Shown here: positions 1 to 64,000 of the stretch, piece by piece
Layout of the letters: each line of letters opens with the position of its first letter
Numbering within the stretch: the first letter of the stretch is position 1
Origin: a virus
Strand: one strand, 5' to 3'
Length of the DNA stretch: 64,000 nt
IMG/VR virus record: IMGVR_UViG_3300019776_000252
Location: 1-64,000 of that record
Made by a program: the position numbers and the translations under genes
Notes under the pieces: generated by a model
Told to the model about the DNA's origin: nothing
What the model saw: the letters and a program-made list of their open reading frames with translations, nothing else
Databases searched by the model: none

Positions 1-339
1 TAAGGTCGGGTATTCAATATCAACACCACACCCACAGTTATTGCAGGTGTATGTGATTGACCGCTGTTGGTGGTGGCATACCGGACATTCATGATTAGGA
101 TCCACATCCACCTTCGTCTGCAAAATCTCAGCCTCGCTGTACTTGTCGCAAGCTGCCTTCAGTCTCTCAACAGTCTCACCCAGCCTATCTATGCGGTCTG
201 CTTTAGCTGCACAACTGTCGCTCAGGGTTTCGACTTCAGCAATCAAAGCGTCAATGGTGCCAAGCACCGTGCTCAGTAAAGGCAAGTCTCCCTTTCGCAG
301 CCGCTGGGCTACTGCTTTAGCTTGGGTTAGGTCAGTCAT
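1..339 (-). CDS. Hypothetical protein, coiled coil plus Zn ribbon (CPVC...CNNC); runs off the left edge
   Basis: Translated by hand: MTDLTQAKAVAQRL...HECPVCHHQQRSITYTCNNCGCG; ATGA overlap with the upstream stop; open to position 1. Confidence 0.7.
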   Translation of the reverse strand, partial: MTDLTQAKAVAQRLRKGDLPLLSTVLGTIDALIAEVETLSDSCAAKADRIDRLGETVERLKAACDKYSEAEILQTKVDVDPNHECPVCHHQQRSITYTCNNCGCGVDIEYPTL

Positions 340-704
340 TTACGCTCCACAGCTTGAGTGATTCGGTAGCTTGTCTGTGCGTCAAGCCCCTTCAAAGGAT
401 TGAGTGGGTTGTTCTGGCAATAACGCAAAGCAACAACACCGCCACTCATAACTGCGTTGTCAATTACCTTTGCCACCGCTGCATCACTTACGCTAAATGC
501 CCACACATTGCCGCCACGGGTTCCACCTTCAGCGCCAGCTTTCAGCTTCACACCTTCCATCACAAGTTCACCTTCCCAAGATTTCGTCATAAAACCTTTG
601 ACTGAAAACTTCTGCACTGTGCCAACCCTTACGCCTTCGCTGTAGCAATCAGCTTGTGCAGCCATAGAGATAAACGCCGCCGCTATAAACGCAATCTTCT
701 TCAT
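336..704 (-). CDS. Secreted/periplasmic protein of unknown function
   Basis: Start moved to MKKIAFIAAAFISMAAQA (Sec-type signal with AQA site, AAAGGA SD); motif YSEGxRxGxVQKFSxKG...WEGEL. Confidence 0.75.
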   Translation of the reverse strand: MKKIAFIAAAFISMAAQADCYSEGVRVGTVQKFSVKGFMTKSWEGELVMEGVKLKAGAEGGTRGGNVWAFSVSDAAVAKVIDNAVMSGGVVALRYCQNNPLNPLKGLDAQTSYRITQAVERK

Positions 705-714
705 AATGTTTCCT

Positions 715-918
715 TTAGTCATTTGCTTCTTCCTTGCACACAGGCACATCACGCCATTCTTCATCACTTTGCGTAGGAAACCCATTTGGGTGGTGAATCC
801 ATCTCTGCCACTTCTGTTGCAAGATGCGGAGAGTGCGCTTCTCCCATTGGTCAGGGACTTTGCTGATTTGTTGGTTGACTTCACGCTCAACAAAGCGCAA
901 TTCATTTGTTGGTGTCAT
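715..918 (-). CDS. Hypothetical protein
   Basis: Tightly packed minus-strand ORF; LRILQQKW...EEWRDVP motif seen in small phage proteins. Confidence 0.65.
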   Translation of the reverse strand: MTPTNELRFVEREVNQQISKVPDQWEKRTLRILQQKWQRWIHHPNGFPTQSDEEWRDVPVCKEEAND

Positions 919-1216
919 TTGCTTGCTCCTTCAATGCGCGGATTTCATCCCTGATTTCTTTCAGGGCGTCATACGTCCATTCACAGGCCAACTCACCAGA
1001 GCTTGAATTGCCAACTGGTATTCGGTACGCTTCAATCTGCTTGATTGCATCCTCCAGCCCTTGGCAGTACATCTCCCGCATCTGCTGCTCGGTGTAGAGG
1101 CTGCCTGAAGCACTCACTGCTTTGCTTGGATAAACATACCCATACGGCAGATTAGTAGTGAGTAGTTCACTCAGTTGACCAGCATTCATATAACCAAAAG
1201 GCTTAGGTAGTTTCAT
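902..1216 (-). CDS. Hypothetical protein
   Basis: Overlap-coupled ORF; LYTEQQMREM motif typical of phage accessory ORFs. Confidence 0.65.
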   Translation of the reverse strand: MKLPKPFGYMNAGQLSELLTTNLPYGYVYPSKAVSASGSLYTEQQMREMYCQGLEDAIKQIEAYRIPVGNSSSGELACEWTYDALKEIRDEIRALKEQANDTNK

Positions 1217-1506
1217 TTATTCGCTCCTATCACTGCCATAGCAATGGCTTTCTGTGGCGTGTCTTCTTGAGTCGCAACGTGGTTTTCAATACCGTATGTG
1301 TGCCAACGCCCACCTATTAAGAAAGGAAATGCGTCATACCGTTCAGCTATCGGGCCAATGACGTTCCAATCTGTGTATGAAAATAGCCGCCACATACCGT
1401 TATGTGATACCCAGCATTGTTGAAGTGCAGGTGCTTCTTCGTTGGGTAATATTCGCTTCCACCCAATAGCCAGTGCCAAGGCTTTGGAAATCTCCAAATC
1501 AGTCAC
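1213..1506 (-). CDS. NinX/DUF2591-like protein
   Basis: A(I)GW...YTDWNVIGPIAERY...TPQKAIAMAVI pattern; ATGA overlaps. Confidence 0.55.
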   Translation of the reverse strand: MTDLEISKALALAIGWKRILPNEEAPALQQCWVSHNGMWRLFSYTDWNVIGPIAERYDAFPFLIGGRWHTYGIENHVATQEDTPQKAIAMAVIGANK

Positions 1507-1703
1507 TTCAATATCTCCTTAGCCGCTGCTATTGCGGCATCTACTGGTGTGTACCAACGTAAAGCTACAGATTTGTGAGGCTCCAGTGCCTCAATACACT
1601 GCTTAATCACAGCTTCTTGTTGGCGCAAGAGTGCTGCTGATTCTTGGTCTGCGTAGTAGATTGAGGTGTCAAGACGGTCAGCCAGTTCAGTAGCGCGGCT
1701 CAC
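1503..1703 (-). CDS. Hypothetical protein
   Basis: Overlap-coupled ORF. Confidence 0.6.
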   Translation of the reverse strand: MSRATELADRLDTSIYYADQESAALLRQQEAVIKQCIEALEPHKSVALRWYTPVDAAIAAAKEILK

Positions 1704-2203
1704 GTTAATTCCTTAAGCAACGCTTGAAGTTGCTTGAATTTCTTAGTGCCTTCATCAGCATTATTCATTTGCTCAGTGATATCTAAAGCAGCAGTTTCAA
1801 TATCATTAGCCAAATTCTTTAGCTGAAAAGAAATGTCTTTAACTTGAGTAGCCAACTTAGCAAGTTGATCAATTGGTTCTGTTTTTGGTACTGGTGTGTT
1901 CATAGGAAGAAAATCATTAAATGAATTAAGTTTTACTTTTTCAGAGGGTTTATCCACACTACCTCTAATCTCTATTCGTACAAAATACCCACGACTAGAT
2001 TCAGCAATAAGCCCAGAAACAACAAGTTGATTTAGACAACCAGTAGTGTGCGAAAGAGTACTAGCCATATTCTTACGAATAAGCTCATCATGAATTTGGT
2101 GTTTATTCCAAGCACATTGAATAGGTACTGCTGAGTAGACTTTCTGTACGGTAGAACTAAGAGTCTTAAATATTGAATCAAAACGCACACTATTAATTGC
2201 CAT
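1700..2203 (-). CDS. Hypothetical protein, possible winged helix plus coiled coil
   Basis: 167 aa; CLNQLVVSGLIAESSRGYF wHTH-like segment; C-terminal heptads. Confidence 0.65.
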   Translation of the reverse strand: MAINSVRFDSIFKTLSSTVQKVYSAVPIQCAWNKHQIHDELIRKNMASTLSHTTGCLNQLVVSGLIAESSRGYFVRIEIRGSVDKPSEKVKLNSFNDFLPMNTPVPKTEPIDQLAKLATQVKDISFQLKNLANDIETAALDITEQMNNADEGTKKFKQLQALLKELT

Positions 2204-2523
2204 TACAACCCCTCATCAGCAAGTGCTTCAGCCAAGATCAAACCAAACAATGAGTACTCAAGATCAGACATAAGCATGGTATTTCCATCGCTATAGATAT
2301 TTACATCTTGTAGCAAGGCAAACTCTTTAATACCTTTACCTAGTGCTCTATCACGTAAAGCTGAACTAATAGGGCCATACTGAAGGTGCTTATCCTCTGG
2401 ATGGATACGTTCACGCTTATCAGGATGTATTGAAACTGATCCAGTATTGAACCACTTTCTTGAACTGGGAAAGCACCACTGAATACGAGCACCACGAGCA
2501 GCAGCAAACAATAAACGGTTCAT
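2203..2523 (-). CDS. Hypothetical protein
   Basis: Start moved to MNRLLFAAARG (GGGAG SD). Confidence 0.6.
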   Translation of the reverse strand: MNRLLFAAARGARIQWCFPSSRKWFNTGSVSIHPDKRERIHPEDKHLQYGPISSALRDRALGKGIKEFALLQDVNIYSDGNTMLMSDLEYSLFGLILAEALADEGL

Positions 2524-2609
2524 ACAATTCTCCCTGCAATAACACCAAGTAAATATCCAACTGAAAAAGCCACCATAGGGTGACAAAGAACATCAAGGAT
2601 CTTCTTCAT
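2520..2609 (-). CDS. Small membrane peptide (29 aa)
   Basis: MKKILDVLCHPMVAFSVGYLLGVIAGRIV; ATGA overlaps at both ends. Confidence 0.5.
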   Translation of the reverse strand: MKKILDVLCHPMVAFSVGYLLGVIAGRIV

Positions 2610-2842
2610 TTCAAGTAATCGTTCAAACGTTTAAGAACCACGTTGAGCTTCTTAGCATCAACATGATCACCAATGACTACATTGGCTTTCTTGGTATCTG
2701 GATCAAAGTAAATAACTCGACTCAGTACCTTACGAGCAGCTTCAAGAAGCTGATCCTGTTCCTTGATTACGTTAATGGCATCTGTAGTAGCCATGAATCC
2801 AAACTCTTGCAGTTCAGATATAAGAAAACGATGTTTTTTCAT
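2606..2842 (-). CDS. Hypothetical protein
   Basis: Start moved to MKKHRF; ATGA overlap. Confidence 0.6.
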   Translation of the reverse strand: MKKHRFLISELQEFGFMATTDAINVIKEQDQLLEAARKVLSRVIYFDPDTKKANVVIGDHVDAKKLNVVLKRLNDYLK

Positions 2843-2952
2843 TGTGATAACACCCAATAAATTACATAACCACAGCCTGCAATAGCTCCACAGATAATGC
2901 CTGTAAACACCATTGCAGCCATGTCTTCAATCCATTCACGTTCTGTTTTCAT
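2839..2952 (-). CDS. Small membrane peptide (37 aa)
   Basis: MKTEREWIEDMAAMCFTGIICGAIAGCGYVIYWVLSQ; ATGA overlaps at both ends. Confidence 0.5.
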   Translation of the reverse strand: MKTEREWIEDMAAMVFTGIICGAIAGCGYVIYWVLSQ

Positions 2953-3170
2953 TTCTCACATTCACCCATGTGACGTTGAAACCTAGGTGAGCACTTCTGG
3001 TTTGGCTCACAAGAACTATTAATACACCTAGCAGACTTAATAGATGGTTCAGCTTTCTTCATGGAATAACCAAAAGCAATTATTAGGGTCATGAAGCCAA
3101 TAACAGCTAAACCACGAACAATGAACTTACCTAGTACTGCTAGACCATCAAATAATTGCTCATCTGTCAT
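2949..3170 (-). CDS. Hypothetical membrane protein
   Basis: Start MTDEQLF; hydrophobic N-terminal half, Cys-containing C-terminus. Confidence 0.55.
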   Translation of the reverse strand: MTDEQLFDGLAVLGKFIVRGLAVIGFMTLIIAFGYSMKKAEPSIKSARCINSSCEPNQKCSPRFQRHMGECEK

Positions 3171-3340
3171 TTGATTACTCTTTCTGGACACTCTTGTTCA
3201 AATTTAGGTGGTTGAATCCAAGGCAGATAGTCCTTAGACTGACTAGTACGCCTTAGACAAGCACCACACTGAAGTACCCAGACGTTCTTGTATGTAGGAA
3301 TCCCAGGACACCTAGCTACTTCAGTTGGTTTATGGCTCAT
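3167..3340 (-). CDS. Small Cys-containing hypothetical protein
   Basis: Start MSHKPTEVARCPG...CGACLRR...ECP. Confidence 0.55.
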   Translation of the reverse strand: MSHKPTEVARCPGIPTYKNVWVLQCGACLRRTSQSKDYLPWIQPPKFEQECPERVIK

Positions 3341-3530
3341 ACCAAGTCTCCTGCTTATCAATCCAAGCAGACAAAGCTGCAATGGCTTGTACTAAGCTAG
3401 GGTATTTCTTAGCAAAATCCTGATGCATCTGGTTATTCCAGTTGTGTGATCCTGTTTCAAGATCACTACTGATAGCGCAAACAATATCTTGTTGCAGATC
3501 CCTAAGAGTTTCTACTTCTTCTTTAAGCAT
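3330..3530 (-). CDS. Hypothetical protein
   Basis: Packed ORF with AGGA SD. Confidence 0.6.
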   Translation of the reverse strand: MLKEEVETLRDLQQDIVCAISSDLETGSHNWNNQMHQDFAKKYPSLVQAIAALSAWIDKQETWYEP

Positions 3531-3738
3531 TATCTTTTCCTACTTGAAGTAGCTCCATTGCTTTAATGATTGGTTCAATACGTTCAATAAACTTCTCAAT
3601 AGCTACTATTCGTTGAGTCAGTGTTGAAGCAATATTCTCATTAGAGTAACTCTTAGAGTCATATTCATACATTAATTGAGTAGCTGTAGCTACTGTCTCA
3701 GTAAGTTGCCTTTTAAGCTGTTCACTGTAATAGCTCAT
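3523..3738 (-). CDS. Hypothetical coiled-coil protein
   Basis: Start MSYYSEQ; ATGA overlap. Confidence 0.6.
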   Translation of the reverse strand: MSYYSEQLKRQLTETVATATQLMYEYDSKSYSNENIASTLTQRIVAIEKFIERIEPIIKAMELLQVGKDNA

Positions 3739-3935
3739 TTGCTTCCCCAATAAGGACGTTGCTTACCTGTATGGTCAATACTAGGCAGGTTAAATGCATC
3801 CATAGAGCCTGGACGCATAGGAGCAGGAGGATTGTGCTTCTTAGGAATATAGATACCCTGAAGAGGGCTAAGTCCAGATACTCCAGCAGAAGCACCCTTA
3901 TTTCCGTGTCCACGGAAGTCTTTAGTATTGGTCAT
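3735..3935 (-). CDS. Hypothetical protein
   Basis: RPGSMDAFNLPS motif common in phage proteins. Confidence 0.6.
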   Translation of the reverse strand: MTNTKDFRGHGNKGASAGVSGLSPLQGIYIPKKHNPPAPMRPGSMDAFNLPSIDHTGKQRPYWGSK

Positions 3936-4203
3936 AGAAACGTTTGCTCTTCATGTAGTAATCACCCTCAACAATGAGGGCATATTGCTGATGAAGGTCA
4001 TCAGCTACAGCGTTATCAACATATTTATCAAGCCACTTGGCTCGATAACCTTTGCGATCCAGAATTTCAAATTCAAATTCTGCTGGCTCAGGAGGATGAG
4101 CATCACCCATTCCTGAACCATAAACATGCATAGGTACTGCAGGGGAGTAACCCAATACATGAACAATACAAGGGATGTTATTAATCCTAGTTGTGAACTG
4201 CAT
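3922..4203 (-). CDS. Conserved phage hypothetical protein
   Basis: Start MQFTTRINNIPC (GAGGT SD); EFEFEILDRKGYRAKWL motif. Confidence 0.7.
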   Translation of the reverse strand: MQFTTRINNIPCIVHVLGYSPAVPMHVYGSGMGDAHPPEPAEFEFEILDRKGYRAKWLDKYVDNAVADDLHQQYALIVEGDYYMKSKRFYDQY

Positions 4204-4513
4204 TTTGTTTACCTCGGTACTTATTAATAATCTTTTGCCACATTGGGTTAATGAAATCTCTACCGTGCTTACAGTAATTAGCGTAGTAGACAATCTCATC
4301 AAAAGAATTAACTACATAGTCTTCGTTGTATCTCAAAGAGACACACCATTCGATACCCATTTTGTAAAGGTACATATGGCTCTTGGCTTCGGTATTTAAA
4401 TCAAAGACATAGCCATACTTATCATCTCTACGAATAGATATTTCTACCCCTTCGTCAATAATGTCCTGAACAAAACTAGGCAATTCAATCGAATTTAGCT
4501 TTTGTTTCTGCAC
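4187..4513 (-). CDS. Hypothetical protein (start uncertain)
   Basis: Fills the gap after the DNA polymerase. Confidence 0.55.
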   Translation of the reverse strand: MQKQKLNSIELPSFVQDIIDEGVEISIRRDDKYGYVFDLNTEAKSHMYLYKMGIEWCVSLRYNEDYVVNSFDEIVYYANYCKHGRDFINPMWQKIINKYRGKQNAVHN

Positions 4514-7097
4514 ACATTTTCCTTATAGTTTCTTGGTCTGCATCATTGGGTAGCGTAGTTGCATAAGCCCAGTTAGGCCAATAGATATCCAATGCTGCAC
4601 CTAACTTCACAGTCGGGTGTTGAATCTCAGGAAGTTCTTGCCATTGCATTGACTTAATAAGCTCACGATTAGCCCATTCCACTATCTCAACGTCATCCCT
4701 AATCAGGATATAAATTGCATCGTGGATTAGAGCTACTGGTTTGATATCCAAGCGATACTTGGATTTACGAACCTTCTCCATGAACTCATTAGCTGCTCTG
4801 TTATTCAACAGTCCATAAGACTGTCCTAGAGCATTACCAGCAGTTCTACCTTCAGCAGCAGCTTCGTAAGGAATATTGGAGCTTCCAAACATCACTTGCT
4901 TCAACAAAGGTGTTCTAACCCTCAAGCCAAAAGCTACATCTACATAACCATCCTTAGAGGCTTGTAGTAGTCGATCTTGGACATATTGATCTGATACCTT
5001 GTAAAGCTCGTGATATCCAGCTTCAATGGCTTTGGCTTTCTCTTCATCAAAACCTAGGTTATTGACTAGAGTGATCCAAGTTCCTTGATACGTAAGAGCA
5101 AAGGTTGGTCCTTTAGAGTCTTGACGTAGATCCTCGTACTTCTTCTTGATGGTGTTAACTGAGGCTGGATCATTCAGATCAATCTCAGGACACTTATCAC
5201 GGAAGTAATAGGCTGCACGTAGACAGTGACCATCAAAGCCTCTCTCATACACAGCAAGTTTGTTAGGATCTTTGGTAGTCAGTGCAGAGATGTAATCCTC
5301 AAGAGAATTAAAGTCAGCACCAGCAAATAGCCATCCTTTAGGAGCACTAAAGCAAGTCTTAATCAACTTACCAAATGTAGATTTGGCAGGTAGATTCTGC
5401 ATATTAGGATCACTAGAACTCAACCTACCAGATACTGTTCCACCTAGATTAAAGCTTCCATGCAAGTACCTACGACCATCTACCTTCATCAATCCATCCT
5501 CAAAGGCTGGAATGAATGTAGAGAGGATCTTCGTTACTTGACCATACTCAATTAGCGAATTGAGAATGTCTTTGTAAGCTTGGTTTTCTGTGTGGTTTAC
5601 CAGTTTCTTGATAGTGTCAGCACCAGTAGCAGGCATCTTGGTATCTGTGAAATCAATCACAGGTAATCCCATTTGCTCATACAGAAGCTTCTGTAGCTGT
5701 GGTCCACTATTAGGATTGAATACCTTATCTGCAAACTTTTCAATAGGATGTTGCTTAGTCTTTAGCTTGGCATTGGCTGCAACCATTGCATCAGTCTGAA
5801 TAATCAGATTAAGTGCTTTGATTAAAGGACTATTAACAATGGTGTCTAGTGCTTTGGCTTGTTGAGACTTCAGATCAACTCTAACGTCATCAATCACATG
5901 ATCATCCATAGGCATACCTGTCAATTCCATTTGGATAATGGTTTTGAGGCTAGGTAGCATTAGAGTTTGATAGATATCAAGCTGGTTATCTGCAACCATT
6001 ACTGGATAGTATTTGTTCTTTACATAGTTAGTGCAAAGAGCATCAACCAAGTTATATTGCAGCAGTTGATCAATTGGTACTGTACGAATGTCTTTAACAT
6101 CTACAGCCCAATTACCAGCAAACTCATGAGCCAATGCTTTCAAACCAAGACTATTACCTGCAGTACTATTAGTAGCTAGGTAAGCAATAATTTTGGTGTC
6201 ATCCATCTTGGAAGTAATAATCTCCAAGCCTTTAAGCAAGCCTTCAGTGTCTAGTGGAAAATCCATCCACAAGCAGTAAATCAATACCTTTACGTCATAA
6301 GCAGCATTATGGAAAGTGAGTTTTCCTTGGTAGTTCTCTATGAAATCACGTACCAATTTACGTACTGGTTCATTAATGGCATAACCACCATACAAACCAA
6401 CAATCTCATCGAACTGAGAATCACTAGTTGAGTAATCTACTGCAAAAGCAATTCCATTATGTTCATTCCAAGCAAAGGATATTGTTCCAATACCTGCTTC
6501 ATTGAACTTCAATGAAAATGCTTCAATATCACAGGATAGTTCTGGATACATATGGAGAGCATTAAGAGCAGTATTAATAGCTCCAATGTCTTCAGGATAT
6601 TCAGCACTATGAATAATCCCTGCACCTGGTTCTACATATTTACCGTGGATTGAATTAACTACTGCTGCCAAACCAGTAGTTATCTTGGCTTGTAGATCTG
6701 GGTTATAGATCAATGCTTGATAGTTAACTCCTAGAGTTACCTTCATGTGCTCATACCCTTTAATAGCACATGGCAGTACATAACCGTAATAAGGTTCTGC
6801 TTTGGTTTTCTTGGCTAGAGTCTTGAAGTAGGAAGCATCAGCAACATACAAATGATCAACACCAAGAGAATCCAAGGCAGGTAACAATACATTAAGATAT
6901 TCCTTAATGCCTTTAGCACTAGCTTTACCATTTGGGTCATACTTCAATGTGAAAGCAATACAGTTACTCTTATGAACACCACAAAACTCCATAGGAGTTA
7001 CATAGTTACCTAGTAGCTCTTGTTTATTGAAGCTAGTACCTTTAATAAGGATTGCTACTTTATAGGTACTGGCTTCTTCAAAGATAATGTGGCGCAT
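4485..7097 (-). CDS. Family A DNA polymerase with 3'-5' exonuclease (N4 gp39-like)
   Basis: Exo motifs DIEAF, FHNAAYD, YNLVD; TVSGRLSSSDPNMQNLP; motif A ADFNSLE; motif B RQDSKGPTFALTYQG; motif C IHDAI. Confidence 0.97.
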   Translation of the reverse strand: MRHIIFEEASTYKVAILIKGTSFNKQELLGNYVTPMEFCGVHKSNCIAFTLKYDPNGKASAKGIKEYLNVLLPALDSLGVDHLYVADASYFKTLAKKTKAEPYYGYVLPCAIKGYEHMKVTLGVNYQALIYNPDLQAKITTGLAAVVNSIHGKYVEPGAGIIHSAEYPEDIGAINTALNALHMYPELSCDIEAFSLKFNEAGIGTISFAWNEHNGIAFAVDYSTSDSQFDEIVGLYGGYAINEPVRKLVRDFIENYQGKLTFHNAAYDVKVLIYCLWMDFPLDTEGLLKGLEIITSKMDDTKIIAYLATNSTAGNSLGLKALAHEFAGNWAVDVKDIRTVPIDQLLQYNLVDALCTNYVKNKYYPVMVADNQLDIYQTLMLPSLKTIIQMELTGMPMDDHVIDDVRVDLKSQQAKALDTIVNSPLIKALNLIIQTDAMVAANAKLKTKQHPIEKFADKVFNPNSGPQLQKLLYEQMGLPVIDFTDTKMPATGADTIKKLVNHTENQAYKDILNSLIEYGQVTKILSTFIPAFEDGLMKVDGRRYLHGSFNLGGTVSGRLSSSDPNMQNLPAKSTFGKLIKTCFSAPKGWLFAGADFNSLEDYISALTTKDPNKLAVYERGFDGHCLRAAYYFRDKCPEIDLNDPASVNTIKKKYEDLRQDSKGPTFALTYQGTWITLVNNLGFDEEKAKAIEAGYHELYKVSDQYVQDRLLQASKDGYVDVAFGLRVRTPLLKQVMFGSSNIPYEAAAEGRTAGNALGQSYGLLNNRAANEFMEKVRKSKYRLDIKPVALIHDAIYILIRDDVEIVEWANRELIKSMQWQELPEIQHPTVKLGAALDIYWPNWAYATTLPNDADQETIRKMCAETKAKFD

Positions 7098-7103
7098 ATT
7101 CTC

Positions 7104-7619
7104 TTAAATAATAAGGTTGGTTACTATTCGTTGCTTAAGTAGTTGAATAGCTGTCTTATTCATGTCTTGTATTTCACTAACCTTTTCAGGAGTTAAGTTG
7201 CAATGTCTACATGGACAGGTTTCTACTAACTTAAGCAGTGGCTGGTGAATAGCTGTAGGTAATACATCCAAGTAATCCTTAACACTATTACTAGAGTTAA
7301 GTACTTGGTTTATAAAACCTAGAACATAAGGCAACTCATGATTATTAAGTTGCTTTAGATCTTCCAGATATTCATCCATTTGTTGTTTAAGCCTAGGATC
7401 TAGTCTGTTTAACTTCCTAGGTGGAGCAGACTGATCAACACTATAAAAGACACCCTTATAGGTCAGAGAATTATGGGTAGCTCCTACCATTACAGAATTC
7501 TGAGTAATAAGGGTATCTAGCCTATGCTTAAACTGTTTCAGGACTGGTTCATACATGTATGAATACAGCATGTCCTTAATCATCTGTTTAGTTCTTGGGT
7601 CGTGTTGAAGGTCGTACAT
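7104..7619 (-). CDS. Conserved N4-like hypothetical protein between helicase and polymerase
   Basis: 171-aa ORF; synteny. Confidence 0.7.
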   Translation of the reverse strand: MYDLQHDPRTKQMIKDMLYSYMYEPVLKQFKHRLDTLITQNSVMVGATHNSLTYKGVFYSVDQSAPPRKLNRLDPRLKQQMDEYLEDLKQLNNHELPYVLGFINQVLNSSNSVKDYLDVLPTAIHQPLLKLVETCPCRHCNLTPEKVSEIQDMNKTAIQLLKQRIVTNLII

Positions 7620-7627
7620 CTCATTTC

Positions 7628-8872
7628 CTAAACCAAGTCCCCAGTTAAGAAGACTTGTTGCCTAGCTCTAGATACTCCAACGTACAACATACGGGCAATT
7701 TGATTGCCACTGTTACAGCGTTTAATATCATCTAAATCAATAAAGACACGATCATAAGTCGATCCTTGTGCTTTATTAATAGTGCAGGCAAATGCTGCAC
7801 GAAGGTCAATCCACTCAGTATCAATAGTACGAAGTACATCGAATTCATCATTGGCTTTAGCCAATTTGATTCGAGCATTCTTATCTGCAATACTAGTTGG
7901 CATAAAGAAGTTGGCTTTATAGTCAATGTTGAAGGTATTACCCTTAACACCGTACTGCTCATGCTCACCAGAGATTCCAACAATACAGACCATTTCATCT
8001 GTCTTGATTGAAGTACGTCCGATATTCACAAACTTATTACAGACTGCATAGTCACCAACATTGAACTTAGGAGTTCCTTGTAGGAGGTCATTAACTGCAT
8101 GGTTGTAACCAATGACAGTCTTGTTAGTCCAAGCCAGTACCTTAGAGTCTGTATAGTGCCAATTAGGACGTGTGAACTCGTTTGCTATCTCAATATCAAA
8201 CTCATTCCTAGGCAAGTATTTGATGGCTTTACCATCAGGTGTGAAGCTGAAGAACTCACCTGTATTAACTGTGTGACGAAACTTCGTAGACAGATCAACA
8301 ATAGGATTACCTTCAGCTTGACGTACCACTTGGCTTAGATGAGCACCCTTGAAACCAGCACTGAATACAGGTGTTCCATTGGATTTCACAGGTGTCAACT
8401 GAGCAGGATCACCAATAAAGACAATCTTGCAGTTGTGAGTCAACTTGAAGATTAAAGACAGAAGCTGACTATCTACATAGCTGGCTTCATCAATGAACAG
8501 TAAGATATGCTCTACACCTGCATTACTCCGAGGGATTAGCTTAGTGGTTTGAGTCCTGTAATCAGTCTCTACACGCAATCCAAGGAAAGAGTGAATCGTG
8601 TTACAGGTAGACCCAGTGATCATGGCAAAGTTTTCTGCTGCTTTATTAGTAGTTGCAGTTAACTCAACCTGATACTCCTTGAAGCTTGGCAATACCAATT
8701 TAGCTGCCTTCATAAATTTAGGCAGTTGGTCTAGCAAAGTCTTGATGAGCGTGGATTTACCTGTACCCGAATATCCCGATAGAACAAATACTTGTTCTGC
8801 TGGGTCCATAAGGAATGCTCCGAAAGCATCCAAAGCATTCTGCTGGTCAGCAGTCAAAGTAATATTACTCAT
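7628..8872 (-). CDS. SF1B (Dda/RecD-like) DNA helicase
   Basis: GYSGTGKS Walker A, FIDEASY, IGDPAQL, TINKAQGSTY, YVGVSRAR; start MSNITLT. Confidence 0.95.
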   Translation of the reverse strand: MSNITLTADQQNALDAFGAFLMDPAEQVFVLSGYSGTGKSTLIKTLLDQLPKFMKAAKLVLPSFKEYQVELTATTNKAAENFAMITGSTCNTIHSFLGLRVETDYRTQTTKLIPRSNAGVEHILLFIDEASYVDSQLLSLIFKLTHNCKIVFIGDPAQLTPVKSNGTPVFSAGFKGAHLSQVVRQAEGNPIVDLSTKFRHTVNTGEFFSFTPDGKAIKYLPRNEFDIEIANEFTRPNWHYTDSKVLAWTNKTVIGYNHAVNDLLQGTPKFNVGDYAVCNKFVNIGRTSIKTDEMVCIVGISGEHEQYGVKGNTFNIDYKANFFMPTSIADKNARIKLAKANDEFDVLRTIDTEWIDLRAAFACTINKAQGSTYDRVFIDLDDIKRCNSGNQIARMLYVGVSRARQQVFLTGDLV

Positions 8873-9179
8873 TTGTAATTCCTCGTGCAGCATCAGCTAC
8901 CTCATCAGGTGTGATGCCAAGTAGTGCTGCAATCTTGTACCGTTCGTACTCTTCTGCAGACATGGTGGTTATCTGAATCTTGTTTTTCTCAAGCTCAGTA
9001 ATACGGTGTGGTTTCCCATACGGATCATTTAACTGTTCCGCATAATTAAGAGACTCCAAAAAAGACAATCCAGCCTTATAGGGAAGGATCATCTTTGTGT
9101 CGTAGGAGATAGAGATTAGGAAATAATTTTCCTTCATCTTCTTGGTTTGTACGGCTTTAAGAGCCTCTTTGTAGTCCAT
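8865..9179 (-). CDS. Hypothetical protein
   Basis: Start MDYKEAL; fills the operon. Confidence 0.65.
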   Translation of the reverse strand: MDYKEALKAVQTKKMKENYFLISISYDTKMILPYKAGLSFLESLNYAEQLNDPYGKPHRITELEKNKIQITTMSAEEYERYKIAALLGITPDEVADAARGITNE

Positions 9180-9180
9180 G

Positions 9181-10269
9181 TTAAATCTCGTAATGAATGG
9201 TTTTACCAAACGGAGCATTGAACTTCTTATTGTTATGGATTAACCAAACTGTCTCAACAGTATCAAACTGCTGGTAGAACTTGAAGAACCCATCAGTGAA
9301 TATAAGAAGTACTTGAGGCTTATTCTCTTCAGCCCATTTGAGTACTGGTTCAATCCTAGTACCACCTCTTCCAGAGAATTCAACCTTACTCAATTCACGA
9401 ATGTTCTTTACCGTATCAATAGATTTGATCTGAGTATCGAACTGAATGAGGGTTATCTTCTCTGGCTTCATGAACTTCAAAATACCATTTGTCTCAGAGA
9501 TAAAGGTATTGAAGTCATCGTCACTAACAGAACCAGAAGCATCTACTGCAATAGTCAAGCTAATCAAAGCTTCACTATGGAGATTGGGCAGATAGTGATC
9601 TGGAAAGAACCGCTTATTGGGTCTTTTAAAACTGTAATCGTGCTTGTCAAAGGTACGGAAGTACTTCTGCAAGATACGTTGCCAAGGAAGCTTAGGGTTC
9701 AGTAGCTTGTTCAGGAAGATCTGGATATCACCAGGAATAGTTCCTTCAGCATCTTGATCCATCTTGGATTGAATAGCTGCACGAACCAGAATGTCTTCTA
9801 CTTCTTTCTGGAACTCATTAGGATCACCTTCTGTAGGTTCCAGATCTGGCATTGGATTAGGAGGATCTTCAGGAAGAAGCCTATAGACCTCTTCAGCAGA
9901 CATATCCTTGTACTTGTAATCCAACAAACCAATCTTAGGCATTGTGAATCCACGTTCAACTAGCTGAAGATTGATTACATAGTCTGCAGCTACGTTGTAC
10001 TTATTGAATATGAAAGCCTTACCTCGCTCCATGTGCATGTAAGCTACGTGCATAGCCTCATGAATCAGTACAAATATCCGTTCTTCAGGAGACAGGCTCA
10101 AGAAGAACTTAGGATTGAATCTCAGGGTACTGCCATTAGTGGCAGCAGTTGGAATAGATTCATCCCATATAAATTTAAGACTGAATAAGACATTAAAAAA
10201 GAAGGATGAATGAGGTCTGCTCATCAATCCAATCTTTGCCTTATTCAGTGCTATCGTAAGTTCATCCAT
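9181..10269 (-). CDS. Metallopeptidase-like plus vWA domain protein (N4 gp25-like)
   Basis: TAATNG, HEAMH, NVAADYVIN; MIDAS DASGS; GRGGT; IFTDG. Confidence 0.92.
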   Translation of the reverse strand: MDELTIALNKAKIGLMSRPHSSFFFNVLFSLKFIWDESIPTAATNGSTLRFNPKFFLSLSPEERIFVLIHEAMHVAYMHMERGKAFIFNKYNVAADYVINLQLVERGFTMPKIGLLDYKYKDMSAEEVYRLLPEDPPNPMPDLEPTEGDPNEFQKEVEDILVRAAIQSKMDQDAEGTIPGDIQIFLNKLLNPKLPWQRILQKYFRTFDKHDYSFKRPNKRFFPDHYLPNLHSEALISLTIAVDASGSVSDDDFNTFISETNGILKFMKPEKITLIQFDTQIKSIDTVKNIRELSKVEFSGRGGTRIEPVLKWAEENKPQVLLIFTDGFFKFYQQFDTVETVWLIHNNKKFNAPFGKTIHYEI

Positions 10270-10321
10270 ATAAATCCTTATAGGAGGAACTTCCTCCAAT
10301 CAACCAAGCGCAGGATGCGCC

Positions 10322-10501
10322 TTACTTAGTCTGATACTGCAACAAACGTGCAGTATTCTTGGTGTAATACGTAACCATTTGAGTGTGATAAGCCAATGCA
10401 TCTTCATGCTTCAAGAGCTGACGTTTGCACTCTTCATAGTCTCGTTTGGCAATTTCTTCAGCAGTTGGTTTAGCAAACCAACCAATAATCATTTGAAACA
10501 T
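10322..10501 (-). CDS. Small hypothetical protein (59 aa)
   Basis: Translated by hand: MFQMIIGWFAKPTAEEIAKRDYEECKRQLL... Confidence 0.55.
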   Translation of the reverse strand: MFQMIIGWFAKPTAEEIAKRDYEECKRQLLKHEDALAYHTQMVTYYTKNTARLLQYQTK

Positions 10502-10513
10502 AGTATTTAGGAC

Positions 10514-10539
10514 AAAAAAAGCCCACGCTAAGGTGGGCT
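10514..10539 (-). terminator. Intrinsic terminator after Nmad5
   Basis: GCCCAC/GTGGGC stem with A7 on the plus strand (U-tract on the minus transcript). Confidence 0.75.
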
Positions 10540-10561
10540 AAAGGGAGGTTTCGAAAAGCAA

Positions 10562-11083
10562 TTAGATTGTAATACGCTTTTGGTTCTTAGGCCAACCAGC
10601 TTTTACAAAATCACTGAGGATATTAGCTACAGCAGGTAGATTCTTAGTTACTGCTTTGGCTTCATCTGCAGGTAGATACTTCTCAAACTCAGGAAGCAAC
10701 TCAACCAATGCCTTACGAGTAGTACAGGCATAAGCAGCACCATGAAGCTTCCCACGAAGTTCTCTATGCTTTTTATGTTGTTCTTCTTGTTTGGAAACCA
10801 AATCCAAAACTATTGCTCGTGCTTTAGGTGTAAGACTGAGCTTTTCATAAGGAATCATTGGAACGTTTATAGAACTTACTCCATTGATCTCAAATGATGT
10901 GTAGCCCCTATTAATGTACCGAGAAGTCTTAGGATTCTTATAGACCTCTTTAACAGTCTCTGGAAGACTATTAACAATGTCTTCATGAATAAGTGTAGTG
11001 ATCTTAGTATGGTAATCAACACTGGGTACATCTGCCATAGCAGCATTTACAAAAGCATCACGAATAAAGTTAGTCAAACGCAT
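10562..11083 (-). CDS. Nmad5-family (nucleotide-modification-associated domain 5) protein
   Basis: MRLTxxIRDAxV N-terminus and TTRKALVELLPEFEKYLP...NLPA C-terminus. Confidence 0.7.
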   Translation of the reverse strand: MRLTNFIRDAFVNAAMADVPSVDYHTKITTLIHEDIVNSLPETVKEVYKNPKTSRYINRGYTSFEINGVSSINVPMIPYEKLSLTPKARAIVLDLVSKQEEQHKKHRELRGKLHGAAYACTTRKALVELLPEFEKYLPADEAKAVTKNLPAVANILSDFVKAGWPKNQKRITI

Positions 11084-11093
11084 ATATTTCCTT

Positions 11094-12107
11094 TTAAATC
11101 AATTCCATTGCAGCTTTACTGATCCACTCTTGCATACTCGGATGAGCAGCTAGTGGTTTATTCCTACGAACAATAGCTCGGTTAGTTACTACCTGAAACT
11201 CTACTGGCATACGGTTAATGAACACCATAAGAGCTTTCAGGTTCTCTTTAGTTGCATGTTCTGCAATAGAACCTGTAATAGCCCACAGAATGCTAGGTTC
11301 AGTAGGCATTACTGCTTTCTCAGGATTGTTTTCAATCTGAGGAACAGTAATAAGGTTCTTGTAGATCTTTGTATAAGTCAAGAACTCCCTTGCTACACCT
11401 TCTCCTAGCGTTCCAGCCAACAGAGGAAGAGTATCAGGATCGTCAAGCTCAGAATGCTCAAGAATATCATTGGCAAATTCCCATGTACGCAGACAAGCAT
11501 AGGTCTTATCTGTGTGATCTGGCTTAAAGGTATATAGATTGCCTGGTTTAAAGTTCAAATGGCTAGTAATCATATGATTAATGCCATTCTCATTAGCCCA
11601 GTCCATCCATTCCTTCAGATCAGGCATTGTTTCAATATGAATAAGCCGTGATTGAAGTGCTGTACTCATTTCATTGGTGATAGCACCATCTGAATCCTTA
11701 TTACCAGCACAAACAATAGCTACATTCTTATGAAGATGGTTCTGACCTACCATCTTGTCCAAGACTATCTTGTAAGCAGCAGCTTGAACTGCAGTAGAAG
11801 CAGCATTGAACTCATCCAAGAACAATAACCAACCTGAATAGCCTTCAGGAATCTCATCTCCCTCAATAGGAAAGGTATCCATAGGCAAATAACTTGCTCT
11901 AGTACCTTTAATGTTGGGGAATCCATTCAGATCTGTTGGATCACACTGGCTTAAGCGTAAATCAATAACCTTAAGGTTAAATTGTTTAGCAATAGCGTGA
12001 ACAGCCTGAGATTTACCACAGCCAGGACTACCAATAAGCATAGGCACTTTACGTGCCTTAATACATTTGATGATCATGGATGTAGCTTGTTTAAGCTTAA
12101 CTTGCAT
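11094..12107 (-). CDS. MoxR-like AAA+ ATPase (N4 gp24-like)
   Basis: GSPGCGKS, DLRLSQCDPTDL, LFLDEFN, CAGN, ALQSRL. Confidence 0.93.
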   Translation of the reverse strand: MQVKLKQATSMIIKCIKARKVPMLIGSPGCGKSQAVHAIAKQFNLKVIDLRLSQCDPTDLNGFPNIKGTRASYLPMDTFPIEGDEIPEGYSGWLLFLDEFNAASTAVQAAAYKIVLDKMVGQNHLHKNVAIVCAGNKDSDGAITNEMSTALQSRLIHIETMPDLKEWMDWANENGINHMITSHLNFKPGNLYTFKPDHTDKTYACLRTWEFANDILEHSELDDPDTLPLLAGTLGEGVAREFLTYTKIYKNLITVPQIENNPEKAVMPTEPSILWAITGSIAEHATKENLKALMVFINRMPVEFQVVTNRAIVRRNKPLAAHPSMQEWISKAAMELI

Positions 12108-12315
12108 ACTTTTCCTCGTTGATGATCAACGGATCATCTATGTGTTGGTGATACCAGATAGCAGATTCAAGAGTCCTAAAGTGGACTGTATGACTGTCTT
12201 TATAGCTTGCAATCCAAGGCTGGACTACACATTTATCTGGACGATAGGTAACTCTTCGTTCTCCACTCTCGCTCTTGAATGTTCTAGCGAGGTAGTATTC
12301 CTTGATTTTGCTCAT
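12097..12315 (-). CDS. Hypothetical protein
   Basis: Packed ORF. Confidence 0.55.
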   Translation of the reverse strand: MSKIKEYYLARTFKSESGERRVTYRPDKCVVQPWIASYKDSHTVHFRTLESAIWYHQHIDDPLIINEEKYAS

Positions 12316-12490
12316 GGTTTACCTTAAGCAATGTATTGTGATAGGTCATTAGTAATACAAACATCATGTTCTTACTTGCTACTGGCAAGGTTGAATCAGC
12401 ATATTCAATTACCTCATTCAAACTGTTCATTGTGGGGAACAAGTTCATAGGAACCGCACGGATGTGCGGCTTTAGGCTTGTGACTGTCAT
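12284..12490 (-). CDS. Conserved small N4-like protein
   Basis: LFPT..SL.EV...LMTYHNTLLK motif. Confidence 0.65.
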   Translation of the reverse strand: MTVTSLKPHIRAVPMNLFPTMNSLNEVIEYADSTLPVASKNMMFVLLMTYHNTLLKVNHEQNQGILPR

Positions 12491-12690
12491 TGACTATCTC
12501 GCGCTTTCATCATTGCATCAGCCATTCCATAAGCTGTGTTACAGACTCTTTTTTCGTCTTTATATTCATAGGGATTAGCCAGCAATCCTTGCATTGCTTT
12601 AGCAGCAAAGTAATCTCGTAGATCCATACCAGCCCAATCTCCTTCAGTCATTGGAAATGCTGGTATGTATGGTCGTTGTACTGTTGTCAT
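12487..12690 (-). CDS. Conserved phage protein (GMxLRDYFAAKAMQ family)
   Basis: PAFP...GMDLRDYFAAKAMQGLL...AYGMADAMMKAR. Confidence 0.8.
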   Translation of the reverse strand: MTTVQRPYIPAFPMTEGDWAGMDLRDYFAAKAMQGLLANPYEYKDEKRVCNTAYGMADAMMKARDSQ

Positions 12691-12748
12691 ATTTAGTTCC
12701 TGTCTATCTATAGGCTGTCTATCGTATAAAAATCACTTTTTGTGAAAG

Positions 12749-13399
12749 TTAGTATCCCGCTTTTAATAGAAGTAGCTTGTCGGTAAAGTACTCAAGATAT
12801 TTACGTACTGCTTCTTTTACTAGCTGGTCTGGTTCTGCTCTAATTACTTTATTAGCAGCAATTCGTTTTGCATTGATGTAAGCATCAATGGCTTCAGGTA
12901 CTGTGTTGTATGAACCAACCCAAGTTCTTTTGGCATTACCATAGCTGATGCCTACTTCATACTTGCCTTTACGGGCATAGATACCTACAGGAAGATTGCC
13001 TCTGTCATTAGCACGCTCATTGAAGAGAGAGTTCACTTGTCTAGATACAAAAAGACATGTATTTGGTGAATAGACTTTCTTATCTAATGAGAGTAAATCT
13101 TTATCCAGTTGCTTATCCTTCCAATCTTTAGATAGCATCCATTGTTTGAATGCCATAAAGGAATGCCATTCGGGATCAACAGTGCAACCAACATATGTTG
13201 GATTTTTCTTTAACCATTGGGGAGAATAGCAACGAGTGAACATATGCTTCCAACGCATAAAGTATGGGCAGTAATAAATCTTATTATTAACTCGTAGTGT
13301 GGTTTGATAAGGTGCATCGTTTATTCCAACTCGCCATACCAAACTACGTTTCATTCCACGCTTATCTGTCTTACTATCTAATGATATTTCTTTGAACAT
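12749..13399 (-). CDS. HNH-type homing endonuclease with AP2-like C-terminal domain
   Basis: WKHMFTRCY...YVGCTV..EW..F..F..W, QLDKDLL, YSPNTCLFV...N; VGSYNTVPEAIDAY; ATG at 13399 preferred over TTG at 13426. Confidence 0.85.
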   Translation of the reverse strand: MFKEISLDSKTDKRGMKRSLVWRVGINDAPYQTTLRVNNKIYYCPYFMRWKHMFTRCYSPQWLKKNPTYVGCTVDPEWHSFMAFKQWMLSKDWKDKQLDKDLLSLDKKVYSPNTCLFVSRQVNSLFNERANDRGNLPVGIYARKGKYEVGISYGNAKRTWVGSYNTVPEAIDAYINAKRIAANKVIRAEPDQLVKEAVRKYLEYFTDKLLLLKAGY

Positions 13400-13474
13400 A
13401 TACGCCTTATTAAGTGAGATATTCAAACTATATCAAATATCGGTGTTATCGGTTGAGAACTTTTTAGAAGTTCT

Positions 13475-13510
13475 AAAAAAATAAGGATCTATCCTTTCGG
13501 ATAGACCCTT
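13475..13510 (-). terminator. Intrinsic terminator after RNAP II subunit 2
   Basis: TCTATCC-TTTC-GGATAGA stem (GAAA loop on the transcript) plus A7. Confidence 0.75.
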
Positions 13511-13542
13511 TTTCCAACTCACCAAGGCGCAGAATGCGCCTA

Positions 13543-14781
13543 TTAGGACAATGCGTAATTAGACTTCCTAATAAGTTCTCCTAGATTACTAGACAACTTC
13601 TTATACTTCAAAGGAGTTCTATACAACTGACCTAACAAGTCATCAACCAAGTCACTTTCAGCTATCTCAGCCAATACATTAATGTATGTCTGACGTAGTA
13701 CATTCATATTGTTAGCGTGACACTTGAACTCATCATGAACAGTTACAACCTCGAATGGCTTATAACTAAGCATGTATTCAACCATCTCTGCTAACTTCTT
13801 GAGATGTACTACATTGATATATCCCATGCTTTCTACTTCCAAATGAGGAAGTATTACAGCATCGGCTATACCGCTACGTTCATACTGCTTTACATAGTAT
13901 TGAACCTCTTGGCTTACACCCAGAGTAGCTGTTTCCTCACCCATAGAACGCTTAATCAGTTCAATCTCAATCAGATTAGCTGCTCTTTGAACCATCTCAC
14001 GGTCATAGTTACATCTCCGATGAATAGTTCTCAGAACATATGCATCTACTGAGTGAACCACATTAGCCACATTAGAGAGACCCTTAGCTGTACCTTCATT
14101 CTCATAGAACTCATAGGTAAAGCTAGAGTGTCCAAGCTCATCAACCTCAATACGAGCTTCCTTCTTGGTCATAACCTTAACCCTAGCGTCAAATCCATCT
14201 GGAAGCTTCCATTCATGTACCAATGCAAAGGCATTCCAGCTATTCAACAAGTCCTGTAGCAGTTCCCAAGCACCTGGAGCAACCCTAATTGCAGCCTCAT
14301 AGAAGGCATTCAACTCAGGCGTATCCTCACCAAATATCTCCTTTGGCTTGGCTTTAGAACCATAGAAACTAGTCATCAGAGCCTCCTTAGCCTGCTGCCT
14401 AGACACTCCAACAGTACTTCCAAGGATGTTTTGCATCTCGTTAGTAACTGCTGAATAGGCATCTGCACGCTTATTAGGATCTACTAGACCAGTAGCAGTA
14501 GCTCCAGCTACACAGCCTGTAAGAACAGACATAAGCTGGATACCACTACAGCAAGCATCAAAGCCTACCAAGTGACCTGTAGGCTTACCTTGTTGAGCTT
14601 TCCTCAGAGCCATTACAGCCTTCTGATACAGAGGCTTGTTATCTGCATCAACTTCAAGGCTCTCAAGCTTATCCATATTGGTTTTAACCCACTGGATACG
14701 ATCCTCAAATAGCAGCTTATCTAGGCCAAATTGATTGGCAATATCAATCAATAAATACTCGTAACCAGTAAATGTTTTCAT
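13543..14781 (-). CDS. RNA polymerase II subunit 2 (N4 gp16-like)
   Basis: Motif A GFDACCSGIQ, motif B RQQAKEALMTSFYGS, ANVVHSVDA, motif C VHDEF. Confidence 0.95.
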   Translation of the reverse strand: MKTFTGYEYLLIDIANQFGLDKLLFEDRIQWVKTNMDKLESLEVDADNKPLYQKAVMALRKAQQGKPTGHLVGFDACCSGIQLMSVLTGCVAGATATGLVDPNKRADAYSAVTNEMQNILGSTVGVSRQQAKEALMTSFYGSKAKPKEIFGEDTPELNAFYEAAIRVAPGAWELLQDLLNSWNAFALVHEWKLPDGFDARVKVMTKKEARIEVDELGHSSFTYEFYENEGTAKGLSNVANVVHSVDAYVLRTIHRRCNYDREMVQRAANLIEIELIKRSMGEETATLGVSQEVQYYVKQYERSGIADAVILPHLEVESMGYINVVHLKKLAEMVEYMLSYKPFEVVTVHDEFKCHANNMNVLRQTYINVLAEIAESDLVDDLLGQLYRTPLKYKKLSSNLGELIRKSNYALS

Positions 14782-14789
14782 AAAACCTC

Positions 14790-15023
14790 CTATTTATGTA
14801 ATAACAGCTTAATATTTAACTCTTTAGGTATTTTTATATACATTGGTTTCCACCAACGCATTCCACCATCAACATCCAGATCTACTATCCACCACTTAGT
14901 TACATTGTGATGAAACTCAGCAGCAGGGTTATATAACCAAGTACCTTCAGGATATGAATTAGAAGCTGGAACTTGGTCATACTTATTAACCTCACCATCT
15001 GGTTTAAATACTATGTATTTCAT
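14790..15023 (-). CDS. Hypothetical protein
   Basis: Trp-rich 77-aa ORF with AAGGA SD. Confidence 0.6.
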   Translation of the reverse strand: MKYIVFKPDGEVNKYDQVPASNSYPEGTWLYNPAAEFHHNVTKWWIVDLDVDGGMRWWKPMYIKIPKELNIKLLLHK

Positions 15024-15178
15024 GATTTATCCTTGAGTTGATTAACTCCCATTGCCTTTAAATACTCTTCCCTAGTTTTTAACTCTGGATATCCACATTT
15101 AGGGCAAGCAGGAACATATCTACCGTAGAACTCATAAGACCAGAAGCATTTACCGCAGACATTACTATTGAAGCTCAT
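15020..15178 (-). CDS. Zn-ribbon protein (52 aa)
   Basis: MSFNSNVCGKCFWSYEFYGRYVPACPKCGYPE...; ATGA overlaps with RNAP1 and the next gene. Confidence 0.65.
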   Translation of the reverse strand: MSFNSNVCGKCFWSYEFYGRYVPACPKCGYPELKTREEYLKAMGVNQLKDKS

Positions 15179-16074
15179 GGCATACCCTCAATTAATTCCT
15201 CATTGGCTAATTCCACCATTGCTTTCTTAAATGGAGCACCTTGAGTATTAACGTGATAACCCTGAGAGTAAATTCTTCCTCTCTTATCTACCTTATGGGT
15301 CAGATAGAACCTATTATTCTGTTGAGCTAACAAGGTATAAACCTTATAAGACTGCTTCTTAAAAGCATTCCATTGCTCAACTTTCTCTTGAGTATCTAAC
15401 TCAAATGTAGGTTCTTCTTCGTAAGTACTCAGATAAGCTGTATCCAGCTTAAGAGCTACTTTATTCATAGTATTAAGAACATCAAGACACAGATCACCAC
15501 CATGATGATTACCTGTACCAAGCATCACACTGTCATTAAAGGACAGATATCCGCTTGAATAGTTATTCTCTAGATCCAATGGTTCACACACCATAGGAGG
15601 TAAATAACCACTATTCTCAATCCTAAATACTAATGAATCAGGGAATGGCATTCTGCTAATTACCATTAACGATGCCATCTTATTAGCCTTAATAATGTCA
15701 AATACATCTGTATTACAGAGTATCGCCATTAACTCAGCCACAGTTTTAATACTATCTGCACGATCTGAGAATCCCAATCTACCAGCCATTTGAGCAGTAA
15801 CAGAGGTAAATAACTCTTCCTTGGTGCAATAACTAGCACCAATAAAGATACCTAATACTACCTCTTGAATATCTAGTGTCTTAAGCTGATCTATTCTCTT
15901 GGCTTTACTGTCATAGTAACTACCACTTAGATAATCTTGAACAAGGCTAATACCTTGCTCAATCTTCTCCTGATAGTTATCAATAATGAACTGCTTGATA
16001 TCTCTATCAATCAACTTCCTACTAAAGTTCTGTTCATTTGTTTCTTGCCAGATAATGTCTCTCATGGTTTCCAT
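15175..16074 (-). CDS. RNA polymerase II subunit 1 (N4 gp15-like)
   Basis: PPMVCEP, SGYL, FYLTHKVDKRGRIYSQGYHVNTQG (DxxGR motif). Confidence 0.95.
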   Translation of the reverse strand: METMRDIIWQETNEQNFSRKLIDRDIKQFIIDNYQEKIEQGISLVQDYLSGSYYDSKAKRIDQLKTLDIQEVVLGIFIGASYCTKEELFTSVTAQMAGRLGFSDRADSIKTVAELMAILCNTDVFDIIKANKMASLMVISRMPFPDSLVFRIENSGYLPPMVCEPLDLENNYSSGYLSFNDSVMLGTGNHHGGDLCLDVLNTMNKVALKLDTAYLSTYEEEPTFELDTQEKVEQWNAFKKQSYKVYTLLAQQNNRFYLTHKVDKRGRIYSQGYHVNTQGAPFKKAMVELANEELIEGMP

Positions 16075-16076
16075 GA

Positions 16077-16442
16077 TTACTCCTTAATAACAACAAATAC
16101 AGTCTTACCCTGTTTCTTCATGTAATTAATCATGTGCTCAGTGCCTTTGGATTTACCATCCCAAAAGGCAATAAGTCCATCTGCGAAGTCACCCATTTCT
16201 TGGTTTCTTACATATCCAGCACGTTTACCGTACTTAGCCCAATTAGCAGGGAACTCATGTACCTGAATACCGTGCTTATGAGCAAACATATAGCCAAGTG
16301 CATCTGCACCTCTAGCCATTCCACTAACAATAGATACTGTCTTATCAGCCAATTCAGTATCATGAATGGCATAGATAGCTCGTACCATCAAGTCATAGTC
16401 ATCGAAGTCTCTACTACCAGCAATAATCAATTTGTAGTCCAT
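16077..16442 (-). CDS. SLOG/DUF2493 (YspA-like) protein (N4 gp14-like)
   Basis: IIAGSRDF, VSGMARGAD, AGYVRNQEM, AFWDGKSKGT. Confidence 0.88.
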   Translation of the reverse strand: MDYKLIIAGSRDFDDYDLMVRAIYAIHDTELADKTVSIVSGMARGADALGYMFAHKHGIQVHEFPANWAKYGKRAGYVRNQEMGDFADGLIAFWDGKSKGTEHMINYMKKQGKTVFVVIKE

Positions 16443-16496
16443 ATCAATTCCTTTGTCTGTCTATTAGCCACATTACTGTACTTATATACAGTAAAC

Positions 16497-16516
16497 CCAT
16501 AGCAACCACGAAGTGG
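16497..16516 (-). promoter_or_regulatory. vRNAP hairpin promoter P4 (drives SLOG-RNAP II operon)
   Basis: Template (+) strand CCATAGCAA-CCAC-GAA-GTGG. Confidence 0.85.
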
Positions 16517-16529
16517 CAAGACACGAAAG

Positions 16530-16556
16530 AAAAAACATAACTTCCCCGAAGGGAAG
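16530..16556 (-). terminator. Terminator with UUCG loop after the micropeptide
   Basis: CTTCCC-CGAA-GGGAAG plus A-tract. Confidence 0.75.
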
Positions 16557-16563
16557 CCATATT

Positions 16564-16629
16564 TCAGTCGAAGTACACATCGAGTTCCATATCGAAGTAC
16601 TCAAACTCATCGTCAATAAACAGGAACAT
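16564..16629 (-). CDS. 21-aa acidic/aromatic early micropeptide MFLFIDDEFEYFDMELDVYFD
   Basis: ATG with GGAG SD; only plausible ORF between promoter P3 and the terminator. Confidence 0.7.
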   Translation of the reverse strand: MFLFIDDEFEYFDMELDVYFD

Positions 16630-16655
16630 AGGAGTCTCCAAGTAAGGCAGGATTG

Positions 16656-16675
16656 CCATTACAACTGCGAAGCAG
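16656..16675 (-). promoter_or_regulatory. vRNAP hairpin promoter P3
   Basis: CCATTACAA-CTGC-GAA-GCAG (contains the GCGAAGC mini-hairpin). Confidence 0.85.
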
Positions 16676-16687
16676 GATGTAGGAGAT

Positions 16688-16724
16688 AAAAAAAGATACT
16701 AGTAAACCCGAAGGTCTACTAGTA
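16688..16724 (-). terminator. Terminator with UUCG loop after the gp2-like gene
   Basis: TACTAGTA..CC-CGAA-GG..TACTAGTA plus A7. Confidence 0.75.
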
Positions 16725-16732
16725 GTGCTGGA

Positions 16733-17005
16733 TTAGTCCAGCTTAAAGCCCACTTGGGACTTCTCATCTGCCAAGCGGAAATCAGCAGTCAATGCTGCCA
16801 ATACCTTTTGGACACGAGTGGGATCAGCTTTGAGCCAATCAATCAATCCCTTCTCTGCGACATTAGTGTCACGCAAGGGAATTGCACCGAATTTCTTCGG
16901 CTTACCTGTAACGCTGTCAGGCAGATACAAGTTCATGAAAGCAGATGCTTTCCAGTTAGCATTTTGTTGAGCAGATGCTTGATTGTTTTCGATTTGAAAG
17001 GCCAT
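16733..17005 (-). CDS. Probable N4 gp2-like ssDNA-binding RNAP II activator
   Basis: Start MAFQIEN (GGAG SD); WKASAFMNLYLP...GAIPL motif; second early gene. Confidence 0.65.
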   Translation of the reverse strand: MAFQIENNQASAQQNANWKASAFMNLYLPDSVTGKPKKFGAIPLRDTNVAEKGLIDWLKADPTRVQKVLAALTADFRLADEKSQVGFKLD

Positions 17006-17052
17006 TTGAGTACTCCAATATAGATGTTGAGATGAACATACGATATGTATGT

Positions 17053-17072
17053 CCATAACAACCGCGAAGCGG
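17053..17072 (-). promoter_or_regulatory. vRNAP hairpin promoter P2
   Basis: CCATAACAA-CCGC-GAA-GCGG. Confidence 0.87.
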
Positions 17073-17242
17073 AATATAGGAGAGCGATAGAGTATCGGGA
17101 ATATATCGGTATTGGAGAGAGATATAGATGGTATATGGTTGGAGTTATAAAGTGAGTGAATACTATATGCTGAGTCGTATAGTCCTACTCTCACCAATAA
17201 CCTGAGAGTTAAATCTTTCTACTTAATAAACTGACTATCTCA

Positions 17243-17276
17243 GTGTGTAGTTGTGTGTAATGGTATTAAGTGTGTA
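17243..17276. repeat. Three GTGTGTA direct repeats
   Basis: Copies start at 17243, 17253 and 17270. Confidence 0.6.
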
Positions 17277-17279
17277 GTT

Positions 17280-17315
17280 AAAAAAAATAGGCTACTACTC
17301 CGTAGAGTAGTAACC
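17280..17315 (-). terminator. Terminator with UACG loop after the first early gene
   Basis: TACTACTC-CGTA-GAGTAGTA plus A8. Confidence 0.78.
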
Positions 17316-17322
17316 AGTGATG

Positions 17323-17514
17323 TTAGATCTTGATACCAGATGCTTCTTCTAATGCTTTCTTCTTGCTTAGACGCTCTGCTCGTGCTTCCTCTGCGAATGA
17401 TGCTGCTGTTTCTTCAGACCATTCTGCAAGGTGATTAAGAGCTTGTGCTGCTTTATTAGTAGCTCCGAAGATAGTAGCTAGTGCATCCCAGAGAGCTTGT
17501 AGTGCTTTACCCAT
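17323..17514 (-). CDS. First early gene, gp1-like amphipathic helical protein
   Basis: GAGG SD; lies between P1 and a terminator; position equals N4 gp1. Confidence 0.7.
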   Translation of the reverse strand: MGKALQALWDALATIFGATNKAAQALNHLAEWSEETAASFAEEARAERLSKKKALEEASGIKI

Positions 17515-17548
17515 GATAAACCTCGTATATATACAGTTCGACAGTGAA

Positions 17549-17568
17549 CCATAACAACCACGGAGTGG
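17549..17568 (-). promoter_or_regulatory. vRNAP hairpin promoter P1
   Basis: CCATAACAA-CCAC-GGA-GTGG. Confidence 0.87.
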
Positions 17569-17783
17569 GTATGTAGATAAGAATTCTTATAGATTTAGAC
17601 CCAGGGGGGGTGATTGATATTTTGGAAGTCCAAACTGTAAGTACTACATCAGTACCCATTTTATTTTTTCTATAAAAACCTGTGCCTATTTTTTAAGCAA
17701 AATATTCTCTATATTAATGATCACTTTTATCATCTAATAGATCATGCTACTATATAAGCCCGATAACCTAACTAAGGACTTAT

Positions 17784-18089
17784 ATGAAGACACTCCACAA
17801 TAGCGATGTATCTGGTGCTAGGGTTAATGTCCCTGATATCAAGGTAGTTGGTAATGGGGATACCTTTCAGCTTATCTGTAAAGCATCCTCTGCTAATGAA
17901 GGTTGGATGAAGAGTACTAAGGCTATGAATATCCCTGGCTTTGGTTGCTTGGTTCAGGTTACTACTCAGCAAAGGAATCCAGATGGTAGTTATGCAGTGG
18001 CAGAAGCACTAACTACTGTAGAGGGTGCTCATGCTGTTGAAGATAAGGTTAATGGTGGTCGTAAGATCGTTGCATGGGGATTGACATGA
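17784..18089 (+). CDS. Conserved phage hypothetical protein
   Basis: AAGGA SD; KASS..EGWMKSTKAM.I...GCLVQVTTQQ motif. Confidence 0.8.
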   Translation: MKTLHNSDVSGARVNVPDIKVVGNGDTFQLICKASSANEGWMKSTKAMNIPGFGCLVQVTTQQRNPDGSYAVAEALTTVEGAHAVEDKVNGGRKIVAWGLT

Positions 18090-18442
18090 TCATAGCTATT
18101 GATTTTGATGGTACGTGTGTTACACATGAGTATCCAAAGGTAGGTGCAGATATTGGTGCTGCAGAAGTAATTAAGAAGATGTGTCTTGCTGGTCATCAGA
18201 TTATTCTTTTTACTATGCGCTCTGGTTTAGAACTGACCGCAGCTATTGAATGGTTTACTCGTAATGGGATTACGTTGTATGGGGTTAATAAAAACCCAGA
18301 TCAACATACTTGGACAACTAGCCCTAAGCCATACGCTCACATTTATATTGATGATGCTGCGTTAGGTGTTCCTTTGGTACATGGTAAGCATGGTCGGGCT
18401 TATGTGGACTGGGAAGCTGTAGCTAAGTTACTAGCAGTATGA
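18086..18442 (+). CDS. HAD-superfamily hydrolase
   Basis: IAIDFDGT motif I; FTMR; KPYAHIYIDD. Confidence 0.85.
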   Translation: MIIAIDFDGTCVTHEYPKVGADIGAAEVIKKMCLAGHQIILFTMRSGLELTAAIEWFTRNGITLYGVNKNPDQHTWTTSPKPYAHIYIDDAALGVPLVHGKHGRAYVDWEAVAKLLAV

Positions 18443-18822
18443 AGCCTGCTAATCGTTGGCTTGATCGAAGGGTGGCCCATGCAGGGCCATACCTTACGCT
18501 TTGTCTAAGTGAAGATGAGTTAGCTTTAGTTGGTAAGAAACTAAATCAGAATGGCTTGTATTTCCCTGTAAGTGGTGCTTTGTGTTGCACGTTTGTAAAT
18601 AAGAAGTCTGAACAACTGTGTGCTGTTGTTTCGTTATCTTCTTCTGCACAGAGTAAGAATGCAATTGAAATTGCTGGTTTGCTAGTACATGAGGCAGTAC
18701 ATGTATGGCAAGCTTATATTGAAGACATGGGTGAAAGGTTTCCAGGGGCTGAACAGGAAGCCTATGGCATACAGGCTATATCCCAAGAGTTACTGGCAGA
18801 GTACGCTAGGAGAATACAGTGA
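18439..18822 (+). CDS. HExxH-containing hypothetical protein
   Basis: LVHEAVH...EQEAY. Confidence 0.7.
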   Translation: MKPANRWLDRRVAHAGPYLTLCLSEDELALVGKKLNQNGLYFPVSGALCCTFVNKKSEQLCAVVSLSSSAQSKNAIEIAGLLVHEAVHVWQAYIEDMGERFPGAEQEAYGIQAISQELLAEYARRIQ

Positions 18823-19508
18823 CAGCATTAACTATTGATCAGTTCAAGCAAGCTTTACCGGATAAGGTAAAGAAGTCTATAAACCAAGAGTTGATAGATC
18901 AGATTAACACTACGTTGTCTGATCCTGATATGTTTGAGAGTTATAGGGATAACCTGCTTAGTTATACAAAGGTAATGGCTGATGGTAGGTTTAAGATTAC
19001 TGAGTATGTAAGTGCTGTGAAGTATGTTAGTCATAAGCTTATGGGAGCTACTAACATTGAGGCTTACAGTAAGACATTCCCCGATAAGATACTTAGGTTT
19101 AATCAGCAAGGGGTATTGCCAAAGGATATTGCTAGTTATGTCACAGCTTATAACAAGAGTAAGCTGGTTAACCTTATCTTTGAGCAGACGCTGATACCTA
19201 GTTATGTATTGAATCAGGATTTGTATCAGAGGGCTTTGAATGTGCAGGCTGATCTTATGGTTTCAGCTAAGAGTGAAAAAGTTAGGAGTGATGCTGCTAA
19301 TAGTTTGCTTACGCACTTGAAGATGCCTGAGACACAGAAGGTTGAGTTGGAGATTGGTGTTAAAGAGGATTCATCTATCGCCGCATTGAGGGCTAGTACG
19401 CTGGAGTTAGCACGGCAGCAGAGGTTGATGATGGAAGCTGGTGCTATGAATGCACAGCAGGTAGCGCATAGCAAGATTGTTATGGATGTAGAAGCTAAGG
19501 AGTTGTAA
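18819..19508 (+). CDS. N4 gp69-like protein (putative terminase small subunit)
   Basis: AVKYVSHKLMG, YVTAYNKSKLVN, VRSDAANSLLTHLK; upstream of TerL. Confidence 0.85.
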   Translation: MTALTIDQFKQALPDKVKKSINQELIDQINTTLSDPDMFESYRDNLLSYTKVMADGRFKITEYVSAVKYVSHKLMGATNIEAYSKTFPDKILRFNQQGVLPKDIASYVTAYNKSKLVNLIFEQTLIPSYVLNQDLYQRALNVQADLMVSAKSEKVRSDAANSLLTHLKMPETQKVELEIGVKEDSSIAALRASTLELARQQRLMMEAGAMNAQQVAHSKIVMDVEAKEL

Positions 19509-19729
19509 TGGGTGAAGGTACTGTAGGGCACATGATGCCTTTGGATGTTACGGCTGCAGTTAGGACAGTGGGTACTGTTCCTATTGGTTTCAGGTTTGGT
19601 AAATATCCTGATGGCTCTTGTAGGTTGCAGGGTTGTTATATGTGGAATGAGGGTATTAAGCACGGTCAATTGTGGAAAGACATTCCTACTGTGTTTGTTG
19701 ATCAACAAGGTCAGGCTATTTATGAGTAA
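19508..19729 (+). CDS. Hypothetical protein between gp69-like and TerL
   Basis: TAATG coupling with AAGGAG SD. Confidence 0.6.
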   Translation: MGEGTVGHMMPLDVTAAVRTVGTVPIGFRFGKYPDGSCRLQGCYMWNEGIKHGQLWKDIPTVFVDQQGQAIYE

Positions 19730-21332
19730 TGCTGTAGCCGAGGCATTGGCTCCGTGGAAGGTAGAGGATTACCTTAATAAAACAGACTACTCTGTTGATC
19801 CGAACTATGTGCCGAGTGAGTTTGCATTGGAGTTTGTTACGTTTATTAAGCTGGTTAATGGTGAGCAAGGTGAAGAAAACCAGACACCAGTAGTTCACTA
19901 CAAGATGTTGGATACGCTTACTAAAAGAGGTGAGCGTGTTATTAATCTATGCCATCGGGGTATTGCCAAGACTACAGTGATGGGTGAGTACCTGTTTCTT
20001 TATATTGCTACGTATGGCGAGATTCCTGGTTTCGGTAAGGTAGATCTGGCTTTGTATGTAAGTGACTCCATTGAGAATGGTGTTAAGAACATGCGTAAGA
20101 ACTTGGAGTTCCGTTGGGAGAACTCTGACTTCTTGAGGATCTATGTGCCCGAGACAAGGTTTACTGATATCCGGTGGGAGTTTAAGAACGCTGATGGCAA
20201 GCTGTTCATTGTTAAGGGGTACGGTGCTAAGACAGGTGTTCGAGGTGCTAAAGAGTTGGGTATCCGTCCACAGTTAGCAGTACTGGATGACTTGATTAGT
20301 GACGAGGATGCACGTTCGGCTACAGTGATTAGTGCTGTAGAGGATACGGTTTACAAAGCAGTTGACTATGCTTTGCATCCAACTAAGAACTTGATTATCT
20401 GGAGTGGTACTCCGTTTAATAGTAAAGACCCTCTGTATAAGGCTGTAGAGAGTGGAGCATGGGGAGTTAATGTGTTCCCTGTGTGTGAACAGTTCCCTTG
20501 TAATAGAGAAGATTTCCGTGGTAGCTGGCCTGATCGCTTTACCTATGACTATGTGAAAGGTAAGTACGACAAGGCTGTACTGTCAGGAAAGATTGAAACC
20601 TTTAACCAAGAATTGATGCTACGAATCATGAGTGATGAAGATCGTATGGTTCAGGATAGTGACATTGGTTGGTACAAGATTGATGCTGTGATTAGGAATA
20701 AGTCACGGTTTAACTTCTATATCACCACTGACTTTGCTACTAGCGAGAAGCAGAAGGCTGACTTCTCTGTGATTAGTGTCTGGGCTTACAACAATGTAGG
20801 TGATTGGCTCTGGGTTGATGGTATCTGTAAGCGCCAGTTAATGAACAAGAACATTGATGACTTGTTTAGGTTGGCTCAGATGTATAAGCCACAGCAAGTA
20901 GGTATTGAGGTTAGTGGTCAGCAGGGTGGTTTTGTGTCTTGGGTACAGGATCAAATGCTTGAGAGGAACATTTACTTCCCCTTGGCTTCAGAAGGTAATG
21001 ACACTAAGCCTGGGATTAAGCCAAACACTAACAAGATGGTGCGGTTTAATACTGTATTACCTTGGTTTAAGTCTAGGAAAGTATTCTTCCCTATAGAAAA
21101 GAAGTCTGAAGCTACTATTGCCGAGGCTATTAATGAGCTTAGTCTGGTTTCAGTAGGTGGATTCAAGAGTAAACATGATGACTTCATTGATACTATTTCC
21201 ATGTTGGGTTCATTAACCCCGTGGAAACCATCTGAAGAAGCTCCTGTTGTTGAATCCAAAGAGGGTAATGGTATGTGGGATGTGGATATAGAGGACAATA
21301 CGGTAGATCGTATGGCTTCTTATATTGTTTAA
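19722..21332 (+). CDS. terL: Terminase large subunit (N4 gp68-like)
   Basis: CHRGIAKTT, AVLDDL, WSGTP, TTDFATS nuclease motif, KHDDFIDTIS; start moved to MSNAVAE. Confidence 0.95.
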   Translation: MSNAVAEALAPWKVEDYLNKTDYSVDPNYVPSEFALEFVTFIKLVNGEQGEENQTPVVHYKMLDTLTKRGERVINLCHRGIAKTTVMGEYLFLYIATYGEIPGFGKVDLALYVSDSIENGVKNMRKNLEFRWENSDFLRIYVPETRFTDIRWEFKNADGKLFIVKGYGAKTGVRGAKELGIRPQLAVLDDLISDEDARSATVISAVEDTVYKAVDYALHPTKNLIIWSGTPFNSKDPLYKAVESGAWGVNVFPVCEQFPCNREDFRGSWPDRFTYDYVKGKYDKAVLSGKIETFNQELMLRIMSDEDRMVQDSDIGWYKIDAVIRNKSRFNFYITTDFATSEKQKADFSVISVWAYNNVGDWLWVDGICKRQLMNKNIDDLFRLAQMYKPQQVGIEVSGQQGGFVSWVQDQMLERNIYFPLASEGNDTKPGIKPNTNKMVRFNTVLPWFKSRKVFFPIEKKSEATIAEAINELSLVSVGGFKSKHDDFIDTISMLGSLTPWKPSEEAPVVESKEGNGMWDVDIEDNTVDRMASYIV

Positions 21333-21335
21333 GGA

Positions 21336-22058
21336 TTGAAAATGAAACTCAGTGAAGTGTTTAACCAGTTGGCTCATGGTGAGCTTACTCAATTGGCTTT
21401 GGTGGATGACACTACAGGTACTATTAAGACCAGTAAGTACCCAGTTATTGTGTCCAATGTGAACCTAGCAATGGCTGCATTGCATAAACGGTTCAATATG
21501 AAGGAGGGTAGGTTGTCTTTTTATCTGGAAACAGGGCGATTGACATACCCATTGAGTACTGCAGAGGATGTGAACTTCTTTGAAGGTAATGGTGATGAGG
21601 AATTTACCGACAATATCTTGAAGATTGAACGTGTTTATACGGACACTGGCTATGAACTGGGGTTGAATGATGAATCAGATAGCTATTCTTGTAGTACTCC
21701 TACTGCTACAACTCTTCGTTTATCCCCGTTACTCGCAGCGCAAAGTACGGACCTACCTAGTCAGTTACTTACTAAGTCGCTTACTGTGGTGTATCGGGCT
21801 AATCCTACTCCTATCAAGTACACAGACAGCTTCAATCCAGCTAGGGTAGACATTGAATTGCCTTATAGCCATCTGGAACCACTGTTGTTCTTCGTGGCTA
21901 GTCGGATTCATAACCCTATTGGTATGACTAATGAGTTCCATGCTGGTAATAACTACGCAGCTAAGTACGAGAAAGCTTGTTTGCAGTTGGAAGAGTCCAA
22001 TATTCAGACAGATCAGGGTAGTCAGAGCACTAAGTTAATCAGAAACGGTTGGGTATAA
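21336..22058 (+). CDS. N4 gp67-like head-tail adaptor structural protein
   Basis: L..GELTQL, LHKRF, DIELP...LEPLLFFVASR, C-terminal RNGWV; synteny. Confidence 0.85.
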   Translation: MKMKLSEVFNQLAHGELTQLALVDDTTGTIKTSKYPVIVSNVNLAMAALHKRFNMKEGRLSFYLETGRLTYPLSTAEDVNFFEGNGDEEFTDNILKIERVYTDTGYELGLNDESDSYSCSTPTATTLRLSPLLAAQSTDLPSQLLTKSLTVVYRANPTPIKYTDSFNPARVDIELPYSHLEPLLFFVASRIHNPIGMTNEFHAGNNYAAKYEKACLQLEESNIQTDQGSQSTKLIRNGWV

Positions 22059-22088
22059 AAAGAAAAGGCTCCCGAAGGAGCCTTTCTT
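22057..22088. terminator. Bidirectional terminator
   Basis: AAAGGCTCC-CGAA-GGAGCCTTT between convergent genes. Confidence 0.8.
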
Positions 22089-22102
22089 ATTGATGGCTTA
22101 GG

Positions 22103-22225
22103 TTATTGAGGGGCTTCCTCAACCAAAGTGGTAGTGGTTGTCACTACGCCAGCTTCATCTTGGAAAGATTCCGACAGATAAAGAGCACCAGTCTCATCAC
22201 GGTAGTAGCATTCACCAGTTTTCAT
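22103..22225 (-). CDS. Small acidic protein (40 aa) downstream of the 899-aa gene
   Basis: MKTGECYYRDETGALYLSESFQDEAGVVTTTTTLVEEAPQ; strong GGAGG SD. Confidence 0.65.
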   Translation of the reverse strand: MKTGECYYRDETGALYLSESFQDEAGVVTTTTTLVEEAPQ

Positions 22226-22227
22226 GA

Positions 22228-24927
22228 TTAACCTCCAAAGGCTTTAAGGGAAATGTAGCCAAGAGTAGCACCAGAACCTGCTCCGGTAACGATTGCTCGT
22301 ACAAAGGCAGCATTACGCAAAGAGTAAGTGGCTTCTTTTGTAGAGTTTGCTACTGTAGCAATGGCAGTACCCAAGTCATACCAGTTAGCATTGTCTTCAG
22401 ACCCTTGGATTGTGATCGAAGGTGCAGTAGTAGTGACTGCTCCCATGTTAATCACAGCTTGAACGTTGGCTGCTTCAAAGACAGGCAATACTGTAGAGGT
22501 AGAGTTAGCTGTATTAACAGCCAAAGCCCGATCAAACAGACGACGTAGCTGGCTTGCAGGGGAGAATGGCAAGATGCTACGGTTTACAGCCATAGTAAAG
22601 CTAGGCGAAGTACCACTGAGAGTACGAACATAGCGAATATTTTGACCAGCAACACGTAATACAGGGCTGTTGTATGAACCAGTAGCGGTAATACGTGGGA
22701 ATTCATAGAGAGTTACCCAGTTAGTACCACCATCATAGGACTCTTCAACACGAACATCCATAGCTGGAGTAGTTCCGGTAACTGCTGTCACTGCAAGATT
22801 AAATTGAAATGCATTACCGTGTGTATTGGTAAGGCTTGATGATGTAGTAGTGCTGGTGATAGCAGCAGAAGCAACATCATTAATCCTAGTAACAGCAGGG
22901 TGGATAGGCCAACCACCGAAACCGGTAGAAGTACTGATGGTTGCAGTAGTACCTTGAGCTACAGTAACACCACTCAATACGTTAACTGGAAGAGCACGAT
23001 CCCAACGACCAGATCCTTGACCTTCAATACGGGTTACTGAATCATTCCAGCTTTCCATTTGAAAGTCGTGCAGACGTGCAGTAGGACGCAAGATCACAGT
23101 ACCACCACAGTTAGTACTGTTAAGTGTTCCTAGAGCAGGACTGATACGATTACCGTTGATATCAAAGATAGGTTCTAGATACAGGGTAGTTGTAGCTATA
23201 CCGGTGATTTCCCAAGCACCATCAAGACCGAGGGTTGTACCATCAGTAGCGTTACCCATTCCATGAATGTTGATGTAATCTCCTGCAGCTAACAACGCCC
23301 AGTTAGCAGAACCTACTAGCATTAGTCCGTTGTTACCGGAAGACGTAGTAAAGCTGCTTGCTTGTTGGATAGTCTGTGTAATAACTCCTGGAAGATTCTT
23401 CATTCCATTAGCAACGGATACAGAACCACCATACGAAGTGGCAATTGCAGCAGCACCCCAAGTTACAGTAAAGGTGTTAGCACCTGTCACTGTAATAGCT
23501 ACACCAGATACGTTAGGATAGTTTGTTACAGCATCACGGGAACCTGTAAGATTTACAAGAGTACCTGTAATCAATCCATGAGCACCATCGGTATAAACCG
23601 TAGCAGTAGAAGAAGCAGTAAGCTTTTCTGCTTTAAGGATCTTGATGGTAGGACGTACCATGCTGATCGGCTTATACAGACGAATACGTGGAGTAAGGTA
23701 AGCACCTACTAGTGGTTTAACGCTAGTACGGGTGTCACGATTAGAAAATACACCGTTGGATTGCTCACCTTTATCCATAAAGTTGACCATATTAGGTTCA
23801 ACTTGTATGCGATAACGAATGTTAGAACGAAGTTCATATTGGCCTGTAGTAGCTCCAGACACATAGTTTGGACCCATATTTCCAACGGTTGTTCGCTGAT
23901 CGCCAGTAGCAGAACCAGATACTTGTGTATCTGCGCTTGCAAAGCAAGTCAGTAAAGCCGCAGTGGTATTGGAGTTACCGCTGTAACGAATACCTACTGC
24001 ATTACGGGCACCAGTAAAGTCTTGATAGAAAGAAACTTTAGCAGTACCAAGAGTAGGTGTAACTGTTCGTGCTGCAGAACCTACTGTACTTTCATCAGCC
24101 ACTTGGCAAGCAATTGTCTTGCGGTCATAGCTGATGTAATAGATACAGAGGTTTTGATAATTCAAACCTACGTAATCTCCAGTAAGACCTGTAACGTTTA
24201 TCCAATCACCGAGATAAATAGAACGATTACCGCCAATCTCAGGAAGTGCTGTCTCTAGGTTAATAGTTACATGAGTACCTGCTGTGGCGTTATATGCACC
24301 ACCATATGAATTACTACACTGATAGATGCTTGTAATATTAATTGGATCAGTTAAGGGTGCTGGACCTGCAGCAGGATTCTCAAACAAAGAGAGAATTGCA
24401 AAGTGTTGGGCAGCATGAACAAAAGTTAAAGCTGCTTCCAATGCAGCAGGCTGCATAACACCGGCTTTACCGTAGATATTAGACTCACCAGTAGTCAAAG
24501 GATTACCAGACAAAGCCAGAATGTTCTGACCATTGGTTCCCTTCTGGAAGGTAACAAAGTCACCGCCAGCAGTATCTACACTAGAGAAGTTATTGAACTG
24601 ACCAAGGTACTCAACCTCATCTTGGATGTGAGTAAGAGCTTGGACAATCTGACCAGTAGTAGAAGGAGCATCAGAAATAACTAGGTCTGCAGTAGCTGGT
24701 TTAGAACCTGCAGCTACCTTAGCCCAGACATATCCGTTACCTAGTACACCACGAGATACAGCATCAGTCTTAGATAGACGATGACCTGTAACAGTGGGTA
24801 CAAAGTCACCAGAAGTAGTAGCAAACTCCAAGACTGCATTGGATTCCCAAGAAATCATGAAGTTAAGATAGGATGTGTCAGCAATCTTGGTCCAAGAAGT
24901 ACCAACAGACTTATTAATAGTCGTCAT
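22228..24927 (-). CDS. 899-aa beta-rich multidomain protein, probable virion appendage/adhesin
   Basis: Thr/Gly/Ser/Ala-rich; repeated beta-barrel-like modules (HGLITGTLVNLTG); two C-terminal (E/Q)xSxDxxNW beta-sandwich repeats. Confidence 0.7.
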   Translation of the reverse strand: MTTINKSVGTSWTKIADTSYLNFMISWESNAVLEFATTSGDFVPTVTGHRLSKTDAVSRGVLGNGYVWAKVAAGSKPATADLVISDAPSTTGQIVQALTHIQDEVEYLGQFNNFSSVDTAGGDFVTFQKGTNGQNILALSGNPLTTGESNIYGKAGVMQPAALEAALTFVHAAQHFAILSLFENPAAGPAPLTDPINITSIYQCSNSYGGAYNATAGTHVTINLETALPEIGGNRSIYLGDWINVTGLTGDYVGLNYQNLCIYYISYDRKTIACQVADESTVGSAARTVTPTLGTAKVSFYQDFTGARNAVGIRYSGNSNTTAALLTCFASADTQVSGSATGDQRTTVGNMGPNYVSGATTGQYELRSNIRYRIQVEPNMVNFMDKGEQSNGVFSNRDTRTSVKPLVGAYLTPRIRLYKPISMVRPTIKILKAEKLTASSTATVYTDGAHGLITGTLVNLTGSRDAVTNYPNVSGVAITVTGANTFTVTWGAAAIATSYGGSVSVANGMKNLPGVITQTIQQASSFTTSSGNNGLMLVGSANWALLAAGDYINIHGMGNATDGTTLGLDGAWEITGIATTTLYLEPIFDINGNRISPALGTLNSTNCGGTVILRPTARLHDFQMESWNDSVTRIEGQGSGRWDRALPVNVLSGVTVAQGTTATISTSTGFGGWPIHPAVTRINDVASAAITSTTTSSSLTNTHGNAFQFNLAVTAVTGTTPAMDVRVEESYDGGTNWVTLYEFPRITATGSYNSPVLRVAGQNIRYVRTLSGTSPSFTMAVNRSILPFSPASQLRRLFDRALAVNTANSTSTVLPVFEAANVQAVINMGAVTTTAPSITIQGSEDNANWYDLGTAIATVANSTKEATYSLRNAAFVRAIVTGAGSGATLGYISLKAFGG

Positions 24928-25006
24928 AAATGGCCTTTAAAGAGGTTGGAAGGGTATTTTTGTAATGGGTAAATTAATACCCACTACATAATGAACCCCA
25001 TCTAGC

Positions 25007-25429
25007 TTATTTACCTGATGATCCAAAACCACCATCTCCGCGTAAAGTTTCTGTTAGGGAGTCAACGCGCTCTAGTGTAACGTTAATCACAGGAATTAGG
25101 ACAAACTGCAGCAGTCTATCTCCTGCAGGCCAGGAATAAGACTCACCATTCTTGGTTTTGAGTACTGCTTTCCATTCACCACGGTAATCTGAGTCAATTA
25201 CCCCAGCAGTATTGTTTAATTCAATACCAAACTTAGCTCCAGCACTGGATCTAGGTAGTAATAGGGCAATATAACCCTCTGGAACTTCAGCAGCGAAGCC
25301 TAAATTCACGGTAATAGTATCGTTCTGTGGGATACTACCCTCTTCTGGCATATACAAGTCATACCCACCTGCTCCATTGCTACCCTTTGTAGGCATAATT
25401 AGCTTAGGATGTAGAGGTTTAATACGCAT
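25007..25429 (-). CDS. dut: Trimeric dUTPase
   Basis: AGGYDL, PRSS, GVIDSDYRGE, RGDGGFGSSG. Confidence 0.97.
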   Translation of the reverse strand: MRIKPLHPKLIMPTKGSNGAGGYDLYMPEEGSIPQNDTITVNLGFAAEVPEGYIALLLPRSSAGAKFGIELNNTAGVIDSDYRGEWKAVLKTKNGESYSWPAGDRLLQFVLIPVINVTLERVDSLTETLRGDGGFGSSGK

Positions 25430-25494
25430 TAGATTGCCTTTCTTTGGTTAAATTGTGGATAACCACATTGTAAATACATGGAGTTTCAATAACT

Positions 25495-27669
25495 ATGACT
25501 GAAGCTGACCAAGATCTATCGGAAGATAACACACCACTGGTTTCGTGGAAGAATCCTCCGACTATTCGAGAACTTAAGCAAGATTTGCTTGAGGCTCAAC
25601 CTATCAAGGATGCTCAGGTTAGTCAGATTGATACTTGGCTTGACAACCTTAATGTCACCAATGGAGCAAAAGTTGATACTCCAAAGGGTAACTCTAAGAT
25701 TGTTCCTCGGCTTATCCGTAAACAAGCAGAGTGGCGATACGCAGCATTGTCAGAACCATTCCTGAGTACAGATGACGTATTCAATGTACGTCCTATTACT
25801 TGGGAAGATCGTAAAGCTGCTCAACAGAACCAGTTGGTTCTGAACCATCAGTTCAATACTCAGATTGACAAGACGGAATTCATTGATGAGTACGTTCGTA
25901 CTGCTGTAGATGAGGGTACTGTTATTGTTAGAGTGGGTTGGGAATTCCATGAAGAACAGTACGAAGGTACGTTTCCTCAAGTGGAATATAGGGTAAACCC
26001 TGATGTGGTTCCTGTGATTCAGCAACTGGATCAGTTGAAGAAAGAATCTCCAAGCCAGTTTGATACAGACGTTCCTGAAGAGCTTAAGCAAGCTTATGAA
26101 CTCAGTATGGAACAAGGACAGCCTATTGAGGCTGTTGTTGTGGGTCAAGTTAAGGAAACTCGTACCCGTACAGTGAAGAATGCTCCTACGGTGGAGATCT
26201 GTAACTATCGGAATGTCACTATTGATCCCACTTGTAAGGGTGATATTGATAAGGCTGGCTTCCTGATTTACAGCTTTGAGTCTTCTATTTCCAAGTTGAA
26301 GAAAGACGGGAAATACAAGAATCTGAATAAGATTAATCTGGATGGAAACTCTATCCTTGGTCAACCAGACCATACTCCAGAACGTAATACCAACTCATTT
26401 AACTTCAGTGATAAGTCACGTAAGAAGTTCATTGTTCATGAATACTGGGGTTACTGGGATATTGATGGTTCTGGTATTGTTAAACCATTTGTAGCTGCTT
26501 GGGTTGGTGAAACTCTGATCCGTTTGGAAGAGAATCCTTTCCCAGATAAGAAGATTCCCTTCGTTATTGCACAGTATTTGCCTGTTCGCCGTAGTATTTA
26601 TGGTGAACCTGATGGTGCTTTGCTGGAAGATAACCAGAAGATCATTGGTGCTGTTACCCGTGGAATGATTGACATTATGGGTAAGTCTGCCAATGGTCAG
26701 ACAGGTGTTCGTAAGGATATGTTGGATACCACTAATCGGAGAAAATTCGATAAGGGTATGGATTATGAGTTCAATGCAAATGTTGATCCACGTCAAGGAA
26801 TACATATGCATACATATCCAGAGATTCCTCAGTCTGCTCAGTTCATGCTTCAGATGCAGAACATGGAAGCTGAGTCACTTACTGGTGTTAAGTCCTTTAG
26901 TCAGGGTGTTTCTGGCAATAGCCTGGGAGATGTAGCTGCTGGAGTACGTGGAGCACTGGATGCAGCTTCCAAGCGTGAATTGGGTATTCTCCGTAGGCTT
27001 AGTGCTGGAATTATTAAGATTGGACGCAAGATTGTCAGTATGAATGCTGAATTTCTCTCTGATAAAGAGGTTATTCGCATTACAAATGACCAGTTTGTAA
27101 CCATCCGTAAGGATGATTTGGCTGGCAATTTCGACCTTAAATTGTCTATTTCTACTGCAGAAGAAGACAATAACAAGGCTCAGGAACTGGCTTTTATGCT
27201 TCAGACTATGGGTAATAACATGGACCCAGAATTGTCTAAGATGATTCTGTCTGATATTGCCAAGCTTCGTAAGATGCCTGATATGGCTAAGAAGATTGAA
27301 GCTTATCAGCCACAACCCAATCCAATACTCCAAGAGAAAGCTCAGTTGGAGAATGAACTACTTAAAGCTCAGATTGCCAAAGAGAATGCTCAAGCTCAAC
27401 TGGCTTTGAGTTCTGTTGGAGTGCATCAGAGTAAAGCACTTACTGAACAAGCTAAGGCTGCACATATTAAGAGTGATACTGACCTGAAGAATCTAGACTT
27501 TATTGAACAAGAGTCTGGTGTTAAACAGGAACGTGACCTACAAAAGGTTGGTGAACAAGCTAGAAGCCAAGCTGAGTTAAAGAAGCTGGATTTACATATG
27601 CAAGATAAAGAACATATGCATGATTTCACTATGGCTCATTTGCAAAATCAACAAAATAATAAACAATAA
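25495..27669 (+). CDS. Portal protein (N4 gp59-like)
   Basis: PRLIRKQAEWRYAALSEPFL, AVDEGT, YEYWG-like HEYWG, LDAASKRE. Confidence 0.93.
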   Translation: MTEADQDLSEDNTPLVSWKNPPTIRELKQDLLEAQPIKDAQVSQIDTWLDNLNVTNGAKVDTPKGNSKIVPRLIRKQAEWRYAALSEPFLSTDDVFNVRPITWEDRKAAQQNQLVLNHQFNTQIDKTEFIDEYVRTAVDEGTVIVRVGWEFHEEQYEGTFPQVEYRVNPDVVPVIQQLDQLKKESPSQFDTDVPEELKQAYELSMEQGQPIEAVVVGQVKETRTRTVKNAPTVEICNYRNVTIDPTCKGDIDKAGFLIYSFESSISKLKKDGKYKNLNKINLDGNSILGQPDHTPERNTNSFNFSDKSRKKFIVHEYWGYWDIDGSGIVKPFVAAWVGETLIRLEENPFPDKKIPFVIAQYLPVRRSIYGEPDGALLEDNQKIIGAVTRGMIDIMGKSANGQTGVRKDMLDTTNRRKFDKGMDYEFNANVDPRQGIHMHTYPEIPQSAQFMLQMQNMEAESLTGVKSFSQGVSGNSLGDVAAGVRGALDAASKRELGILRRLSAGIIKIGRKIVSMNAEFLSDKEVIRITNDQFVTIRKDDLAGNFDLKLSISTAEEDNNKAQELAFMLQTMGNNMDPELSKMILSDIAKLRKMPDMAKKIEAYQPQPNPILQEKAQLENELLKAQIAKENAQAQLALSSVGVHQSKALTEQAKAAHIKSDTDLKNLDFIEQESGVKQERDLQKVGEQARSQAELKKLDLHMQDKEHMHDFTMAHLQNQQNNKQ

Positions 27670-27721
27670 ATATTTTGTTGTATAGTTACGCCCGTTAACC
27701 CTCTATTAACTTTAGAAAGCA

Positions 27722-28087
27722 ATGGTAGAAACTACGATGAGTAACGTTCAAGCAATTAAAGAGATTGATCTAAATATTAAACAGGCACAGAACTTTGTTG
27801 ATCTAGGTAAATCCCTAGAACGACTGCGTTCTAACCGAGACTTCAAGGCAGTAATCCTTGATGGTTATTTGGAGAAAGAAGCAATTCGTTTGGTTCACTT
27901 GAAATCTGATCCTAATATGCAGACTTCTGAGCGTCAGGAAAGTATTGTTAAGCAGATTGATGCTATTGGTGCTTTGAACCAATACTTCACTACTGTTTTG
28001 CAACAAGCTAACCTGGCTTCTCGTGCTATTGCAGCCGATGAAGAAACTCGTGAAGAACTGCTTGCGGAGGATGTAGCAAATGGCTAA
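27722..28087 (+). CDS. N4 gp58-like protein
   Basis: LERL..N.DFK.VILDGYL..EA.RLV motif; synteny. Confidence 0.8.
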   Translation: MVETTMSNVQAIKEIDLNIKQAQNFVDLGKSLERLRSNRDFKAVILDGYLEKEAIRLVHLKSDPNMQTSERQESIVKQIDAIGALNQYFTTVLQQANLASRAIAADEETREELLAEDVANG

Positions 28088-29279
28088 ACAATCTGATCAA
28101 GACGAGTTGAATTCCATTCTTGGAATGTCGGATGAAGAGCTTATGAAGCTCGATCCGTCTACGCTTACAGCCACTCAAGAAGTAGTTGAAGAGGAAAGCA
28201 AGGACGAGGTAGCAGACGAAGCGGTAGCGGAGTCTGCAGACACCGAGTCCGAAGCTTCCGATGCCAAGGAAGATGATGCAGAAGATAAAGAAGAGTCTAA
28301 GGAAGCTTCTGAAGATGCTGCTGAGTCTGAAGATAAAGAGGACGATAAGGAAGCTGAAGATGAGCAAAAAAGCCCAGATTCAAAAGCTAAACCTGATCAG
28401 AAACCAGACGCTGAAGCCAAGCCAGATAAAACTGTTGAAGCTGAAAGCGTTGATTACAAGGCTGCGTATGAACGAATCCTTGCGCCATTTAAGGCGAATG
28501 GTCGTGATATTGCAGTCAAGTCTGTTGACGATGCTATTGCTCTTATGCAAATGGGAGCTAACTATAGCAAGAAGATGGCGGCTCTCAAGCCAAACTTGAA
28601 GCTGCTTAAGCTGTTGGAAAACAATGGCTTGTTAAATGAAGAACGCATTAGTTTTTTGATTGACGTTGAGAAAAAGAATCCCAGCGCAATCAACAAACTG
28701 GTCAAGGACAGTGGAATAGATCCTATGGATCTAGACGCTGAGAAAGCAGGCGATTACAAACCCAATACATACTCGGTTGATGATCGTGAGATGGAGTTAG
28801 AAGCAGTACTTGAGGAAATTCAAGATACTCCTACCTATGCTCGTACTCTAGAAGTCGTTAGCAAAGTATGGGATGGTCAAAGCAAACAAGTAATTGCAAG
28901 TTCTCCCCAACTGCTCAAGGTAATTAACGACCACATGAATAGTGGTATTTACGACCTGATTAGCAAGGAGATTGAGAACGAGCGCGTGTTTGGTCGCTTG
29001 AAGGGTTTGTCTGATATTGAAGCCTACCGGCAAGTCGGAGATTCAATACAGGCTCGTGGTGGGTTTGCTCATTTGGGACGCCAAGGACAACAAACCTCCG
29101 ATAAGCCTGTAGTGGTCACACCGAAACCGAAGATGGTCGATGAAGCCAAGCTGCGTGACAAAAAGCGAGCTGCAAGCTCAACTAAACCTGCTGCACCTAG
29201 TAGTCAGATTGCTAAGGATTTCAATCCTTTGGCTTTGTCTGATGAAGAGTTCAGCAAAGCCGCAAGTCTCAAGTATTAA
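28080..29279 (+). CDS. Scaffold protein (N4 gp57-like, often annotated tape measure)
   Basis: Acidic N-terminus; PFKANG...LMQMGANY.KKM; C-terminal NPLALSDEEF. Confidence 0.88.
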   Translation: MAKQSDQDELNSILGMSDEELMKLDPSTLTATQEVVEEESKDEVADEAVAESADTESEASDAKEDDAEDKEESKEASEDAAESEDKEDDKEAEDEQKSPDSKAKPDQKPDAEAKPDKTVEAESVDYKAAYERILAPFKANGRDIAVKSVDDAIALMQMGANYSKKMAALKPNLKLLKLLENNGLLNEERISFLIDVEKKNPSAINKLVKDSGIDPMDLDAEKAGDYKPNTYSVDDREMELEAVLEEIQDTPTYARTLEVVSKVWDGQSKQVIASSPQLLKVINDHMNSGIYDLISKEIENERVFGRLKGLSDIEAYRQVGDSIQARGGFAHLGRQGQQTSDKPVVVTPKPKMVDEAKLRDKKRAASSTKPAAPSSQIAKDFNPLALSDEEFSKAASLKY

Positions 29280-29290
29280 GGAATTGAATC

Positions 29291-30709
29291 ATGGGTCAAC
29301 AATACAACGATCCCGCTGGTGGAACAGCTTCCACAGTAGGTAATCAAATTAACACTCAGTACTACCAAAAGCAGGCACTGATTGAAGCTCGCAAAGAGCA
29401 GTATTTCAGCCAGTTGGCTGATGTGGTTTCTATGCCCAAGAACATGGGTAAGAAAATCAAGCGTTTCCACTACATCCCTCTGCTGGATGCACAGAACTTG
29501 AACGATCAAGGTATTGACGCAAGTAATGCAGTTATCACCTTGGGTACTTATACCGTTTCGTTCACACGTTCTGTTCTGGCTGTAGCTAATGCTTCTAAAG
29601 CTGCTGCTGTCACGGCTATCAACGACAACGTTGGTTCTACTTTGACCGCTGCTGCTGGTGCTAATGACAGTGCTGGTGCTGGTTTTGCAACTATCACTCT
29701 GACAGGTGGTTTGTCTGCTAAGTATCTGAACTCTACTAAGGCTGCTGCTATTACAGCTTACAAGACTCTGGGTGCTACTGCTACTCAAAACTCTGGTAAC
29801 TTGTATGGCTCTAGCAAAGACGTAGGCACTATTGCTGGCAAGATGCCTGCTCTGTCTGAAACAGGTGGTCGTGTAAACCGTGTTGGTTTCAAGCGTAAAG
29901 AACTTGAAGGCACCATTGAGAAGTTTGGTTTCTTTGATGAGTACACCCAAGAGTCTCTGGACTTTGATACTGATGCAGAACTGCAGATGCATATCAACCG
30001 CGAGATGATCAACGGTGCTAACGAAATCACTGAAGATGCTCTCCAGATTGACTTGTTGAACTCTGCTGGTGTGATCAAGTACGCTGGTGACGCTACTCAA
30101 AACAGCGAAATCGGTGCAAACGATGTGGTTACTTATGGTGATCTGCTGCGTTTGTCTATTGATCTGGACAACAACCGCACTCCCAAGCACACCAAGGTGA
30201 TTACTGGTACTCGAATGATCGACACAAAGACCATTCCTGCTGCCCGTGTTGCCTACATTGGTTCGGAACTGCTGCCGACCTTCAAAGCCATGAAGGATCT
30301 GCATAACAACCCCGCTTTCATCTCTGTTGAGAAGTACGCTGCTAACGGTACTACCGTTACTGGTGAAGTGGGTTCTGTTGATCAGTTCCGTATCGTGGTT
30401 GTGCCTGAGATGATGAAGTGGGCTGGTGCCGGTGCTGCTGTTACTGGTACTGCTCACTATGACAACGGTGCTTACTACGATGTGTTCCCCATCTTGGTGG
30501 TTGGTGATGAGTCCTTCACTACTATTGGTTTCCAAACCGATGGTAAATCTGTGAAGTTCAAGATTACCCACAAAGCACCTGGTGAAGCTACTGCTGACCG
30601 TAATGATCCTTACGGTGAAACTGGCTTCATGTCGATCAAGTGGTACTACGGTTTCATGGTTCTGCGTCCTGAGCGTATCGCTCTGTTGAAGACTGCAGCT
30701 ACTCTGTAA
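29291..30709 (+). CDS. Major capsid protein (N4 gp56-like) with a large insertion
   Basis: [49 protein letters not shown]. Confidence 0.96.
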
Positions 30710-30724
30710 TCGTCACTTGTCCGT

Positions 30725-30757
30725 AAGGGGGAGTGGGCAACTGCTCCCCTTTTATTT
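30725..30757 (+). terminator. Terminator after the MCP
   Basis: AAGGGGGAGTGG-GCAA-CTGCTCCCCTTTT. Confidence 0.8.
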
Positions 30758-30779
30758 ACCTCCCAATTAGGAATTCGCA

Positions 30780-31358
30780 ATGTCTGATATTGATACCGAT
30801 GACACCCTTCCCGCAGTTGATGAACTGGCTACCTTGAAAGCTCGTGCTGACATGCTTGGTGTGAAATACCACCCTTCTATTAGCTTGGAAAAGCTACGTG
30901 AGAAGGTAAATGCTGCAGCAACTGCAGAAGATGATGCGGAAGGTACTGAAGAAGCTGCTCCTTTGGCTTCTGAACCTGTTGAAGAAACTCTCTCTGAGCG
31001 TCGTGCTCGTAAACGTCGTGAAGCCAATGAGCTTATTCGTATTCGTGTTACGTGCATGAATCCTGCTAAACGTGAATGGGAAGGTGAACTGTTTACTGCT
31101 GGTAATTCACTGGTTGGTTCATTCTCTAAATTCGTTCCGTTTGACAATGATGAAGGTTGGCATGTGCCACGAATCATCTTGAACCAGATTCAACAACGTC
31201 AATGTCAGATTTTCCAATCTGTCCGTGATGAGCGTGGTAACACTACTCGCCGTGGCAAGTTGATTAAAGAGTTTGCTGTTGAGATCCTGCCTAGTTTGAC
31301 TCCTGATGAGTTGCAAGATCTGGCTCAACGTCAAGCTATGTCTAAAAGCGTTGGTTAA
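30780..31358 (+). CDS. N4 gp55-like protein
   Basis: LKARADMLGV.YHP; RIRVTCMNPAKREWEGE; LT..EL..LA.RQ. Confidence 0.85.
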   Translation: MSDIDTDDTLPAVDELATLKARADMLGVKYHPSISLEKLREKVNAAATAEDDAEGTEEAAPLASEPVEETLSERRARKRREANELIRIRVTCMNPAKREWEGELFTAGNSLVGSFSKFVPFDNDEGWHVPRIILNQIQQRQCQIFQSVRDERGNTTRRGKLIKEFAVEILPSLTPDELQDLAQRQAMSKSVG

Positions 31359-31379
31359 GTAACTGAACCCAGATAGATC

Positions 31380-32744
31380 ATGACCACTACCCCAATTACG
31401 ATCACTGACCTGACCGAAGAAAACATTTCCGGTGCAGGAATTTTTGATAAGTTGATGCGGGTAAACAGCCTGTATCTGCAGTCTGAGTACGATAAAGGGC
31501 GTATTAAGGGTAGTGAGTACGCTACGGTCTATCTGGGTTCTTTAGATGCTGTTATGAGGACTTCTTTGGAGTTCCTCTTGCAACAGCAACGAGTTAATCG
31601 TGAAGCTTTGTTGATGGATGAACAAATCCTTCAAGCCAAAGCACAAACAGAATTGCTTGTTCAACAAAAAGCCAATGCTTTGGTTGAGCATCAAGTACTT
31701 CAGAACAATGCAGACAAGATTGCTGCAGATGTTCAAATTGCTCTTCAACAGAAGATTAATCTTGCTGATGAATTGACTACTGCTGCAGTACAACGTGAAC
31801 ACGTAGCTGCACAGACCTCTTTGACTACACAGCAGAAGAACAATCTAGTAGATGAGTTGCTTACTGCTGCTGCTCAACGATTGAATTTGACTGCTACTAA
31901 GGCCCATATTGAGGCTCAAGCTGCAGTTACTACACAACAACGTCTTAACCTTATTGCTGAAGCTAGTAATCTGGCTAAACAAGGTGACATGTTGTTGGCT
32001 GAGACTGATAAGGTTAAGCAAGAGAAGACTAATCTTGTCTCTGCTAAGTCCCATACTGATGCTCAAACTGGTTTGGTTACCCAACAGACTGCTAATCTGG
32101 TGGATGAACTGGCTACTGCAGCAGCACAACGAGGAAAGATCAATCAAGAGGTCAATAACCTGACTTCTCAGAAAGCTCTAACCGATGCTCAGAAGGAAGT
32201 GGCTTCTCAGCAGAAAACTAATCTGCAAGATGAACTGCTTACTGCTCAATCTCAGAGAGCTAAACTTGCTCAAGAAGTTACTAACATGGCTGCTCAGAAA
32301 TCTGAGACAGATGCACGTACTACTTTGATTACTCAGCAGAAATCTAATGAATCATTGAAGGCTTTGAACATTCCCAAGGAAGGTCAGATCCTTGATGATC
32401 AGTCTTGCAAGCTTAAGGCTGAATACGATGTGCTTATCAATGAGAAAACCAAGGTAAGTACTGAAAACAGCTTGCTTACCCAGAAAGTTGCTACTGAAAA
32501 GGCTCAGATTCTCGCTATTGGTGTAGATGCTGATAGTGTGGTTGGACGCCAAAAAGCACTCTATAAGGCCCAATCTGATGGCTTCCAACGTGATGCTGAA
32601 CAGAAAGCTGCTAAGTTGCTTGTGGATACTTGGAATGTTCGTCAAACCACAGATGGTGCTGAGTTGACAGGAACAAACCTAGACAACACAACTATTGGTA
32701 AGGCTGTTACTAAGTTGCTATCTGGTGTTGGAGTAGCTCCTTAA
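31380..32744 (+). CDS. N4 gp54-like tail tube/structural protein with expanded coiled coil
   Basis: G.GIFDKLM...[12 protein letters not shown]-terminus; [26 protein letters not shown]-terminus. Confidence 0.85.
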
Positions 32745-32765
32745 CAGGAAACCTTGAAACTAATG

Positions 32766-32792
32766 AAGGGAGCTTAGTGCTCCCTTTATTTC
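32766..32792 (+). terminator. Terminator
   Basis: AAGGGAGC..GCTCCCTTTATTT. Confidence 0.75.
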
Positions 32793-32804
32793 TAGAAGAG
32801 TCTT

Positions 32805-35057
32805 ATGGGAATCTTTGATAGTCATACTAGAACGTCAGTAGGTACTTCGGTATCTAAGCTTATTGACACTTCAAAGATTGTCCCTTCTACCAAGACAGCA
32901 CTTATCAATGCTATTTTTGGTGATACAGGAAGCATTACAGACCATGCTTTAGATGGTTTGACTTCTGGTTTAGGTATTAAAGCCGAGCGTATGTACGATT
33001 ACGCTAGTACTAAATACACCTATGGCTTACCTAAAGCTAACTTTATTTCTTCTGCTAGTGGAGAAGTAGCAATCAAGAACAGATTAACTTGGTTGTTTGG
33101 TCCTGACATAGCAATCAAGTATTACCACGTTGGTGCATATAACTTAATGCACCATGCCTATGCGTATCTGGTTAATAACTTGGCTTATGAATCTAGTACT
33201 GGTGAAGTTAATGCACTAACAAGTGAAAAAGGTACTAAGGTATCTTTTGTTAAATTAGTTGTAATAGTTAAAGAAGCCACTCTTGCTGAGAAGGCTAATG
33301 GTTCATTAGACCAATGGGAACTGGATGCTCCTTCATTTGAAGTTAATCCTAGTATCTCTCAGGATATTGCTCAACTTACTTATTCATGGGTTGAGGAAAG
33401 TAAGTCTAATGGTTCAACTATTAAGCTAACCAAGAAAGCTACTAGAGATATTCCTTTAGCTGCAGTAGATACTGACATAGTTCAGGTAAAACTATCTACT
33501 GGTGGCAATAATAAATACTTTAGTTATGTTATTGGCTCTGGAAGCTATCCAGAAGTAGATGCAATATTTAAGCCAGGATATGATGGCCTAGGCACATTCT
33601 TCCCATTTACTTACTTTAGATATAACAAGACTTCGATGAAAGGTCTTGAGGGAACTGATGGTTATAAAACCTCAGAGAAGATGCTTAAGTATTTGAATAT
33701 TGATTACAAAACAGTACTCAATTCAATACATGAGAATCCTCAGATTAATGATGTAGAGCAAGCCATGCTAGTTATGGCTGTACCTGCTAACAGTACTGAT
33801 CCAGTAGAGCAGAAGTATCTATTTGACTTCTTTACCAAGGCATATAACGAACTAGGTTCTGGAATTGTTATTGGTGGCTCAGTTGGAGAGACAGACTCAA
33901 TCTCTAGAGCCAGAGGAAACAGTACTCTATCTGCAGAGGAAGTAGCAATCTCTAAGGCTATGGGAGCATCTGTACCAAAGGTTTCTATTGTTATTAGAGA
34001 CAATAGATTTCAGATGGCTTTGGCTTTCCAGACTATTACTAAGCAACTTACTACTGGAACCATTGGTGAAGTTGGTTCTTATAAAGCAGTAGTAAGTACT
34101 AAGGATGTTGCGTATTCATACACCACAAGACAATATATTGGTCAGGGTGGGAAGTATGAGTTAATTCCCCACACATTTACTATTCCTGTTCCAGTTCATA
34201 AATATCAGAAGCAAATAGCTGACTATGTTTATGAAGAAGTGATTGTTTATGGTTTAAGACTTACCTATTACATCTACGATGTATTTACTACTGTAGGTGA
34301 ATCCTCTAGTGATATTCTATTAATCCCTATTGATAAGTCTATTTCTGAGACTTATTCCATAGGAGAAAGAGAAGCTCTCTATACCCGTGGTTTAACCTTT
34401 GTATTTAATAGCCGAGTTGATACTCAAGTAGAGTGGTATCAATCTGCAGACTTTATGCAATTTCTATTTGTAGTAGCTGCTGCAATGAGTTTGTACGATA
34501 TGGGTACTACTTTGGCCTCATTAAGTACTATGACTTTGGCAGACTTTACTATGATGGTAGCCATGAAGTTAGTTACTTATGCAGCAATATCTGCTGGTGT
34601 TGGCTTATTTGTTAAAGCAGTAGGTGCTGAAACCGCATTTATTGCAGCAATGATTGCTGCTGTGTATGGTGGTTACGAAGCTATTAAAGCTGGTGGAATT
34701 AAGGGATCTCCTTTTGCTAAAGATTTACTAGACTTAGCTAGTAACATCAATAAAGGAATCTCTGTTTCCATTCAAAAAGATTTTGAGTTACTAGGTAAAG
34801 AGAATGAGGCTTTCAATACTTTGGCTAAAGAAAAGGATGAACTCCTTAATAAAGCCAAAGAAGAATTGGATCAAACCTCAGTTCTGAATCCCTTGGTAAT
34901 CTTTGGAGAAACACCCTCACGGTTGTATGATAGAACCGTACATTCCGGTAACATAGGGGTTATCGGGATAGATAGCGTTTCTTCGTTTGTTGAGGTCGCA
35001 CTCACCCTCCCTAAAATCAACGAAACTCTTGAAAGTAATTTATATGGGACAGTCTAA
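32805..35057 (+). CDS. N4 gp53-like structural protein
   Basis: MGIF N-terminus, FFPF...R, WYQ then hydrophobic helices, L.LP C-terminus; synteny. Confidence 0.8.
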   Translation: MGIFDSHTRTSVGTSVSKLIDTSKIVPSTKTALINAIFGDTGSITDHALDGLTSGLGIKAERMYDYASTKYTYGLPKANFISSASGEVAIKNRLTWLFGPDIAIKYYHVGAYNLMHHAYAYLVNNLAYESSTGEVNALTSEKGTKVSFVKLVVIVKEATLAEKANGSLDQWELDAPSFEVNPSISQDIAQLTYSWVEESKSNGSTIKLTKKATRDIPLAAVDTDIVQVKLSTGGNNKYFSYVIGSGSYPEVDAIFKPGYDGLGTFFPFTYFRYNKTSMKGLEGTDGYKTSEKMLKYLNIDYKTVLNSIHENPQINDVEQAMLVMAVPANSTDPVEQKYLFDFFTKAYNELGSGIVIGGSVGETDSISRARGNSTLSAEEVAISKAMGASVPKVSIVIRDNRFQMALAFQTITKQLTTGTIGEVGSYKAVVSTKDVAYSYTTRQYIGQGGKYELIPHTFTIPVPVHKYQKQIADYVYEEVIVYGLRLTYYIYDVFTTVGESSSDILLIPIDKSISETYSIGEREALYTRGLTFVFNSRVDTQVEWYQSADFMQFLFVVAAAMSLYDMGTTLASLSTMTLADFTMMVAMKLVTYAAISAGVGLFVKAVGAETAFIAAMIAAVYGGYEAIKAGGIKGSPFAKDLLDLASNINKGISVSIQKDFELLGKENEAFNTLAKEKDELLNKAKEELDQTSVLNPLVIFGETPSRLYDRTVHSGNIGVIGIDSVSSFVEVALTLPKINETLESNLYGTV

Positions 35058-35640
35058 TTACACATTCCCCTATACCGAGCCAACGCTTAATTTCTCCCTA
35101 ATGGGTAATAAGTGGGCTGGTAGGAACGCTATTGCTGATGCCAATTCTGTAATGGCTCCTGTTGCATTGGCCCCTAGTGCTACACCTTTTCAAACACCAG
35201 TAACAGATGCAACAAATGCTTCTTTTACAGGAGCTTTTAAGCCAGAAGCATTCGGTGCTATCGGTGATGCAGCTAAAACTTATGGTGCTGGATCTGGTGG
35301 TTGGCTTCAAAGTCTTAGCAACTGGGGTAAAGAAAACGGTATGTTTACGCAAGTAGACAAGAACGGTATGAAGACTACTGGTTTGTTGGATTATGGAATT
35401 GGTTTGGGACAAGGTTTGCTAAACACTAAGATGGGTTTGGATTACCTAAACCTAGCTAAACAGTCTCAACAAAGTCAGCAAGAACAGTTCTGGACGAATC
35501 ACAATAACCAAGTGAAGACAACTAATGCTGAACTTACTGCACGTAGGGAACGTCAGTTGTCAGCTACAGATCCTAACTTGTCTGCTGATCAACGTAACCA
35601 GAAGGTTGCTGAGTACATGTCTAAGTGGGGAGTTTCCTAA
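35044..35640 (+). CDS. N4 gp52-like ejection protein
   Basis: Start MGQSNY; LAKQ...Q..TNHNNQVKTTNAEL..R..RQ C-terminal pattern. Confidence 0.75.
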   Translation: MGQSNYTFPYTEPTLNFSLMGNKWAGRNAIADANSVMAPVALAPSATPFQTPVTDATNASFTGAFKPEAFGAIGDAAKTYGAGSGGWLQSLSNWGKENGMFTQVDKNGMKTTGLLDYGIGLGQGLLNTKMGLDYLNLAKQSQQSQQEQFWTNHNNQVKTTNAELTARRERQLSATDPNLSADQRNQKVAEYMSKWGVS

Positions 35641-35642
35641 TC

Positions 35643-37187
35643 ATGGCATATACGCCTATTACTTGGCAGAACATTTCTGCACCTAATCTTACTGATGTAG
35701 CCAATATTCTTGGTAATGCTCAGAAGAGTTTTAATAACGCTCTTTCTAGTGTCGGTGATGTAGTTAAGATGCGTAATGCTACTGAGGACTCCAATTGGCA
35801 AGCTCAGAAAGCAGTAAACACTAACAACTTTATGAGCACTGTATTAGGTGCTAATACTGTTGATGACTATAAGAAGTTGCAAGAGTCTGGGACTCTTAAG
35901 AATCTTCTTAGTGGTGCTGGTGCTCAAATTGATTCTGCTGCTGCAATGAAAGCAATGGATGAACGCATGGGTACATTGCAACAACGAGGTCTTACGGCTA
36001 TTGATTACAACAACAAGACGTTGGACAACGAGCAAGCTCCTTTGCGTGATCAGATTGCTTCTCTTACTGCTCAAGGCAAAACAGGTGAAGCACTTGCATT
36101 GGCTAATGCTCATAACGAATTGCGTAACAGAGCTACTCTGTTTCAAGGCATTGACACCAAGAACCAAGATCTTGTTAATCGTGATCGTGCTACTACTGAG
36201 TTTGGTTGGAAGACAGAGATGCATCCTCTGGATATTGCTGCCAAACAAGCAGGTATTGATGCTAGTCGCACCTCTACTGCTCTTCATGGAGTACAGCTTA
36301 AAACTGCACAGAATACGCTTGCTGATCAGACTGAAACCAGAAAGCTTGAAGGCATTCTTGCACAAGCTGCTTCTCAGAATGTGGCTGAAAAAGCTGCTCT
36401 TGGGCAAGTACAGGGTAGGTATGCTGCTGCTAATGGTTTAACAGTTAATTCTCAAGGTCTTCCAGACTTTGAGAATTACACCAAAGACCAGATGATTAAG
36501 TTTAATGAGGTAGCGAAAAAGAATGGCATTCCTGGTTCTGCTGAGTACCTAACTGGAGACACTAAACGAGCCAATAGTTTGTTTGAAACCTTAACTAAAT
36601 CTAGTGGAATCAGTCCTCGCATTCTTAAAGCCAATGAGCAAAACATCCGTGGAGTATTTAATACCTCTATTACTGCCAACACTCCAACTGGCAATGATGC
36701 ATTGAAGGCAGCTACTGATACTGCTAGTAATAAAGTCATGTTTGACCGTTTGGATGAAGCTAATTGGTATGCTCCAGGCAGTGAAAATGCTCGTAAGCAG
36801 TATGAGAAACTAGCTACTCAAATAACACCTACCCTCAAAGGAATGTCTAATGGTATTTGGTTTGGAGACAATACCAAAGATGCTGATGCTATTCAAAAGA
36901 TGTTGGGTGAAGTTGCATCCGTTGGTTTGAAAAACAAAAACGGAGAGATGGTTACTCCTTCTGCAAACGATGTTATGCGGTTTATTCGTGATAGCAATAC
37001 ACGAATTAATGCTTGGACTGGCTTTACAGATAGTGGTAGAGCAGATGCTATTAAAAGTGCTTTGCAGGAGTGGATTGATACTCCAGAAGCTCTTAAGATG
37101 CAAATGGATGGTCTTGCAAGCCAGAAGTTTCAAGATAATGAACGTAAAGCTCAACTAATCCGAGAAACTCTATATCCTAAAAAGTAA
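35643..37187 (+). CDS. N4 gp51-like ejection protein
   Basis: N-terminal PITWQNI motif; directly upstream of vRNAP. Confidence 0.8.
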   Translation: MAYTPITWQNISAPNLTDVANILGNAQKSFNNALSSVGDVVKMRNATEDSNWQAQKAVNTNNFMSTVLGANTVDDYKKLQESGTLKNLLSGAGAQIDSAAAMKAMDERMGTLQQRGLTAIDYNNKTLDNEQAPLRDQIASLTAQGKTGEALALANAHNELRNRATLFQGIDTKNQDLVNRDRATTEFGWKTEMHPLDIAAKQAGIDASRTSTALHGVQLKTAQNTLADQTETRKLEGILAQAASQNVAEKAALGQVQGRYAAANGLTVNSQGLPDFENYTKDQMIKFNEVAKKNGIPGSAEYLTGDTKRANSLFETLTKSSGISPRILKANEQNIRGVFNTSITANTPTGNDALKAATDTASNKVMFDRLDEANWYAPGSENARKQYEKLATQITPTLKGMSNGIWFGDNTKDADAIQKMLGEVASVGLKNKNGEMVTPSANDVMRFIRDSNTRINAWTGFTDSGRADAIKSALQEWIDTPEALKMQMDGLASQKFQDNERKAQLIRETLYPKK

Positions 37188-37200
37188 TAGGTATTCAACG

Positions 37201-37244
37201 ATAATACGGGGAGAATAGGAAACTATCTCCCCGTTATTATTTTT
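37201..37244 (+). terminator. Terminator-like hairpin just before vRNAP
   Basis: ATAATACGGGGAGA..TAG-GAAA-CTATCTCCCCGTTATTATTTTT. Confidence 0.65.
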
Positions 37245-37256
37245 GAAGGTCTACCT

Positions 37257-40200
37257 ATGGCTGAAGACTACCGTGATTATTTCAATAACAAGCTTTCTCA
37301 GGAACTAGCAGCTACCTCTCAAAAGTTTGGTAGAGATACCCGTTTCGCTGATCTACAAGCAGCCACTAATGAAAAGATTGCACAACTCGGTATTCTCCGA
37401 GAGGAAGCAATTAAGCAACGGGAGATTGACAACCAATCTTGGGTTAAGAAACTTGATCTAGATCCTAATGGCCTAGCTGCTGATATTGCCAACATTGGAG
37501 CAAGTGTTTATCAGGGTATTTCCAACAATATTGTTGGTCCTACTGTAGCCCTGCCTCATACTGTTGGGGCTATTCTTGATCAAGCTCGTCTTACCTCTGC
37601 TGAACAAGAGGCTTATACCCGCTATAAGCAAAACCAAGCCACACCAGAAGACATTGCCATGTTGAACCAACGCAAGGGTGTTTACACGCCTTCTGCAATG
37701 GAACTGGCTAGGAATGCTGAAGATAATCGTAAGACTGCTACTGATATTCGAGATGCATTCAATCGGGATGAGGTTATTTACAGTGCTGATCGTAGGAAGC
37801 TATCCCAAGATCTGGGTCAAGACTTTCAATCTGCATGGGATCAAACTGGTTTAGAAAACCTGTTCACCAAAGGTAAGGAAATTGGTGGAGCAGGAGATGT
37901 TGTTTCTGGTTTAGCCAAACTGATCTATAACGCTGGTAAGGCTGCTGTTAATAATCCCGCAGCTTCTATGCAGTACATGGCAGAAAACCTGCCACAGATG
38001 TTCGTAGGTGGTGCTGGTAAAGCTGGTTCTGCAGCATTGGCTTTAACCAATGCCCAATATGGTGCTGATCTGTACTTCAAGAGTGTCCAGAAGTACCAAG
38101 CAGATAACAACGGAGCAATGCCCCCACCTGAGTTAGCTCAATCCTTGGCTTTACAAGCAGCAGGGGCTGCTGCCTTGGAACATGCAGGTGAGCTTGGACA
38201 ACTTAAGGCTGCTGGGAAGATCGGTAATGCAGCTACAGAGGCTACTAAGGCTGAAGCTACCAAAGGCTTCAAGGAAGCCATCCTAAACGCTGCTAAACCG
38301 CTTGTTCCTGGTATTAAGGCAACTGCTGCAGGTATGGCAGATGAGGCTATTACAGAAGGTGTTCAGACTTACCTTGAGGGTAATCTGGACTTTAAGCCAG
38401 CTACAGCCAAAGATATCTATGAAGGTGCTGCTATTGGTGGTATTTCTGGTGGTGGTTTGTCTGGTTCTCATAAAGTAGTCCAGCAACTCACGGGTACTAC
38501 TGAAGAAGCTATTGCTAAAAAGAAAGAAGACTTCATTGCTGCTGTTGGTTACGCTCAGAACGTAAAAGACAACAATGCTGACTTCTACCTGACTCCTGAG
38601 AATAATGATCCTGTCAAGGCTATGAAGGTCTTGTTTGATCATGCTCAGTCTGATGCAGCTACTCCTGAAACCAAGGTTCAGAACTATGCCAAAGCATTGG
38701 AGATCTTGGATCAGATGGAAAGCGAAGTTGCTAAGAAGCAATCTATCTTGGACTATGCAGGTGAGACTCGGGAAGAGTTAAACCGAGCTATTGAGAGTGC
38801 TACTCAACAGCTTCAAAACCTTGATCTAAATCAACCAGATCAAGCTAAAAAAGCAGAAGTGTTTCAAAATGCGATTGATGAACGTCAAGCCGCAATTGAG
38901 CTTCAAGACGGTGGTACAACCGCAATACAGCGTCAACAAGCGGAGGTAGACGCTAGTAATAAAAAGATCAAGACTGCAACTAACCTTCAGGTTCAGCTTG
39001 CAAACACCACGAAAGTTTTGGCTTCACAAGAGCAAGTTAATACAGATATTTCTGTAGCTAACTCTCCGGTGAATATTGCTGACCCTGCCTCTATTGATGC
39101 TGCAACAAAATCAATAGAGAGGGTAATCCAAGTGACTTATGCGTCACCAGATAAAGTGTCTCCGCAACAGGCACTAGCAATTGCAGATAACATGGACAAT
39201 GGCTTAACAGAGCCACAGCGTACATATCTAAGGGAGTTTTCCAAAGCACGTATTGAACAAAACCTACTCGAAACTACTGAGTCGGTTAATAGCACCATCC
39301 TTAATGGTTCTAAGGCACATAAAGGTGTTCTTACTTACCAAGCCCAGATTGGTGATGCATTACTGAATAACGACTTTGCTCGTGCAACTCGTTTGGTTGG
39401 TTTGCTGAGTAACTTCGCTAATGACCATACTCAAAAGGCAGAAGTTGCCACAAAAGCACTGGAACAAGCCATTGCTACCAAGCGTTCTGTGCAAGTCATT
39501 AAGACAGCAGGAAGCAACGGTACTTGGCAGATCAATACTGGTAAGCCACTTGGTCGTGATGAGATGGCTGCAATGGGTGGTGTTACAGCACATCCTAATA
39601 GCCCTAAATCTCGTGCATTGATTGCCAGTATTCCATTGGAAGCCAAGATCCTTCAATCTACTCATGCTGCTCAAGTGGCAGCTATGAACTTGAGATTTGC
39701 TGGTTCTACCGCCTCCGCTACTCCCGCAACACAGACTACGGCTACGCCTTCGTCTGTTGCTCCCGTAGCGTCGGCTGTTCCTAAAACTACAGTAGAATCC
39801 CCAACTCCCAACTCCCCTATAAATAATCAATCTGAGAACAAGTCAGAGGATGCTGCACGTACTGATATTACATCCAGTACTTCTGCAGGGACAGGCTCAC
39901 TCCGTGAGCCACTGACAGATCCAGTTAAAGATACAGCTAACCTAGCTAAACACCAGCCCCTGGTTTCAGATCGTAAGCTGGAAGTACTGAACGATGTTCA
40001 GAGAGCCAAGCTAGAAGACGTTCTTCAGAAGCTTGCTGGTTACTACGGTAATCAGATCAATAGCGTCACGTTCTACATCCAAGACAAACTGGATGCCAAC
40101 GGTAAGCCTGAACTAGCTGCAGCCTTTATTGATGACAAGGTTCAAGCTATTGGCTTGCATTCTTCTCTATTCGGTACTTTTAACCTTACAAGTGTCACTG

Positions 40201-43200
40201 ATGAGGCTATCTTTGAGTTTGTTGTTGCCCATGAGCTAGGACACGTTAAAGACAAAGAGACTGCTTATGCCTCTGAGAATGCAGAAGAACTCTCTTATGG
40301 TGGTATCGTCTATACTGAAATTTCCAAGGCTCTGAAAGCCAATCAGCTAAGTCCTCTGGCTCAGATGGCCTTTGGGCAGATCTTTAAGGCTGGATTCAAA
40401 GGTAATGTTCCCAAGGAAATCTTCGCTAATCTTCATGCTTTTGCAAGCATCCAACCTGACCTTCTAAAGAAAGAGCTTCCCAATGGATACCAATTCATCC
40501 AAGGACCAGACACAGCAACAACCGGAAACCAAGGAACAACCGAAACAACTCAAGATAGTTCCGTTTCCAGCGTATCTGAACGACCTGCTGACACAAAATC
40601 TACCGAGTCAACAGACACCGGAACAGAGTCCCAAACAGGAAAGCTAGACGCACTAGTAGGTGATAAGTCTTCCAAGAATTCACCGTTTATTGAACGTAAC
40701 CTGCTTGTAGATCATGTTACTCAGCAGATTGGTGATGAGACTAATCTCAACTATCAACGTCCTCTTGTAGCAGTAAAGAACTTCTTTAGTACTGCAGCAG
40801 GTAAGTTCACAGACTTCCTTGCTAAAGGTAGCTACACAGCTTCTGAGAAACAGAATGCTGCTCTTGGCTTGTTCAACTCTATTACTCCTTTGTGGAGCAA
40901 GATCATTAATAATGATCTGGTTGAGGAAGATAAGAAGTTTCACTACACCACACCATTTAACTGGCTCATCAAGAAAGAAGGCAATAAGCTTCAACTTGAA
41001 GAGAACGTTACTACTGCAATGGTGTATGCAGCACTGAATGCTCTTACTGAACTAGATAGTAAAGGCATCTACAACACCCAAGAAACTATTGCTTCTATGG
41101 TTGGTTTGTCTTCTGTAGCAGGCATTACTCCACAGATGACAGCTACCCTTACTGATGTGGGTATGCGAGCCAATGTATTCCGTAATGCTATTGGTTCTTC
41201 AGCCATGCAAGCTCTTGGCTTCAAGGTAGATAAAGATGCTCCTAAGAACTTAGAAGCACGTCTTGAAGCTGGATTTGCAGGACGTATTGAGAAGCTGCTT
41301 ATTGATCGTGGCTTGGTAGAAGTACGGGATATCCCCGCTGCTGAGATGCAGCAGATTGAGAACTCTGTAGCTTTATTTGAAGGACGTAAAGCTCGTAGCT
41401 TTGATGCCGGTACTAAGTTCAAATTTATCCGTCTAAAGCGTCAAGGAGATAAACTACATCCAGATGTAACTAATCTCTTGGATTCTTTGAAGGGTAGTAA
41501 TGGCATTCTGGATAAGCTGTTTGGTGTTCAATCCAACATCAAATATCCTAGTCTTACTCCATTGAACTATGTTCAAACCAAAACAAAAGGCAAACAAGAA
41601 GTACCAAGTCTTCTTGCAGAAGTGAACCAGCAAAACCAACAAACAAAGAACTTTGTTCGTGAGGATTTGTGGCGTGTTCTTTCTGGTTTGGATTCCTCTG
41701 TTATTGAAGGTTTGATTGGTATTGTTCCTGAAGGTGCAGATCAGCCAGTAGCTAATGCCCTGTCTACCAAAGCCAAGAATGATGGCTTGCGTAGGGAATG
41801 GGCGATTGCTACCGACTTTGTAAACGACATTCTTCTTAAGACAGCAGAGGGCTTCAATCAGCCTATCTACTTCTCGTATGACACATGGATTCAACAACGT
41901 GTTGGTCTTGATGGTTCTTTGAATCCACAATCCAGCAAGATCCATCGTGCATTGATGACCAAGGAAACTTGGAAGACAGAGATTGATCCCAACAACCTTG
42001 GCAAAGTAGCTTTCATGAAGCTGTTTGTTGCAGAGTCTTTCGGTGTCAAGATTGATCGGATGGACCCAGCTAATTCTTTAGAAAAGTTTAGTAATAAGCT
42101 GGCTGATCCTGTAATTGCTAAGGCAATTGACGATATTCAAGCCAACATCTATGAAGGTACTTCATTAGATTCTGAAAGCCAAGACAATCTACTCAAAGCA
42201 GTTCGTAAAGGTGGTGAGAACCTAGCGACAATGGATGCTATTGTTGCTATGGCTCACTTGCAGCAAGCTATTGCTACTAATAAGCCTGTTACTGTAAGTC
42301 TACCTGCTAGTGTTGACGGAGTTACCAATGGTCCTATTCTTGGTTTGATTCTGTTCAGTGCTGGCTTGGATGTTAAGTCTTTGAACTATCTAGCTGAGAA
42401 AGGCGGTATCTATACCGATGCTTCTAATGCAGAAGACTTTCCTGAATGGAAAGACAACCCAGCTAATAAAGATCTGTACGAAACAGTAATGGATGACGTA
42501 TTGAAACATGTACGTAAAGCCATTGAAAGTGGTCAAGTACCAGTAGAACTAGCTAAGGCTGTTAGCTTCTTCACAGGAGATCTCCGTGAGAAAGACAAGC
42601 CTACTTCTATTAGTTCTGCAGCACGTAAGATCATCAAGCCACCAGTAACTGAATCAGTATTTGGTGCTGGAGTGTCTACGTCTATTGAGCACATGGCTTT
42701 GAATTTTGTTGACTCTGTTTATGCCAAGCTTGCAGAAGTCAACCTTATGGACGAAGCAGACAAAGCCGAAGCAGTAAAACACATTAATTACTTACTCTAT
42801 ACAGGTGGTTCAAAGCTTCGTTTGAATGCTTCTCAGAACCTTAATGATTCGTTCTTACAACCAGAAATCAATGCTATTAAGCAGGCTTTTGGTGACTTGT
42901 TTGGTGAAGCAGTTACCCAAACAATGGAAACACAATTCAGTGCTTTCAAGGAATCTACTCGTACCTATAACCAGTTGGCTTCTACTCTTAACAGCATCTA
43001 TGAAAACATCTATGTTGTTAAGCGCCAAGAGTTTATTCAAGAGCTTATTGCTAAGGAAAAAGCAAAGCCTGGTACTGGAATGCCTTATGGATTGGGTAAA
43101 GTTGATCCCAATACAGGCAAACCAATTAAGGACAAGGAAACCCCTTTACGTGATCTAACAACCAAGGAAGAGGAAGAGCTTGCTAAACGACTAGCTCCTG

Positions 43201-46200
43201 TATTCCCTATTGTTCAGACACTGCTCTCTAGGGAAAGCAACCAACCAAACGCAGGATTGCGTATTGCTTCTATTACAGAAGATCTTAAGCTAAATCCTTT
43301 GTATCGAACAGCTACCAAGTTCAAGAATGTAATCACTAGTAGTGATTCCAGCTTGTGGGGAAAACACAGCCTAGTAACTCAAAGTTTTACTGAGACTTTT
43401 GAAGATCCGGGTGTAGCAATGCTTCCATTGCTTATCCACTCTTTGGATAGCTACATCTCTCACACGACACAGAAAGACATGGAACTATTGAATGTCCATG
43501 ACTCTGTTGTTGGTGGTTTAAACACTATTGCAGAAGCCAGTGAAAAGATTAACAAAGTTACCTTTAATGCTCTGCTGAAGTTCTCTCCAATGGGTGAGAT
43601 GTACCATTCACTAGAGAACATGATTACTGGTTTATCTTTGTTAAAAGACCGTAATGAACTGACACCAGAGATTCTTAGCAAGCTAGGTAAAGAAGGCTCT
43701 TTTGTTAAGAAGCTGATGAATACTCATGCAGCAGTACGTGAAGCTGATACAGCCAAACTTAATGCAATGCTTAAGTGGGTTTCTGTTAATCAGTATGCTC
43801 TTACTGGTGGTGCTTACACAGTTACCGAGGAAGATACCAAGGCAGTAGAGAAAGCTTTGGAAGCTACCAAAGAGCCTATTAATCCTTTGATCTTGCAACG
43901 TGCTCGTGATCTGGACAAGTTGTTTAAGGCTAAGGATACCCAAGACAACAAGCCAAAGGCAGACAACGCACCAATATTGCCACCAAGCAATACCTACAGT
44001 ACTCATGACATTTTTAATGCCATTGATACGAATGGTGTTAGCCCTACCTTTAGGGATCATCTAAGCAAGATCTTGACTGACATTGTTGAGCGTCTTCATG
44101 GTTCATTTGGTACTCTTACCGAAGCCATGATGAAAGACACTCCATTGGCACCAATTGATGTGTTCTCTACCGCTATGGCTACTGGTGTAGCTCCCTTTGC
44201 TTCTGAACTGGTTGCTTCTGGTTTCAAGTTTGACAACCAAAGCATGTTTGTTGCAGAACAGATCGAAGCCACAGTACGTAGCTTGATCAGCAATGGCAAC
44301 CAGAACAACTCCGTTGTTTACAACGAACTAGTTCGCTTGGAGAAGGAAACTCGTCAACGTCTTAAGGTTCAAGACTTCCATAAAGGTGACTGGAATACAG
44401 CAAACCAACAGGAAAAAGACAAGGCACAAGCCTTGTACGACTACCTTTTTAACAAGGTAGATACCAATTACTTGGCTAGGTTTGCTGCTCTTGGTTTGGC
44501 TCATGAAGACTTCAATAAGCTCTTGCAAGTTCCAACCAAGTTGGCTCCCAAGATCATGGAAGACAAGACTATTGCAGGTGTATTGGGCCGAGTCTTCCAG
44601 AAGATTACTCAGTTGATCAACGGTAAATTGACCAACACAAAGCCAGGACAAGCAGCAGACCTTAAATTGAATCTGTTGGTTCGTCAATTGGTAGAGATTG
44701 AGAACAAACGCAAAGTCATGTTGACTATGAAAGATACCAGCTTGGTTTCATTCATGGATAAGACTATGCGTGCTACTCGTAAGGGTGCTAGAACTCAATT
44801 TGCCAACGTATTGAACAGCAGCATGTTCATGCATAACAAGAACGCAGTTATTAGTGCTGGTTCTAGGTTTGCCAATGCTATTGCGAATAATCAATTGAAG
44901 TACTGGTTTAAGGGAATGCAAATCCTTCGCAACCGTACTATCAAAGATATTCAAGGTACAGGAGCATCAATACTTGGTGAGATGAATGGTCCAGCAATGT
45001 CTATTGCTACTATCTTCCGTCTTACTAAGACGTTGGAAAAGCATCGTAAAGACGCTATTACTTTCACCAGTAAGGCAGTAATTGAGTCCTTTGTGAACAA
45101 AGGCAAAGACCTAACGACAAGCGCAAAAGCAAGCATTAGCAATGTGTTGCTTCGTTCCGGTGCTTATGTCTTGCAATCTAAGTACGACATGAAGCAGTTG
45201 GAAACATTGCTTCGTGATACCACTGCTTTGAATAAAGAAATCCAAAGCCATGAAGATCTCTTGAAGCAAGAAGCAGGAACAGACTATGGCTACGTACAGG
45301 CACAGTCAGCAGCTTTGGGTTATTTCTTGGTAACAGGACAATCCACAATTGAGTACCTACTTAAGAACGCAAACAACATTGCTAAGTTGGCAGGTACAAA
45401 GAATTATGGAAAATTCTCCCCCGCCCAAGAAAAGAAAGTAACTGAATTGGTAGATGTGTTGACCAGCTTGTACGCACTTCGGTACAACACAGCCACAGCA
45501 CGTAACGAAGTAGCAGACGTATTGGGCAAAGAGAACGCACGAACAGACGAAGACCACGGTATTCGTATGGTGTTTGCCCAGCATGAGCAGCTAGAACTGG
45601 ATGCTAAGGAACGTCTGTTTGATGGCTCTGAGGCATTGATGCAGAAGGGATATACCCCAGAGATTTATAACCCCCACACAGACATTCAAGTAGTGGAAGC
45701 AGGCATGGGTAAAGACCTAGAAAATCTTGGCTACACCAAGGTTTCTAAGCTTGGTTTAGATCCTATGGACCCAGCCACATCCTCTAAGGAAATGTACGTT
45801 CTTAGAGATGGTGGTTTGCTTCCTTGGCTTTCTGGCATCTTTTCTTACACCAGTATGAAGGCCAAGGGAACGCAGGTACATAGTGGCTATAACCAACAGG
45901 TGCATAACCAGATCATGTTGGATAAGCAGAATGCTATGGCTAAGTACACAGGTACATTTGACCCTACAAAGGTAACTGCTAACTACACAGTTCCTCTGTT
46001 GAATTCCAACATGTATCCGGTCAACTTCCAATACATGATGACCAGTGATACCAAAGATACTTTGCTTGAGCGCAATAACGACATGGCATCTATCTTGGGT
46101 ACATTGGCAGGTAATACCTACGACAAGGAAGCTTCTAGCGTACAGAACAAAAAGGCTGTGGAACTCTTCTATAAAGAGTTTAAAGCTAACTACACAAAGC

Positions 46201-47447
46201 ATCCTGATGGCTTTATGGCTGTTAGTGCTACTAGTTCTATTCCTGAGCTACGTGAAATCTATTCAATGCTTCCTAAAGCCACCAAGGATCACATTCGTGA
46301 AATCTGGGGTAAGGATGAAATGCTTATTGATGTAGCCAATCTGGATATTGCTTTTGGATATCGCAAGAAGAGCCTGTCTACAGTGTTTGACAAGGATGAA
46401 GCAGAACGTAACTCACTAGAGAAGCTGTTCCACTTCGTAGTAACCAGAATGCTCTATGACTATGCACGAGTAATGAAGCACATGTCTGTAGCAGATGCAG
46501 AAACATTCTCTAAGAGTGCTGCTGTACGTGTTCGTAGAGCAGAGAACATGTGGCAAGCTCTGGTTCACGAAGTTAAAGATATCTATGTAGTAAAGAACAT
46601 TACTACTTCACTGGATAACATCAAGAGTAACTACATCATGCTGATGTTGTACGGTGTTCCAGTGATGGATATTGTTAAAGATACTACTGTAGCTTGGATT
46701 GAAGCAAGTAAGTATCGTAAGACTACTGAAGAAGTAGCCTTACTTAAGGCTAAGTTAGCTAAAGGCTACACACAAGGTAGTACTAAACGTATTGAAAATG
46801 AGATTGCTCGTCTTGAATCTAACCTTAGTAATAGTCCTGTGCATGAGCTAATGGTTGCTGGCATGATGCCAACAATTGTGGAAGATGTTGGTGCTGTAGA
46901 TGATCCTTATTCTTATAAGGCTGGTTTCATCCATAAGATGGAGAAGTTCACTAATAAGATTAATCCACATGTTAAAAATGTGGCTAAACATGTCTACATG
47001 GCCCACGACACACCACAATATAAGGTGTTAAGCCAGATCACTCAATTGAGTGACTTTGTTGGTAAGTATGCTCTGTATAAGCACCTTACTACCCGCAAGC
47101 ACAACCCTATTGCTAAGGATGTTGCTATGCAGGAAGTATCAGACGCATTTATTAACTACGATATCCCAATGCATCGAAATCTCCAATATTTGGATGACAT
47201 GGGTTTTAGCATGTTTAATAAATACTTCTTGCGTATTCAGCGTGTAATTCGTGGTCGCTTTATTCACGCTTCAGGAAAGATGGCTGGAATGATGTTCTTT
47301 GAAAAGAACGTAACCAATCTGCCTACTATTCTGGATTCCTCTGTATTGCTTAGGTTTGGCAATAATCCATTCTCTCTAGGAGCTTTGAATTACCCAAGTG
47401 CTCTTGGTGAGTTACCTGCACTGAAGATGGTTAGTAGCATCTTCTAA
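37257..47447 (+). CDS. Virion-encapsidated RNA polymerase (N4 gp50-like)
   Basis: 3396 aa, no Cys seen; NPQSSKIHR, motif A VDGVTNGP, motif B RKIIKPPVTESVFG, motif C NVHDS; C-terminal SDFVGKY, FINYD, FNKYFLRIQ. Confidence 0.96.
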   Translation: MAEDYRDYFNNKLSQELAATSQKFGRDTRFADLQAATNEKIAQLGILREEAIKQREIDNQSWVKKLDLDPNGLAADIANIGASVYQGISNNIVGPTVALPHTVGAILDQARLTSAEQEAYTRYKQNQATPEDIAMLNQRKGVYTPSAMELARNAEDNRKTATDIRDAFNRDEVIYSADRRKLSQDLGQDFQSAWDQTGLENLFTKGKEIGGAGDVVSGLAKLIYNAGKAAVNNPAASMQYMAENLPQMFVGGAGKAGSAALALTNAQYGADLYFKSVQKYQADNNGAMPPPELAQSLALQAAGAAALEHAGELGQLKAAGKIGNAATEATKAEATKGFKEAILNAAKPLVPGIKATAAGMADEAITEGVQTYLEGNLDFKPATAKDIYEGAAIGGISGGGLSGSHKVVQQLTGTTEEAIAKKKEDFIAAVGYAQNVKDNNADFYLTPENNDPVKAMKVLFDHAQSDAATPETKVQNYAKALEILDQMESEVAKKQSILDYAGETREELNRAIESATQQLQNLDLNQPDQAKKAEVFQNAIDERQAAIELQDGGTTAIQRQQAEVDASNKKIKTATNLQVQLANTTKVLASQEQVNTDISVANSPVNIADPASIDAATKSIERVIQVTYASPDKVSPQQALAIADNMDNGLTEPQRTYLREFSKARIEQNLLETTESVNSTILNGSKAHKGVLTYQAQIGDALLNNDFARATRLVGLLSNFANDHTQKAEVATKALEQAIATKRSVQVIKTAGSNGTWQINTGKPLGRDEMAAMGGVTAHPNSPKSRALIASIPLEAKILQSTHAAQVAAMNLRFAGSTASATPATQTTATPSSVAPVASAVPKTTVESPTPNSPINNQSENKSEDAARTDITSSTSAGTGSLREPLTDPVKDTANLAKHQPLVSDRKLEVLNDVQRAKLEDVLQKLAGYYGNQINSVTFYIQDKLDANGKPELAAAFIDDKVQAIGLHSSLFGTFNLTSVTDEAIFEFVVAHELGHVKDKETAYASENAEELSYGGIVYTEISKALKANQLSPLAQMAFGQIFKAGFKGNVPKEIFANLHAFASIQPDLLKKELPNGYQFIQGPDTATTGNQGTTETTQDSSVSSVSERPADTKSTESTDTGTESQTGKLDALVGDKSSKNSPFIERNLLVDHVTQQIGDETNLNYQRPLVAVKNFFSTAAGKFTDFLAKGSYTASEKQNAALGLFNSITPLWSKIINNDLVEEDKKFHYTTPFNWLIKKEGNKLQLEENVTTAMVYAALNALTELDSKGIYNTQETIASMVGLSSVAGITPQMTATLTDVGMRANVFRNAIGSSAMQALGFKVDKDAPKNLEARLEAGFAGRIEKLLIDRGLVEVRDIPAAEMQQIENSVALFEGRKARSFDAGTKFKFIRLKRQGDKLHPDVTNLLDSLKGSNGILDKLFGVQSNIKYPSLTPLNYVQTKTKGKQEVPSLLAEVNQQNQQTKNFVREDLWRVLSGLDSSVIEGLIGIVPEGADQPVANALSTKAKNDGLRREWAIATDFVNDILLKTAEGFNQPIYFSYDTWIQQRVGLDGSLNPQSSKIHRALMTKETWKTEIDPNNLGKVAFMKLFVAESFGVKIDRMDPANSLEKFSNKLADPVIAKAIDDIQANIYEGTSLDSESQDNLLKAVRKGGENLATMDAIVAMAHLQQAIATNKPVTVSLPASVDGVTNGPILGLILFSAGLDVKSLNYLAEKGGIYTDASNAEDFPEWKDNPANKDLYETVMDDVLKHVRKAIESGQVPVELAKAVSFFTGDLREKDKPTSISSAARKIIKPPVTESVFGAGVSTSIEHMALNFVDSVYAKLAEVNLMDEADKAEAVKHINYLLYTGGSKLRLNASQNLNDSFLQPEINAIKQAFGDLFGEAVTQTMETQFSAFKESTRTYNQLASTLNSIYENIYVVKRQEFIQELIAKEKAKPGTGMPYGLGKVDPNTGKPIKDKETPLRDLTTKEEEELAKRLAPVFPIVQTLLSRESNQPNAGLRIASITEDLKLNPLYRTATKFKNVITSSDSSLWGKHSLVTQSFTETFEDPGVAMLPLLIHSLDSYISHTTQKDMELLNVHDSVVGGLNTIAEASEKINKVTFNALLKFSPMGEMYHSLENMITGLSLLKDRNELTPEILSKLGKEGSFVKKLMNTHAAVREADTAKLNAMLKWVSVNQYALTGGAYTVTEEDTKAVEKALEATKEPINPLILQRARDLDKLFKAKDTQDNKPKADNAPILPPSNTYSTHDIFNAIDTNGVSPTFRDHLSKILTDIVERLHGSFGTLTEAMMKDTPLAPIDVFSTAMATGVAPFASELVASGFKFDNQSMFVAEQIEATVRSLISNGNQNNSVVYNELVRLEKETRQRLKVQDFHKGDWNTANQQEKDKAQALYDYLFNKVDTNYLARFAALGLAHEDFNKLLQVPTKLAPKIMEDKTIAGVLGRVFQKITQLINGKLTNTKPGQAADLKLNLLVRQLVEIENKRKVMLTMKDTSLVSFMDKTMRATRKGARTQFANVLNSSMFMHNKNAVISAGSRFANAIANNQLKYWFKGMQILRNRTIKDIQGTGASILGEMNGPAMSIATIFRLTKTLEKHRKDAITFTSKAVIESFVNKGKDLTTSAKASISNVLLRSGAYVLQSKYDMKQLETLLRDTTALNKEIQSHEDLLKQEAGTDYGYVQAQSAALGYFLVTGQSTIEYLLKNANNIAKLAGTKNYGKFSPAQEKKVTELVDVLTSLYALRYNTATARNEVADVLGKENARTDEDHGIRMVFAQHEQLELDAKERLFDGSEALMQKGYTPEIYNPHTDIQVVEAGMGKDLENLGYTKVSKLGLDPMDPATSSKEMYVLRDGGLLPWLSGIFSYTSMKAKGTQVHSGYNQQVHNQIMLDKQNAMAKYTGTFDPTKVTANYTVPLLNSNMYPVNFQYMMTSDTKDTLLERNNDMASILGTLAGNTYDKEASSVQNKKAVELFYKEFKANYTKHPDGFMAVSATSSIPELREIYSMLPKATKDHIREIWGKDEMLIDVANLDIAFGYRKKSLSTVFDKDEAERNSLEKLFHFVVTRMLYDYARVMKHMSVADAETFSKSAAVRVRRAENMWQALVHEVKDIYVVKNITTSLDNIKSNYIMLMLYGVPVMDIVKDTTVAWIEASKYRKTTEEVALLKAKLAKGYTQGSTKRIENEIARLESNLSNSPVHELMVAGMMPTIVEDVGAVDDPYSYKAGFIHKMEKFTNKINPHVKNVAKHVYMAHDTPQYKVLSQITQLSDFVGKYALYKHLTTRKHNPIAKDVAMQEVSDAFINYDIPMHRNLQYLDDMGFSMFNKYFLRIQRVIRGRFIHASGKMAGMMFFEKNVTNLPTILDSSVLLRFGNNPFSLGALNYPSALGELPALKMVSSIF

Positions 47448-47480
47448 TAAAAAGAAAGCCCTCTAATGAGGGCTTTCCTT
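47448..47480. terminator. Bidirectional terminator
   Basis: GAAAGCCCTC-TAAT-GAGGGCTTTC between convergent genes. Confidence 0.8.
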
Positions 47481-47481
47481 A

Positions 47482-47685
47482 TTAGTCATCTTTACGCTTC
47501 CCAAATAGTAATTCTTTAATAGCCACTGCTACTACAAGTACCACTACAAAGAATGATTGCATAAAGCTGAAAATGCTAGAGATTATGACTCCACTAGCAA
47601 TAACCGCTGCTCCAGCTACTGCAGCAAATACTGCTACAACAACTGCAAATATCGAGCCTGCTAGGTGGAAAAGAACTTTGAACAT
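47482..47685 (-). CDS. Small membrane protein (about 2 TM)
   Basis: Almost fully hydrophobic with a charged KRKDD tail. Confidence 0.7.
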   Translation of the reverse strand: MFKVLFHLAGSIFAVVVAVFAAVAGAAVIASGVIISSIFSFMQSFFVVVLVVAVAIKELLFGKRKDD

Positions 47686-47693
47686 CCTATGCC

Positions 47694-47942
47694 TTAGTTA
47701 AAGAGCGTAGGTGTTGGAGCTTCTTTCTTGGCTTCTGCAACAGGTTCTGCTGCTGTCATAGTCATCAGAGTCTGTGTTGTGTCTTTGGCGTCATTGATCT
47801 CAACTTCAGCAGACAGGCCATTGTCCCTACGTCCAGAGGTGAACGTAACGTCAACAGTCTTACCCACCAGATTGATACCTTGTTGGATGATGTAGAGGCG
47901 AAGTCCTGCTTCAATCTCTGATTGTTTCAGTTGAATTTGCAT
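47694..47942 (-). CDS. Conserved N4-like hypothetical protein
   Basis: MQIQLKQSEIE...FTSGR...GLSAEVEI; ends in TLFN. Confidence 0.75.
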   Translation of the reverse strand: MQIQLKQSEIEAGLRLYIIQQGINLVGKTVDVTFTSGRRDNGLSAEVEINDAKDTTQTLMTMTAAEPVAEAKKEAPTPTLFN

Positions 47943-47950
47943 AAGTTTCC

Positions 47951-48517
47951 TTAATGTTTGGTTAGTGACAACAGTTGCTTAAAGGTGTTACTTGCGATAC
48001 CTGCATGGATAGCGGCTGTTGCATCAGCTTGATGTTCTGCTTTGGAAGCATTGACCAAGATAGAGCCTTTCTCCACATAGGTAGGCCAGTTAGCTTCTGG
48101 ATGGCTTTTCATTGCCCAAGAAATCATCTCTGCTTTAGAAGCAGTGATCTTTCCAGGGCCTGCGAGTTTAACCTCAGAAGGTGTGACTTCAATCAAGGGA
48201 AATCCTTGAGCACGTAACGAACCTAGAACACCGACACAGATCCCATAAGAAGCCATAGCCCTTGCTGTTTGGCTTCCTACAGGAACCTCTGCGAAGATAG
48301 CATGAGCGTCTTTACAGGCGTCCAGCGTACCCTCGTAGAGTTGCTTAGAGGATTCAAGATCCAAGCTATTCTGTCGAGTTTGTTTGGCTTTAGGTAGGGC
48401 TGGATTGATTACAGATACTTGTTCCACAATCAATAGCTTACTTTCGGTGTCATAGACCCCGATTGCCATACCCCAATTTCTTAGACTTGGGTCTAAACCC
48501 ACTAATTTCCACAGCAT
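47951..48517 (-). CDS. ruvC: RuvC-like Holliday junction resolvase
   Basis: GLDPSLRNWG, FAEVP, VTPSEVK, ASKAEM, EHQADA. Confidence 0.88.
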   Translation of the reverse strand: MLWKLVGLDPSLRNWGMAIGVYDTESKLLIVEQVSVINPALPKAKQTRQNSLDLESSKQLYEGTLDACKDAHAIFAEVPVGSQTARAMASYGICVGVLGSLRAQGFPLIEVTPSEVKLAGPGKITASKAEMISWAMKSHPEANWPTYVEKGSILVNASKAEHQADATAAIHAGIASNTFKQLLSLTKH

Positions 48518-48524
48518 ATTTATC

Positions 48525-48794
48525 CTAGTGTTTAGTAGAAGAATCAGATTCTTCCATTTCAGCTACAAAAGGCAACTCACCTAATTCAGACAAAGCAATT
48601 GATACACCAAGCTCGAATCCCTTACGGAATTCCCCAGTCATTTTCACTGGTTCAGCTTCGTTAATCATTACTTCGGCATCTTCAGGCACAGTAAGCATGT
48701 GGTTCAGTATGGCTACCTTACGCTGATGCCAACGTGATAGCAAACCAACAAAGTGGTTTATGTCCTTGATTTCTAGGGTGTCTGGTGATTCCAT
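48525..48794 (-). CDS. Conserved hypothetical protein
   Basis: WH..KVA.L.HM...GF.LG...AL..L..LPF pattern. Confidence 0.7.
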   Translation of the reverse strand: MESPDTLEIKDINHFVGLLSRWHQRKVAILNHMLTVPEDAEVMINEAEPVKMTGEFRKGFELGVSIALSELGELPFVAEMEESDSSTKH

Positions 48795-48802
48795 TGGTTT
48801 CC

Positions 48803-49183
48803 TTATTTAGAAAGACGCTCTTTTAAGGCGTATCCCATCAAAGGCCAGATTTTCTGTTTAGCGTTTTCTCTAGCAATTTTTTTGCCAATATCGGCATCAA
48901 AATTCTCAGGAGAGGCACAAGCACTTTCGCCGGTAACGGTGAAGCCATTTCGTAATACCAATACACAAAAGGTTAAAAGATCTAGTGATTTCTCATAGAC
49001 AGCATTAGGACGTTGATTGGAGACTTCTTCTCCAAATACTCCCTCAGAGGCTGTAAAGAAATAGCAAGAGACAATGTTTTCTTCAATGTCTTGTGGTGTT
49101 ACTCGTGGCTTGGTAAGTCCCTTAGCTACGATTTCTTGTTCGATAGCAGAATCATCAGTCCTGGGTGAAGATATGTTATGCAT
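48803..49183 (-). CDS. Phage gp49/gp66-family protein (possible nucleotide-signal sponge)
   Basis: LTFCVLVLRNGFTVTGESACASPENFD..IG.KIARENA..KIWPLMGY. Confidence 0.85.
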   Translation of the reverse strand: MHNISSPRTDDSAIEQEIVAKGLTKPRVTPQDIEENIVSCYFFTASEGVFGEEVSNQRPNAVYEKSLDLLTFCVLVLRNGFTVTGESACASPENFDADIGKKIARENAKQKIWPLMGYALKERLSK

Positions 49184-49200
49184 AAGAGTACTCAGGCAAT

Positions 49201-49226
49201 AAAAAAGCCCTCAGTTAAGAGGGCTT
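49201..49226 (-). terminator. Terminator after SSB and the micro-ORF
   Basis: AAGCCCTC..GAGGGCTT plus A6. Confidence 0.75.
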
Positions 49227-49247
49227 CGGAATCTATGCTGAATTGAT

Positions 49248-49295
49248 TCAGCACTTCTTCGGAGGTTTCTTACCAGCAGCTTTTTTGGTTGCCAT
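49248..49295 (-). CDS. 15-aa basic micro-ORF MATKKAAGKKPPKKC
   Basis: GAAAGG SD; between SSB and the terminator. Confidence 0.45.
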   Translation of the reverse strand: MATKKAAGKKPPKKC

Positions 49296-49350
49296 GATAG
49301 CCTTTCAGTTAATGTAGGGAAACGCTCCCTACGGGCGGTTTGATTATAAA

Positions 49351-50091
49351 TTAACCAAACAAACTGGTTGTAGGCTTCTTGGTTGCCGCTGCAGCAGCCA
49401 ATCCACCTACTTTGGGAACTCCAGCAGTACCAGAAGCTCCTTTAGACTTATCCTTGGTCTTACCAGCCCACTTGGTTTCCCAAGTATTAATGAAAGATGC
49501 TTCTTCTGCTTGAGCACGAATCTCAGCAGTAGTCATCTTATCCTTGGCACGGAAGAACTTATCCACTTCGTTCTCATCACGAGTTTCACCAGTGGCTACA
49601 TAAGAACCATCATCAGCTTTCTTGGTTTTATCTACTGTTTGTTTCAGCAAGCCAATGATGACTTCCTTACCAATCAGGTCAACCAAGACTTCAGCTTTAG
49701 TGGGTACTTCAGCTTTGGCTTCAGGGGAGTACAGCTTGATTACCTTGGTTTCGGTATCCATAGCTGCAACTTCCTTACCTACTGTCAGCAGGCACAGGCT
49801 ATTAGCGTGCAGGAAACCAGGCAGATACTTCTTCTCACCGTTCTTGTCGGTGTAGTAATTCAATCCACCTTTGGCTGTACCAGAGTTCATCCAGAAGGTT
49901 TGACGGAATTCACGACCAGATTCGGTTTTGAAAGTGGCTACCAAGCCAAGAGCACCACTAGAAGCTTTATTAATATAGGCCATAGTGATTGTGGTGTTAT
50001 AGATACCAGATTCCAGAGGACCGGCACTACCTACGGAATCCTTTTCGTCTTCAATAGATGCATCGGTGGAGAGGTTTGCGAGTAGAGACAT
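49351..50091 (-). CDS. ssb: Single-stranded DNA-binding protein (N4 gp45-like)
   Basis: YLPGF, RDENEVDKFF, T.AE; basic C-terminus KKPTTSLFG; synteny. Confidence 0.88.
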   Translation of the reverse strand: MSLLANLSTDASIEDEKDSVGSAGPLESGIYNTTITMAYINKASSGALGLVATFKTESGREFRQTFWMNSGTAKGGLNYYTDKNGEKKYLPGFLHANSLCLLTVGKEVAAMDTETKVIKLYSPEAKAEVPTKAEVLVDLIGKEVIIGLLKQTVDKTKKADDGSYVATGETRDENEVDKFFRAKDKMTTAEIRAQAEEASFINTWETKWAGKTKDKSKGASGTAGVPKVGGLAAAAATKKPTTSLFG

Positions 50092-50141
50092 GTAATATCC
50101 TTTATTTAGGTTTACGGGTTGGGAGATGGATTGTAGATAAC

Positions 50142-50867
50142 TTAAGCGTAATAGTCTTTAAGTTTATTCAAGACTAATTGCATATTGTTATCAATGAAGG
50201 TTTCCTTGGTTTCAAATAAACCAAGTGGACCACGTAGGCGCTCATTAACTGTATCTTTAGTCAGTTTGCACTGATAAACATATTTAAAGCCAAGAGCTTC
50301 TTCTTCTGGAGTAATGTTCAGAAGTGGAGAACCATAGTCCTTGAGAGTTTTAAGTGGTACTTTCTTGGAAGAAATTACTACTGTGAAATAACTCTCAAGT
50401 CCGTTGTTCTTAAGTGCTCCTTTGACAGGCACTTTTGTTTCCATAACCATCTCAGATTCATTAAGTGTGTCTAGAGTATGGGCAATGAAGATAACGTTCT
50501 TAGTGGACTTAGCTACATGCTGTTGCATCAGTGTTTTAAAGTACTGAGCAAACTGTCCCCATGCTTGCATGGTGTTAGTAGATGGAAGGACATAGACAGA
50601 CTCATACATATCCAGTAGATATGTGAGACTATCAACCACAATAGTGTGGATTCCATCCATCTCTTCAGCTTTATCAAATGCTTCCAGTACTTGCAGAGGA
50701 TCAGTGATCACAAACTGCTTGAACTTAGCATTGAATGGAAGCTTCTTACCTGCTTCACAGTTGAGGTACATAACACCTTCTGGTTTCTCCAGCCCCATGA
50801 GAGAGGCTGATTTACCAGTAGCTGATTTACCACACAACAGAACTAGATGATCGTTAAATTGGCTCAT
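50142..50867 (-). CDS. Sak4-like AAA ATPase (N4 gp44-like)
   Basis: GKSATGKS, YLNCEAGKKLPF, VVDSLT, FIAH. Confidence 0.88.
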   Translation of the reverse strand: MSQFNDHLVLLCGKSATGKSASLMGLEKPEGVMYLNCEAGKKLPFNAKFKQFVITDPLQVLEAFDKAEEMDGIHTIVVDSLTYLLDMYESVYVLPSTNTMQAWGQFAQYFKTLMQQHVAKSTKNVIFIAHTLDTLNESEMVMETKVPVKGALKNNGLESYFTVVISSKKVPLKTLKDYGSPLLNITPEEEALGFKYVYQCKLTKDTVNERLRGPLGLFETKETFIDNNMQLVLNKLKDYYA

Positions 50868-50875
50868 TGGATTCC

Positions 50876-53017
50876 TTATCGTTTAGCCATGTTTTTAGAG
50901 ACAGTTACCATGATGGTCGAGATAATTTCTGCTTCACTGAGCTTGTCAGGTATCTTGTCATTCAGGTGCATAACCCTAGACCGAATACCATCAAAGTCAA
51001 AGCCAGCATCCATAAGGATCATGGCGTAACGAAGCAGCATATTGTTTCGGTTTCCATCACCGATGTTATTGATTACCCAACGCTCCAAGTTATCCATAGA
51101 CTGTTGGGAGTCCAATAACTGTTTACGTTCTTCATTCTTACTGGTTTTAGGAATGAAGGGTAGGGCATCCAATACTTCACCATCGTTGTACTCAAAGTAA
51201 CCTTCATGAGTTAACCACTTACGTGCTCTTTGGTTAGTAGCTTTATCCACTTCAAATGGAAGCCACTCAAAGATATTGCTCATGAATTCTTTGTAGTCCT
51301 TGGCATCAAGCTGCAACTCATAATTGATAGGCATGATGATTCGGAAACGATTCTCTTCTGCTGTATGACGCTTAGTTGTGTAAATAAGGAACTTGTAATT
51401 CCTCATGAGCAACTTCACAGTGCTCAGATTTACTCCACCATCCACGTCAATAACTACCAGATTGAAGCCAGGAATACAGTTTTCCTCATTCCTGTAACCA
51501 CCATTAAGGTGATGTGCTACCCAGTGCATTCCATTGGCTTGAGTCAACTTATGCAGTTGATCAAATGGAGCACGCTCATTCCGATAGTCAGTGGTGATAT
51601 CAGAGCTGTAGCTCAGTACCATCTTGCTCAGATCAGTCTCTTTCAGAGTCTCACCACGCAAGAACTCAATACCATCAGCAAAAGATTTCTTGATGATGAT
51701 ATTGTTCTTGTAACCGTAAGCAATAGCCAATGAGAGCATTTCTGCTTTCTGGCTTTGTGCTCCACGATAGAAAGGCAAGTCATCAACCAGATCAGCCTGA
51801 GTAATATCAGCCTTCACTGTGGCAATGTACTTAGCCAGTTTTACATAGTTACGATCACGAGTAAGCAGACGATTAAAAGCAGCGCCAGACTCTTCTGCAA
51901 GCTTGATAGCATAGTAAAGGTGTCTTTCAGTAAGTTCAGGAGATTGATCAATAAAGGCATAGGCTCCAGCCAACTTCAATGCCTTGAAGTAGCGGTGAGC
52001 AATTTCAGCTTTCTTGATTTCCTCATGCTCTGGATACTGAGCAGCTTCACGTTCACACTTAAGACGGTACTCAATCAAGGTAAGGGTAGTTTCCTTGCTG
52101 ATTACTATCTTCTTGTTGACGTTTATTACGTCAGCCAAGGCTTCTAGATTGTCAGATAACGTGTCCAAGAAGCTATCGTCATCAGTGCTAGTAATCTGGT
52201 TATAGATTTCTTCCTTGGTTTGGTTCAGAGCATTGGTTGAATGCCGTGAATAACCAAAGAAGCATCTACGTGCATAACCAGTTTCAAGTAATGAATAGAG
52301 TTCCTCTTCATTCTTTCCACCATTAAGCAACTTAGCAGGAGTACCGAACATCAGAAGATTAGCTGGAGTACGTCCAATAATCTCTTCTGTACGTGTATTG
52401 TCTGAACCAGACTTGGTAAGCTTCTGCTTAATAGCACCTACGTCATACAACTCCAGATAGGTGTTGAATGCTTCAATGCTTCCAGACAGGTTAGAACCAA
52501 TCTCATCAATGAGCAGGTTCATAGATCCTGCATCTGCCATAAGAAGCTTATGGCGCATCTGCTTGATAGCTGGTGAGGTAGCTTCAGAGAAACTAAACAA
52601 CATTGCTCCAATGTTGTCGTACTCTTTCTGTACCTTAACCATCTCTTCATCTGGATCAGTGCCCTTACGGTTAGCACGCTTCAGAGCAATCTTTGGAAGA
52701 TTCTGTTCAGCCAAGATCGGAAAGGTTTCTTCCAGAAATCGTTGACGAAACTGATTGATCACTCGGTTTTCAATGATGTTGGTAGACTTTCCTTTGCCTG
52801 CACCTGAACTCATCAAGTTCAGTGCATACATGTTTACAGGAACGTCCCCTTGATCATGGGTGCTAATAGACGCTCGCATCGAAGATGCAACCAGACTAAA
52901 GTAAAACCCTACCAATACCCGAAAGAACATCGGGTTACTGTTCTGGGTTTTATTACAGAGAATATTCGCCAACTTCTCAGACGTTGGGTGATATTCCATC
53001 TCATCAACGGATATCAT
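50876..53017 (-). CDS. Primase/helicase-like replication protein (N4 gp43-like)
   Basis: SGAGKGKS, LIDEIG, TGYARR, IDVDGG, YTTKRHT, GNRNNMLLRYA (PriCT-like). Confidence 0.9.
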   Translation of the reverse strand: MISVDEMEYHPTSEKLANILCNKTQNSNPMFFRVLVGFYFSLVASSMRASISTHDQGDVPVNMYALNLMSSGAGKGKSTNIIENRVINQFRQRFLEETFPILAEQNLPKIALKRANRKGTDPDEEMVKVQKEYDNIGAMLFSFSEATSPAIKQMRHKLLMADAGSMNLLIDEIGSNLSGSIEAFNTYLELYDVGAIKQKLTKSGSDNTRTEEIIGRTPANLLMFGTPAKLLNGGKNEEELYSLLETGYARRCFFGYSRHSTNALNQTKEEIYNQITSTDDDSFLDTLSDNLEALADVINVNKKIVISKETTLTLIEYRLKCEREAAQYPEHEEIKKAEIAHRYFKALKLAGAYAFIDQSPELTERHLYYAIKLAEESGAAFNRLLTRDRNYVKLAKYIATVKADITQADLVDDLPFYRGAQSQKAEMLSLAIAYGYKNNIIIKKSFADGIEFLRGETLKETDLSKMVLSYSSDITTDYRNERAPFDQLHKLTQANGMHWVAHHLNGGYRNEENCIPGFNLVVIDVDGGVNLSTVKLLMRNYKFLIYTTKRHTAEENRFRIIMPINYELQLDAKDYKEFMSNIFEWLPFEVDKATNQRARKWLTHEGYFEYNDGEVLDALPFIPKTSKNEERKQLLDSQQSMDNLERWVINNIGDGNRNNMLLRYAMILMDAGFDFDGIRSRVMHLNDKIPDKLSEAEIISTIMVTVSKNMAKR

Positions 53018-53027
53018 GGATTTCCTT

Positions 53028-54002
53028 TCAAAGAGTTAAGTCACCTGTGTTAATCAGAATGTCTTTCTGACTGCACAGAGAAAAGCCAGAACAATACTTA
53101 CAGGCAGTGACTTGACCAGGACACTCTTTAACAATACCTCGACCACCATCTTCTGCATTACGCAGCATGGCATCTTGTTTGTTATCGAAGTTCTTAGTAC
53201 TACGTGTCATCTTTTCAGGATTCTTGTAATACTTAAACACTGGTTCACTACGCCACAGATCTTCATCAGAGCACAATGGGATTTGCTCTTCTGGAGCATC
53301 CCAATATTTCTCAATGAGAGCCAACTTATTCCGTACAAACAGATCTGTTTCCTGAATTGACTTCAGAGGCAAGATACGTTGCTGAATACGTTGTTGTGGG
53401 TACTTAGGATCTGCCATTGCCTTGGCTTTACTCCAGTCAGTAAAGATGAACTGGATAGCCATGTCATCCTTAGTAATAATGTCTGGATTAAGCCAACGAT
53501 AGATACTTCCTTGAAGGATGTACTTCTCGTCATTGGTATTGTTCATAGCAGTGAAGGTTGAAGTAGATTTGAAGTCTTCTACTCGTCCATCACCAATGAA
53601 GTCAAACTTACCAGAGATGGTGTATTTACCTACCTTCTTATAGGAGCGCATCTCCATATAAATCGGTATTGAATCCTCAGTCAGTTGATCCTTCCTTGGA
53701 TTGATAATCACACGATCAATAATCTTCTGGGGATAACCCAGAGATTTCATTGCCTCTTCGTAATTAGTGCGCCAAGCACGTTCGATTCCATCATGAATAG
53801 CTGTTCCCATACGGGAAGCAACCATATTCACCAAGTCAATCTGAACATCATCAGTATTAACCCGACTACCCAAGATAGCTTGACGTAGTGGCTTAATCAA
53901 TGATGTGGCTGACAAGGTGTGCTCATCATGGTCATAGTGGTCTGTAGCCAAAAATACGGCTAGAGATAAGGGCACGGAAGATACATTCGCATATTTAGCC
54001 AT
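53028..54002 (-). CDS. PD-(D/E)xK exonuclease (N4 gp42-like)
   Basis: GTAIH, ISGKFDFIGDGRVEDFKST, C-terminal CKYC..C. Confidence 0.88.
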   Translation of the reverse strand: MAKYANVSSVPLSLAVFLATDHYDHDEHTLSATSLIKPLRQAILGSRVNTDDVQIDLVNMVASRMGTAIHDGIERAWRTNYEEAMKSLGYPQKIIDRVIINPRKDQLTEDSIPIYMEMRSYKKVGKYTISGKFDFIGDGRVEDFKSTSTFTAMNNTNDEKYILQGSIYRWLNPDIITKDDMAIQFIFTDWSKAKAMADPKYPQQRIQQRILPLKSIQETDLFVRNKLALIEKYWDAPEEQIPLCSDEDLWRSEPVFKYYKNPEKMTRSTKNFDNKQDAMLRNAEDGGRGIVKECPGQVTACKYCSGFSLCSQKDILINTGDLTL

Positions 54003-54041
54003 TGGTATTCCTTATTGAATCGGAGAGGCGCAAGGATTGCG

Positions 54042-54404
54042 CTACTCCGGTTTTGACTGCTCATTAAGTTCAAGCCAACGATTCAAAGTATCTCTGGCTT
54101 CCTTAATATCCTGGTAGACAGATTTGCCTCCAGTACGGACACCAGAAAGCAAAAGCTTTTTACTGGCGTGTTGAATACATCCAGAAGGGTCTTGGATGTT
54201 GAAGAGGAAATGGGTAGCGTAAACATCTATCTCAGTCAGTTCCCCTACGGACTTGTAGTACTTAGGGTATTTCTGAGACATTGTTTGAACTTCCATTCCT
54301 ACTTCCTTACGGACGTTAGTAATGAAGTCACTCTCACATTCAGTACAGAAGTCATGATTGTTTTGAGTAATAGAAAAACAGCCTACAGATTTACATTTAG
54401 ACAT
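54042..54404 (-). CDS. Conserved phage hypothetical protein
   Basis: IDVY...QHASKKLLLSGVR..GKS..QDIKEARD; N-terminal Cys cluster. Confidence 0.75.
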   Translation of the reverse strand: MSKCKSVGCFSITQNNHDFCTECESDFITNVRKEVGMEVQTMSQKYPKYYKSVGELTEIDVYATHFLFNIQDPSGCIQHASKKLLLSGVRTGGKSVYQDIKEARDTLNRWLELNEQSKPE

Positions 54405-54536
54405 TGGCTTCCCTTTGAATTGATATTAGAGATGGGCTATTGCTACTCGCTGCGTCTGGAACCATATTTCGGAACGATTAAGTCCCGCCAGCATCCGCTT
54501 TTGCAATAACCCATCAAAAAGACAACCGGAGGTTGT

Positions 54537-56435
54537 TTAGATAATCTCACAGACGCCAGAAGTGCAAGCAAGTTCTCGCACACTGACTGTGGCATCATCT
54601 CTTTCAAAGGAACTAAGGGCATCCCAGTTGAAACTGGGCATACGTACCAACAGATCTTGATACTCTTCCAGAGTACATTCTGTATAAGGTGCTTGCTTAT
54701 AGGTGTGATCACTGTGGGGCAAGAAACTTACTCCAGCAATCTTATTGAAGTTACGGTAAACCCAATCACCTACACCCAACCATTCATGGTCTTTGACATA
54801 AACAGTAACACTAACGTTGTGCTCTGTCCAATTAGATTGGAACATCAGATAGTGATCCAATTGCTCAATGGCAGTACGATCATTACGGAATACTCCTAGC
54901 TCTGGTCCCTTCACAGGGAAGCTAAAAATATCTGTGCTTTCTGGTTTAGTAACACAGTCCTCTACTGGGAAGCCTTGTTGACGCATCAACTTAGCAAGAG
55001 GATCTTTCTTATCTGCACGTACAGTACGAATGTAGTACTCAGAATAACGTGGATGAATGCCACTAGCACTATCAACCAACTGACTAACTGTTCCACTTGG
55101 TTTGACCGTAGTAATAGCTACTGACGGATTAATACCAAGTTTCTCAGCCCAGATCTTATTGGTTTCAATTGCATGTTGCTTCATTTCACGAAGCCAAGAT
55201 GCTGCTTCTTCAGTAGTGTTAGACAGTACTGGGTGATCCATGATGCCTGTCAGAGATACACCAAGCAGACGTTCTTCTTCTTGGTTTTTCTTCCAGATAT
55301 TCCGTACATAACGGAACTCAGTCAACATGGATTGATAAGTACCGATGATGGTAGCGATACGGACTTTCTCTTTCAGATCAGCCAACGTATCTCCAGCACG
55401 GATAACCACTTCAGAGAGGTTACACAAGCCTGCAGAACGCAGAGTAATCTCAGCACAAGGATTTACACCAACTACTTTGGTGTGATCTCTACGACCTGTT
55501 TCAATGGCTTTTTTGATAGCTGCTTCACGGTTGAAGATACCCCGTTCACCAGACTTAGACTCAATCAAAGACAGCCACTCCTTCATGAACAGTTCCATTT
55601 CTGGACGTTCTGTATAGGCTGCAGAATTGTTAGCCAGTGCTCGTTGTGGCTCATTAACCCACCACTGACCGGACTTAGCATGACGCATACGGTCATCACT
55701 AAGATTGCTTAGGGAGATAAGAGCACTACGACGGACTCCACCAACCACTACGATATCTGCAATCTTGCAAACCAAGTCATGACATTCAACGCTTGTAAGC
55801 TTACGTCCTGCTGCTCCCTTGAAGGTAGCAATTGCAAACTTGAATAGATCTATTAGTGGGGCTGGTCCAGATGCACGACCACCAAAGGTTTTGAGTTTCA
55901 TGCCTGCTGCACGAACTTTGCTAGTGTCCCATTGCGGGATACTTCCAGAGTACAGTAAAGCCAAGAGTTCACGGAAGGCATTGCACCATCCAGCTTTACT
56001 ATCTTTAACTACGATAGTGATATCAGTATTAGTGAAAGTTTCTGCTACTGTGGGTAGATTAGCAATGAACTGACGTTCAACACTGAATCCCATACCTGTT
56101 CCACACATAAGCACATAGAGAATCTCATCAAAGGCACGTACATCATCAATAGCTGTAAATGCACAGTTATATCCTGCCATTGGATCACGCTCTAGTGCTG
56201 GTCCTGCTGTCATCAACGCTCGCATTGATGGCATGGTTTTCAGTTCATAGATGTGATCAAAGATCTCGTTGGCTGGATAGTGTGGAAACTTGTTCTTGAA
56301 ATAGTTCACATAACGAAGAACTGTTTCTTCCCAAGTTTCTCTACGATTCTCGGAATCAATCCACCGTGCATAACGACTCTTATGCACATACTCTTGGAGG
56401 GGAGTTGGTAGTTGACCAGATGAAATAGCTGTCAT
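54537..56435 (-). CDS. nrdJ: Class II (adenosylcobalamin-dependent) ribonucleotide reductase
   Basis: MPSMRALMTAG, YNCAF, GGVRRSA, NPCAEI, CNLSE, KPSGTVSQL, C-terminal CTSGVC; no nrdB in the window. Confidence 0.9.
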   Translation of the reverse strand: MTAISSGQLPTPLQEYVHKSRYARWIDSENRRETWEETVLRYVNYFKNKFPHYPANEIFDHIYELKTMPSMRALMTAGPALERDPMAGYNCAFTAIDDVRAFDEILYVLMCGTGMGFSVERQFIANLPTVAETFTNTDITIVVKDSKAGWCNAFRELLALLYSGSIPQWDTSKVRAAGMKLKTFGGRASGPAPLIDLFKFAIATFKGAAGRKLTSVECHDLVCKIADIVVVGGVRRSALISLSNLSDDRMRHAKSGQWWVNEPQRALANNSAAYTERPEMELFMKEWLSLIESKSGERGIFNREAAIKKAIETGRRDHTKVVGVNPCAEITLRSAGLCNLSEVVIRAGDTLADLKEKVRIATIIGTYQSMLTEFRYVRNIWKKNQEEERLLGVSLTGIMDHPVLSNTTEEAASWLREMKQHAIETNKIWAEKLGINPSVAITTVKPSGTVSQLVDSASGIHPRYSEYYIRTVRADKKDPLAKLMRQQGFPVEDCVTKPESTDIFSFPVKGPELGVFRNDRTAIEQLDHYLMFQSNWTEHNVSVTVYVKDHEWLGVGDWVYRNFNKIAGVSFLPHSDHTYKQAPYTECTLEEYQDLLVRMPSFNWDALSSFERDDATVSVRELACTSGVCEII

Positions 56436-56463
56436 TTCATTCTTTCATAAGGATGGGGAATAG

Positions 56464-56497
56464 AAAAAGCCAGTAATCCCACACGGAAGTACTGGCT
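56464..56497 (-). terminator. Terminator-like hairpin about 30 nt upstream of the nrdJ start
   Basis: Transcript AGCCAGUA...UACUGGCU-UUUU. Confidence 0.7.
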
Positions 56498-56619
56498 CAT
56501 ACTGCAATTAATGCTTTTTGGTAGGCATTGACGGCAAAGTTGCTGTTTACTACGCTTAATTGGGATCGTGAGTTTAGCTGAATACTCCTTGAATAAGTTA
56601 ACTTAACTAAGGTAAGTGG

Positions 56620-57357
56620 TTAATAATTGCCCTGTGTCAAGGCAGACCAGCTTACCGGATAAAGGGGTGCAATAATCTCATTGACCTGTTCTGCAAGCTC
56701 CTGAATCTCCTTTTGAGCATGAGAATCAGAGCGTTGGTTGTAGAAATTGGCAAATGCATAGAGGGAACCTGTCCATACCCAGTTAACTTCACAGCCTTGA
56801 GGCAGGAAGAATCTGGCTTGCTCTGGACAGACGTTATCTTCAATGGCTTGTAGATAAGCCTCTACCATGACACTGGTACGGTCAAAATACTCTGCCATCC
56901 AGTAATCGCTACGGATATGCTTTCCACCACTTCCTTGCTTAACTGATTCAGCAGCCTGACGGAAATGTTGTGGAATGTAGACCTTTGGTGCAGACTTAAT
57001 GTATCTGCGGGATTCCTCAGACTCTACAAAGCCAACCTTATGCTTGAAGCACTGGACTCGAATAGGAATAGGGGCTTCCATACGCAGAGAGATGTGTGGG
57101 TGTCCAAATGGAACCCAATGCTCAGGGATATTACGCAGGTAAATAGCCAGTTTCTTGGCTTCAATGGTATTGGTAATACCTACCAGGTCGTAAACCAGCT
57201 TATCCCAATCTCCCGAAGCCATACCTCGGGCTAGGAATCGGATTAGATTGTTATTCTGTTCTTCAGTAAAGTTATCTGCTAGTGCTGCAAATGACTGTCG
57301 GGCATAATTAGCTACATCTTTATCTGAGAGGTAGTGGTTTTCATAAACTGCTTTCAT
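56620..57357 (-). CDS. thyX: Flavin-dependent thymidylate synthase
   Basis: ARQSF, HWVPFGH, KHKVGFVESEESRRY, PEQARFFLP, HAQKEI. Confidence 0.93.
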   Translation of the reverse strand: MKAVYENHYLSDKDVANYARQSFAALADNFTEEQNNNLIRFLARGMASGDWDKLVYDLVGITNTIEAKKLAIYLRNIPEHWVPFGHPHISLRMEAPIPIRVQCFKHKVGFVESEESRRYIKSAPKVYIPQHFRQAAESVKQGSGGKHIRSDYWMAEYFDRTSVMVEAYLQAIEDNVCPEQARFFLPQGCEVNWVWTGSLYAFANFYNQRSDSHAQKEIQELAEQVNEIIAPLYPVSWSALTQGNY

Positions 57358-57390
57358 AAATCCTCGGTTGGTTAGTTAAACGGTCAAAAG

Positions 57391-57407
57391 ACCACACGGA
57401 GTGTGGT
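57391..57407 (-). promoter_or_regulatory. GGA-triloop hairpin, possible remote vRNAP-type promoter for thyX-nrdJ
   Basis: ACCACAC-GGA-GTGTGGT on the template strand; core CAC-GGA-GTG identical to P1. Confidence 0.5.
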
Positions 57408-57419
57408 TAAGGAGCTATT

Positions 57420-58883
57420 GTGGCAAATCTTGTTTGCGGTATTGGGGATTGGAATGGTCCCAAGGCTGGAGACCCTTCCAATAATGTGACCCTAGGTACT
57501 TCAACAGTACTAGGAGGTATCTATCTTAGCTGGAACTACCCTACAGTTAATCCACATGCAGTAGCACACACATTGGTTTATCGTGGCACTAATGGGACTT
57601 TTGGTTCAGCCATCAAAATAGCAGTAGCTGCAGGTAGTGGTTACTTTGACCGTATTACTGTAACTACGGATACTACTTATTACTATTGGATTCAAATAGT
57701 TTCTATTAACGGAACTACTTTAACTCCAATTGGTCCAGTTACAGGAGTTGCTATACCTCCTGCTGCCACATTATCTAATGATTTAAACCAACAGATTAAT
57801 AGCAGCCTATTATCTGAAGAGTTAAGAACTGATATTGGTAATATTGAATTGCTAGGACATTCTCTTACTCAAGAGATTAAAGACCGTCTAGCAGCTAATC
57901 TAGCTCTTGGTAATACTATTACTGGTGTAGATGGTCGAGTACATAATGCACTTGCATTTATTGAGCAGGAAACCAATCAACGTATTACTGGTGATGGTGC
58001 TCTAGCTACTCGCCTAGATGTGATGGGTGTTGGCTTTGATACTGCTATGGCAGGCATTGCTGATCAATTCATTGTCAAAGCCACAGAGACTGAGGCTCTA
58101 GCCAAGAAGATCACTACTGTAGAAGCTACCCTAAACGGTAATACTGCTACAGGCGAGATTGGTTTGAAAGCAATTGTTTCAAACAATGCCAATAGCATGA
58201 CTGACCTTAGTAATGCTCTAGGCGATGTTACTGATGACGTTACTAAAGCATCTAACGATATTAAAGGCATCAATACTAAGCTTGCTTCTGTATATACAGT
58301 CAAACTTAAAACAGTTAACCAAGCTACAGGTAAAACCTTATTTGGTGGTTTTGGTTTAGTAAATGATGGTACTACTGTAGATGCTGGTTTTAATGTTAAT
58401 AACTTCTGGATTGGTGACGTTAATAGCGTTGTTAAACCGTTTGTTGTTGGAAAAGATCCTAATACTAATGTAGATACTGTATTTATTGATACTGCAGTAA
58501 TTAAAGACCTATCGGTTACTACAGCCAAAATTGGTAAGAACTCTATTACTATTCCTACTTCAGGATATAACGTTTGTTATCTTGATATGCCTTCAGACGG
58601 CAAAGTATTTGTAGTTGCTACAGCCAATATGTATGAGAATAGTGGTTCTGATGGAGGTGGGCTTAACTCGGCTTATTCCATACAACTAGATTGCCCTACT
58701 AATGGTGAATCTGGTGGCTTTATGTGGGTACATGGAGCCAAAGCTAGGTGGTCTGTTGCCACTACCAGTTTTACATTTACTGTTCCCAAAGGTTCGCATA
58801 CCTTCCAAATTTCTTATCAGAATTGGGGTGGTAACTTCTCTTTGAGTAATGCAGCCATGATTGCTATAGCGGTACTACGATGA
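57420..58883 (+). CDS. Tail fibre/tip protein (FN3-like N-terminus, coiled coil, lambda-J/DUF1983-like segment)
   Basis: YLSWNYP...VYRG...YYYWIQ; GGFGL..DG...PFVV...VFIDTAVIKDLSVTTAKIG; GTG start with AAGGAG SD. Confidence 0.8.
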   Translation: MANLVCGIGDWNGPKAGDPSNNVTLGTSTVLGGIYLSWNYPTVNPHAVAHTLVYRGTNGTFGSAIKIAVAAGSGYFDRITVTTDTTYYYWIQIVSINGTTLTPIGPVTGVAIPPAATLSNDLNQQINSSLLSEELRTDIGNIELLGHSLTQEIKDRLAANLALGNTITGVDGRVHNALAFIEQETNQRITGDGALATRLDVMGVGFDTAMAGIADQFIVKATETEALAKKITTVEATLNGNTATGEIGLKAIVSNNANSMTDLSNALGDVTDDVTKASNDIKGINTKLASVYTVKLKTVNQATGKTLFGGFGLVNDGTTVDAGFNVNNFWIGDVNSVVKPFVVGKDPNTNVDTVFIDTAVIKDLSVTTAKIGKNSITIPTSGYNVCYLDMPSDGKVFVVATANMYENSGSDGGGLNSAYSIQLDCPTNGESGGFMWVHGAKARWSVATTSFTFTVPKGSHTFQISYQNWGGNFSLSNAAMIAIAVLR

Positions 58884-59305
58884 TTCACTATATTGAAGCA
58901 GACTCACAAGGCAAGATCTTTAACTTTGGTAGTGCTGGTGGATTCAGTGATGCTGAGTCCTTCAAGAAAGTGCTTCCAACAGCAATTATTCTTGACACTC
59001 CAGTTTCTCAGCTAAACCAATACTATTGGGATGGTAAAGCTATCCAACCAATGGGTAGACAGCCTTCCCTGGCCCATGAGTTCAACTATGAACTCAAAGC
59101 TTGGGTTTTGAATGCTCAAACCCAATGGGAATTGGTCAAATCCAAGAGAAATGACCTATTAGCTGCTACAGATTGGCGAGTTATTAAGGCTCAAGAGGAA
59201 GGAATCTCTCTAGATCCAGTTTGGATTGCTTATCGGCAAGCCTTACGAGATATTACTGAGCAACCAGATCCGTTTAAGATTGTTTGGCCTAATTCACCAA
59301 ACTAA
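58880..59305 (+). CDS. Tail fibre assembly chaperone
   Basis: KRNDLLAATDW...WIAYRQALRDITEQ...WP. Confidence 0.88.
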   Translation: MIHYIEADSQGKIFNFGSAGGFSDAESFKKVLPTAIILDTPVSQLNQYYWDGKAIQPMGRQPSLAHEFNYELKAWVLNAQTQWELVKSKRNDLLAATDWRVIKAQEEGISLDPVWIAYRQALRDITEQPDPFKIVWPNSPN

Positions 59306-59330
59306 GATTAGTTTCGGATATGATTGGGCA

Positions 59331-59555
59331 CACAATTAGCCATTAATGGGGTAATGCTCCAGTAAATAGGGTAATTTGTATCATTGGATGACTAGCAAGA
59401 GCAGCAACTTCCATAACAAGCCTAAATATCCCTTACAGAGCAATCTGTCGGGTTTTTATGTTGTTGGAGAACGATTTGCTGCATTTCCTTGCCTCTGAAG
59501 ACTCCTGCAGCTTGGTTTGTAAAGGCGTAAGCCTTGATTTCATTCATACCTAGTT
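59331..59555 (+). ncRNA. Putative structured noncoding RNA or leader
   Basis: Long hairpins with GCAA and GUAA tetraloops in a 268-bp gap lacking a convincing ORF; folded by eye. Confidence 0.5.
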
Positions 59556-59573
59556 TCTTATTAAGGAGTTCTA

Positions 59574-59999
59574 ATGTCTAAGTTTTCGAACTACACAGAA
59601 GGCAATATCATTGAAACCACTCTGCGTGGTGCTGCCTTTCCTGTACCCACTGCTGTTTATATTGCCCTGTTTACTGCAGATCCGACTGATGCCAACGTAA
59701 CTGCTGGTGAAGTACAAACCTCTGCTTGGCCTGCTTATGTCCGTAAAGATGCTGCCGTTGGTGGTGCTATCTCTACTGGCTGGACAGCCAATGCTAATGG
59801 CGTGTCTTCTAATGCCAAAGCAATTACCTTCCCTGCTAATAACGGTGCTGGTTCGGTAACTGTTGGCTATATCGGTATCTACGATGCTGCTACAGGAGGT
59901 AACTTGCTGTACCACTCTCCCTTGGTTTCGTCCAAGGTTCTTCAAGTGGGTGACGTGCTTTCCTTCGGTATTGGTGCTATCACCATCACTATCGACTAA
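59574..59999 (+). CDS. Tail fibre-associated structural protein
   Basis: FSNYTE...VYIALFTADP...IYDAATGGNLL family motif; AAGGAG SD. Confidence 0.8.
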   Translation: MSKFSNYTEGNIIETTLRGAAFPVPTAVYIALFTADPTDANVTAGEVQTSAWPAYVRKDAAVGGAISTGWTANANGVSSNAKAITFPANNGAGSVTVGYIGIYDAATGGNLLYHSPLVSSKVLQVGDVLSFGIGAITITID

Positions 60000-60011
60000 T
60001 AGGTAAGCAAG

Positions 60012-61448
60012 ATGGACCAAACTGCTGTTAACAGTAGTGGTGTAAACAGTGCCAGTAACCTATCATGGGTACTGGCTTCTGTTGCTATTACAGCCTCTGC
60101 TGCTGTTAATGCAGTTGCTGTCCGTCAATATGAGATCTTTGCATCTCCTACTGCTAATGCAGTAGTTAATGTAGTTCCAACAAATACACAACCTGGTGTT
60201 GTAAACGTTCTTGGAACTGGTGGTGTTTATCCTGATGCCTATCTACAACAAGCAGCTACTGCTAATCTAGTTGCTTCAGGTAAGGTTCAGGCTTATGTTC
60301 TTAGCTATGTAGCTGGTTCAGCTACTATCATCTGCAATTCGACTATCCAAGCTATTCCAGCAAATAGTCTAGGTCGTGCAGATATCACTGGATCTGCTGC
60401 TGTAAGCCCTACAGCAACCAGAATCCAGCCTGCTAAAGCTAATTTAACTGCTTCAGGTGCAGTAAGTAACTCTATTGCACCAGTTGTGACTCGATATGTA
60501 ACAGCTAATCTAGCTGCTGCAGGTAAAGTACGTGTTGAAACACGTATTAACGGTGTCCATGAGACATATGCAGCACCTGTAGGTTCAGCAAACATTGTTG
60601 CTGATCCTTTGGCAAATGTAATGTTTGCCTTTAATGCTGCATGTAGTGCTAATGTTTCCCCAGTAATCACATTAGAGCAAACCACTGTATCCAGTGTTTA
60701 TGCTAACTCTCTGATTGTGGTTGCTGAACCAGAAGTTACTAGGCCGTCTGTTGCATACATGTATCCCAGTTGTACTGTCTCTGCTGACGGTACTAGGATG
60801 CGACTAGCTGAATCCAGCTTTGTAGGTTCATCGACTATTACGATGGCTAAAACCTATCAAACACACTCTGCAAACGCTTCTTTGAGTGGTTTGGCTTCTG
60901 TATCTGGGGCTGGCACTGTTACTCAGTACGCTAATGTAGCTTCTGCAGCCTATGTAAATATGGCAGCAGATGCCTCTAAGACTGCTTATGCACTTTCTCA
61001 AGGTGAGAAAGGAACTGCTGTTCTAGAGGCTACTGCTTGGCTTCAAGAGTTTGGTACTGCAACACTAACTTGCAGATCGTTAGTTAATGCTGAAGCTGTT
61101 CAAACTTGCTTGGCTTATTCCAACGCAACAAACACTATTTCTGTAGTGGCTAATGCTACTAAGACTATGTTTGTAGACTCTTCAGCACAAGCTGGAGTAA
61201 CTATTGCAGCAGACGCTACCCGAGTAGTAATGCCTCAGTCTGTAATCACTAATGAAGTAACTATAGAAGCAGTAGCTCTACGTACTGCTTATGGAATAGC
61301 TGCAGTTGATGCAGCCGTAACTATTGTTGTTGATTCCATTGCAAACCCTGAATCTATTGATCCAGAGTCTAGAACTTTCTATGCTGCTCCTAGAACCACT
61401 GAGTTTGCAAGACCTTATGTTGAAACAGAATTTAGGAGAGCCGCATGA
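60012..61448 (+). CDS. Ala/Val/Thr-rich beta-repeat fibre protein
   Basis: Quasi-repeats of about 22 aa of alternating small/hydrophobic residues. Confidence 0.7.
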   Translation: MDQTAVNSSGVNSASNLSWVLASVAITASAAVNAVAVRQYEIFASPTANAVVNVVPTNTQPGVVNVLGTGGVYPDAYLQQAATANLVASGKVQAYVLSYVAGSATIICNSTIQAIPANSLGRADITGSAAVSPTATRIQPAKANLTASGAVSNSIAPVVTRYVTANLAAAGKVRVETRINGVHETYAAPVGSANIVADPLANVMFAFNAACSANVSPVITLEQTTVSSVYANSLIVVAEPEVTRPSVAYMYPSCTVSADGTRMRLAESSFVGSSTITMAKTYQTHSANASLSGLASVSGAGTVTQYANVASAAYVNMAADASKTAYALSQGEKGTAVLEATAWLQEFGTATLTCRSLVNAEAVQTCLAYSNATNTISVVANATKTMFVDSSAQAGVTIAADATRVVMPQSVITNEVTIEAVALRTAYGIAAVDAAVTIVVDSIANPESIDPESRTFYAAPRTTEFARPYVETEFRRAA

Positions 61449-61726
61449 AGTTAGGCACAGTTAAAAAGCAACCTAGGGAGAATTTCTCCTATACGGTTAC
61501 TTATGAAGATGCTCTTACTGTTGGTGACAATGTTCAAGCTGTTGAAGTAGTTTCTGTACCAACAGGTTTAGTAATTACTAACGTAGCTGTGTTTGACCCA
61601 CGAGTTAAGTTCTGGGTTGGTGGTGGTACTGATGGCTCTTCTTATAAGCTGTCAATCACAGTAACAACTGCTGATGGTCGAGTGTTCCAAGACGAGCTTA
61701 CATTTGTTATTAAGGAAGTAGTCTAA
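61445..61726 (+). CDS. Fibre-tail adaptor-like protein
   Basis: KQPRE..SY...WVGGGTDGSSYKL...TT.DGRV motif. Confidence 0.75.
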   Translation: MKLGTVKKQPRENFSYTVTYEDALTVGDNVQAVEVVSVPTGLVITNVAVFDPRVKFWVGGGTDGSSYKLSITVTTADGRVFQDELTFVIKEVV

Positions 61727-64000
61727 TGGCTCAGTTATTTACAAATAACGCTACAACTAAACTCAGTACTGGTATTGATGCCGTTACTACTTCTGTTGTT
61801 GTCGTTGATGGATCTAAATTCCCATCACCTACTGGTGGAGACTACTTCTATATCACTGTATCTCGTATTAATGGCAGTGGTCAAGAAGATCAATGGGAGA
61901 TTATGAAATGTACTAGTCGAACGACTAATACATTGACTGTTGTACGTGCTCAAGACAACACTACTGCTGTATCTGCTGTTGCTGGTTCACCTGTTGAGCT
62001 TCGTCAAGTAGCGCAGACAATCTCTAATCCAGATCTCAATAGCCTTACTGTTAAGAACAACATCAACAATACGGCTCTTACAGCCTCTTCTGCAGTAGCT
62101 ACAGATGCGTCAAAGAACCTTGTTTCGGTGCCTACTACTGGCACTGGTAGTTATGTACTGTCTAACAGCCCCACTCTGGTCACACCTAATCTTGGAACTC
62201 CAACTACCTTAGTTGGAACCAACATTACTGGTACTGCTTCTGGTTTGACAGCAGGTACTGTGACTACCAATGCCAACCTAACTGGTGACGTTACCTCTGC
62301 AGGTAACACTACAACGATTGGTGCTAATAAAGTTACCTTGGCTAAGATTGCTCAAGTAGCAACATCTATTTTCCTAGGTAGGGTATCTGTTGGTACTGGT
62401 AACGTTGAAGAAGTTACTGTTGCTTCTGCCAAGACAATGCTTGGCATTAGTAACGTAGACAATACCTCTGATGCTAATAAGCCTCTAAGTACTGCAGAGA
62501 CTACTGCTCTTGCTTTAAAACAAAACTTGTCTGATAAAGATGCTTCTGGTGGCTATGTCGGTTTAACCACGATGAAGATCAACTTCAGAAACGCTCTGAA
62601 TACGATCACTAGCTTCTTTACTAATGCTAATACGGTAGCACGTACTTATACCTTCCCTGATAAGGATGGTACGGTAGCAATGACCAGTGACATTACTGGA
62701 ACCAATAGTGGTACTAACACCGGTGATGAAACCACAGCTACTATTAAATCCAAGCTAGGTATCACTACCTTGTCTGGTTCTAATACAGGTGATCAAACTA
62801 CTATTTCAGGTAATGCAGGTTCTGCAACACGTATTGCATTTAATGACCGTAGAGCAGTAAACCAGACCCCTGGGTATTTCGGTGCTGGTGCAGATTGGTC
62901 GTTTATGGCTAACGCTACAGACGGTCTTGCTGATGGTGGTACATACCACGGAGTAATGCACTTCCAACCATACACAGATGCGTCTGGTGGTGGTGCTTAT
63001 GAACTTGGTTTCACAGATAACAACAATCTGTGGATTCGAGGTAGTAGTGGAGGCCTTACCTCTTGGGCATCTTGGAAAAAGATCATTGATAACAGTAATG
63101 TTGGTAACTATGCACCTTCATTAACAGGCACAGGAGCTTCCGGTACATGGGGCATTAACATTACAGGGACTGCAGGTTCTGTTGCATGGGGTAATGTCTC
63201 TGGTCGTCCTACAGCAGTATCTTCGTTTACTAATGACTCTGGTTATGTAACCTCTGGTGGTACTGTGGCAAACGCCACTAATGCTACTAACTCAACAAAT
63301 GCAACTAACTTAACTGGTACTGCTAGTACCGCTGGTTATTCAACTAGTTCGGCATCGGTAGCCTATGGTGGTATTGGCGGTCCACAAGTTATGGGCCAAG
63401 GTGGTGGTGCGGCGATGTTATCGTTCCATCGTCCAGGTTCATATGCTATTAACTTCGGTCTTGATACAGACAATGTTCTGAAGGTTGGCGGCTGGAGTAT
63501 GGGTGCGGTGTCATATGCAATCATGCATAGTGGCAATATTGGATCACAGTCTGTTAATTACGCAACAACAGCAGGATCGGCGCCTGCCAATGGGGGAACA
63601 TCTTCATATAGCACTTACCAATGGTCTACCTCTCATAGTGGTACTTACTATGTTTCTAATGCTTGGAACGGAACATATTGGCGTTTTACTTCAAATCATG
63701 GTGCGGGTATCAGTGTTACTCACGCTGATTATGCAAATAGTGCTGGATCAATATCAGGCGGTTTGAAAACCATTGGTGGACAATCTTTAATTGGTTCTGG
63801 GGATTTATCTATGATTAAAAGTGTTCAACACGGTAGTACCGCAGTTGGTGTAATGAGCGTTAATGTGACAATTTCTGCTGTTAATACTAGTAAAGCTTTT
63901 GTTGTAGCAAATGTTGCTGGTACTCCACCTATGTATGACCCCTATGGATCTGTTCGACAAACTGGTGGTGGAGCATACTTTGCATCAACTGGAGCAAGCG
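61726..64000 (+). CDS. Long tail fibre, truncated by the window edge
   Basis: Translated by hand: MAQLFTNNA...LTVVRAQD N-terminal anchor, NVDNTSDANKP, WASWKKI, FHRPGSYAINFGLD; open to the end. Confidence 0.88.
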   Translation, partial: MAQLFTNNATTKLSTGIDAVTTSVVVVDGSKFPSPTGGDYFYITVSRINGSGQEDQWEIMKCTSRTTNTLTVVRAQDNTTAVSAVAGSPVELRQVAQTISNPDLNSLTVKNNINNTALTASSAVATDASKNLVSVPTTGTGSYVLSNSPTLVTPNLGTPTTLVGTNITGTASGLTAGTVTTNANLTGDVTSAGNTTTIGANKVTLAKIAQVATSIFLGRVSVGTGNVEEVTVASAKTMLGISNVDNTSDANKPLSTAETTALALKQNLSDKDASGGYVGLTTMKINFRNALNTITSFFTNANTVARTYTFPDKDGTVAMTSDITGTNSGTNTGDETTATIKSKLGITTLSGSNTGDQTTISGNAGSATRIAFNDRRAVNQTPGYFGAGADWSFMANATDGLADGGTYHGVMHFQPYTDASGGGAYELGFTDNNNLWIRGSSGGLTSWASWKKIIDNSNVGNYAPSLTGTGASGTWGINITGTAGSVAWGNVSGRPTAVSSFTNDSGYVTSGGTVANATNATNSTNATNLTGTASTAGYSTSSASVAYGGIGGPQVMGQGGGAAMLSFHRPGSYAINFGLDTDNVLKVGGWSMGAVSYAIMHSGNIGSQSVNYATTAGSAPANGGTSSYSTYQWSTSHSGTYYVSNAWNGTYWRFTSNHGAGISVTHADYANSAGSISGGLKTIGGQSLIGSGDLSMIKSVQHGSTAVGVMSVNVTISAVNTSKAFVVANVAGTPPMYDPYGSVRQTGGGAYFASTGAS

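Follow-up and report, generated by a model that had tools for sequence, protein, structure and literature searches.

A predicted early cassette of an uncultured N4-like phage joins a drc-type promoter, leader and Shine-Dalgarno sequence to a 21-codon open reading frame

In phage N4, the promoters of the virion RNA polymerase (vRNAP) are activated by the host SSB protein, and Drc or gp2 recruits RNAPII (PMC4496689). Early promoters of the N4 type consist of a stem of 4 bp or more closed by a 3-nt loop that is conserved and, on the template strand, purine-rich, and in LUZ7 the early transcripts, whose 5' ends have been mapped, start at a G located 13 to 14 nt downstream of the hairpin centre (PMC9163698). 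No viral gene of LUZ7 is more highly expressed than Drc, which accounts for up to 64% of the phage transcripts; gp01 is also among the most transcribed early genes of LUZ7, and the 2 genes jointly make up 90% of the early transcripts (PMC9163698). The unit described here shares with the gp01 and Drc cassettes of LUZ7/LIT1 and with the N4 early units the vRNAP hairpin promoter, a start, here predicted, at a G 13 to 14 nt from its centre, a short leader, a Shine-Dalgarno (SD) sequence, an intrinsic terminator and a position in the first approximately 1 kb to enter the cell, and its leader is itself of the drc type. It differs from them in that their products have 48 to 98 aa whereas the one proposed here has 21 aa, and in that this micropeptide lacks homologues. 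The unit is an extreme, lineage-specific member of the class of one-gene vRNAP early cassettes and phage microproteins, and its instructive part is its origin from the drc expression module.

The window, by which we mean the whole stretch of DNA analyzed, corresponds to the initial 64 kb of an IMG/VR virus record that is 74.7 kb long and has direct terminal repeats. It contains the gene of a 3396-aa vRNAP (37257-47447) and, on the minus strand, the genes of the 2 subunits of a T7-like RNAPII, which have 299 aa (16074-15175) and 412 aa (14781-13543, matching Pfam RNA_pol). Because it encodes both a vRNAP and T7-like RNAPII subunits, the phage is N4-like (Schitoviridae); it is uncultured and related to LUZ7 and LIT1. 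The nearest cultured phages are of the Pseudomonas LIT1/PEV2 type, with merely 45.7% identity in the small RNAPII subunit, and no near match to the early region was found in cultured phages. Distant DNA and protein searches of this region matched the SLOG gene alone. The sequencing runs containing DNA of the phage are aquatic and freshwater metagenomes, and there are no RNA runs among the runs listed for it.

The early region lies on the minus strand and extends leftward from approximately 17.6 kb (Table 1). It is composed of 4 units: promoter P1 followed by a 63-aa gene and terminator t1, P2 followed by a 90-aa gene and t2, P3 followed by a 21-codon ORF and t3, and P4 followed by a SLOG/YAcAr gene and the RNAPII genes. 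The layout of the P3 unit is the same as that of the neighbouring P1 (63-aa gp01-like product) and P2 (drc) cassettes. In these 3 cassettes, a leader hairpin begins at +1 or +2 and is followed by the SD, and the terminator is located at most 10 nt from the stop codon. An earlier reading of the window made from its letters (hereafter, the sequence-only reading) had described the P3 unit, to which a fourth promoter, P4, is added here, located 16 nt after the terminator of that unit.

Table 1. Features of the P3 unit and its surroundings, in window positions
Feature	Position	Strand	Basis or remark
Drc-like early gene, 90 aa	16733..17005	-	driven by P2 (hairpin 17072-17053), leader not drc-type
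Terminator t2 of the drc cassette, UUCG loop and T-run	16688..16724	-	22 nt before P3
vRNAP-type hairpin promoter P3	16656..16675	-	stem CTGC/GCAG of 4 bp, loop TTC, then TTGTAATGG
Predicted transcription start GG	16656..16657	-	13-14 nt downstream of hairpin centre 16670; LUZ7 rule
5'-terminal leader hairpin GGCA-AUCC-UGCC, drc type	16646..16657	-	fold: stem from transcript nucleotide 1
Shine-Dalgarno GGAG	16636..16639	-	6 nt before ATG; kept in X5; resembles SD region of relatives' drc
21-codon ORF and TGA, MFLFIDDEFEYFDMELDVYFD	16564..16629	-	SD, codon score, ATG and frame kept in X5
In-frame 12-nt direct repeat	16568..16603 (copies 16568-16579, 16592-16603)	-	spaced 24 nt = 8 codons
Terminator t3, CTTCCC-UUCG-GGGAAG, extended by A-U/G-U pairs, then U-run	16526..16558	-	base 5 nt after stop
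Promoter P4	16497..16516	-	16 nt after t3; drives SLOG/YAcAr gene (16442-16077) and RNAPII subunit genes

The 90-aa early protein appears to be an ssDNA-binding RNAPII cofactor of the Drc type. A profile built from 5 homologues weakly matches PDB 6qlc, an 'ssDNA binding RNA polymerase cofactor' (E 0.049), the protein matches PHROG 6271 (7e-7), which is labelled 'toxin', and its orthologues occupy the same place in the relatives. The presence of a P2-type leader before drc indicates that the early region has been rearranged or the gene exchanged. This Drc is just 40% to 46% identical to the Drc of contigs with a 60% to 65% identical RNAPII subunit. The product of P1 (63 aa, 17323-17514, minus strand) belongs to a conserved gp01-like family (PHROG 6483) with the motif W-x-E-E-x-A-x-x-F-A-[DE]-E-[AQ]-R, which forms the first cassette in nearly all relatives. 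The SLOG/YAcAr gene (16077-16442, minus strand; DprA-like, 'GTP-binding domain') opens the P4 operon and immediately precedes the RNAPII subunit genes, an arrangement shared by many relatives and by many unrelated phages (1124 records).

To locate early promoters, the genome was searched for a motif composed of a 4-bp stem, a T(T/C)C loop and a downstream TTG..ATGG. Exactly 4 sites were obtained in the whole 74.7 kb, all on the minus strand and within 1.1 kb of each other in the early region: P1 (17568), P2 (17072), P3 (16675), and P4 (16516). The P3 hairpin (CTGC-TTC-GCAG, 16675-16665), which presents the loop as GAA on the template strand, has a stem and a loop of the same motif as P1, P2, and P4 and fits the definition of a vRNAP hairpin promoter. 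It lies at most 1.1 kb from P1 and upstream of the RNAPII subunit genes, is co-oriented with the early genes and is located at the genome end that enters first. By analogy with LUZ7, the P3 transcript would start at the GG at 16657/16656, and TGG is the part of the promoter motif that is conserved across relatives. A 31-aa version of the ORF, starting from an ATG at 16659, was considered and is unlikely because this ATG lies within the promoter consensus, upstream of the presumed start GG. It is also contradicted by the relatives, in which the base preceding TGG varies (CTGG, GTGG) so that no ATG is formed there.

At the other end of the unit, t3 consists of the GC-rich stem-loop and the U-run that define an intrinsic terminator; terminator sites were predicted at 16565-16532 and 16555-16543, in agreement with the fold. 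Overall, 6 terminator-like sites were observed in 14000-19000 versus 2.7 expected. From the predicted start, the transcript would measure approximately 123 to 132 nt. The promoter, the GGAG before the ATG (16629-16627), the reading frame and the UUCG terminator described in the sequence-only reading were therefore all found, and its proposal that the ORF has its own immediate-early unit stands as regards an autonomous early promoter-to-terminator arrangement, with the approximately 110 nt given for the transcript requiring correction. Given this architecture, the P3 unit is very probably a real early cassette.

In addition, the folds of all 4 predicted early RNAs place a stem-loop at the very 5' end, from nucleotide 1 or 2 onward (17550-17516, 17054-17020, 16657-16623, and 16498-16464, minus strand). 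The 5' hairpins of P2 and P4 are clearly better than those of shuffled sequences (z = -4.3 and -2.4, respectively). These 5' stem-loops look like a general device to protect the 5' end of the early mRNAs.

The origin of the P3 leader was examined by comparison with the drc genes of 18 relatives, in which the transcript from a hairpin promoter opens with GGCAA(A)TCCTGCC and runs on to an SD region of the form ..CTGGAG..ATG. Similarity to the drc leaders of these 18 relatives gave a z of 18.5 for the P3 leader, 5.7 for that of P2, -1.1 for P1, and -2.0 for P4, and the value of P2 comes from its SD part alone. The z of 18.5 identifies P3, its leader and its SD as a drc expression module. What is new here is that the P3 leader and SD match the module that 18 relatives place before drc. 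In this phage, drc itself is located one cassette upstream behind the P2-type leader, and the drc-type module precedes the 21-codon ORF. The simplest origin would be that the module was copied by local duplication or rearrangement. A search for the exact leader-SD 23-mer in viral contigs gave no match. The body of the ORF was also compared with drc of the same phage and of 19 relatives by local nucleotide alignment, and the scores were within the range of shuffled sequences except for one z of 2.65, which is unremarkable among 20 comparisons. The possibility that the micro-ORF is a collapsed or truncated copy of drc was rejected because its body retains no similarity to drc. If P3 retains the strength that the drc module has in LUZ7, the micro-transcript would be very abundant.

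We then evaluated whether the 21-codon ORF is coding. As the sequence-only reading had reported, the peptide MFLFIDDEFEYFDMELDVYFD contains 8 Asp/Glu and 7 Phe/Tyr residues and no Lys, Arg, or His, and the ORF ends at a TGA (16566-16564). That 21 codons stay open has a chance of approximately 0.3 and is unremarkable alone. A codon log-likelihood trained on 40 long genes of the phage assigned 0.219 bits/codon to the ORF in its frame versus -0.76 and -1.48 in the +1 and +2 frames, which score like the off-frames of real genes. A score of 0.219 corresponds to the 20th percentile of 21-codon windows of real genes and is reached by 0.2% of off-frame windows. Of the 664 small ORFs lying out of frame with long genes, 8.6% score as high (p approximately 0.09 alone), as do 2 of the 23 that are preceded by an SD, namely the micro-ORF and a 40-aa ORF (22103-22225). 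The ORF thus has the SD spacing and the start codon of a gene together with gene-like codon usage in the proposed frame alone. Its composition (at least 30% acidic, at least 20% aromatic, and at most 1 basic residue, thresholds that were chosen after the peptide had been seen) is the sole case among 3982 SD-preceded ORFs of 12 to 50 aa on both strands of the window and 56 related loci. The in-frame 12-nt repeat encodes EYFD and VYFD, and its copies can partly base-pair with each other in an internal RNA hairpin. As a stop codon, TGA is unexceptional here, ending 10 of the 40 genes of the phage; read-through into an in-frame 38-aa ORF (16560-16444) was rejected because of this and because the product would span t3 and P4. 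The micro-ORF protein is absent from a 15-billion-protein collection, and gene callers have therefore missed it, which agrees with the earlier statement that it is too short for them.

Two closely related sequences allowed us to follow the unit over short distances. One of them (X2) derives from a run of the source's own study and is identical over the P3 unit, and the other (X5) comes from another study performed six years later and is approximately 95% alike. The Drc homologue P0001 appears to belong to the X2-type variant, with which it shares the T63S change at 16819. In the X5 contig, the stretch 16733-16635, which comprises t2, P3, the leader and the SD, presents 1 difference in 99 nt. 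This difference is at 16679, 4 nt upstream of the P3 stem, and the promoter is otherwise identical. Past the SD, X5 has 86 diverged letters, of which 30 are visible, corresponding to the first 8 codons. The spacer between SD and ATG is changed at 3 of its 5 positions, and the ATG is at an unchanged distance. Because the ATG is kept at the same distance despite the change of the spacer, the start and the frame survive in a fast-changing stretch. The X5 ORF begins M-Y-F-L-L-I-D-D instead of M-F-L-F-I-D-D; the differences within these first 8 codons are an indel of one codon, a synonymous change and a Phe-to-Leu replacement. This amounts to a difference of approximately 12% plus the indel, which is like that of the non-coding spacers (11 changes in 17124-17174, many in 17570-17619) and far from the slower rate of the SLOG gene (3 changes in 172 nt). 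Along the X5 early region, the segments 17046-17123, 17526-17569, and 16635-16733, which contain promoters, leaders and terminators, form conserved islands with 0 to 1 change, and the spacers just upstream of the promoter hairpins (17124-17174 and 17570-17619) are approximately 20% changed and carry small indels. Of the conservation in relatives that the sequence-only reading had suggested checking, the start and the frame are seen over the first 8 codons of X5, and the 56 related loci contain no homologue.

These 56 loci comprise 29 viral contigs selected by their small RNAPII subunit (41% to 65% identity) and 27 metagenome loci selected by the 90-aa protein. One-gene cassettes with genes of 48 to 98 aa are the norm in them. 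No homologue of the peptide was found in any of these loci, no match in PDB or PHROGs, and no paralogue within the genome. A phmmer search with the 31-aa form against 1.84 billion protein representatives gave no match either. In the relatives, a single promoter comes straight after the drc terminator and leads into the SLOG gene or a different one, with no mini-unit in between, and no such unit stands behind the drc homologue of PEV2, the closest cultured type. Among the relatives retrieved, only the near-identical ones have the unit, which appears to be confined to its lineage.

The peptide has a net charge of -8 and 13 hydrophobic or aromatic residues, and contains no Gly, Pro, or polar uncharged residue. 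Residues 8 to 21 alternate between acidic and hydrophobic, giving a strand-type hydrophobic moment of 0.49 that is reached by 1.7% of shuffles, and the helical hydrophobic moment is unremarkable. This alternation suggests that the peptide could dock as an extended strand or amphipathic element on a basic or hydrophobic surface. By analogy with the N4 system, in which ssDNA-binding proteins take part in early transcription, ssDNA-handling proteins could be reasonable targets, although this is speculation. The sequence-only reading had proposed that the peptide possibly mimics the C-terminal tail of SSB or ssDNA. The tip of SSB is likewise short, acidic, rich in aromatic or hydrophobic residues and unstructured-looking; however, its motif is DDDIPF with a C-terminal Phe (PMC5872125), whereas the peptide ends in D-V-Y-F-D and has no Pro and no Pro-Phe carboxy-terminus. 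In addition, none of the phage proteins of the genome was found to have an acidic-aromatic tail that could be imitated. The sequence therefore does not support the SSB-tail proposal, and a specific mimic function of any kind seems improbable for this peptide.

Acidic proteins that mimic DNA are well known in phages and include T7 Ocr, T7 gp5.9, and T4 Arn, which are folded proteins of approximately 50 to 120 residues, often dimers, that display phosphate-like arrays of charges. The peptide shares with them a predicted early expression, a strong negative charge and the lack of basic residues, but 21 residues cannot alone form such a scaffold and no PDB sequence matches it. Functional phage products of this size do exist: T4 Stp has 26 aa, and the arbitrium signalling peptides are processed from longer secreted precursors. 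Neither is related in sequence to the micropeptide, and we know of no dedicated vRNAP cassette for either of them.

Altogether, with moderate confidence we favour the view that the unit is a lineage-specific immediate-early cassette of one gene that probably makes a 21-residue peptide. The 21-aa ORF is the most credible product of the unit considering its SD, its in-frame codon usage and the ATG and frame kept in a diverged relative, and we regard the case for translation of the peptide as evenly balanced. According to this model, the injected vRNAP would initiate at the hairpin promoter P3 and produce a transcript with a protective 5' stem-loop, the GGAG and the ATG, which would end approximately 125 nt further on at the UUCG-capped intrinsic terminator. 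The drc promoter-leader-SD module would have been re-used before an unrelated 21-codon ORF, probably after a local duplication or rearrangement. The mRNA would most likely be translated into an aromatic-rich peptide with a net charge of -8 and a strand-like amphipathic segment (residues 8 to 21), which may act stoichiometrically; it would dock into a groove, basic or hydrophobic, on a protein that handles nucleic acids and belongs either to the host or to the phage's early machinery. A more specific version, which we consider a long shot, is that of a minimal phage effector that is produced abundantly from the drc-type promoter in the first minutes and blocks such a groove, and that arose by a near-de-novo gene birth through recent capture of the module. 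The groove could belong, for example, to SSB partners, to a nuclease or a defence sensor of the host, or to Drc or RNAPII of the phage itself.

The same observations could be produced by a transcribed relic, in which a duplicated drc promoter-leader-SD-ATG segment was left behind drc and the ORF is accidental, with no or negligible function. We judge this unlikely but deserving of serious weight. A relic would explain why the leader and SD are homologous to drc modules while drc sits upstream behind a P2-type leader, why the unit is absent from all 56 related loci, and why the ORF start of X5 diverges about as fast as the spacers; 21 codons are easily open by chance, and the SD and the ATG may have been inherited from the duplicated 5' end of drc. 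What it explains less well is the absence of detectable similarity between the ORF body and the drc genes of this phage and the 19 relatives, so that the ORF is not simply a truncated drc, and the conservation of 98 of 99 positions across P3, the leader and the SD in X5, in which other intergenic spacers change by approximately 20%. Retention of the ATG behind a changed 5-nt spacer, the outlying codon usage and composition of the ORF, and an intact strong terminator next to a separate P4, which would be redundant in a compact phage genome, also argue against it. A distinctly less probable explanation, put forward as an alternative in the sequence-only reading and retained here as a rival, is that the transcript of approximately 125 nt is itself the product, acting, for example, as a regulator or as a decoy for a host RNA-binding factor or RNase, and that the ORF is untranslated. 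The fold of the unit is more stable than those of shuffled sequences (-39.9 kcal/mol, z = -3.8), but the terminator and the 5' hairpin, both common to all mRNA cassettes of the region, supply most of the folding energy. The internal 12-nt repeat makes a 6-bp stem and the GGAG pairs weakly with codons 2 and 3, which would suit a structured RNA; against this, the RNA body is the least conserved part in X5, where the ATG and frame are kept, and the codon-usage signal appears in one frame alone. Searches of 16350-17700 against Rfam 15 detected no family at E up to 1, and the longest complementarity to other phage transcripts was 11 nt, within the 11 to 12 nt of the shuffles, leaving this alternative with no antisense target. 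Putative sRNAs have been reported in LUZ7, albeit at a late stage; they are abundant, shorter than 250 nt, located between orf69 and orf70 with no annotated gene, and lack coding potential (PMC9163698), whereas the P3 unit belongs to the early phase and combines a coding-like frame with an SD and an ATG.

A cis-acting role, in which the unit tunes the traffic of polymerases into the RNAPII operon or the entry of the DNA, is in our opinion very improbable. It could operate by read-through of t3 from P3, by translation-dependent masking of t3 or by providing an extra loading site for the vRNAP. The distances would permit it, since t3 is within reach of a ribosome at the stop codon (5 nt) and P4 follows 16 nt later, but the same stop-terminator distance is found in the P1 and P2 cassettes and thus reflects general compactness. 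Early transcription helps to bring the N4 genome into the cell (PMC4496689) and terminator read-through is widespread in LUZ7 (PMC9163698), which would be in line with this role; however, the operon already has a dedicated promoter in P4, relatives manage without such a unit, and the fold shows no alternative antiterminator structure. Returning to the one-gene cassette, if its ORF is translated it would be among the smallest phage genes with their own promoter and terminator, expressed by the injected polymerase just as infection begins, and unseen by gene callers. The early regions of N4-like phages behave as sets of exchangeable promoter-leader-gene-terminator cassettes, and new genes could plausibly arise when the module of drc, the dominant early gene, is copied in front of a very short, new ORF. 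Were a target confirmed, the peptide would provide a minimal inhibitor, and if the unit is just a relic, it would caution against inferring function from well-formed micro-units.

Small genes of other kinds are found at this position of the early region in the relatives, the slot surrounding drc being a hot spot of tiny, variable genes. In one locus, a 62-aa early ORF with 34% acidic and 21% aromatic residues is part of the operon downstream of drc (L046:1637-1825), and in view of this composition it could be a functional analogue of the micropeptide. Several relatives have small acidic proteins encoded by the last gene before the drc promoter (L003:3219-3344, 41 aa; L007:1134-1322, ORF of up to 62 aa). 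Family searches with the acidic/aromatic 62-aa protein of L046:1637 and the acidic 41-aa protein of L003:3219 produced no informative match. The small acidic, transmembrane and helix-turn-helix-like genes of the relatives form a P2 operon that this phage does not have. Other examples are a 48-aa Cys-rich, zinc-ribbon-like one-gene cassette upstream of drc (L029:2481-2690) and a 34-aa hydrophobic ORF that is the first gene after drc (L014:2560-2720). Elsewhere in the window, the 40-aa ORF at 22103-22225 (minus strand), located directly downstream of an 899-aa gene, is preceded by an SD and has the top codon score (0.476) among the small ORFs of the genome, and is probably a real small gene.

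Follow-up and report, generated by a model that had tools for sequence, protein, structure and literature searches.

Results

Gene order around the gap

The DNA analyzed here (the window) is a stretch of 64,000 nucleotides that makes up positions 1 to 64,000 of a complete virus genome of 74,703 bp with direct terminal repeats. The source genome encodes a virion RNA polymerase (vRNAP; 3,396 aa, phrog_2206, E = 0), as well as an SU10-type portal, a family A DNA polymerase, a class II ribonucleotide reductase, and ThyX, a combination that identifies it as an N4-like podophage. A sequencing-run search placed the phage in four DNA runs of one aquatic study and listed no RNA runs containing its sequence. 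Contigs from those DNA runs revealed no variants or joints in 57400–61500, leaving no microdiversity to exploit. The 268-nt gap in the tail module on which the original prediction centered is genuine, bounded by the last base of the chaperone-like ORF at 59305 and the first base of the gp80-like ORF at 59574. The features of the region, in window coordinates, are as follows.

From 57420, plus strand: fibre module, in the order fibre, chaperone-like, gap, gp80-like, 478-aa gene, gp77-like adaptor, long fibre gene
57420–58883, plus strand: tail fibre gene, 487 aa (phrog_496, E = 6.6e-32; PF09327), opening the variable cassette upstream of the gap
58880–59305, plus strand: tail-fibre assembly chaperone-like gene, 141 aa (PF16778, E = 1.5e-12; phrog_4912), whose stop codon opens the gap
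59319–59324, plus strand: -10-like hexamer TATGAT, a candidate late promoter read from the sequence, with no good -35
59332–59379, plus strand: hairpin 1, a weak stem-loop by folding, straight after the putative transcription start
59384–59393, plus strand: invariant block TTGGATGACT just 5′ of the rod, 10/10 identical in the related phage L010 and unpaired in the consensus
59395–59492, plus strand: rod, 98 nt, the conserved core (fold z-score, RNAalifold consensus with L010, covariance model R1)
59401–59412, plus strand: 5′ arm core GCAGCAACTTCC, 12/12 identical in L010, predicted to pair with the start-codon region, its CUUC with GGAG
59457–59482, plus strand: 3′ arm core TGTTGTTGGAG-AACGAT-TTGCTGC, with GGAG at 59466–59469, a 6-nt spacer, and TTG at 59476–59478; 87% identical over 23 nt in L010
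59476–59553, plus strand: short ORF of 25 codons by translation, headed by the occluded start and out of frame with gp80
59522–59535, plus strand: AAGGC-GUAA-GCCUU hairpin followed by GAUUUCAUUC, weakly terminator-like and flagged by scan
59560–59565, plus strand: Shine-Dalgarno sequence AAGGAG of the gp80-like gene, read from the sequence
59574–59999, plus strand: gp80-like fibre I gene, 141 aa (PF23140, E = 8.8e-38), the first of the conserved fibre module

At the upstream border of this module, directly 5′ of the AAGGAG and GTG start of the tail fibre gene, lies a hairpin, CCACAC-GGA-GTGTGG (57391–57405), in the same stem and GRA-triloop style as four elements at 16497–17568 (CCATNNCAA followed by CCAC-GAA-GTGG and similar), which resemble N4-type vRNAP promoters.

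No RNA family had been recognized in the gap from its letters, and an Rfam 15 cmscan of 58800–60100 (E up to 10) bore this out, with four chance-level matches only. The only one within the gap, to a eukaryotic lncRNA model, scored 12.2 bits, below the gathering threshold, and a scan of L010 returned nothing better. Likewise, blastn of 58880–60020 against the phage collection gave no match. Two of the functions initially suggested, a 6S-like RNA and a virion or packaging RNA, gained no support. Both 6S RNA and the phi29 packaging RNA are rod-like or multistem noncoding RNAs of 100 to 200 nt and in that respect resemble the element described below; however, there was no Rfam match to either (RF00013 and RF00044, respectively), and the rod is about half as long as 6S RNA and lacks its large central bubble. 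To our knowledge, packaging RNA is confined to phi29-like phages, where it lies at the genome end, and we know of no use of one in N4-like phages.

Folding of the gap

The claim of one large structured noncoding RNA spanning all 268 nt was overstated, as relative to shuffles the gap as a whole scored z = −0.87 (plus strand) and −0.25 (minus strand). Its individual parts fared better. Hairpin 1 is present (−12 kcal/mol, z = −1.7), as is the AAGGC-GUAA-GCCUU hairpin (−7 kcal/mol, z = −2.4), and the irregular rod at 59395–59492 folds essentially as proposed (−29.1 kcal/mol; z = −3.0 for borders picked by eye; 1/200 shuffles as good). A closing helix, UGGAUGA/UCAUUCA, was absent from the minimum-energy fold and had no counterpart in L010. 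The consensus structure described below gives the rod a bulge-interrupted lower stem of about 16 to 20 pairs. An alternative register pairing CAGCAAC with GUUGUUG, considered as a possible switch, was rejected as 7 to 8 kcal/mol worse in both phages.

Two further arguments for an RNA held in part. Both GNRA loops (GCAA and GUAA) are present, but neither is conserved, L010 having UUUAUU and an 8-nt loop in their place. G-U pairs, taken as a mark of RNA in the plus sense, do occupy 5/56 pair cells of the consensus, but as a single sequence the minus-strand rod folds about equally well (−28.8 kcal/mol, z = −2.8).

The energy of the rod was also placed against a genome background of 14,922 100-nt windows, folded on both strands with energy regressed on G+C. 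The rod window lay 1.2 SD below the G+C expectation, within the top 11% of genome windows, and many coding windows fold better; stability alone therefore does not raise it above the genome's own coding DNA. Support for the rod comes instead from comparison with relatives.

Relatives and conservation of the rod arms

The gp80-like gene has 119 relatives in IMG/VR, and 80 viral and 15 genome loci carrying gp80 were compared. At most of these loci the preceding gene abuts gp80 with no spacer. A spacer precedes gp80 in four lineages, namely the window, L010, the L005 group, and the L033/L035/L175 group, and all four carry a homologous phrog_496 fibre together with accessory genes upstream of it. 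L010 represents a complete genome of 75,482 bp (G001) collinear with the genome of the window (G000), and the L033 group comprises complete, vRNAP-carrying genomes of about 74 kb. The element-bearing phages are all complete, vRNAP-bearing, and about 74 kb in size, with the order phrog_496 fibre cassette, spacer, gp80. Many Logan/ENA contigs encode a gp80 at 79–86% identity; the covariation comparison covered the window and L010.

Genes of the window's phage and L010 share 65 to 75% nucleotide identity, and gp80 third codon positions 52%. Between the two genomes only a handful of the 25 intergenic gaps of at least 70 nt have any syntenic similarity, among them two clear GC-rich terminators and the early-promoter region. 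Within the gap studied here, two collinear islands are conserved, TTGGATGACTnGCnnnnGCAGCAACTTCC (24/29 identical to L010, 83%) and TGTTGTTGGAGnACGnTnTGCTG (20/23, 87%), and these are the 5′ and 3′ arms of the rod. Arm identity equals that of the best stretches of gp80 (maxima 25/29 and 20/23). Sequence has not been kept in the rod apex, hairpin 1, or the spacer downstream, although each still has a hairpin in the same place; at the position of hairpin 1, L010 (2640–2760) has a much stronger hairpin of different sequence (z = −3.7).

The element is narrowly distributed, with five sequences in two forms, the rod form itself occurring in two sequences only. Exact arm patterns matched just the L010 contig in IMG/VR, and a block-B pattern added seven unrelated coding matches. 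In metagenomes the arm pattern gave 40 matches, all of the pattern letters only and in unrelated coding sequence. None of the 15 gp80 loci from a scan of genome contigs carried the element. A dispersed repeat or MITE was dismissed, as there is one copy per genome and pattern matches outside the gp80 context lie in unrelated coding sequence.

A coding explanation for the conservation was also rejected. Neither the plus-strand ORF at 59376–59498 nor the minus-strand ORF at 59422–59547 has a same-frame counterpart in L010, a 2-nt indel places the blocks in different frames in the two phages, and changes in block B fall mostly at second codon positions. A tblastx comparison of the gap with all collected loci found nothing, nor is the gap a decayed copy of the gene abutting gp80 in other lineages.

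In the L005 group (L005, L007, L008, and L011), the third lineage with a cassette, the spacer is a different one, 165 nt long (L005 2837–3000), with a perfect TATAAT, an extended -10 (TGGTACAAT), and an irregular rod of its own. It was rejected as a homologue, showing only doubtful similarity to block A and no match to covariance model R1 (see below).

Consensus structure shared with L010

L010 alone folds into the same rod (z = −2.8), and a consensus was obtained with RNAalifold on a MAFFT alignment of the two rods. On the plus strand this comprised 28 pairs at −15.7 kcal/mol. All 28 pairs (56/56 cells) are standard in both phages, with 7 changed on both sides and 2 to G-U, counts that are partly circular because the consensus derives from the same two sequences (n = 2). 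When the 3′ partners were slid by 1 to 3 columns, pairing was 33–47% and both-side changes 0–2. Column shuffling within conservation classes gave z = −3.9 for the plus strand; in a second set, only 1 of 500 shuffles reached the consensus energy and none reached 28 pairs. As a coding control, the gp80 alignment of these two phages was taken in 116-column windows, which score up to −18.85 kcal/mol, 31 pairs, and 5 both-side changes; this similar scoring weakens the energy argument. A covariance model built from the window and L010 (R1) found exactly one copy in each of the two genomes and no match in 83 other loci, including the small-RNA gap of the N4-like phage LUZ7 (L145).

The minus-strand consensus reached only −9.85 kcal/mol with 15 pairs and lost the long-range helices, which favors a plus-strand RNA, in the same orientation as the flanking genes. 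This comparison bears on the proposal that the rod acts at the DNA level, as an imperfect inverted repeat that binds a protein, takes part in replication or recombination, or provides a homology anchor for fibre-cassette exchange. Consistent with such a role, single sequences fold equally well on both strands, the element lies, in four lineages, where the variable fibre/accessory cassette meets the conserved gp80 module, and RNA pairing leaves the invariant TTGGATGACT unaccounted for. However, the 5/56 G-U cells would be A-C mismatches in a cruciform, the long helices survive only in the plus-strand consensus, no repeat occurs elsewhere in the genome, and arms 60 to 90 nt apart around a diverged interior that keeps its stem shape are untypical of operators. 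A DNA element is accordingly considered quite improbable.

A translation start buried in the rod

In both the rod fold and the consensus, CUUC of the 5′ arm pairs with GGAG of the 3′ arm, and the GCAGCAA/UUGCUGC helix contains TTG at 59476–59478, so that the rod covers both a Shine-Dalgarno sequence and a start codon. The equivalent in L010 is GGAG-N6-ATG. In the predicted folds of both phages, then, a ribosome-binding site and start lie within a leader stem, as in ribosome-binding site (RBS)-occluding leaders. The GGAG-N6-start aligns column for column (MAFFT) as TTG in the window, ATG in L010, and the ATG of gp80 itself in L033, L035, and L175.

In the latter lineage a 135-nt spacer ends in a nearly perfect hairpin of 15 to 20 bp (L033 2920–3006, also in L035 and L175; −35.6 kcal/mol, z = −5.2) that locks the gp80 Shine-Dalgarno sequence and ends 2 to 3 nt before the ATG. 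Its 3′ arm, TTGTTGCTGGAG-ATCTCT-ATG, is the gp80 RBS and start codon. The L033-lineage hairpin is a sharper case of the same device. CAGCAAC of the 5′ arm is invariant in 5/5 related sequences, and a pattern of both motifs matched 12 IMG/VR contigs, 4 of them these phages upstream of gp80 and 8 in unrelated coding sequence. The pairing register differs, however, with the anti-Shine-Dalgarno segment 5′ of CAGCAAC in L033 and 3′ of it in the window, which leaves the stems themselves short of proven homologues. Separately, among the three samples of the L033-type spacer, its conservation exceeds that of the upstream gene.

In the window the occluded start heads a short ORF rather than gp80; the counterpart in L010 has 23 codons and an unrelated peptide. 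Two readings of the short ORF are an upstream ORF and a fossil of the start that gp80 once used. Occlusion of gp80's own Shine-Dalgarno sequence was no greater than in shuffled leaders (P(paired) 0.83 in the window and 0.89 in L010). The window gp80 is 71 to 83% identical to that of several other lineages (among L002–L014), including L013 (a record 70% complete, with no vRNAP match), as compared to only 46 to 49% for the L033-type N4-like gp80. This pattern of identity suggests that the fibre I module has been exchanged across phage groups. From it we infer that the hairpin and its RBS would be ancestral to the N4-like lineage and were probably stranded when recombination replaced gp80.

A further step would be to regard the rod, Shine-Dalgarno sequence, and start as a functionless remnant, a fossil gp80 start stranded by that replacement. 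The non-conserved 23- to 25-codon ORF out of frame with gp80, the split in gp80 identity just described, and a folding energy ordinary for the genome would all fit a remnant. Substitutions in the stems nonetheless keep pairing, and the arms are 83 to 87% identical in a setting where hairpin 1, the rod apex, the spacer downstream, and the bulk of intergenic DNA elsewhere can no longer be aligned. A neutral fossil should have decayed alongside its surroundings, and we consider a remnant unlikely.

Promoter- and terminator-like signals

The -10-like hexamer of the original prediction is indeed found at 59319–59324, 65 nt before the invariant block TTGGATGACT. L010 has TATCAT (2680–2685) 66 nt before its copy of the block, and there a TTATCA -35 at 17-nt spacing was flagged by scan. 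Host polymerase uses sigma-70-type promoters late in N4-like phages (PMC9163698), and TATGAT/TATCAT at a matching position suggests a late promoter of this type. Three other promoter readings were rejected. The gap shows no N4-type vRNAP hairpin promoter, that is, a short GC stem and GRA triloop after a CCATNNCAA spacer as at the four early sites; CCATAACAA at 59411, resembling an early-promoter spacer, is a coincidence, with no stem-triloop after it and no copy in L010; and a shared promoter-like motif, GGRTATSATWGG, is no commoner than chance.

At the other end of the rod, L010 also has a terminator-like hairpin before gp80 (2934–2946). GC-rich hairpins with an A-run, stem, and T-run at 10517–10539 and 22060–22091 are conserved in L010 with compensatory changes (CCCAC/GTGGG vs CCTAC/GTAGG). 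Judged by sequence, these two are the phage's clear bidirectional intrinsic terminators and provide a yardstick for other candidates.

Together, these signals would delimit a discrete late small RNA gene of ~200 nt, starting after TATGAT (59319) and stopping at 59522–59535, whose product would act in trans or be processed. The like spacing of the -10 hexamer in L010, with its flagged -35/-10 pair, and the terminator-like hairpins between rod and gp80 in both phages are consistent with such a gene. A precedent is found in phage LUZ7, also N4-like, where an unusually large intergenic gap (orf69–orf70) yields sRNA1–3; these late transcripts are abundant, shorter than 250 nt, and devoid of coding potential, and they have a start of their own and alternative terminators (PMC9163698). 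However, the LUZ7 gap lies by replication genes, not in a fibre module, and neither sequence comparison nor model R1 finds a match there. The window also lacks a -35, and the putative terminators are 5-bp stems with poor U-tracts, as opposed to the GC-rich 8- to 10-bp stems with A and T runs of the phage's clear terminators. Finally, the conserved part holds an RBS homologous to that of a real gene, which indicates an mRNA feature. A discrete small RNA thus appears improbable.

A related arrangement is that of StxS, reported as a small RNA produced by early termination of a phage late transcript (PMC7547250). StxS resembles the gap in having a promoter-proximal structured leader of a late operon able to give both a short RNA and a read-through messenger; it differs in needing a strong terminator and Q antitermination, whereas the terminator-like hairpin here is weak and has no known antiterminator to go with it.

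Termination could instead occur within the rod, its apex (CCC..ACAGA-GCAA-UCUGU.GGG, then UUUUUAUGUU) stopping host RNA polymerase as an intrinsic terminator or attenuator of the fibre/chaperone cassette. A U-rich run does follow the apex, and the L005-group spacer has a clear hairpin and T-run 25 nt before gp80. Against this, the apex hairpin is weak (−9.1 kcal/mol, z = −0.7), was unflagged by scan, and falls short of an intrinsic terminator, for which a GC-rich stem running straight into a U-tract is expected; it is also unlike the phage's clear terminators; in L010 the apex is a 7-bp, AU-rich stem lacking a proper U-tract; and it is the arms, not the apex, that are conserved. We regard a terminator as very unlikely.

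Discussion

A putative leader structure of the fibre operon

Among the roles first offered for the gap, a regulatory leader for the fibre genes fits best with the observations, as the rod is conserved at its position, lies on the gene strand, and carries a Shine-Dalgarno sequence and start codon in its 3′ arm. Because the rod folds over an RBS and start codon, it most likely regulates the fibre-operon messenger RNA. We tentatively favor the reading, to which we give nearly an even chance, that the gap has at its core a cis-acting RNA structure forming a leader or intercistronic part of the plus-strand fibre-operon messenger.

Transcripts would enter from the upstream fibre/chaperone cassette, from the putative late sigma-70-like promoter at about 59319, or from both, with hairpin 1 at the 5′ end of a promoter-initiated transcript. 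The arms GCAGCAACUUCC and UGUUGUUGGAG...UUGCUGC would then pair into the roughly 98-nt irregular rod, burying the Shine-Dalgarno GGAG and the start codon 6 nt on. In the sister N4-like lineage the presumably homologous stem would bury gp80's own RBS; in the window's phage and L010 the buried site would head the 23- to 25-codon ORF, about 100 to 160 nt upstream of what may be a newer gp80 start. By this arrangement the rod may set output of fibre I and the downstream fibre proteins relative to the upstream cassette. It might do so by blocking initiation until the stem is opened or until RNase III or another double-strand-specific nuclease cuts it, by stabilizing processed ends, or by both together. 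Within this leader model, the sequence, its fold and conservation, and its alignment with a genuine RBS are established, and the transcription start, processing, and effect on translation are the presumptive parts.

Such a device is reminiscent of known RBS-occluding leader hairpins, translational operators that are opened or cut to permit translation, with RNase III-dependent activation exemplified by the lambda N leader and E. coli adhE. Like these, the rod is predicted to pair an anti-Shine-Dalgarno CUUC with GGAG and to cover the start, and it lies on the coding strand directly upstream of an operon; in the L033 lineage it is gp80's own RBS that is buried. In contrast, the buried start here heads a short non-conserved ORF rather than gp80. 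A second parallel is offered by phage T7 mRNAs, in which RNase III processing sites of about 50 to 60 nt lie between cistrons (R0.3, R1.1, and others). Like the rod, these are irregular stem-loops with internal loops that lie in intergenic regions of polycistronic podophage messages, have lower stems spanning about two helical turns, and separate segments needing different expression. RNase III sites call for some 20 bp or more of mostly uninterrupted duplex, against the 16 to 20 bulge-interrupted pairs of the rod's lower stem. The rod, however, is 98 nt long and has no sequence relation to the T7 sites, and late transcription in N4-like phages uses the host polymerase.

A more specific version, in which the rod and short ORF would form a translational relay particular to these N4-like phages, or the leader would be released as a late LUZ7-like small RNA, is speculative and in our estimate improbable. 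In the relay, once the rod was opened or cut, ribosomes could load on the 25-codon ORF, and those crossing an anti-Shine-Dalgarno segment within it (59500–59506) would free the gp80 RBS. Fibre I output would then depend on an RNA switch at the edge of an exchangeable receptor-binding cassette.

If functional, the rod would be a conserved site at which N4-like phages, whose late regulation is barely mapped, control tail-fibre synthesis post-transcriptionally. Its location at the site where receptor-binding cassettes are swapped may explain how a new cassette is balanced with the resident fibre module. The case would also illustrate an RBS hairpin surviving gene replacement and being reused. Given the narrow distribution and a familiar class of mRNA structure, the gain is incremental.

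Other noncoding DNA in the two genomes

Outside the fibre module, noncoding islands conserved between the window's genome and L010 lie in the early-promoter region at 17229–17263, 17604–17641, and 17745–17774; examples from this region are GGGGGGnTG...TATTTTGGA and TGCnACTATAT...CCCGATAA. The gap before gp80 in L010 is 700 nt long, and its first 340 nt (2300–2640), which have no ORF of note or Rfam match, close with a terminator-like CTACC-GGA-GGTAG hairpin and T-run.
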